This document shows positions 1 to 36,992 of a DNA stretch of 36,992 bases, piece by piece. The stretch is from the NCBI RefSeq assembly GCF_001194135.2, contig NC_068987.1, forward strand, positions 58,969,329-59,006,320, read 5' to 3'. This DNA comes from Octopus bimaculoides. Lineage: Eukaryota. Both the position numbers and the translations under genes were made by a program. The stretch's first letter is position 1, and every line of letters begins with the position of its first letter. The notes below the pieces were generated by a model. That model did not search any database, was not told the DNA's origin, and was given only the letters and a program-made list of their open reading frames with translations.

Positions 1-186
1 TGTTGTGCCTGTAATTCAAAGGGTCAGCCTTGTCACACTGTGTCACGCTGAATATCCCCGAGAACTACGTTAAGGGTACACATGTCTGTGGAGTGCTCAG
101 CCACTTGCACGTTAATTTCACGAGCAGGCTGTTCCGTTGATCGGATCAACTGGAACCCTCGACGTCGTAAGCGACGGAGTGCCAAC
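1..186 (+). mobile_element. SINE family S1, 3' portion (cut by the window edge)
   Basis: GC-richer repeat ending GGATCAACTGGAACCCTCGACGTCGTAAGCGACGGAGTGCC before a CA/TA tail; I recognise it as the 3' part of the family whose head is at 14253. Confidence 0.65.
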
Positions 187-1070
187 ACACATATGTATAT
201 ATACATACACGTATGCATGGAAAACAACTTTCTATTGCCCATACAAAAGACAGCTCTTTCTTATAAACAAATATACTATACAGGAACATGGAATAAACCT
301 TTGGCTCGTATGGAGGACCATATGGTGTAGATGATAAATCTAGTCTTTTTCTTCAGGATGTCCAGCATTAGGCCCTCACCAGCTACAAATAGTCTATCAT
401 GCATTATGATACAGCAAAACATATATGTCCGCATATTTTCCAAGATCTGTTGTATATTTTGAAATGAAGGAATGAACTAATACACATAAACGATTTCTTT
501 TTATATATTCGCCAACCTTTCCGATAGCAAATTTTTAAAGGCAAACTCAACGGCACCCCTACAACTGTCCGTTTGTCTTGACGTAGCAATACCACACAGA
601 AGCAATGTAAGAAATAACTGAATTACCTATTGCATATAAATACTATTAGAATGTAAGGAATGTGTAAAACATTCCACTTTCAGCTGGTGATAAACTTGGA
701 TAACACATATTTGCTTCTGTATACAGGTTAACATAGCAATATAGCAATAACATTGCTATAAATCAAACTATAAAATGTTTGTAAATGTTTTTTTTTCGAG
801 AGCTTGTTTTCTTTTTCAGTTTTCTTTTATTTTAAACCATTAAACAAATTAATTTGTTTGATAAGTTTCTTTCTGTTTTTCAACAACAACAACATTCTGC
901 CCTATATTTTATGCTATTTTAAGATACCTTTTATGATATTCTTTATATTTCGTTTAAACAATAACGTTCTAGAAAATAGATTAGGCTAAGAACATTATCT
1001 TTCTCTTATTGTCTAATTCTAGATGCCCTACTTTTCAATGCATAGCCATTTATTGTTTATATATTTCTCT

Positions 1071-1772
1071 TTATACTCTGATAATCACCAATGCATGTTT
1101 GAGTCTAAGCTTTTGTGTTAACTTATTGTAGGAATTCAAATAAAATTCTTCATCTATATATTTCTTAACCTTAAATATTTGTATTCTTCCAAGATCTACA
1201 TTGAGATATAAGAAAACACGCACGCACACGCTCACATACACAACGATTTTCTTTTAAATATAACAGTATTTAATATAGAATCTCTGGTATGCAACACAGA
1301 AACTTATTCTCCGAAGATTAAATTATAAAGAGGAAATAATTGCATTTTGTATAATTTTGTAGCTGGACATGTAAGTGAAAGAGACTTAGGAGTCTGTGTC
1401 TTTTGTAAACATACATCTTACTCTGGCTGCTAAAGTAAACATCGTGGATAAACTACGTCAGTGGTGAAAAAGGAAGATCAACGTAACTTATTTCAGCATT
1501 CGTTACTACTCCTGGCCAGAGAAAATAGTAGCTTATAACTATTTATAATACACATAAATTCCGTCAAAAGCAAAGTGACCTGCGTATTTGCATATTAGAC
1601 TAGGCATTAGCAGCATAAATTAAATGATTATGCGATGAGAGGACAATTAAAAATGTAAGGTAAACTTAGAAGTGTATGTTTTCAGTAAACACACTTTAGT
1701 CTTGCTTTTCAGTTATAATTATATGGAGTACTGTAAATTGTAGATACCAACGCTTGCACAGATTATGCACAT
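1071..1772 (-). pseudogene. Tentative three-exon small gene or pseudogene with one in-frame TAG
   Basis: Candidate exons 1772-1748, 1511-1422 and 1195-1071 with GT/AG boundaries and compatible phase-1 junctions; no recognisable homology. Confidence 0.25.
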
Positions 1773-2659
1773 TAAGTAGACAATTTCAGTTTGTGTATAT
1801 TATAAATAGCGATTAGCTGCTATTCTCCCAGTGGTCAGAAAAGTCAGTAACTGATATCTGATGAAGCAACAATAAATGCTGAAATTAATCATGTTGATCT
1901 TTCTTTTTTGGACACTCAGAGAAAAACCTGTTGTTTATATCCACAGTGCATATTTTTCATAGTGGGGATAAAATATACACTTGTAAGATGACCTAATGTT
2001 TCCAATGATCTTTTAGCTGTGTAATGCTTCTTTTAATTTTGTGGTTGTCACTATATTTTTGTGACAAGAAAGCAATTCTCGATAGGTGATTTTGTGGCGG
2101 TCTTTATATTTTTACGAGAAGATAATTCTTGATAGGTAATGGACAACAGTAGAAAGAATGGATACAAAATATATAAAAACATTTCAGATTACTCTCCAAA
2201 GCTTCTTCAAACATATTTTGACAAATCACATCGTATTCGTATAATCTACCGAGTATGACACTTCTTTTAACTTTCACTGCTTTATCGTTCACTAATGTAT
2301 GCCTGTACGCGGTTTTCTAGTTTTAAAAAAGTAATTAACTTGACACAATTTAAGCCATCTGTTACACACGTTACCGACTGATGAAACCGTAGAGATAAAA
2401 TGAAATAAAAACTTTAAAAGTTGTTAGAAAAACCATCGCAAAGAATCATTTGATAACGCAAAGAGCTGTTAAATTCATTTTAAATTATGATTTTGTTTTT
2501 GTGTGTGAATTGTGTGATGTAAATTTCGACGCCTCACAAAAAAAATAAAAATAAAATAAAATAAAACTTAAAGTGAATTTAATTGTTTTGCTTCTAATTA
2601 AATGGTTCTTTTACTTTAAATTTACAATCGATAATAATGTAGCCCGACAAATTCTTAAA

Positions 2660-2745
2660 AAGATGGAATGGTCACAGCTGCCTGTCTTTGAACATAGGTC
2701 TGCTCATCAGGTCTAATCATCTGGGGCTAAACCATAACAAGAACC
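2660..2745 (+). mobile_element. Family S5, 3' fragment
   Basis: GGAATGGTCACAGCTG...CATAGGTCTGCTC...CTGGGGCTAAAC. Confidence 0.55.
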
Positions 2746-2989
2746 AAGAATACTGTATTCTCGAACAAAGTCACTCTTGAACTAGATACAACGGCAAAAC
2801 CTGGAATTAAGTACTTTGTGATATGTAACCGTTACTCTATCATCTCGCTTGAATGCTGCCAAATAAATTTGACGCGTGGGTGTTGAAGCTTTATTAATCA
2901 GTCAAATATTCACAATTAGGCCAAGGGTCTACTTACTACTCTGTCAAGATAATTAAACAATCATCTGCAAAAGGAAAACCATAATATTA

Positions 2990-3200
2990 ATTCTAACATA
3001 TTTTGAACGTCTTGGGCATCGATGAATTCAATCTTCGACGTACAGCATCTGACTTGGTAAAAACCCTCAAGAATATCTATCATCTTTCCAACAATAATTT
3101 TAGCCACCTTTTTGAATGCAATATTCTATCATATTTGGACACATTCATAAATTCAAAAACAGCGCAGCACTCATACACAAAATTGTCAAAGAATTGAATA
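2990..3200 (+). mobile_element. CR1-type LINE ORF2 C-terminal remnant
   Basis: LGIDEFNLRRTASDLVKTLKNIYHLSNNNFSHLFE resembles the CR1 C-terminal L..RR...DL...YKI.H.L motif. Confidence 0.55.
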
Positions 3201-3467
3201 AACTACTGGTGTCGGATGTTTGCTAAAAATCGCATATTAATTGAAATTAGTTAACACTATACCTTCCAATCTATGCAGCGTCAGTTTTTATGACTTCGTT
3301 CACTTTCATTTTCTTGTATTTTGTTGTGTACACTATGCATTTTTCTATCATCGTATTTTTCTGTCATTGCATTCTTATCATTACCTGATTTATTACTGTA
3401 TTTTGTTACATTCGCACTCTTTTCTGAAGTGTTGTATTGTACCTGAGCACTGTATACAATAAGCTAT

Positions 3468-3493
<26 letters not shown>
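3468..3493. repeat. (AT)n microsatellite
   Basis: Direct inspection. Confidence 0.95.
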
Positions 3494-3498
<5 letters not shown>

Positions 3499-4003
3499 TT
3501 TATTCATTTTTCGATTCCTCTGTCAGATATGGCAGAAATCATTAAGCAGATTCCTTTGATATTGACATTCATCCTTCATATAACTGAAAATGACCAGATT
3601 AGCAGCTTTACTGTTTGTGGATTCTGAAGCGGCTTGTTAGGCCATTATTGCCATAAAATCCACAGTTACAGTTGGAGTACCTAGCAGTCGAAGCAAGACC
3701 TGGTGAGTATCTTGTTTTCCGTGCAACTTTCTTATCTTTAGTTTCTCCTTTTCCGATCATTTATTGAGCGCTGATGTCCAGAGCATACAGTACTTCGCCA
3801 CATTGAGCAAGATATTCCCAAGATATACTCATAATGAAATAAAGAAGTGTAAAACAATTACTCTGACTCTTCATAAAGTACTATAATATAAATAGCTGTA
3901 TTTTTGAAAAGGAGGAATTTTTAAAAACGTCCCGAAGACAGACAATGAATATTGTATACTCAGCGAATCAAGTGTTTCTTTTTAATATAGACAAAAGAAT
4001 AAC

Positions 4004-4288
4004 ACCCCACTTCGGTCATGAATGACCATGGGATTACACCTAGAAAGTTACTCTTCGAAGCACAAGTCCGGGCAAGGTTGTTTATGGAAAACGAGCAGTC
4101 ACCCATGCATACCAGCTTTTCCTCTCCATGCCACCGATGTTGTCCAAGCGAAACACAGCTGAATGAACTGGAGCAACGAGAGATAAATTGTCTTGCTCAA
4201 GAACACAACACAGCCCGGTCCGGAAATCGAACTCACTACCTCACGATTGTGAACCTGACGCTCTAACCACTGAGCCATGCGCCTTCAC
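4004..4288 (-). mobile_element. tRNA-derived CORE-type SINE family S2, internally deleted
   Basis: Homologous to 20068-20402. Head GGCGCATGGCTCAGTGGTTAGAGCG...GTTCGATTTCC; lacks about 70 bp of the middle. Confidence 0.85.
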
Positions 4289-4889
4289 TATATATACACA
4301 AATAGAGACATATCAAATATCTTACAATATAAATTTAAACATTTATTAAAATTATCTCCGTCTCTAGAAGATGTATCATTGTTACTATATGACAATTAAG
4401 ACCAGCTTCACTTGAGAAGCAGAGATAATCTCAAGATTCAAGAATTCTTCAAAGTCGACATTAAAGAAACGGACACGTTTAATGGTCTAGAAATGAGAGA
4501 ACAGTTGTGGACGCTTTAATAGCCGTCATCAGTACGACAATTACCCGACTTTATCTCCTGTAGGCAAAGGACAACAGTTGTTGAGTTGACAAACAATCCC
4601 ATTCGAATTAGTTTAAGCATTCATTTCATTCGGGCTGATTAACACACGGTTGTCAGTTAAATCGTCTACAAGAGTGCTTCTCAAACTTTTTTTTAACATA
4701 ATTGTCCTTTGTCTTTTACTAACATCATTTCAAATCCGTCCTTGCAACGATTCATGCCATAGTAATTTAGTTCTGGATTCTCACTACATCACACATCACC
4801 GCCACATTGCATCACATCACCAGATGCAACTAAACACGTGACCACACTAGAACACTAACACTTACAACCAATCAATGCATTATTGTACT

Positions 4890-5058
4890 GGTCGATCAAC
4901 TTTCTAAAAATAGCAGTCAAATCGCACCTTAGTGTCTTAAAGAACGTGCGCATTAGATAATATAGATTTACTGTTGATAGGAAAAAAGATGGAGTGGCCA
5001 TGACTAGAATGCATTAGAAGATAAGCTTGCTGAATCAGAGTTAACCTGGGGCTTGGTA
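4890..5058 (+). mobile_element. Family S5, short retroposon-like repeat with an (AAC)n-type tail
   Basis: Motif order CTAxAAATAGCAGxCAAAT...TCTTAA...GATGG...GGAATG...CTGGGGCT; related copies are listed separately. Confidence 0.55.
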
Positions 5059-7349
5059 ACGATACAAACCGCAGCTATACCACAGCACAAAAGATCTCAT
5101 CCTTCGATCGACAACTTTTGTACCCAAAGCTCTCCTCACTAAGAGCTGATGTGGGTCATAAACATGGAGAGCTTTGGAGAGAAAATTGCAAGACAAAACG
5201 AGTTTGCTTCTGAAAAAAAGTTGGGGTGTCCTTCTCACGTCAGAAAATCACGGGTCTCTATTTTTGATCTTCGAACCCTTTGTTGGGTCACCGGCCCTCA
5301 GACCGATGCCCTGAAGACAACAGCTCATAATAACCGTTATCGCTACCACCGGAAAGTATGACTGGTACACAAAAGTTTGAATTAACTCTAGAAATAGAAA
5401 AAAATCCGCTTCCAAAAATAAAAAGAACCTGCTTAATTGAAAACGTTCGTATGACCCCATTGCATTAATTAACACTACCGACTATTGGGCAAGACCAGAT
5501 TTCATTACATGTTGTCATAACAGGTTTTCACTGCAATGAGAATTTGTTCTAATTGTTATTGGTTAATTCAACTTAGTTCTTCTTGAGCACACCTATGGAA
5601 TAAAGGATAACGACTGGACGTTTTCAATATACTAAACATCTTGTACGAATCAGAGGTCAAGTTGACCTAAAGTTTCAGGATTTTAAAAATGTGTTAGCCT
5701 TTTTAATGGAAGAGATCTCGGTCAACAAAGAAGACGGGTGTAATAGGGTGTGTGCGTGGGTGTAGACCGCATTGAACTACAGTATAATAGGAGGGTTACA
5801 CTAGGAAAGGCACATAAAAAATCGTATCAAAATCATATAAAGCGCAAATTTAATCCATAAATGTGTCATGTAGCATCTAAAGTTTAATTTTAATAACGTT
5901 ATTTTGATGTAGTTCTTAAAAGTCTTTACTCTAATTTTATTACATTCTTAGCGAATTTTCACTGTAGCCTCACGAAACTATGTAGATATTGATAGATTCA
6001 GGTTGTTTGTAGGATATAATAATTTAAACGTTTAATTTTCCTGGCTATTTATATTACTGCTATTTTCATTACATTAGGTGATATACAGGAATTACGGTCT
6101 ACAAATAAATAGTACAAAAACTGACTGAAACAAGCAAAAGAATAACAGAATAAAGAATAAGGATTCTGTGTGGATTCTGGAAAATAAGGATTCTGTACGA
6201 GAAGCGTTTCCATAATACGGGGAATAAGACCGTAAGTTAACGCATTAGGTATCAACACGTACTCTAGAGATGCTGCTGACTATGTAGAAGTTTTGATTGG
6301 CTTGCCGGTATGAGAAGTTAGTTTCAGTAAAATTTGAGAGACTAATCATGCAGAATGGATCGTTTTAATTAATACCTTGGATAGAAGTATCACTATTGCA
6401 AAGTTGAATAGCTTTAACGAAGTAAATGTATGGAAGTCCTTCAATACGATATGAATGAAAAAGAATGCTATATCACGAAAGAAATTTGCTTAGTAGACCT
6501 ATACTAATTTAACTTAAGAATATTTTACAACAATAAAGAGAACACACACAAACATTTGTTAGTGAAGCTTCTTGAAATACAGGCAATTTGTAATTAAATA
6601 TAAAATCAGATGTAGATGGTAATAAGACAAACCAGAGTGACTTATTATCTCTATAGGCTGTATAGAATATGAAGATATTCTGAATTTTAATCGTTGATAT
6701 GTGCTTGTAGGGCAGCATTTATCTTTTCTCGTAACGATAAAATGACGAGTAATAAGATTATGCAATTTAACGACAAGAATTTCAGCTGAGGCTTTAAGGC
6801 TTAACGCATTACAGACTTCATAAACACGAAGATTATTAATTGTTTATTTAATTTAACTATGGATAATTACCTGACATTTCCTGACATATGCGATCGGGAG
6901 TATACATCAATATAGGTTAACGGTTATATAGGAACCTGGCTATTGACTTAGCAAGAGGAAACAGGAATTTTGACATTTAAACTTTTCTAGGGAGAATATA
7001 TAAGCGAAAGGGGCGGGGAGAGAAAGTTACAACAGGTATCGAAATCAGGTCGTTATTACAGTTCTATGGAAATTCACTTCTGCCTCTAAGATGTATTCTT
7101 CAAAAAGCTGTATAAAATCATAAACTCACCGATATCACCTTGGTCCAAATCCCTGTAATTAATTCCTTTTTCAACAAATACAGGTCGTTGTCCTTTTTTT
7201 ACAATGTCCTAATTTGAAAGAAAAAAAATGTTCACAATAAATACGATCCAAATAAACGAGTAATTTCTAAAGTTCGAAATATCATACGAATTAGCCGTTA
7301 TTGAACTCACAATTATAACTAGGTTGATATATAACTAAGTTTACAAGAC

Positions 7350-7368
7350 GTGTGTGTGTGTGTGTGTG
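7350..7368. repeat. (GT)n microsatellite
   Basis: Direct inspection. Confidence 0.95.
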
Positions 7369-7964
7369 CAAAATGGGAATGCTTATCATATGTTTTGGAG
7401 AACTTTTAGCTATTATGATTAGCTAAAACATTGATTATGCCTACACCACACGCATCAATATGTCATTCAATATATTTTTATGTAATAAGTATAGTGTTCA
7501 ATGGTTTAAAGAGGGACCAAAATGATGTAATGTACAATAATGTGCAGGTAAAATACTCATTTGATAAATGCATTAGGAAGTAGAAATATGAATATTGAAA
7601 CAAATATCAGTTTAGATGAGAAGAGGTCATGTGTTTCGATTGCTAACTCAAACTCATCTAGCGGTGGGATTAGTAAAGCCATTATTACACCAAACGTCGC
7701 GATTGAATCCTGTAGTTAAGTATTGCATGTGTCTATACAAATACACAATTTAAGTGTAATGTGTTCTGTACATAAAGAAGATTCTGCCTGTCTAAGCTCC
7801 GCACTCCCTTGTAGCCTAATACATATATTTCTTAACATATCTTCCGTTGTAACTTTATATAAAATACATACTAAGTACTGACAATTTGAATGAATTAAAA
7901 TAGTACATATTTATATATTTCACATATGCATACATATACACACGAAAATGTATACAAACTAGTA

Positions 7965-7967
<3 letters not shown>

Positions 7968-7998
<31 letters not shown>

Positions 7999-8012
7999 CA
8001 CACACACACACA
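7968..8012. repeat. Compound (CT)n-(CA)n microsatellite
   Basis: Direct inspection. Confidence 0.95.
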
Positions 8013-8358
8013 AATTGTCTCAGCTCTATGTTACTTGAGGTTTCGTAGGCGCAGATGTAAGTTTGCATTTTAAGATGAAGTAATGCTGAGCAGAGTCTAC
8101 TTTTTATTAAATACGGACAACTTTAAATGTATGAGTTGAGAGCAACATCCTTTCGCTTGTTTACCTACATGTATGTTTGTGTGAGTATGTGTGAAATCAA
8201 TTAAAAGAGTACAGTGTATGTGCAATGGGGAGTGGAAAATCCAACGTTTCGGACAGAACTCTTCTTCAGGAAATAGTTTACAAGAGAGCAATTAATGAAG
8301 AATTAATGACAAGCTAAATTAATGCCATTTTATTACCCTGGGTGTAAAGTTATTGTAG

Positions 8359-8643
8359 GCTACTGTATGTATGTATATATGTATGCAAATGCATACATTT
8401 CTGTGTATAATNNNNNNNNNNNNNNNNNNNNNNNNNNNNNNNNNNNNNNNNNNNNNNNNNNNNNNNNNNNNNNNNNNNNNNNNNNNNNNNNNNNNNNNNN
8501 NNNNNNNNNNNNNNNNNNNNNNNNNNNNNNNNNNNNNNNNNNNNNNNNNNNGCTACTGTATGTATGTATATATGTATGCAAATGCATACATTTCTGTGTA
8601 TAATACACATACATATGTGTGTACGTATATATGTATATATATG

Positions 8644-8679
<36 letters not shown>

Positions 8680-8705
8680 TATTTAGGTGCGTGTGTGTGT
8701 GTGAT
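8359..8705. repeat. AT/AC/GT low-complexity tract containing the gap 8412-8551
   Basis: Direct inspection. Confidence 0.9.
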
Positions 8706-9423
8706 ATATCTATGCAGAGGCTTAGTTTTGTATATATGTTTTGTTTCAGCATAGATATGGGGAGGGCTTTGTAACAAATACACACGCATATACATATATT
8801 GAAATGCTAGTATATATTCCTTGGCCTGTTAACAATAATGTTATTGCTGCCCTAGTAAGTAAATGAAGGATAACGCTAATTGTTCATGCCCTTTCATTGC
8901 ATATGGGCTGAAGACGAACAATTATTTTGGGTAGATTAATCGTATAGTATTTTCAAGTTGCCAGATAAATCAATAATCATTCGGATGAATGCAAGTAATT
9001 TCCTTATTAGGAACATCAGCATTCGATATTCTATATTTTGTACGTCAAATTTATTCATGCAGACATAAACTACCACTATTTTCTTCCATTTTTACTGATT
9101 TTTTGCTCCCTAATCTTTCCCCTATCTCACTTCAGAGTAAGAAAAACCCGCTCGTTTCATTGATGGCACGGTAATCTGCCATTTTACCTCTCTTTAAAGC
9201 ATTATGAGCGAGGATTTGAGCAATGCAACTGCCCAGATTAATCCTGGAAGGATGAAAGACAAAAGTTAACTTCGACAGGATTTGAACCTCAAGCACAAAG
9301 AACAATAACCACAAGGTATTTGTCCAATGCTCTGACTACTGTTTCAAATGACCACCGCAAGTTCCCAATTCTATAGTATTTAGTTAAAGAGCTTCAGCAT
9401 TTGATAAGAATTATGTAAACTGT

Positions 9424-9677
9424 TAGAGCCGGCACTAGGAAGTGCGATTAGGAAATTGTCAATGGGGCCCTCTACTCTACCAAAAGCTGAAGATTGATGT
9501 TTTATGCTTCGTGTAGTACGCCACTCACGACCAAAACGCGTTGAGGGTTTGAGACTCCACCATTAACCACAATTATATACTAAAAATTCATTATATTGTC
9601 CTCTGCTTGAGGATGTGAACGGGGCCCTCTCTGAGCGTGGGGAACCAATTTGAGCACATCTGTTTAAACCGGCCCCG
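9424..9677. mobile_element. Degenerate hAT-like MITE
   Basis: AGAGCCGGCACTAGG...AAACCGGCCCCG ends with two internal GGGGCCCTCT subterminal motifs; no clear TSD. Confidence 0.35.
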
Positions 9678-10442
9678 ATACTGTTTAAATTAGTCGGACT
9701 GGTGGCTTCATCTTGATTGTTATTTTCATTATTATAAACAATATGCATAATATAAATTCATCATCTCAGCCTGATAGATATGTATAGACAAGAATTTATT
9801 TTTGATATCGTTGCTAAAGATACAACACTTATATTCCGGCTAACCTGAACAGGATTACTATTATTTTTCTTTCTTCGCACAAAGTAAAGACAACAGAGTT
9901 TTATATTGCGCATTCAGTCAAAGTAGCACATGTCCAGATTACGTGGCGGCTGGTCTTCGTAGAAGTCGTTTGGTAACTGTCTATTATTGAATAGTCAGTC
10001 GGCTCACCATGTAGAGATGATGTACAAATCTTTCACTCAGTTTTCTATTATAATACCATTCACATGAAGGATGCTTTGTAGGGATATCATCTAAATCCAA
10101 CCAATGGAATGATATAACTATATTCATCAACACCGGAAGGATAAAACGCATTGAGATTTTAATTTGGAATGAAAAGATTCGAAACTAAAAATTTTGTCCG
10201 CAATCCTAACGATTCAGTCAATCCACCGTTTTGCAATAGATTTCTTTTGGCACGAGATTGCAATAGATTTCTTTTTGAAGCGGTGGTCTTTACTCGATTA
10301 CAATAAGCTTAATATATCACTCAAAAGAAAATTAGCGAGTAGGCCATTGTGGTTGCCCGACTTGTTAGCAATAACTGTTAAATTTGCCTCATATCAAGTC
10401 CTATCATCTTAAAAATATCCTTAACTTAATTATATTTGTGTA

Positions 10443-10935
10443 AAAGGCGTCAAGCTGGCAGAATCGTTAGCAGCCCGGACAAAATGCTTCTAAGCATTTT
10501 GTCCGTCTTTATGNNNNNNNNNNCCGACGAAATGCTTAGCGTTATTTTATCCGTCTTTACGTTCTGAGTTCAAATGCCACCGATGCCGACTTTGCCTTTT
10601 ATCCTTTTGGGGTCGATAAAACAATGTACCGTTTGAGTACTAGGGTCGATGTAATCGACTAGCCCTCTCCATCAAAACTTCAAGCCTTGTGCGTATCATA
10701 GAAAAGATTAATTATACTTCTGTATGAAGCGGGAACTAGTAGAATCATTACCACTCCCGACGAAATGCTTAGCGTTATTTTATCCGTCTTTACGTTCTGA
10801 GTTCAAATGCCACCGATGCCGACTTTGCCTTTTATCCTTTTGGGGTCGATAAAAAAGTACCAATTGAGTCGATGTAATCGACTTCAATACCTTTCAAAAT
10901 AACTGGCCTTGAGCCAAAATAAGAAAGGATTAATT
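10443..10935 (+). mobile_element. S3 SINE copies around a 10-N gap
   Basis: Head at 10443, body at 10524-10715, second copy at about 10725-10935. Confidence 0.85.
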
Positions 10936-11604
10936 ACACTTGTGCATGTAAGCGTAAGCTCGAAGTCCCGGGATCAATCCCACTGCGTGGTACCATGGGC
11001 AAACATCTGGTAGATTGCATTAGTATTTTAAAAAGTACAGCTTTGTCATACTGTGTATCATGTTGATTCAATCACTTACACGTTAAATGAAGAGGAGGTA
11101 TTTAGTTGGTCGAAGAGCTGAATCCTCGTCATCGAACGACAGATATCCACCATCATTTGTGTATAACAAAACAATGAAGAACGCGTTTTAACACGTTTTT
11201 TCATGACGCTCAAACATCAATATGGATTATATTTAAAAAAAACCCAGGCGCATCGTTTGTGAATATGTCGTAAACTATAACACATTTGCTCCAACACAAC
11301 CGATATTACTAGTACAACAACATTGATTTCTTACATAAGCACAACAATTCATATGTAGGTAAAGATTAGAACATCGGATTTTATCCTTTAACTTTGCTTA
11401 CTTCTTTTGTGATCTCTAAATTCTGAATTCAGACCAAGTGCCAATTGATCAGATCAAACGCAGTACGCGTGCTATTATACTGCAACACCGTGTTCGAATG
11501 CTGTTAATATGATTTAGTAAAAGGTCGAGCTTCGATGAGATTAATTGCTCTAAAAGTCTTTTGCTGTTGGTCCTATAACATAATGAATTATGGGAATTCT
11601 CGAA

Positions 11605-11685
11605 AGTGTATTGCTGCTGGTACTTGTTTTATCGATCCATGTTGAATGGAAACCAAGACCATCGTGGTCAGATTTGAACTCAACT
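11605..11685 (-). mobile_element. Partial S3 SINE
   Basis: Reverse complement: GAGTTCAAATCTGACC...GGATCGATAAAACAAGTACCAG. Confidence 0.6.
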
Positions 11686-11701
11686 CGAAACGCTTCTCTC
11701 T

Positions 11702-11704
<3 letters not shown>

Positions 11705-11752
<48 letters not shown>

Positions 11753-11781
11753 NNNNNNNNNNAGAGAGAGAGAGAGAGAGA
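11705..11781. repeat. (GA)n microsatellite with the gap 11753-11762
   Basis: Direct inspection. Confidence 0.95.
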
Positions 11782-12024
11782 GGTTGGATGAAATAAGCAT
11801 AATATGAGATTTAACCCGGATGCTCTACATTTTCTACTAACTCATTTAATAGCGATAATATAATGAAATTCTTATAAATTCACAGCCAAATTAAGAAACC
11901 CAATAGTTTGTTGATACGATGCAGTAATAAGAACTCGAACCAACCAGGGAATCTCTAATCGGTTATTCGAACTGCTAGAAACAGTATTGATGAATGGGTA
12001 ATACATTCATCAATACATTATGTC

Positions 12025-12122
12025 TATATAAAAGATAGAGTGGATGCAAGCGGAACGTGTTTGATTATAGACCTGCTCGTTTAGGGTTGGTCTGGGGTAA
12101 AACAAGAACAAAAACAACAAAT
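12025..12122 (+). mobile_element. Family S5, 3' fragment
   Basis: ATAGACCTGCTCG...GGTCTGGGGTAAAACAAGAACAAAAACAACAA. Confidence 0.55.
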
Positions 12123-12609
12123 AAGATCAGTTAGTTAGTGAAATTGGCTCAATTACTCGCTGAAATACTTATGCTACAAAATCTGTCGGGAGTGAAGAAA
12201 GCGAACACTTAATACTCTTATTCGCTTCTTAATTGATGTTTTTTTTTAACTAAGTAAAAAGATCAATACTTTCGATTACGGTTTATAGAGAAAAAAACTG
12301 TTTAATAGCTCTTCACAAAATGTCAATACTTTCTGTTATTTTGATAGTTTGACATACATACATTCGTACACGCATACACATTTATACGTACATACATACA
12401 TGATCATTGATTAAAAGAGAAAAAAACAAAACAAAAAAAACAACTTCAAAGCGAGATCAGAAATATCCGATTAGACGAGATGGTTGACATCTCACACGAA
12501 ATCTATATTTTTCTAGAAAAGCTCTGTTTATTCACTAAGCGACTCAACAGCAAATACGGGAGTCTAGACCGATTGAACATAATGCATTGATCATCCAAAC
12601 GCTAATATA

Positions 12610-13687
12610 GACAAAAGGTTCCAGATATTGGGAAAGTTATTTAGTCGATTAAATCAACACTGTCGTACAACTGGTGCTTAGATTATCTCTTCCAGAAGAG
12701 ACGAAAGTCAAAGTCGGTCCCCGTGAGAACTTCATTCACACTGTAAAACGAAGTAGCGCTAGGTCCACTGCCTGTTCTACTATCTTAATAACGATCCCTA
12801 ATTTAACTCCAAGACCAGCAATTTTGAAGGAAGACCTAAGTCAATACCGTCGATCTCGGTATTTGACAAGTATTTTATTTGACAGGTCACTGGAAGGAGG
12901 AAACAGAATGTTGACAATAACAGAATTTAAACTAAGAAACTACAAAGCTAGAACAAATATTGCAAGATATTTTGTCCAACGCTCTAACGATTCTGCAAAC
13001 CTACGACTCTAAGATTAACAACCATGATAATCGTTTCAAATTTTGGTACAAGGCCGACAATTTTAGAAAAGGGACTAGTCGATTACATCGACTCTAGAAC
13101 TTGGCTGGTACTTATTTTCTTGACACCGAAAGGATGAAAGGCAAAGTTAACCTCGGTTGCATTTGATATCAGAACCTAAAAAGACGGAAAAAATGCCGCT
13201 AAGTATTTTCTCCGATGCACTAACTATTCTGTCAAATCACCGCCTTAAAAATAATAATCCGTCCTACCAAAGGCACAAGGCCTGAAATTTTGAGGCGGGG
13301 ACTAGTCAGTCATATCGACCTCACTATATAACTGGTACTTATTTTATCGACCCCGAAAGGATGAAAAGCAAAGTCAACCTCGGTGGAATTTGAACTCAGA
13401 ACGTAAAGACGAATGAAATGCTGCTAAACGTTTTGCCCGGCGTGCTAACGAGTCTGCGAGGTCACCGCCTTAATAATTCTTTCTACAATAGGTACAAGGC
13501 CTGAAATTTTTGGGGAGGGACCTAATCGATTATACGCACTAGTGCGTAACTGGTACTTATTTCATCGACCCCAAAAGGATGAAAGGCAAAGTCAACCTCG
13601 GCGGAATTTGAACTCAGTACGTAACAGCAGACGAAATACCGCTAAGCATTTCACCCGGTGTGCTAGCGATTCTGCCAGCTCGCCGCC
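12610..13687 (-). mobile_element. Chain of five S3 SINE copies (two very degenerate)
   Basis: Clear units at 13025-13245, 13246-13470 and 13471-13687; degenerate units at about 12610-12785 and 12785-13010 with the same motif order. Confidence 0.8.
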
Positions 13688-13929
13688 AATGATAATAATG
13701 ATGACGATTTCATTTATTTGTCACAAGAGCAAAGAATGAGGGGGACAATACAAAGACAAAGTGTGGGAGTTTACATATAATGAAATGATCAAAGGGGGAG
13801 GTTAAATATACATGGTATACAGTGAAAAAGAAGGGACACATACATAGTATACAAAGGTTTTTGTCTTTTTAAAAATAGAGGTGGGAGGAGGATGATAGAG
13901 ATGCAGCTCTTCTAATACAGGTGGGCCTC

Positions 13930-14010
13930 TAGGGATAATCGAAGAAACCCACTGTCCGAGATTTCCCTGAATACCAAGAGCAAGTGCCCTCTCCAATTCC
14001 TTCTCTACGA
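13930..14010 (-). mobile_element. Short LINE RT remnant
   Basis: ALGIQGNLGQWVSS resembles the LINE RT motif LGI.G.LL.WI.SFL. Confidence 0.3.
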
Positions 14011-14252
14011 TTTAGAGGTCTACACCGAGAGAATAATAATTTCTGATATAAGTACACGACCAGCAGTTTTAATCGGCGGGGTGGGATTTGAACTCACAAA
14101 GTAAAGTGAGAGAAGTGCCGTACAACAAACTACCAGTTCGAATAATAATTCTCTCAATAATACATTAAATTGAGAAAAAAATCCCCCCAAATAAAATAAA
14201 ACATTCCAGCGATAACCATCCTGTCTGTTTTTTAAGCATTATATCTCGGACA

Positions 14253-14345
14253 GGAGGCGCAATGACCCAGTGGTTAGGGCAGCGGACCTCCGGTCATACC
14301 ATCGCGGTTTCGATTCCCAGACCGAGCGTTGAGTGTTTATTGAGT
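14253..14345 (+). mobile_element. SINE family S1, tRNA-derived head only
   Basis: A box TGACCCAGTGG and B box GGTTTCGATTCC, then non-tRNA sequence. Confidence 0.7.
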
Positions 14346-14461
14346 GGGCAATTTCTTTTCTGACACGAAGACAATGAATAACAAAATATTTTATAGAAAA
14401 TAAAACTGAAAACGAAAAATGCAAAAGGAGAAAAAAATCTATGCAGATTATGCTATTTTTT

Positions 14462-14655
14462 GTATTTGTTGTTGTTTAACCCTAGGACAACACTGATCAA
14501 ATAGACCTATGCTCAATAGCATTCCGGCCACAGCCATGTGGTCCTTTTTGCGGTATGTAGGTTTATGTTAGCTAATATTTCCTCTCCTTTCCTAAGGTGG
14601 CACAGTGTGATGTAAAAAATTGGCTCTATTTCTAGCCTGTCAAGCAACACGTATA
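14462..14655 (-). mobile_element. Family S5 copy
   Basis: Reverse complement of the same motif order, with a TTGTTGTT tail at the left. Confidence 0.55.
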
Positions 14656-14689
14656 CGTTTTACAGGTGTAAGCGGATGGTGGCTTGTTA

Positions 14690-14830
14690 GAAACGGTTGG
14701 GCAGTGAATTAAATGCTAAAGACATTTAGTTTTGCTCATCATTCTGAGTTCAAATCTTGCTTGGGTCGACTTTACCATTCATTTCAGCAGTATAGATAAA
14801 ATAAGTATTCTTGTATTGGGTCGACTATAT
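14690..14830 (+). mobile_element. Partial S3 SINE
   Basis: TTCTGAGTTCAAATCTTGCTTGGGTCGACTTTACCATTCAT...GATAAAATAAGTA. Confidence 0.7.
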
Positions 14831-15544
14831 TCCTCTTACGCATTTCTGCGTCAATGTGAGGAAGCAATATTTACATTTCTACTTGTCAACAAGATTTTAA
14901 TGTGCATACACGGTTTTTAATGATATAAGTATACATTATACATATAACCATCGACAATTATAGAAATGCATTGTTTTGGAGGAATTCTCTCCCTATATAC
15001 GAGTTTGTCCAACTTCACGAAGTTTAGGATAACAGCACATAAACTATAGGATAATATTAAAAAAGTGAACTTTACTATATGATTTCTTACATCTGTTAGA
15101 TAAATACCACATGCCACATTTGCACAGTTAAATGACATTATGACTAAGACTCCAGGATCGATTCGAATTTGCCTTTTTTCTGGTGTTGAACGGAAGCTTG
15201 TGATTAGCGGAGCATATTTAATAACTAGGGCATAATGTGTTTACATTAAATCGATAAAAGCAGTACCAATATTTTATTGATTTCTAACGTTTGTATAATG
15301 TTGCACATTTTGGGAGAAGCGTATAGTCAATCAAATCGACTCCATTACTGAATAATCAATCCCAGAAAGAGGAAGTCAAAGTCGACCCGTGTATTTCTTC
15401 AATTGTCTAACAACCTGCCCTAACTACAGTTAACCTTCCGTACCCCACACCAGCCATTTTTCAAAGTGCCCTACATTGAAACTACGTCAATTTCCAGCCA
15501 TTTCCGACTCCTGTCAACTAGCTCTACAACTAACCATTAAGAAA

Positions 15545-15730
15545 GTAGTCTCAACAAGGTTTTTCGACCTGCAAGAAATAACAAAATGTCCCTCTAAGAC
15601 CATACCGTCTTAACATGAGACACATTCGACAACAATGCAAGTTTTAGATACCTTTAACAAATCGGGACGGGGTACGGGTGGAATGTCGTTGATTTACCAG
15701 ACTCGGTCAAAGATCACTTAGGGCTAAATT
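15545..15730 (+). mobile_element. Family S5 copy
   Basis: CGACCTGCAAGAAATAAC...CCGTCTTAA...GGAATG...TAGGGCTAAA. Confidence 0.5.
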
Positions 15731-16769
15731 CCATCATTACAAACCACATCATTTCACCACCCTACGTTAGTCATCAAACAAGAAACCAATAAACAATCAA
15801 CAACCCATATATCGGAAGCAGCATGATCGAATGATTAGGAAGATTGCAGGTTAGATCCCATTGCGTAGCATCTTGGCTAAGTATATTTTATCATAACCTC
15901 TGTGTAAGAAGACTGAAACTGTGTGGATTGCATCTGTAATTTAAAACCCCAGCTTTTGTCACAAATGTGCCATGCTGAATCTGACTCCCTATTACTTTAA
16001 AGTGAACTAGAGTCTGTAGAATATTCAACCACTTTTTTGCTAATTCAGTGAGCAGGTTGCTCAGTTGATTAAACAACTGAATGTTCATTACTGGAACCGA
16101 TGGGGATGCATCTATCCTCCACTTCTTCACAATATTAAGAGCAACTACCATAATCACTTCAGTAGCGTAGCGTGGGTCTTGGTCGCCATGTGCAGTAAGC
16201 CTATTTAGCCACGTCCTTCCTTAAACGTGAAGTACCTTCAGCATATATTTGCACCCTCCCCAACAAAATGGCTACCTCGTGCAGTCCGCATGCTCTGCAC
16301 TACGCCGTCGCACCACTGCTACGACCATCCCCATTAACAACAATAATGATATACCACCATCGACGACACCACCAACGACGACAATATCATCAGAATCGCC
16401 TCGGTTTCGCTTCTATTTTATTCAGACATTACTTAGAGCTCCACCCACGAAAAAATCCCACCCACAAAAAAAACCCACGTATTGATGTTCTATCTCATTT
16501 TTAAACCGAGCTATTAAAGTAGAGCGTGAATCATTGATCTTTCAATTGTGTCACTGTCCTTGTTACCTTTCATAATCTATGATGATCATTCACAATCAAG
16601 GACAATAATATCGATATTTTTTATAAGAATAATTTTGCTATTGATTTGAATACCATATGTAGCGAACATATAGCACAGTTCTAGTTCTTTATGAGAACAC
16701 AGCTCCTGAAAAGCCCTCACTAGAAATGCGAAGGAGTTCTCCGGGTTTCGTACAACGTGCAAACACTCT

Positions 16770-17305
16770 AGTCTCCCATTGTTTAATCTCTTGGCAAAGT
16801 GATTTCTACTAACTTTGCAGAATCCTCCTCCTCACCTGCTTCTCTATTATGATGGTTCTGCATGCTGTACTTTCACGAACACATCATTCACATATGCTGT
16901 CTGCTCCGCACCCAACTCCTCACTGCACACACCAGGAAAATCCCTTCTAAAACCATCGCTTTCCAATTAGACAGTTCCACCACTATGTACAAATATATGC
17001 CAAGTAAGAAGGCATTTCTGGTCGTTTCAAAACAAACCCACTGGCTCTGGCAATGTCCTTTCCATTTGCCTCAAACAATATACACCATAGTCAACTCCTA
17101 TCATCATCGAACCCTTCAGTCGACCCCCGTTGTATCCTCTATATAGGGATAAATCTCAATCTGGAAAATCTTGCAGTGTCCCATTCTGAAGCTCACCTCA
17201 TCTGATCCTACCGATTATCGTACAAACACATCTCATTGTTGATGGGGATAGCTATTAACAACCTTCTCCAATACTCTTTCCTTCTTTCAAACAAAAACCT
17301 AAAAA
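16770..17305 (+). mobile_element. Degraded CR1-type LINE ORF2 fragment (region just before the RT core)
   Basis: Frameshifted peptides LAK/ISTNFAESS, YDGSA, KPTGSGNVLSICLK, WKILQCPIL, SSDPTDYR and INNLLQYSFLLSNK follow the CR1 order (...GPDG.P.IVLK...WK.A.VQP.PKKGD.S.PSNYRPI...). Confidence 0.6.
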
Positions 17306-18294
17306 CTTTGGCATTAATTTTTGTTTAGTAGATACAACATCCGACGACACATAATGAATTACTTTTGACAGAGCTGGATATGTTTTCCTTGATTTTAGAG
17401 ATAACATGCATACTGAATTTTTGTTTGAAGTTTTATCAATAAGAAATATTTAAGATTTTTGCTGAGGATGCAGTTACATTCCGCTAGCTTTCTATTTTGT
17501 CTATTGAAGATTTAATCTATATCTTGATTTGGCTGCGTATAAATATATTTTATTAACTTTAAAGAATTTAAATTATGTGTAATACAACTGTTTCAGCTTT
17601 AAGAATGTTCTTATCATTATTTTTTAAAAATTGGAAATTTTACAGTGGAAATCAGATATATCTGCTCAGAATTTCATTACTCTTAACTGCGGAAAGCTGT
17701 TTTATATACTAGTCTATCTTTTGTTGAGGAATGTCAAGTTTGAAACTATTTTTCAGTTGAGATATATCAAATTTATTGAAGCAACGTGACTTGCAGAAAA
17801 TATCAATGTTATATTTTGGTAGATGTTTAAAATCATTACTCGAATAACAATTAAATTTGACCCCTTTTAAACTGAGTTAAGTTTTACAATTCCTTTCAGA
17901 ATATATATATATATCACATAAAATATGATGACAAAGGAATAAACGATTATCTTATGAACTTCATAAGCTTACAGCTGTTTCTACTATAAGATGCAGTGGA
18001 TTCATAGCTGAGTGCTTGAGTAACACTTTATAGCTTCACTAGAACCTCAAGTATGAAGTACAATTTCTTTGGGAAAGAATTGCATTTATGCATATATAAA
18101 AGAAAAAACATAACCAATGAGAAAGCCAACACGAACGTCGTTTATTCCTTCGTCATCTTATTTTCTTATTTCTGCTCTATACTCTACTAATGTTTCCTGC
18201 TGAAGCATATGTATATTGAGTTCTACATTAGGTTATTAGTCTAGCTGTGCCTAAGTGACACGCACGCATAAATATAATGCGGAGTTGTATAATA

Positions 18295-18830
18295 GGCGGT
18301 AAATCAGTACGATAGTTAAAATGTTAGACAAGATACCTCAAGACATTTTGTCGCTGTACTATACGTTCGGAGTTCAATTGTCAAATTCAACTTCATCTTT
18401 CACCCCCAAGGTGTTAATAAAATTAAGTACTGCGGTTATTTTAATTGACTATGTACCCAACTCGTAAAATGTATAGCTGTGTGTCAATACTAGAATTCAA
18501 TTCATTGGATTGTAAATCTTTATTTTTGATGTGTAATAAAATGCGGAATTTATATGAAAACATTAGAACGATTAGTATATTGTATTATTTAAGCACAAAG
18601 AAGGTGGCAAGCTGACAGAACTGTTAGCAAGCCGAACAAAATGTTAAGTGTAATTTCATCCGGCTTTATATGTTCTGACCTCAAATTCCACCGAGGCCAA
18701 CTTTGCCTTTTATCCTTTTGGAGATCGATGCAAAAAATACCCGTCAAGTACTGGGCTCGATGTAATCGACTATACCCTAACCCCCAAAACTTCAGGTCTT
18801 GTGTCTGCCGGTGGCAAAAAGGATTATTTA
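18295..18830 (+). mobile_element. Two S3 SINE copies (18295-18500 degenerate; 18601-18830 clear)
   Basis: AAGGTGGCAAGCTGACAGAA...CTCAAATTCCACCGAGGCCAACTTTGCCTTTTATCC...AAAGGATTATTTA. Confidence 0.75.
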
Positions 18831-18893
18831 AGCCTAAATCAAAGAGAGAATAATACAGAACTACTTCATCATATATATATATATATATATATA

Positions 18894-19392
18894 GCTGATC
18901 AAAAAGTATCCAATCTGTTCAATAAGTATCCGGCCTGTTGCCATAGTAACAAAGCTAAAGTACGTAGAGTAAAGCCACTTGGCACAGATTGACCTTGAAC
19001 TCTGCAGTGTATGCACACCAAGTTTCAACGTTCTAGCTCACTTCCGCTATTTACAGCAGTGCTTGAAAGGAAGGTATGTAGCGTGTGACCATCGCAATGA
19101 ACACGACAGAGAGGGTTGAGCAGAGAATCTGCATCAAATTTTTCTAAAAACTAGGCCATACCTGCTCAGAGGCTTGCGCAAAGTTTTCGAAAATTTTCAT
19201 CGTTCTCGATAGAATCAAGGAGATCATGTGCAATTGAAACCCGAGTGTCTTTTTGGTCAGCTGAAAGCAGTTATGGCACAAACTTGGCAGACACGCGTCT
19301 CATACCCAGATCTTCAGTGATAATGCATTGAACTGAACAGTAACTAATCTGCACATCCTCGGATAACTCACGAATGGTGATTCGACATGACA
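18894..19392. mobile_element. Second, truncated copy of the same rearranged mariner
   Basis: Same left end. Plus strand: MNTTERVEQRICIKFF*KLGHTCSEACAK. From about 19185, minus-strand transposase: RITIRELSEDVQISYCSVQCIITEDLGMRRVSAKFVP*LLSADQKDTRVSIAHDLLDSIENDENF (HTH plus the mariner WVP-equivalent FVP linker). Confidence 0.88.
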
Positions 19393-20067
19393 ATGTATAC
19401 ATGCATGTATGTCATATACAAATACATACATATATAATTACACGCTTACATACATATATGTGTGAGTGTACATACTTAGCTGCATACATGCATACATACA
19501 TACATGCATACATACATACATGCATCTCTGCACTGTTCAGTAGTGCTACGTTGTTTTTGGTTTTACTGACGACAAAATGCACAAAAATAAAACGATAAAT
19601 AAAAGGAAAAGGAATGACAATGAATTATAAACGAGAGTAACATTAATATGGTGTTCAGCCGAAATCCTATCCACTGAAAACAGATGTTACTCGGTCATTA
19701 TAGGAATAAAGTTACGAAGTTTGTGAAAGTGTGTAATCAATTTTGTCACCTATAGTATCTGAAAAGTATCATATTTTCGGGAATATAAAGCACATTGGCA
19801 AAATAAGGTGCACACCAATTTAGACAGAGAAATATACAAAGAAAACGTAATTAACCCAAGCTCTCTTATCTGAAAGTCTCACGCCCTCAGTATTCGTCCC
19901 AATTGTATATCACTAAAAAATAAATGTTCTGGTTATTAAATGGAATATTGGTACAGTACAGATTGGCCTACCACAACACTGGAACTACAGTGATGTTGTT
20001 AGAAGTATTACTGTCCGGGGCAACGCTTGAGTCTGCTTCCTACCCATCTGGGCGGCTAAGCCTGCTA

Positions 20068-20402
20068 AGACCCCTTTCGGTCATGACTGACCATGGGATT
20101 GCACCTAGAAAGTAATCCTTCGAAGCACCAGTCAGGGCAAGGTTGTTTATGGAAGACCAGCAGTCGCCCATACATACCGGCCTCTCCTCTCCACGCCACC
20201 AGTGTTATCCAAGGGAAAGGCAAAGGCCGAAACAGCTTGGCACCTGTGGCGTCGCAACTCATTTCTACAGCTGAGTGAACTGGAGCAACGTGCAATAAGG
20301 TGTGTTGCTCAAAAACACAACATGCAGCCCGGTCTGGGATTCGAACTCACAACCTCGCGATCGTAAGCTCGACGCTCTAACCACTGAGCCATGCGCCTTC
20401 AC
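20068..20402 (-). mobile_element. SINE family S2, near full length
   Basis: A and B boxes, CORE-like TTGAGCAA.ACAC.TTATT.CACGTTGCTCCAGTTCACTCAGCTG, and a 3' end shared with the 4004 copy. Confidence 0.88.
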
Positions 20403-21227
20403 TGCCGCTAAGTCTATATAGGCTTATATAGTAGACACAAAAGTGTCGTCCAATAAAAAGTATCGACTAGAGCGAACCGCCTCTCGTCCACTCTCCAGCT
20501 ACACTTCTGTGAAACTACCACTTACCAGTAGCCCTAACCTACCCGAAGCCTAATCTTGAGCATATACGGCGCAGAATAATTCTCTTGGATATTTTTGTTT
20601 TTTTGAAACTAAAAAAAAAAAAAAAAAAAAATGTGTGCCTTTTATGCTCGAAATACTGTACTTGCTTTTATCTACCCTGGAAAGTTAAATGATAATGTCG
20701 ATCGCTGTCGTGGTAATAATTTCTGCAGCTGTATCAATTCTGCCAACTCACCTGTTCAATAAATGTATCACTATTTCAGCTGTCGTCCCATTGTTCATTA
20801 TTAATTCGTGTTTTAAGTATCTGAGGAGTTGAATCGAGTCTGTGACACGGTTTTAATCACTCCTTATAGTCCGCTTACTGAAATTATCGCTTCTAATACT
20901 TTTAGATATATGAAATGTCTGATCATCACGAAGATGCAGTTATCTTGTCCAGTAACATGTGACAGTTCCTGATGCCGAATAAATAAGCTAATTGTCAAGA
21001 AACATTGAACATTGATATCCACTTCGACATTTTATCACGTAAACACACACATAACACTGATGCACTCAATCAAATGTGTATTTGTGCGCTCGCACGCCTG
21101 ATAGAATTATGGGTAGATCACCATTGAACAGAATCCGCAGATGTTGCAATCAGGATGCAAAGAGCTGAAGCAAACATCAAGCAAGCTGTCCCATGTTCTA
21201 ATAATTTTGTCAATCCACGGTGCTGGA

Positions 21228-21310
21228 CCGTGGCCTAGTTATTAGGACATTCAGCTCACGATCATAATGCCGTGGGTTCAATTTCTGGGTCGGGCGGCGT
21301 GTTGTTTCTC
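21228..21310 (+). mobile_element. Degenerate tRNA-SINE head (S2-like)
   Basis: GTGGCCTAGTTATTAG...GGGTTCAATTTC. Confidence 0.5.
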
Positions 21311-21429
21311 TTTCCTCCTCCAGCAATGACATCCTGGATGCGTTGCTGGGTCAAAGAGTGGGGAGAGATACGAGAAAGTCTATGTCTGCTTTTGACTATA
21401 TAGGCATCTAAAAGAATTAGCGAGCCATA

Positions 21430-21520
21430 CTCGTTTGCGAGTAATGTCTGATTCTTTCTTTCAACTGAACAAAATAGATGTCAGTGTTTGACTGACACTT
21501 TTCACAGTGAAGTTGATCGC
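21430..21520 (-). mobile_element. Possible Penelope-like GIY-YIG endonuclease remnant
   Basis: CEKCQSNTDIYFVQLKERIRHY resembles C..C...YIGET...LKERI.EH; the short match and missing YIG limit confidence. Confidence 0.3.
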
Positions 21521-21728
21521 TGGGAAATCTGAGCTCAGTTCGTAAAGGGACATAAATACAATAAGGCAGTTTCTCTTGCTTTATTGATTTTACCTCGACC
21601 CACCACCACTCTACCGACATTTGCGTTAATAATTTCCTACATAAAATAATTCATTACATTAAATCAGTAATTCATTTTGTCCGATATTCAACGTGTTTGA
21701 TTCATCTCTATTGACAGACCCATTCGAG

Positions 21729-21881
21729 CAGTCATAGGCAAACTGTGGCCCTCGGGCCTTTCTAAATGGTACGCTTAATAAAAAAACAAATTTGAATTTT
21801 TTTTTAGCAGTGTTGAGCCCGCCTAGTAATGAGCCACATGTCTCATGCAGTTTGCTTCTTAAAAATGATTGCCCAGGCTTG
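21729..21881. mobile_element. hAT (Charlie-like) MITE, about 150 bp
   Basis: Left end CAGTCATAGGCAAACTGTGGCCCTCGGGCC; right end ATGATTGCCCAGGCTTG. These are typical CAGGC.TGGGCAAAC..CGGCCCGCGGGCC-type ends. Confidence 0.55.
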
Positions 21882-21930
21882 CATTAGAACTTTGGAGTGA
21901 TTATTTAGCTGTAATCATTCCAGCTGTCTA

Positions 21931-22045
21931 CGCTCTGAGTTCAGATTCCCCCGCTCTGAGTTCAGATTCCCCCGCTCTGAGTTCAGATTCTTTCGTTCTT
22001 TCAGGGTCGATAAATAAAGTACCAATCCTTTACTAGAATCGATTC
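21931..22045 (+). mobile_element. Partial S3 SINE with a triplicated B-box segment
   Basis: (CGCTCTGAGTTCAGATTCCCC)x3, then TTCTTTCAGGGTCGATAAATAAAGTACC. Confidence 0.75.
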
Positions 22046-22388
22046 TTCTTTTTCTAGCTCTTTTTGTCAGTGGAACTTACTTTTGAAAGAAAAGCTGTGG
22101 CTATGTCTGGAGAGGAATGGATTCAGCCAGATCTTAAAATTCCCAAGACACGCCATATGTCACCACAACACTCCTATGACTTTATCAAAGAGATGAGGAT
22201 CCAAAGCAAGGAAAGACCCACTCCATCATTCACGCATAAATTTATTTTTCCGGTATACAATATATTAGTTATCTTATTTTTACCGAAGCCTTTTTGTAGC
22301 TACACATGTGCAAAATAAAGAAACCAAATCTCCTTCAAACCATATCACACCATTTTAGAAAGGATACACTGGTTAATGTAATTTTATG

Positions 22389-22839
22389 ATAATAATAATC
22401 CTTTCTACAATAGGCACAAGGCCTGAAATTTGTGGGGAGGGGACTAGCCGATTACATCGAAACCAGTGTTTCACTGGCACTTAATTTATTGACTCCGAAA
22501 CGATGAAAGACAAAGTCGACCTCGGCAGAATTTGAACTTAAAACGTAGCTGCAGACGAAATACTGCTAAGCATTTCGTCCAGCGTGCTAACGAATCTGCC
22601 AGTTCGCCTTCATTATGACAATAATGGTGTCCTACAATTGGCACAGGGCTTGAAATTTGCGGGGAGGGAGCTATTCGATTACAACGAACCCAGTGCTCAA
22701 CTGGTACTTATTTTATCGATCCCGAAAGTATAAAAGACAAAGCTGACTTTGACAGGATTTGAACTCAGAACATAAAAGGGAACAAAATGCTACCAAGCAT
22801 TTTGTCCGGCGTACTAATGTTTCTGCCAGCTCACCGCTT
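22389..22839 (-). mobile_element. S3 SINE dimer
   Basis: Units at 22389-22609 and 22612-22839. Confidence 0.9.
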
Positions 22840-23624
22840 TTGTGACAATAAAAATGGGTTTATAATGCTCATATACACTACAAAGCCCCAACAATAACGA
22901 CAACAAAAGCATACGATTTTACTTGGAGCACCTATGTTTCCTATTTAAGTACTAAGTTCGACGTTGCTTAACTTCGATGACCGGACGAGAACCGGTCTTT
23001 CAACGTGATAAGGAAATAAACGATTTTGAGATCCCTCATACATAGCAAAAGGCGATATGATCACAAATGGAATATCTTTGATCATAAGCGTAAATGATTA
23101 CGATTGGAATAGCTTTAATCAAAGGTCTGCTAGTTCAAGGCCGACCCGGAGTTGAATACCAAAAGCTATGAGCAATACTCTACTTGCAAAATGGTTTCAA
23201 CAGAAATTAGAAAGCCGGGGGTTTTAGAGACGACTAACCGAGAACTAAAATGTCGTACCTACCCGCAAAAACTTGTCACAATTGAACCTATTAATAACTC
23301 GGGTAGACATAATGTGAGAAAGAAAAACGAATGAAAGTCACGATTCATAAGCTTTGTGAGCAACAATAAATTCAGTAAACGGCATAGAATAAAATCCTCA
23401 CGTTTTGTAAAAATAAATTAAATAGTGTGATAAAGATTGAAACTAGCGAATCGCAACAGACTAATTTTTTCTAATGTTTTTCCTGTCGACTGTTTTGGGT
23501 GTGGGTCAGTTAGCAAGTTAAGTCATCCTGAAATAAGGGATTGGCTCTAAATAGGCCAAGAATGTATCTAATGAATACTTTTGTCTATCAATCTAATTGC
23601 GTAACCTCCAACACACCAAATATA

Positions 23625-24192
<568 letters not shown>

Positions 24193-24340
24193 CAGGAGTT
24201 GGTGTGTGGTAAGAAGCTTGCTTCCCAAGCACGTTTCCGGGCTCAGTCGCACTGCATGGCACCTTGGGCAAGTGTCTTCTATAGCCTCGGGCCAATGAAA
24301 GCCTTGTGAGTGGATTTGGTAGAAGGGAACTGAAAGAAAC

Positions 24341-24413
<73 letters not shown>

Positions 24414-24503
24414 AGAATAAGTCCTGGGGTTGATTTGTTCGACTAAAAAACGGCGGTGCTCCAGGATGGCCGCAGTTAAATGACATGTAAAAGAATAAAA
24501 GAA
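24193..24503 (+). mobile_element. CORE-type SINE family S4 with an internal (TG)n
   Basis: GTGTGGTAAGAAGCTTGCTTCCC...GGCACCTTGGGCAAGTGTCTTCT (CORE)...(TG)n...GGTGCTCCAGGATGGCCGCAG...TAAAAGAATAAAAGA. Confidence 0.85.
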
Positions 24504-25406
24504 TGTGTGTGCGTGTGTATAGACTTGAGTGATGTTTCTGTCCTTTACGTTTTTATGTTCGTTAACTCGTCCTAGACCTTTGGTACAAGGACAACGAAAC
24601 TCAAACCAGCAACTCCCCTAATCCCAGGGAATGTTCTAAGAGGGTCTTTGTTTTAAGGGCCATCTAATTGGGGCCGCACAGACCCTCCTCTTTTTACTGT
24701 ATTTTTAACTAAATACATGGCATTAGCGACCAAATCGGAGTAATAACAATGAATTTCATACCATGAACTCCCAGAGAGTATCGTAAGGCGGTTCAATTTC
24801 TGAAGGGCCGCTTAAATGAGGCCCCACTGACTCCCTATTTTTACTGCATTTACCTCGCTCCTACGCTTATTGATTAAACTATGATCAGCATCAGTGCTAA
24901 GCACATTTACAGAAGTAAGTTTGGGCATTCTAAATACCTTCACGTACATTCAAATTGAGATAAAGAGTTATAACAGGTCCGTTTCATGTGTGGATGTATA
25001 TATTTTGTAGTTTATGAAACTTGCGTCTAACACACCCAGAGTGGGAGACAGTCGTTGTACTCTAGTATCTATACAATACGAAGATACATGGCATCGGAGG
25101 TGATTTAAGCAGAAAAGTACCGGTCTAAAAACTCCACACCACCCATTGTCACTCTTCTTCTATGCCCAGATTGCAAATCATACTGACTTAAATAAATATC
25201 GGTTTCATTGGATTCAATCGACTGACCTAACATTACGACAATTCAATGTGCACTAGTTAAAACTTGTATGTGCGTGAGCGCGCGCATGAGTGTATACACA
25301 CACACACACACACATGTACACAATACACGAGCAGAGTAGATTCGAATCCAAGCGGTTTTAAATTTAATATCTTGAGTGTAACCGATATTATAATGCAAAC
25401 ATGCTC

Positions 25407-25437
25407 ACGAACGAACGAACGAACGAACGAACGAACG

Positions 25438-25495
<58 letters not shown>
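25407..25495. repeat. (ACGA)n followed by (CA)n
   Basis: Direct inspection. Confidence 0.95.
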
Positions 25496-25496
<1 letters not shown>

Positions 25497-25679
25497 CTTG
25501 GCTGTCTCTCGCTAGTGAGGCAAGTTTGATAGCTTTTAACTAGCGTTCGCAAGTTATTTTAGACCCCTCGGAAGTATCCTTAATTCAGCGGAACATCGTG
25601 TACGTGATAGATGGGTGAAGGGGGCTGCACCAGTACTCTACTGTAACACATTTGAAGCTAAGTAAGTTAGAGCAATGAG

Positions 25680-25780
25680 AAACGATGCTTTGCTCTAAGA
25701 CAAAACTTGATCCAGGAATCGAACCCATGATATATTCGTGAGCTCTACCCTGTAACCAGTAAACCACATGACTTCACTTT
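25680..25780 (-). mobile_element. Degenerate tRNA-SINE head (S2-like)
   Basis: The reverse complement has GTGGTTTACTGGTTA...GGGTTCGATTCCTGG. Confidence 0.5.
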
Positions 25781-25796
25781 CACAAACACATACATA

Positions 25797-26357
25797 CGTA
25801 GTCTGATCAATAAATATCCGAAGTGTTGCCATAGTGACAAAACTAAAGTACGCAGAGTGAAGCCGCTTGGCACAGATTGACCTTGAACTCTGCTGTGCAT
25901 GCGCACCAAGTTTTAACGTTCTAGCTCACTTCCGCTATTTATACCAGTGTTTGAAAGGAAGGTGTGTAGCGTGTGATCGTCGCATTGACCATGACAGAAA
26001 GAGTTGAACAGAGAATTTGCATCAATTTTTTTCCAAAAGCTTGGCTATACCTGCTCAGAGAGCTACGCAAAGTTTTCAAAAGAATTTCATCGTTCTCGAC
26101 ACATACACTTTCTGCAATTTTACCTGAGTCTGAGCAGGTATCGCCATGACAACTTTCACTGTCATGGTCATTGCGACGATCACACGCTACACACCGTCCT
26201 TTCAAGCTCTGCTGTAAACAGCGGAAGTGAGCTAGAACGTTGAAACTTAATGCGCATACACAACAGAGTTCAAGATCATTCAGTGCCAAGCGGTTTCACT
26301 GCGTGCTTAGGCTTCGTTACTATGGCAACAGTCTGGATACTTATTGATCAAACCTAG
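25797..26357. mobile_element. Non-autonomous mariner-derived fold-back element (two 5' ends), TA target-site duplication
   Basis: TA|CGTAGTCTGATCAATAAATATCC ... GGATACTTATTGATCAAACCTAG|TA. Imperfect inverted arms of more than 200 bp. The left arm carries ATG 25991 encoding MTERVEQRICINFF/QKLGYTCSESYAK (mariner transposase N-terminus, one frameshift). The right arm is an inverted, internally deleted copy of the same 5' region. Confidence 0.88.
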
Positions 26358-26371
26358 TACATGTTATTAGA

Positions 26372-26950
26372 TTAATACGTCTGTCGTTGTCGACAATGAC
26401 CAAGGACATCATCTGGGCAAAGAAGACCGGACACGGTGTGAGTGGCTGTGGTCAATCAGTTCAACACCTCCTTGGAAGACTGCTGCAGGTTGGGCACTGG
26501 TGGGACTCAACGCAAAGTGTTGGCTCTGGACTTGCACAGTTCGCGTTTTCTTGGTGCCCCTGCAATCCTGTTCAGTCTGTAGAAGGTGGCACCTCTGTTG
26601 ATGCATCTGTGCCAAGCAGGACTGTCTTGCGCTTGCGTTTCCCAGATGTTGGGGGCTGATCTTAAAGCTCTTCACTGAGATTTTGAATGTGTTCTCGAAA
26701 CACTTTTTCTGTCCACCTTGCGTAAAACAGTCGCTTGGGAGTTGCATGTTGGCATTCGAACAAGGTGGCTTGTCCACCTGACTTGGGCTATCCTTAGCTG
26801 TGTGTAAATGCTTGGCAGAGCAGCTCAAGAGAAAACTCTTGTATCTAGGATCGTGTCTTGCCAGGTGACTCAACAGCTTTCTCGTGTAGTTCATGTGGAA
26901 GCGGTTTAAGTTTTTGGCGGGGCGTTCTTAGATCTGTGCATCAACGGTCT
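26372..26950 (-). mobile_element. RTE/BovB-type LINE, 5'-truncated 3' fragment with frameshifts
   Basis: Across frames: AKNLNRFHMNYTRKLL / VTWQDTILDTRVFS*AALPSIYTQLRIAQVRWTSHLVRMP / QGGQKKCFENTFKISVKSFKI / WETQAQDSPAWHRCINRGATFY / HQCPTC / LIDHSHSH, followed by a short RTE-like 3' UTR. Confidence 0.88.
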
Positions 26951-27059
26951 CTCAATCTCTCCTGTTCCACACAAAAAATGCTACAGTACCAAGGCATTGA
27001 TGGAAATATAACATTGATGTGAACTCGAAAATATTACACAGGAGTTAGAAAAATATGGC

Positions 27060-27480
27060 AGTCATAACTTTCCTCTTACAAGACAATATCCACAATGCAC
27101 TTGAAGTACTAGTCCTGGTTTCAACATTTCAAATATTTGATTGGTCTGTAGAAGAAATGCACTTCATTGGCATTAAAATCAGCAAGATTTTGACATCAAC
27201 TGGAACTTTCCATAGAAACAGTGACTATGCATAGGTGCAACCGTTCTTACATTTGTGATCGCTACATCACACTTTACTTTGCGCTTGCAATCCAAGAACA
27301 GGAGATTGCTACAAAATACCAAATACACGTAAGAGACAACGAATCCCTTGGAACTTCAAGTTCAGCGAAAATGTCGAATATATCACATTTCTGTAGATGA
27401 CATCACACGTATGATGAGTAATTACCCCAAAATATCGTCAAGGTACTACCTCCCAAAGCAATACGATGTTGTCGCTAAAA
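27060..27480 (+). mobile_element. Heavily degraded CR1-type LINE 3' remnant
   Basis: Scattered matches in the expected order (HLKY*SWFQH resembling HLEYAS.VW.PH; NYP/LPQNIV resembling WN.LP..IV), with many stops and frameshifts. Confidence 0.35.
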
Positions 27481-28604
27481 CAAAATACAATGTCATCCGA
27501 AAAAAAAACAAAAACTGTAGTGGGATGAATATACAGAACCTCTGTTGTTTAATGTATACATAAACATCAATACAAGAAATCAACCAGTTAATATGCACAT
27601 TACGCTATCTACATTCCAACGATGGAATTCCTTCCTTACAGGAAGACTTCAAATAATTAAAAATGAAAGAGGACATACGCATACAAGTGTGTCCACATTC
27701 ATAAAAAACTAGTATATTTGTGAACATATATATATTTTATATATTTGTAAACATACACACATCAATATAGGCATACGTATATGTATACATACATACATAC
27801 ACACATGTATCTGTATGTATGTGATTCAAATATAATATAGGCACAAAGATAGCACATAAGCGAAAACCTTTAAATTACCTCTTTATTTCAATTAACTTAA
27901 ACAAAGTTGTGAAGCTTTTATAAGTATTTATAAGTTTTTTAAAAGCATTTTACCCCATTTAAAAATTGCAATTTTACGAATTTCTCTGGCCTTGCTGCAT
28001 CTCGGGGTACATCTGTATGCCACAATGCTCATTTTTTAAAGGGCTCTATAGCTTTAACGTACATAATATGCTGATTTGTATTCGAAACAATCGTCTACAT
28101 CAGTAAGTCTTACATATAATTACTATATCGATTAATACTGTTTCAACATAAAATTTAAAAGCATTTTTATTGTACAGAAGGTGGCTGAATCGGTTCTCCG
28201 GTTACATACATGTATAATATGGAAATATAATTGCAAAGTCACCCTCAAGCGGTATTTGAACTCAGAACAGAGCTGAGTAAAATTACTTGTTCAGTGCTCT
28301 ACCATTTCTCTCAGCTAAGCAAAGTTATAAACTAGACCGCACACTATGCGGTTAGCCAGCCTGACAAACCTTATTCAACACCACACAAAGCAAATGTCTC
28401 AATTCTTTCTCTCCTTGCTCCACCCAATGTCTCTTTATATTTTGCACGCATATATCTCTGCACTATTGCATAAATTACGCACACACGTCCGTGTGGGAGC
28501 GGTTCAGTGATAACCGTTTAACCGTCTACATACACTCTCACTAAACGGGACACGTATACAGCTGCGCATGTGAATCTAACTGCACTATTGTTTCTATATC
28601 TAAT

Positions 28605-28795
28605 GCTCATATGTATCTGTATATATGTATACAAACATACATATATGTATATTAGTATACACGTATGTAGGCGTCATAACTTGCATACAAGTGCAAGATT
28701 GCATGCGAGTGCGTGCATGTTTATAGATTGAACTGAAGGAGCTCCCCATACACACACATACAGTAATTGATTTGGTTCCCATTTGGGTGGCATAC

Positions 28796-28828
<33 letters not shown>

Positions 28829-29105
28829 TACATACATACATATATATATATATACACATACATATCAATATTCCTACACACTCGCATATATGTATGTATG
28901 TGTGTGTGTGTGTATGTGAGTGTGTAGATGTTTGCATGTGCGTAACTCGCCTATGCACAACTGACAATATGCCACGCCCACAATTAAAAACTGTTATTCG
29001 CTTGTATGTATTAATTTAGAGGGACCTTGCTGTCGTCTGTCTCGAAGATATGTGTGCATTCGTAGTGTTAGGGTGTGTGTATGTATGCAAATTTATATAT
29101 ATTAC

Positions 29106-29138
<33 letters not shown>

Positions 29139-29240
29139 ACACAAGCACTCGTAAACTCTCTCTCTCGCGCATACACACACACATACACACACACACGGAC
29201 ATATCAATACAAAGACATATCAATACAAAGACATATCTGT
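28605..29240. repeat. Dispersed AT/AC/GT low-complexity region, including the 16-bp tandem GACATATCAATACAAA x2.5 (29198-29237)
   Basis: Direct inspection. Confidence 0.85.
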
Positions 29241-32094
29241 ATTTATAGATTTCTATGTATGTAAAAGTCCATGGTATATCTTTAAACAGTCGCATGAAGT
29301 CATGAAACTAAGACGAAAACATCTAATTGTGTGCTATAGCGATTATTTAAAAAATTCCTAAAATATAAAAAAAAAATTATCAAGTAATTCAATACGGAAT
29401 TATATTTAAATGAATATGCACGTGTGTGTATTATATATGCACACACACACACACACACATATACATCAGCGTGAGGTGTAAACCTATAGCTTATAAAAGT
29501 AGGCATAAGAAAAGCACAAGAAATCTTTAGGAAAATAGGAATGAAGACATGCAGACATGAATAAAGTTATTAAATAGAAAAAAAAACAGAGAAAAAAACC
29601 CCCAGAAAACGAAAGTAAAAAAGCTACAACAAATATATCCTACTTTATAAAAAAAAAACAAAAAAAAACGCAACTTGTTAGACTTCAGTGAAAAAGAAAA
29701 CTTTCAAAACTCCGCTTGCAAACTGTTTAATCGTTGTTCGTGTATCACGAAGCGAAAACTTTGGCAGTTTACGGAGGCGATAAGATGTTTCTTTCACTAC
29801 GGACCGAATTGCCTGCAGTTCGAACCTTTGTTACTGGCGCAGCATTCACTCATGAACGAATCTATCCATCTAGTTGTAAATGAGTACTGTATGTATGTGA
29901 ATGCAGATGTCTGTGTCTGTCTCTCACACACACTGGAGATTGGTTTTTTAGGGCTGAAAAAATACTTGTGTCTTAAAACGAACTGTAGTTTTTAATAAAA
30001 AATGTTTTACATATTTATAAAAACGGAATGCCAGTTTAAAAAAAAACAATACAATTCATATTAAGACTCAGGTACAGTTTCAGCCCTAAAACCAACTTTC
30101 CTATATTATGTGCATAAGGGAAACCCTAACCCCCATATAAAGTCTCTCACGTCTTTTCCCATACATTGTATGTAGACCTTTATTATGTAAACCTTCAATG
30201 CACCTTCTCGTTCCTAGTTTTGTTTAAAAATCTGAAAGCTAAGTGGGACATTTGGCTGCGTTTTCTAGCAGATAGAATGAGCACGTAGTCACCTGTATTA
30301 GTTTACTTTCCTTTATTACGTATTGAGGGTTTTGTTGATTCGGTTCTAGTAATCTAATGGGCTAGCAGTACATAGCTGATATCTGAGCAATTATATCAAA
30401 TATTTATTCACTGTTGAAAATCCACTGTATGAGCTGTCAACAGAATACGTCGGGATTCGTCTTTGACTTCACTGTGATCTTTGATGACCATAACATAGGA
30501 ATATGCATTCTAGAAGTTCGAATCTTATTACTGTAGTTGCCAATTTATACTCATAGCAAGGCAAAGCAAGTTAGCAGTTTGCATGTTATGGTGAACAATC
30601 TGGCATATCAACGTCGTTATATGTATGTATGTATGTATGTATATATATATGTCGTTTCCCACCTTTGATTGGACAAATCTTTAATCAATTGTTTTCCAAT
30701 ATTGATCCTATTGTCTATTTAGGAGTTTGTAGAATTACGTTGCTTAACGTGTGTCCTATACTTATTTAAGACACTGTTTGATTTGGAAAGGACAAGCTGC
30801 AATTTCTAGCAGTTTGAGCGGTCGCGAAGAGGTTCCTTATTGACAGATACAGGTGAAGCAGACAAGACAAATTATTCTAAAGGCGAATCAGCAGATCGGA
30901 CTCATCTTGAGTTGCCATATTTTAGTGGTGGAATGTAGTGGAGAAACTGATATTTGTATAATCTTCGATGATTTGTGGTGATTCATATTACTTAAAACAA
31001 TCATCTAAGCAACTGCAGATGATGTACAAAGATATATAGGATTTAGGGAACACTCCTTCAAAAGTCCGCCTCCTCAGAACCTCTCATAATGTCATCGATA
31101 CCCAGAGAACGTTACAACTCTCTCAAAGCATATGTGGAAAGCAAGAGATGGAGTGACCGCCAGCATTACACGGGTGGTATTGAATAAGATAAGCGCTTAA
31201 AAATGTATAAACAAATACTGTGACCTCTGCTTTCAGAGAAACGATACCTCATTTACCACTCTACCTCAGTTCTTAATACAAAGAATCGAACAAACTTTAA
31301 CAAGCCGATACATGCCAGAATTCTTTCTCGGCAGTTTCTGAGATCATCATCCTAATTCATTATAAATTACTGCTAAATTCCACAAATATGTGACCGCATT
31401 GAAACGGTGTGATTGCAGTTTACCCCGATACATATTTAATAGTAATTTCATATCATGTGATGTGCATTATTTATCGAAGAGTTGATTGAACTAAACAGTA
31501 GTCCAGATCGTATCAGGGTGTGTATGTAATTCGATCAATGCCTTGTATCATTTATATAAGGCTGGTAAACTTAATCTGTCGCCAGTTTTAACACCACCAC
31601 CTTATATCTGGTTGTAATTTGCAGAGTCTACTCGGTTGCAAGCGCGCTTCCTTTCACCTCGGAGGCCCGAAAACGTTGATGGGCGTTGCCCTTTCTCGTT
31701 AAGCGATACTATCTATCTATCTATGAATTCAAATCTCAATGTCAAATTTCAGCTGAGCTCCTGAAGGAATGTTGTATGCCAGTCTCTCACGTAATCCATT
31801 TTACTTTACTCCAATAGTAAATCTTGAGTCTTGTAGATACGAGGAAACCCCAGAGTTGATTCACTAAAATACCGACCTATTTTATTATTAGGTCAGTATT
31901 TAACATCTGACCGGTATAGCAAAGTAATTTAAGTACCAAAGAAATAGTAATAGTAGATCATAAAAAGAAACTGCAAAAATATGTTAAAAGATGAATTTAT
32001 TTCTAGAAGACAATGCTGATTTCAACCGAACTATAGCATAGTAGAATTCAATATTCTCTTTCATCCATGGAACAATTCCTTTGAAGGTCAAGTG

Positions 32095-32360
32095 GTATGA
32101 AACAGTCATGGACATAATAAGAGCGTTTCAACAGTTTCTACAAGGGATTCTACACCCAGTTTTAATCCAAAGGAATACGCGATAATTTTTTAAAGTGACC
32201 TGAAGGCTAGCTTAATGGGTAATTCATCAAGGTTCTGTCACATTAGTCCACAAAAGCTCAGCCCTTGAATCACACATTCTAAGTCTTTATTGATGATTTT
32301 GGTCGACTCTTGCAAAAACGAGTTGTACCTCTATGCTGACATCTCCATGCAGTATACACT
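32095..32360 (+). mobile_element. Degraded CR1/L2-type LINE reverse-transcriptase core
   Basis: MDIIRAFQQ...GIL (D.x.AFD motif), a decayed PQGSALGP-like stretch, FIDD, then DSCKNELYLYADIS (YADD motif). Confidence 0.6.
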
Positions 32361-32612
32361 AGTAAAACCGATAGGAGAAAATGATGCAGCTTAGATTGAA
32401 TAGGGGTTTTATCTGGAGGAAAGACTACGAAAAAGGTTGGAAGATATTTAGGCCAGCAAAGCGTAAAGCAACAGGTTTATTAAGGACAAAAAGCCCATTA
32501 AACTTTACATTCAAGTTAGGGAATTGCAGGTTGCTTTAAGAAAAGAAGTAGACAATTATAAACAGTAAGCTCGTGTGGGTAGGACTCATTTCCACAGTTG
32601 GTCTGGGGCTAG

Positions 32613-33472
32613 ATAATAATAATCATCCTCTCTTCTATAGGCACAAGACCTGAAATTTTGTAGGAGGGGACGAGTCGATTACATCGACCCCAGTGTTTCA
32701 CTGATACTTAATTTATTGACTCCCAAAGGATGAAAGGCAAAGTCGACCTCGGCGGAATTTGAACTCAGAACGTAGCGGCAGATGAAATACCGCCCGGCGT
32801 GCTATCGATTCTGCCACCTCGCCGCCTTAATAATAATAATCCTTTCTACAAGGCCTAAAATTTGTGGGGAGGGGGCCAGTCAATTACATCGACCTCAGTA
32901 CGCAACTGGTACTTAATTTACTGATCCCCAAAAGGATGATAGGCCAAGTCGACCTTGGCGGAATTTGGACTCAGTACATAAAGACTGACAAAATACCTGC
33001 AAGCATTTCGCCCGGCGTGCTAACGAGTCTTCCAGCTCGCTGCCTTAATAATCCTTTCTACTGGAAGCACAAAGCCTCAAATTTGTGGGGAGGAGACTAG
33101 TCGATTACATCGATGCCAGTATTCAACTGGTACTTAATTTATCGACCCCGAAAGGAGAAAAGGCAAAGTCGACCTCGGTGGAATTTGAACTCAGAACGTA
33201 TCGGCAGACGAAATACCGCTAAGCATTTCGCCCAGCGTGCTAGCGACTCTAATGGCTCACTGCCTTAATAATAATCCTTTCTACCAAAGACACAAGGCCT
33301 AAAATTTAGAAGGAGAATACGAGTCGATTTCATCGACCCTATTGTTTCACTGGTACTAAATTAATCGATTCTGAAAGGATGAAAGGCAAAGCCGACCTCG
33401 GCGGAATTTGAACTCAGAGCATGAAGACTTACGAAAGACCGCTAAGCTAACTTTTTCGCCAGCTCGCCGCCT
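32613..33472 (-). mobile_element. Four head-to-tail copies of SINE family S3 (about 220 bp, (ATT)n tail)
   Basis: Units at about 32613-32827, 32828-33045, 33046-33265 and 33266-33472. Each has AGGCGGCGAGCTGGCAGAA (A box), GAGTTCAAATTCC (B box), a central GTCGACTTTGCCTTTCATCCTTTCGGGGTCGATAAA domain and an ATT tail. Confidence 0.92.
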
Positions 33473-33784
33473 AAAAGCGACCGAGATAATGCAAAATAGC
33501 AATGTGCAAACGTCTATATCTATTTCTTTGCATTTACACCTTAATGAAAGAGACGAGTACTAACATACGTTCATACACACTCACTTGTTCCACTCTAGTT
33601 GTAAGTAAATCAGCGGATACGAGTTGAATGTCGGCTATCTCTTTTCAACAATCGAACCACGCAGCTCATGCAGGTGGAGGGGTAGATTCGTTTAAATTTG
33701 AATAAACTTTGTTGAAATTATATTCTTCCATCTCTCTCTCTCTCTCTCTCAGCGCGCAGGTATATAGATACGTGTACATATATA

Positions 33785-33940
33785 TTTTACTTGCTTAAGT
33801 TATTAGACTGCGGCACCACCTTGAAAAATTCTTAGTCAAATGATTCGACCTGGTACTAATTCTATCAGTTCCTTTTGCTGAACCGTCGTTACGGAGACGT
33901 AAATACACCAACATCGGCTGTCAAGCGGTGGTGACACACA
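33785..33940 (-). mobile_element. SINE family S4, 3' half
   Basis: The reverse complement matches the segment preceding the S4 tail (ACTGCGGC/CACCACCTTG/GACCTGGTACT on the plus strand). Confidence 0.6.
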
Positions 33941-34150
33941 GAAAAAAAGGAGGCCAGAATAACCCTGATTTAGAAATTAGTTTTGCAATCATTAGGTGCC
34001 GGGATCGATCCCTCTGCGTGACATTTTGCTCAAATGGTTTTCACCATAACCCCGTCAAGACGCAAGCCTAGAATGAAACTCGAGGATTTGGCTTGAAAAT
34101 TTCTTTAAGGGTCCATGTGTTTGTGGAATAATTTGCTACTNNNNNNNNNN

Positions 34151-34390
34151 GCTGCTTGGTTAAGAAACTTGCTACCCAACCATGCGGTCCTGGGTTTAGT
34201 CCCACTGCGTGGCACCTTGGTCAAGTGCCTTCAACTATATCCTCGGGTCGGCCAAACCCTTAGGAGTGTGTTTGATATATATTTGTTCCCCCTAACTGCT
34301 TAAAAATAAATACTGGGGTCTACTCAACACGTCAAGACAGTGCCCCAGCATGGTTGCAATCAAATAACTGAACAAATAAAAGATAAAAAG
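34151..34390 (+). mobile_element. SINE family S4 copy
   Basis: Same head, CORE and TAAAAGA tail as the 24193 copy. Confidence 0.8.
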
Positions 34391-34891
34391 AGACACCCCC
34401 CCCAAAAAAAAACGGAACCGATATGTTCATACTATTTCGCTCATTGCAAGTATGACAGTAATAATTTAATGGGAGGAGGTGGAGAAGCATGGAATTCGGA
34501 CGAAATATAAACAAAAAAGAATGTCTTTGGACAAAAAATTCTTCCACAGAAGGAAAAATAACCAGCCAGTTCCTTGCTTTGTTTTTTTTAAATCTTTTCC
34601 ATGAAACTCTAATTGCTATTCCGAAAGTCCACCGACTAGGGTTTTTTGGTGACGGGTGTAATAGAAATATACCATAACCAAATGCCTCAATGCAGAAAAA
34701 TCTGAGTTACGATCCCGGTACTTTCATACAAATATGCACCACCAGCACACACGCACGCATACACAAAATTTACTAGGCTAAAGAAAGAAAACAGCAAAGT
34801 TTTAATTAATTATAAACTGAAACAGAGTAATATTAAAGCTAAACAGAAAAATAGAGGCTCATATAAATTATGCATGTTTCTTCTCACTTAC

Positions 34892-35104
34892 CTTTGGACG
34901 CAAAAATTTAATCTTGCTTTTGTTGGGAACAGATCCCTTTGAATATAAAGATGTTAAGGAAGGTGGGAACGAGCTGTCCACAAATAATTTTTCTTTTGCT
35001 AGACATTCATCCTTAATTGTTTCATAAGTGATTCCTCGTTGCATAACATCTTGTCCCGGTTCGAAAACCCCCTGACCGGCTTTTTTAGAACCACAACACG
35101 CCAT
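34892..35104 (-). CDS. Calpain (Ca2+-dependent cysteine protease family), first coding exon, 71 codons, phase-0 donor
   Basis: ATG at 35104 in an A-rich context (CAAAAAATGG). Translation: MACCGSKKAGQGVFEPGQDVMQRGITYETIKDECLAKEKLFVDSSFPPSLTSLYSKGSVPNKSKIKFLRPK, then GTAAGT. The YxxIKxECLxxxxLFxDxxFPP...RP pattern matches the start of the calpain catalytic region, and an intron directly after the (W/F)xRPx motif matches classical calpain gene structure as I recall it. Orthologue not assignable. Confidence 0.87.
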
Positions 35105-35270
35105 TTTTTGTTTGTTTCTCCTTTTTTTTTTGTTTTTTGTTTTATCAGTGTAGAAAGCTTGCCGAGCGGGAGGAAAGTAAACTTCGCAAGTGTTAGCAGT
35201 AAAGTGACAGACAAATGAAAAGTGGCATACGTTACGAAGCCTCGATTTGAAATTTCCTTTCCGCCCCACC
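35105..35270 (-). promoter_or_regulatory. Putative 5' UTR and proximal promoter of the calpain, with a GC box
   Basis: GGGGCGGA (Sp1-like) at 35267-35260, Inr-like TCATTT/TCACTT about 40-60 nt downstream, then an A-rich leader into the ATG. Motif evidence only. Confidence 0.4.
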
Positions 35271-35359
35271 TCTTTTATCAACAGGTGTCACTCACAGAGA
35301 CACTTTTAGTTTACGGTTTAATTGTTTTCATGCACATCTATCTATGTACCTGTGTAAGT

Positions 35360-35959
35360 GTGCGCACACACACACACACACNNNNNNNNNNNNNNNNNNN
35401 NNNNNNNNNNNNNNNNNNNNNNNNNNNNNNNNNNNNNNNNNNNNNNNNNNNNNNNNNNNNNNNNNNNNNNNNNNNNNNNNNNNNNNNNNNNNNNNNNNNN
35501 NNNNNNNNNNNNNNNNNNNNNNNNNNNNNNNNNNNNNNNNNNNNNNNNNNNNNNNNNNNNNNNNNNNNNNNNNNNNNNNNNNNNNNNNNNNNNNNNNNNN
35601 NNNNNNNNNNNNNNNNNNNNNNNNNNNNNNNNNNNNNNNNNNNNNNNNNNNNNNNNNNNNNNNNNNNNNNNNNNNNNNNNNNNNNNNNNNNNNNNNNNNN
35701 NNNNNNNNNNNNNNNNNNNNNNNNNNNNNNNNNNNNNNNNNNNNNNNNNNNNNNNNNNNNNNNNNNNNNNNNNNNNNNNNNNNNNNNNNNNNNNNNNNNN
35801 NNNNNNNNNNNNNNNNNNNNNNNNNNNNNNNNNNNNNNNNNNNNNNNNNNNNNNNNNNNNNNNNNNNNNNNNNNNNNNNNNNNNNNNNNNNNNNNNNNNN
35901 NNNNNNNNNNNNNNNNNNNNNNNNNNNNNNNNNNNNNNNNNNNATATATATATATATAT

Positions 35960-36015
<56 letters not shown>

Positions 36016-36374
36016 GCATATATATATATATATATATATATTTGCATATATATATGTGTACGTATGTATATATATATTTGCATATATCTATGTGTACATA
36101 TGTATAGATACACACACACATATATACATACAAATACACCTACAAACATATAGGGTGGGTCCAGGATTAAGTTTGCCTTATGCAATTTATAATTAAAAGA
36201 AAACATAAAAGTCGAGAAAGAATATTTATTTGCAGGCATACTACATAAGAAGAAGAAGAAGAAAACTGAATTGTGGAATTTGTCTGTGAGTTTGGCGGTG
36301 CTCCTTTCGTCCTAGCTGGTCCACGGCAGTGACGCGTGAATGCATGCACGTACGCGAGTGTGAATATATATATA

Positions 36375-36430
<56 letters not shown>

Positions 36431-36432
36431 TA
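35360..36432. repeat. CA/AT microsatellite tracts flanking the gap 35382-35943, plus a second tract at 36363-36432
   Basis: Direct inspection. Confidence 0.9.
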
Positions 36433-36475
36433 CTGTTTGAGTTTAGAAATAGTGACGGGTGAAAATTTTGTTAAT

Positions 36476-36717
36476 GTGATTCTACGTTTTCATAGTATAT
36501 ATTGAGTATAGAAAATAGTCTAATACTGGAGCATATTAAACCCACGACGGAAAAAATAAATAAAGAGTATTAGTACTCGCGGGAATCGAACACACACGCG
36601 AACTAATACCTATTTTTCTATCGAGGGGGTCTATAGATTCCAATATCAGACTATTTTTCTATAATCAATATACACAGTGAAAACTTATATTTACCCCACT
36701 CCCACATATAGAATCAC
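36476..36717. repeat. Nested palindromic (MITE-like) element
   Basis: Outer GTGATTCTA/TAGAATCAC; about 45-bp imperfect inverted repeat at 36486-36530 vs 36639-36684; inner GTATTAGT..CGCG/CGCGAACTAATAC. Confidence 0.6.
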
Positions 36718-36794
36718 GTGTGTATATGTATACATGTATGTATTTATCTATATATGTGCAACTGTGTAGTAAGGAGCTTGATATTCAACCATGG

Positions 36795-36844
36795 GATTGA
36801 ACCCGGAACCATGTGGTTGAGTACCAAGCTCCTTACTACACAGC
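36795..36844 (-). mobile_element. SINE family S4 head fragment
   Basis: Reverse complement: GCTGTGTAGTAAGGAGCTTGGTACTCAACCACATGGTTCCGGGTTCAATCCC. Confidence 0.7.
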
Positions 36845-36876
36845 TGCGCACGCACACACACACACACACATATATA

Positions 36877-36992
36877 AGGTGCATGGCTTAGTGGTTAGAC
36901 CGTGAGGTTGTGAGTTCGAATCCCGGACCGGGCTGCGTGTTGCGTTCTTGAGCATGACACTTTATTTCACGTTGCTCCAGTTCACTCAGGTA
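36877..36992 (+). mobile_element. SINE family S2 head (cut by the window edge)
   Basis: GGTGCATGGCTTAGTGGTTAG...GAGTTCGAATCCCGGACCGGG...GCTCCAGTTCACTCAG. Confidence 0.85.

What the first reader, a model, noticed from the sequence alone, without database searches (positions are those of the whole stretch)
25797..26357. Fold-back mariner with two 5' ends: a mobile, Mu-killer-like hairpin source
Seen: both arms are the element's left end plus the transposase start, facing inward, with intact TA-flanked TIRs. The arms pair over more than 200 bp, far beyond a normal ~30-bp mariner TIR, and the junction is shared with the 18.9-kb copy. Established: maize Mu killer is an inverted duplication of a MuDR 5' region whose hairpin transcript silences the family in trans. 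Inference: read-through from the calpain intron, or the two convergent element promoters, would give a long hairpin covering the TIR, promoter and first codons. Such an element could spread using the family's transposase while producing siRNA/piRNA against it, or act as an ADAR sink.
Basis: partly seen in the sequence, partly recalled or inferred. Interest (0 to 1): 0.72.

Follow-up and report, generated by a model that had tools for sequence, protein, structure and literature searches.

The report
Old fold-back mariner transposon remnant
This is a decayed 561-bp jumping-gene remnant built from two inward-facing copies of a mariner transposon's front end; the structure is real and its origin can be reconstructed, but the suggested role as a silencer of its own family could not be tested.

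Summary
Window 25797-26357 is a TA-flanked 561-bp element. Both ends are the 5' end of one mariner family: TIR, 5' UTR, ATG and about 28 codons, facing inward. The arms match over 206 nt at 84.5% (E 4e-61), and over about 255-278 nt if one 32-nt gap is allowed. Normal relatives are about 1.3 kb and collinear, with TIRs of only about 27-30 nt, so the long arms are a rearrangement.

Origin: the 5' region (to codon ~28) is joined to an inverted internal segment (codon ~125, "ENDENF") at a built-in inverted microhomology. This gave a long fold-back form of roughly 0.85 kb, an estimate. A truncated copy of it sits at 18896-19387, and an 855-bp TA-flanked copy lies in the spider Araneus ventricosus. 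A second deletion gave the 561-bp form. The flanks of the two window copies are unrelated, so the element transposed.

It is old (arm K2P 0.22; six shared perfect 21-mers). RNA from either strand would fold into a long imperfect hairpin (about -330 kcal/mol, z about -27). Transcription and small RNAs could not be tested. Fold-back Tc1/mariner MITEs of this origin (Goblin) are already described. Verdict: new member of a known kind; the Mu-killer-like role is untested speculation.

The parts
25795..25796 (.). TA target-site duplication, left
25797..26074 (+). Short arm. A copy of the mariner 5' end: TIR (about 25797-25826), 5' UTR, ATG at 25991-25993, and about 28 codons (MTERVEQRICI...).
   Evidence: It aligns with normal 5' ends: L001 297-557 at 77%, L003 1-143 at 84%, L007 88-359 at 74%.
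26075..26103 (-). Central 29-nt piece. This is an inverted fragment of the transposase gene around codons ~119-128; the reverse complement reads C V E N D E I L L. Junction 1 lies at 26074/26075 and junction 2 at about 26103/26104.
   Evidence: It matches the reverse complement of the internal site of normal copies (L005/L006/L008 TGTGTCGAAAACAATGAAAAC..., L007 TGTGCCGAGAACGACGAAAAC...). It also aligns in A2. BLAST: FB 276-307 against L005 1958-1927 at 84%.
26104..26357 (-). Remainder of the long arm. An inverted copy of the 5' end: TIR (about 26328-26357), 5' UTR, ATG at 26163-26165 on the minus strand, and codons to about 33. It carries a 32-nt internal deletion relative to the other arm.
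   Evidence: L001 298-490 matches 26353-26150, and L001 529-571 matches 26142-26102. See also alignments A1 and A2.
26358..26359 (.). TA target-site duplication, right
18914..19185 (+). Second copy, short arm. It holds the 5' end through codon ~28 and has the same junction 1 as the 561-bp element.
   Evidence: 86.6% identity to FB 6-303; alignment A1.
19186..19387 (-). Second copy, inverted internal transposase segment. The reverse complement reads RITIRELSEDVQISYCSVQCIITEDLGMRRVSAKFVP*LLSADQKDTRVSIAHDLLDSIENDENF. This is the long-arm part of the longer fold-back form. It is truncated at about 19387 by microsatellite-like sequence.
   Evidence: ORFs. L001 711-875 matches 19387-19223 at 85%. 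L005 1754-1958 matches at 81%.
18896..18913 (+). Extra 18-nt TIR-tip copy (GCTGATCAAAAAGTATCC), directly outside the TIR of the second copy and next to a (TA)n tract.
   Evidence: Sequence. It matches the 5' end region (TA tract plus TIR) of the Bradybaena locus L005 and the 3' TIR of L003.
34892..35104 (-). Context: a calpain-like first coding exon (MACCGSKK...KFLRPK, with GT immediately after). It lies upstream of the element in the direction of transcription, so the element is probably inside this gene's first intron.
   Evidence: All 17 PDB sequence hits are calpains, aligned to their residues ~12-70; best E 8e-4. Pfam gave no hit. No further calpain exon was recognised by eye in the minus-strand ORF list.

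Best explanation
The element is a non-autonomous, rearranged derivative of a mariner (Tc1/mariner) transposon. In effect it is a MITE with about 255-278-bp inverted arms made from two copies of the element's 5' end.

How it formed (inferred from the junctions): while a copy was being synthesised, most likely during gap repair, the growing strand reached ...GAAAACTTTCTGAAAAC (codons ~125-128). It then switched to the complementary strand of its own 5' region, where a 12-13-nt imperfect inverted match exists (GTTGCAGAAAGT, codons ~28-31). It copied back out to the 5' TIR. This produced a long fold-back: 5' end to codon ~128, followed by an inverted 5' end to codon ~28. I estimate its length at roughly 0.85 kb. 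A second short-homology deletion in the long arm (codon ~33 to ~119) produced the 561-bp form.

How it moved: both ends carry a valid TIR, so family transposase supplied in trans cut and pasted it into TA sites. The TA duplication and the two unrelated insertion sites are shown. The source of the transposase is inferred.

Today it is an old, decayed fossil that probably lies in intron 1 of a calpain-like gene. Any RNA made through it would fold into a long imperfect hairpin. The most likely present function is none.
For: The inverted repeat and TA flanks are real.

Both arms are the 5' end of the family. This is shown against normal collinear copies L001, L003/L004 and L007.

Normal relatives are about 1.3 kb with short TIRs. 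L003's 3' end shares only 26 nt (92%) with the FB right arm and 27 nt (89%) with L007's 5' TIR. The intact Bradybaena element L005 encodes a 351-aa transposase with Pfam HTH_48, Transposase_1 and DDE_3, and its TIRs of about 30 nt were read from the sequence.

Junction 1 is shared by the FB and the 18.9-kb copy. The spider fold-back L002 3658-4512 has the same internal-side breakpoint.

The inverted microhomology is present in normal copies.

The flanks of the two window copies are unrelated.

Age: arm-to-arm K2P is 0.22, and FB to the second copy is 0.16.

Hairpin potential: -326.5 and -341.3 kcal/mol, z -27 and -26.

Precedents: Goblin formed by template switching plus microhomology from a Tc1/mariner element (PMC3814204). 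Mariner elements with two identical ends transpose in vitro (PMC4505599).
Against: Only three fold-back copies were seen, so family size is unknown.

No parental copy from the same genome was available. The host organism could not be named, and the normal copies come from other samples.

The order of events (long form first, then deletion) is inferred from shared junctions only.

'No present function' is a default, not a result. Expression and small RNAs could not be examined.

The spider copy's arms group with each other rather than with the window arms. A single origin does not predict this.
Confidence: 0.75

Rival explanations
1. One reading: a mobile, Mu-killer-like source of hairpin RNA. 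Read-through from the host gene, or convergent transcription from the two 5' UTRs, gives a long hairpin covering the TIR, promoter and first codons. Small RNAs processed from it would silence the mariner family in trans.
For: The architecture matches the published Mu killer description: two TIRs from the transposase-adjacent end and partial transposase copies in inverted duplication (PMC3440606).

A very stable hairpin is predicted from either strand.

The element probably lies in an intron, so it would be transcribed with the host pre-mRNA.

Read-through transcripts pairing through inverted repeats are a recognised source of transposon dsRNA, described for Tc1 in C. elegans (review PMC3878927).

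The arms would have been identical when the fold-back formed.
Against: No transcript or small-RNA evidence could be obtained.

The fold-back lineage was mobilised repeatedly after it formed. Active transposase therefore persisted alongside it.

The arms are now 16-19% diverged and share only six perfect 21-mers. There are no shared 21-mers with relatives L003, L007 or L002.

No Rfam family reaches threshold. The only match is a structural echo of MIR8562, at 41.6 bits against a gathering score of 211.

The arm divergence (0.22) is about the same as between two normal copies, L001 and L003 (0.22). Nothing shows that family activity stopped because of the fold-back.
Confidence: 0.12
2. The long fold-back form acted through protein rather than RNA. 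It keeps only codons 1 to ~128, which encode the N-terminal DNA-binding part of the transposase without the catalytic domain. It could therefore have made a truncated protein that occupies TIRs or poisons transposase dimers. This would resemble the P-element KP repressor (own knowledge) or mariner dominant-negative complementation. The 561-bp element would be a further-deleted dead descendant.
For: In the 18.9-kb copy the open frame stops 7 codons after the junction (...IENDENFRKLCASL*).

In the spider copy the annotated protein P0001 ends exactly at the junction (...ADNEENF*).

The break lies just before the catalytic domain's start (ITGDE...) in normal copies.

Against: All three copies now carry stops or truncations. 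The 561-bp element lacks this coding part altogether. No expression data exist. The position of the break is explained well enough by the inverted microhomology alone.
Confidence: 0.05
3. Assembly or library artefact: a chimeric fold-back read assembled as a palindrome.
For: Palindromic chimeras are a known sequencing artefact (own knowledge). The assembly has N gaps elsewhere in the window.
Against: Artefactual fold-backs have identical arms. These arms differ at 16-19% of sites and by a 32-nt indel. The same junction is present at a second locus. The same internal breakpoint is present in an independent assembly of another species. No gap lies within about 1.9 kb.
Confidence: 0.02
4. Two separate mariner copies landed head-to-head, one beside or inside the other. 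Later deletions removed everything between their 5' regions.
For: Mariner inserts at TA, and nested insertions are common (own knowledge). The 18.9-kb copy carries an extra TIR-tip fragment at its outer edge.
Against: No TIR or TA remnant lies in the centre. Instead there is a 29-nt inverted piece from codon ~119-128. The same junction recurs at a second locus in this window, which needs a single rearranged ancestor in any case. At least two exact deletions would be required, against one strand switch.
Confidence: 0.04

Closest known systems
Goblin, a Stowaway-like MITE derived from the Tc1/mariner element Ozma in Aedes aegypti (Yang et al. 2013, PMC3814204)
   Same: It is a non-autonomous Tc1/mariner derivative. 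Both subterminal regions come from the same end of the autonomous element, in inverted orientation and with unequal lengths. The junction lies at short inverted microhomology. The proposed origin is template switching during gap repair. The autonomous parent has only short TIRs.
   Different: Goblin's arms are 54 bp and come from the 3' subterminal region. Here the arms are about 255-278 bp, come from the 5' end, and include the 5' UTR, the start codon and about 28 codons. Goblin is a high-copy family; copy number here is unknown.
Mu killer of maize (Slotkin et al.; described in PMC3440606)
   Same: It is an internally deleted, partly duplicated DNA transposon. Both TIRs come from the transposase-adjacent end, and two partial transposase copies meet in an inverted duplication. 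It sits next to or within host transcription.
   Different: Mu killer belongs to the Mutator superfamily and is a single plant locus with about 1.3-kb arms. It has genetically demonstrated dominant silencing and documented transcripts. Here the superfamily differs, the host is an animal, the arms are about 0.25 kb and decayed, the element is itself a transposed multi-copy unit, and no silencing, transcript or small RNA has been shown.
MADE1 (Hsmar1-derived palindromic MITE), source of the human mir-548 family (PMC1784062)
   Same: It is a mariner-derived non-autonomous element that is essentially a palindrome. When transcribed it folds into a hairpin that can enter a small-RNA pathway.
   Different: MADE1 is small, essentially two mariner TIRs around a short core (details from own knowledge). 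It arose as a simple internal deletion with 6-bp microhomology (PMC3814204). It contains no duplicated 5' UTR or coding sequence. Its miRNA products are documented; here no Rfam family reaches threshold.
Read-through dsRNA from Tc1 inverted repeats in C. elegans (reviewed in PMC3878927)
   Same: The proposed route to dsRNA is the same: a flanking promoter reads through a Tc1/mariner element, and the inverted ends pair within the one transcript.
   Different: In Tc1 the pairing is between the element's normal short TIRs, and it is tied to genetically defined RNAi silencing. Here the pairing region is a rearrangement five to ten times longer, and nothing is known about RNAi in the host.
Drosophila Foldback elements and Galileo (long-TIR 'foldback' transposons; Galileo: PMC4168063, seen only as a search listing)
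   Same: They have long inverted arms that fold back, and many copies are non-coding.
   Different: Their arms are built largely from tandem subrepeats, and their target duplications are longer than 2 bp (own knowledge). Here there are no tandem repeats, the duplication is TA, and the termini are mariner TIRs. The element is not a member of those families.

Membership tests
mariner family (Tc1/mariner superfamily), as a derivative | TA target-site duplication | tested here: met
   TA at 25795-25796 and 26358-26359. The spider fold-back is also TA-flanked.
mariner family (Tc1/mariner superfamily), as a derivative | Terminal inverted repeats of about 28-30 bp that match those of coding family members | tested here: met
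   The termini CGTAGTCTGATCAATAAATATCC and CTAGGTTTGATCAATAAGTATCC align with the TIRs of L001, L003 (3'), L005 and L007 (...CTGATCAAAAAGTATCGG...).
mariner family (Tc1/mariner superfamily), as a derivative | Internal sequence derived from a mariner transposase gene (HTH_48 N-terminus plus DDE/DDD catalytic domain in the parent) | tested here: met
   The arms carry the ATG and first ~28 codons, with a weak HTH_48 hit at E 0.039. The relative P0013 (351 aa) has HTH_48, Transposase_1 and DDE_3, with 78% identity over the aligned N-terminal ~190 residues of a hand-built family consensus. The catalytic triad spacing was not examined.
MITE with both ends from one end of the parent (Goblin-type fold-back MITE) | Short, non-coding, TIR- and TSD-bounded | tested here: met
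   561 bp. It holds only two ~28-33-codon transposase starts and a 29-nt inverted fragment.
MITE with both ends from one end of the parent (Goblin-type fold-back MITE) | The subterminal regions of both ends come from the same end of the autonomous element, while the parent has short TIRs | tested here: met
   Both arms are the 5' end. Parent-type copies share only 26-30 nt between their ends.
MITE with both ends from one end of the parent (Goblin-type fold-back MITE) | Junction at inverted microhomology | tested here: met
   The 5' site GTTGCAGAAAGT and the internal site ACTTTCTGAAAAC are present in normal copies, and the crossover lies at ...GAAAAC|TTTGCG....
MITE with both ends from one end of the parent (Goblin-type fold-back MITE) | High copy number with homogeneous members | not testable with these tools
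   The host genome is not searchable here. Only 2 copies in the window and 1 in a spider were seen. A junction scan of JGI metagenomes found 0.
Mu-killer-like trans-silencing locus | Inverted duplication of the transposase-adjacent TIR plus the 5' part of the transposase gene | tested here: met
   definition in PMC3440606.
Mu-killer-like trans-silencing locus | Transcription across the inverted duplication, giving hairpin or antisense RNA | not testable with these tools
Only the folding potential was computed.
Mu-killer-like trans-silencing locus | Small RNAs from the arms and dominant, heritable silencing of autonomous copies | not testable with these tools
   No read data and no genetics. 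Indirectly, the fold-back lineage kept transposing after it formed.
Drosophila Foldback / Galileo-type foldback transposons | Long arms made of tandem subrepeats, and a target duplication longer than 2 bp | tested here: not met
   No tandem repeats in 25700-26450. The duplication is TA.
Annotated hairpin RNA gene (miRNA precursor family) | Match to a curated RNA family at its gathering score | tested here: not met
   Nothing at gathering threshold in the whole window. The only match is MIR8562, at 41.6 bits against 211 required.

The most novel reading that the evidence does not exclude
This mariner lineage carries a built-in 12-13-nt inverted microhomology. It would repeatedly turn copies into fold-back elements that keep two usable ends and the 5' UTR and start region. 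Fold-backs with the same internal breakpoint occur in this host and in a spider, and their arms group by host. That pattern would fit recurrent birth of such elements. They would spread on the family's transposase while feeding long hairpin RNA (or, in the long form, a DNA-binding-only protein) back against it. This would be a self-generated brake on the family, an animal counterpart of Mu killer that is itself mobile.
Probability: 0.1. Interest if true: 0.7.

Novelty: new member of a known kind. Interest (0 to 1): 0.35.

Why it matters
As it stands, this is a clean worked example of how a cut-and-paste transposon turns into a long-armed fold-back MITE. Both rearrangement junctions are readable, and the predisposing inverted microhomology is visible in normal copies. 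A longer form survives truncated in the same window, and an 855-bp fold-back with the same internal breakpoint lies in a spider genome.

It would matter more if small-RNA data showed that such elements seed silencing of their own family in an animal. That would link MITE birth directly to the shutdown of a DNA transposon family. It would also explain why the break falls where it keeps the 5' UTR and start codon in both arms. Nothing obtained here shows that.

Tried and rejected

Other fold-back copies:
- The 116-aa junction-spanning ORF had no homologues.
- An exact look-up of the 161-aa ORF just right of the element, meant to find orthologous filled or empty sites, returned nothing.
- A junction-specific pattern scan of JGI metagenome contigs found 0.

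Naming the host:
- A chimeric calpain-plus-transposase query was swamped by 2372 mariner hits.
- The exhaustive representative search with the calpain exon gave only 3 weak hits at 33-38% identity, and these carried no organism names.
- Run and metagenome accessions are not in the paper library.

RNA families and repeats:
- Rfam and ARAGORN on the window found nothing at threshold. The sub-threshold MIR8562 match was rejected as a generic long-hairpin echo.
- Tandem subrepeats in the arms, as in Drosophila Foldback elements, were not found.

Segmental duplication between the 18.9-kb and 25.8-kb loci was rejected, because their flanks share no similarity.

A single origin of the spider and window fold-backs was considered but left open. 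The breakpoint agrees, but the arm distances do not fit.

Full report

Yes. Window 25797-26357 (561 bp) is bounded by TA on each side, at 25795-25796 and 26358-26359. Removing the element and one TA restores a continuous (CATA)n-like site.

The two halves are inverted copies of each other:
- The repeat finder reports arms of 151 nt (87%) and 55 nt (80%).
- BLAST joins them into 206 aligned nt at 84.5%, E 4e-61.
- With one 32-nt gap, the pairing extends to 25797-26074 against 26104-26357.

No assembly gap lies near the element. The arms differ at 16-19% of sites, which rules out a fold-back sequencing chimera.

**2. What are the arms?**

Translating the second copy at 18.9 kb revealed a mariner transposase fragment on the minus strand...RITIRELSEDVQ...LGMRRVSAKFVP*LLSADQK...IENDENF. 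Homology searches with it, and with a family consensus, returned mariner transposases. DNA was fetched for several of them:
- L001 (a Logan contig) is a normal collinear 5' half.
- L003/L004 are near full-length degenerate copies with a 3' end.
- L007 (a JGI contig) has a normal 5' end and an ORF.
- L005 (land snail Bradybaena similaris) is an intact element encoding a 351-aa protein with Pfam HTH_48, Transposase_1 and DDE_3.

Both arms of the 561-bp element align with the 5' end of these copies: TIR, 5' UTR, ATG and the first ~28-33 codons. The start codons are at 25991-25993 (+) and 26163-26165 (-), facing inward.

**3. Does the parent have long TIRs?**

- The 3' end of L003/L004 shares only 26 nt (92%) with the FB right arm.
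- It shares 27 nt (89%) with the 5' TIR of L007.
- In the intact L005 element the two ends share about 30 nt (CGAGG..TGATCAAAAAGTATCGGAACTTT), read directly from the sequence.
- Beyond the TIR, the 3' end is the transposase C-terminus and 3' UTR.

The long arms are therefore a rearrangement, and the refutation condition is not met.

**4. Anatomy and origin**

Alignment A2 places the 561-bp element, the 18.9-kb copy and a spider locus against normal copies. Up to ...GAGAACGATGAAAAT (E-N-D-E-N) all agree. After that, normal copies continue into the catalytic domain (ITGDE...). The three rearranged copies instead continue with an inverted 5' end.

Junction 1:
- In short-arm orientation it reads ...GCGCAAAGTT|TTCGAAAATTTTCATCG..., at 26074/26075 and 19185/19186.
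- Normal copies carry a built-in imperfect inverted repeat at exactly these two places. The 5' site is GTTGCAGAAAGT (codons ~28-31). The internal site is ACTTTCTGAAAAC (codons ~125-128). They share 8 perfect bases plus AAC.
- A strand being extended through ...ACTTTCTGAAAAC can therefore re-anneal on the complementary strand of its own 5' region and copy back out to the 5' TIR. This yields the observed ...GAAAAC|TTTGCG... junction.
- The product is a long fold-back: 5' end to codon ~128, followed by an inverted 5' end to codon ~28. I estimate it at roughly 0.85 kb.
- This step is an inference from junction sequence. It is the mechanism proposed for the mosquito MITE Goblin (PMC3814204).

The two window copies:
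- The 18.9-kb copy (18914-19387) is this long form. Its long arm is truncated at codon ~60 by microsatellite-like sequence.
- The 561-bp element has the same junction 1 and keeps 29 nt of the inverted internal segment (26075-26103; the reverse complement reads C V E N D E I L L).
- It then jumps to codon ~33 of the long arm (junction 2, in long-arm orientation ...GCAGAAAGTGTAT|GTGTCGAG...).
- It is therefore a deletion derivative of the long form.

**5. Was it mobile?**

The two window copies have unrelated flanks, and the 561-bp copy has a clean TA duplication. The rearranged lineage therefore transposed after junction 1 formed.

Mariner transposases act on elements with two identical ends in vitro (PMC4505599):
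- Mos1 with two right ends is 26 times more active than the natural arrangement.
- Mos1 with two left ends is 50 times less active.
- Mboumar-9 with two left ends is twice as active.

A two-5'-end element is thus a plausible substrate. Its efficiency in this family is unknown.

**6. The spider copy**

Protein P0001 (Araneus ventricosus) led to locus L002. There, an 855-bp TA-flanked element (3658-4512) has a collinear long arm: 5' UTR, ATG at 3853, and an ORF through ...ADNEENF, ending at a stop on the junction. It is followed by an inverted 5' end. The evidence for the inverted end is:
- an inverted repeat, 3806-3872 against 4310-4376, at 84%;
- FB 47-131 matching L002 4475-4393;
- the two spider arms being 66.5% identical over 233 nt.

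The internal-side breakpoint is the same as in the window copies to within about 3 nt. On the 5'-arm side the spider copy lacks about 13-16 nt.

The distances are unexpected. The spider arms are closer to each other (K2P 0.46) than to any window arm (0.55-0.71), while the window arms are 0.16-0.22 apart. One origin without arm homogenisation predicts the reverse. The possible explanations are:
- recurrent strand switching at the built-in microhomology;
- arm-to-arm gene conversion;
- noise at about 60% identity.

This remains unexplained.

**7. Age and present state**

- The arm-to-arm K2P of 0.22 equals the distance between two normal copies, L001 and L003 (0.22). The copies called L001 and L004 come from one sample.
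- Every copy of the lineage that shares this 5' UTR and was translated here (window copies, L001, L003) has stops or frameshifts.
- The arms now share six perfect 21-mers, and the longest perfect run is 24 nt.

The element is an old fossil.

**8. What could it do?**

RNA from either strand would fold into one long imperfect hairpin:
- plus strand: -326.5 kcal/mol, z -27.4;
- minus strand: -341.3 kcal/mol, z -26.4.

The only recognisable host exon is a calpain-like first coding exon at 34892-35104 on the minus strand. All 17 PDB sequence matches are calpains, with best E 8e-4. Pfam gave no hit. No further exon was recognised by eye downstream of it in the window. The element probably lies in a long first intron and would be transcribed as the minus-strand hairpin. 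That is inference.

Rfam has no family for it.

**9. Comparison with known systems**

- In architecture the element matches the published description of Mu killer (PMC3440606).
- In origin it matches Goblin-type fold-back MITEs (PMC3814204).
- In potential RNA behaviour it resembles MADE1/mir-548 (PMC1784062) and Tc1 read-through dsRNA (PMC3878927).
- It is not a Drosophila Foldback or Galileo-type element: it has no tandem subrepeats and its duplication is TA.

Membership in 'mariner-derived fold-back MITE' is met on every feature that could be tested. Membership in 'Mu-killer-like silencer' is met only on structure.

One alternative way of acting applies to the long form only. It retains just the DNA-binding N-terminus and stops 0-7 codons after the junction. 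It could have made a dominant-negative protein. This is also untested.

**10. Verdict**

The functional half remains speculation, and is mildly disfavoured for two reasons. The fold-back lineage kept moving after it arose, and the element is now heavily decayed. The kind of element is already described, so novelty is modest.

The two points of real interest are the fully readable two-step origin at a built-in inverted microhomology and the reappearance of the same breakpoint in a spider genome.

Interest 0.35.

Noticed in passing
L002 3658-4512 (Araneus ventricosus BGPR01000366.1, GCA_013235015.1): An 855-bp TA-flanked fold-back mariner in a spider has the same internal breakpoint (...ADNEENF) as the window copies. 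The annotated hypothetical protein AVEN_270597-1 ends exactly on the junction. Its two arms are closer to each other than to the window arms, which a single origin does not predict.
   Followed up: partly
window 18896-18913: The 18.9-kb copy has an extra 18-nt TIR-tip fragment (GCTGATCAAAAAGTATCC) directly outside its own TIR and next to a (TA)n tract. It may be a tandem duplication of the TIR tip or the footprint of another element end.
   Followed up: partly
window 18871-18895; L005 about 1210-1293; L007 about 66-82: Three copies of this mariner group, in three different sources, sit immediately next to (TA)n microsatellites. This fits TA targeting, or TA-tract growth at insertion sites.
   Followed up: no
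window 34892-35104 (minus strand): A calpain-like first coding exon (MACCGSKKAGQ...KFLRPK, followed by GT). PDB sequence matches are all calpains but weak (best E 8e-4). Pfam gives no hit, and the closest proteins in the 1.84-billion-protein library are only 33-38% identical. The host calpain appears poorly represented in public protein sets.
   Followed up: partly
window 8412-8551, 23738-23873, 35382-35943 (also 10-nt runs at 10514, 11753, 34141): Assembly gaps (runs of N) lie inside CA/TA/ATAC-type microsatellite tracts. The window is very rich in such tracts, so local lengths there are unreliable.
   Followed up: no
window 25935-26221, both strands: There is a sub-threshold Rfam match to the plant miRNA precursor family MIR8562 (41.6 and 37.5 bits against a gathering score of 211). 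It most likely reflects only the long-hairpin shape.
   Followed up: yes
window 26409-26927 (minus strand): A 161-172-aa open frame lies 50 nt to the right of the element. It has no Pfam match, no exact record in the gene-position index, and no second copy in the window. Its nature is unknown.
   Followed up: partly
window about 25640-25775 (minus strand): Just left of the insertion site there is a tRNA-like stretch containing GGTTCGATTCCTGG, suggestive of a tRNA-derived SINE. ARAGORN calls no tRNA, and no second copy was found in the window.
   Followed up: partly
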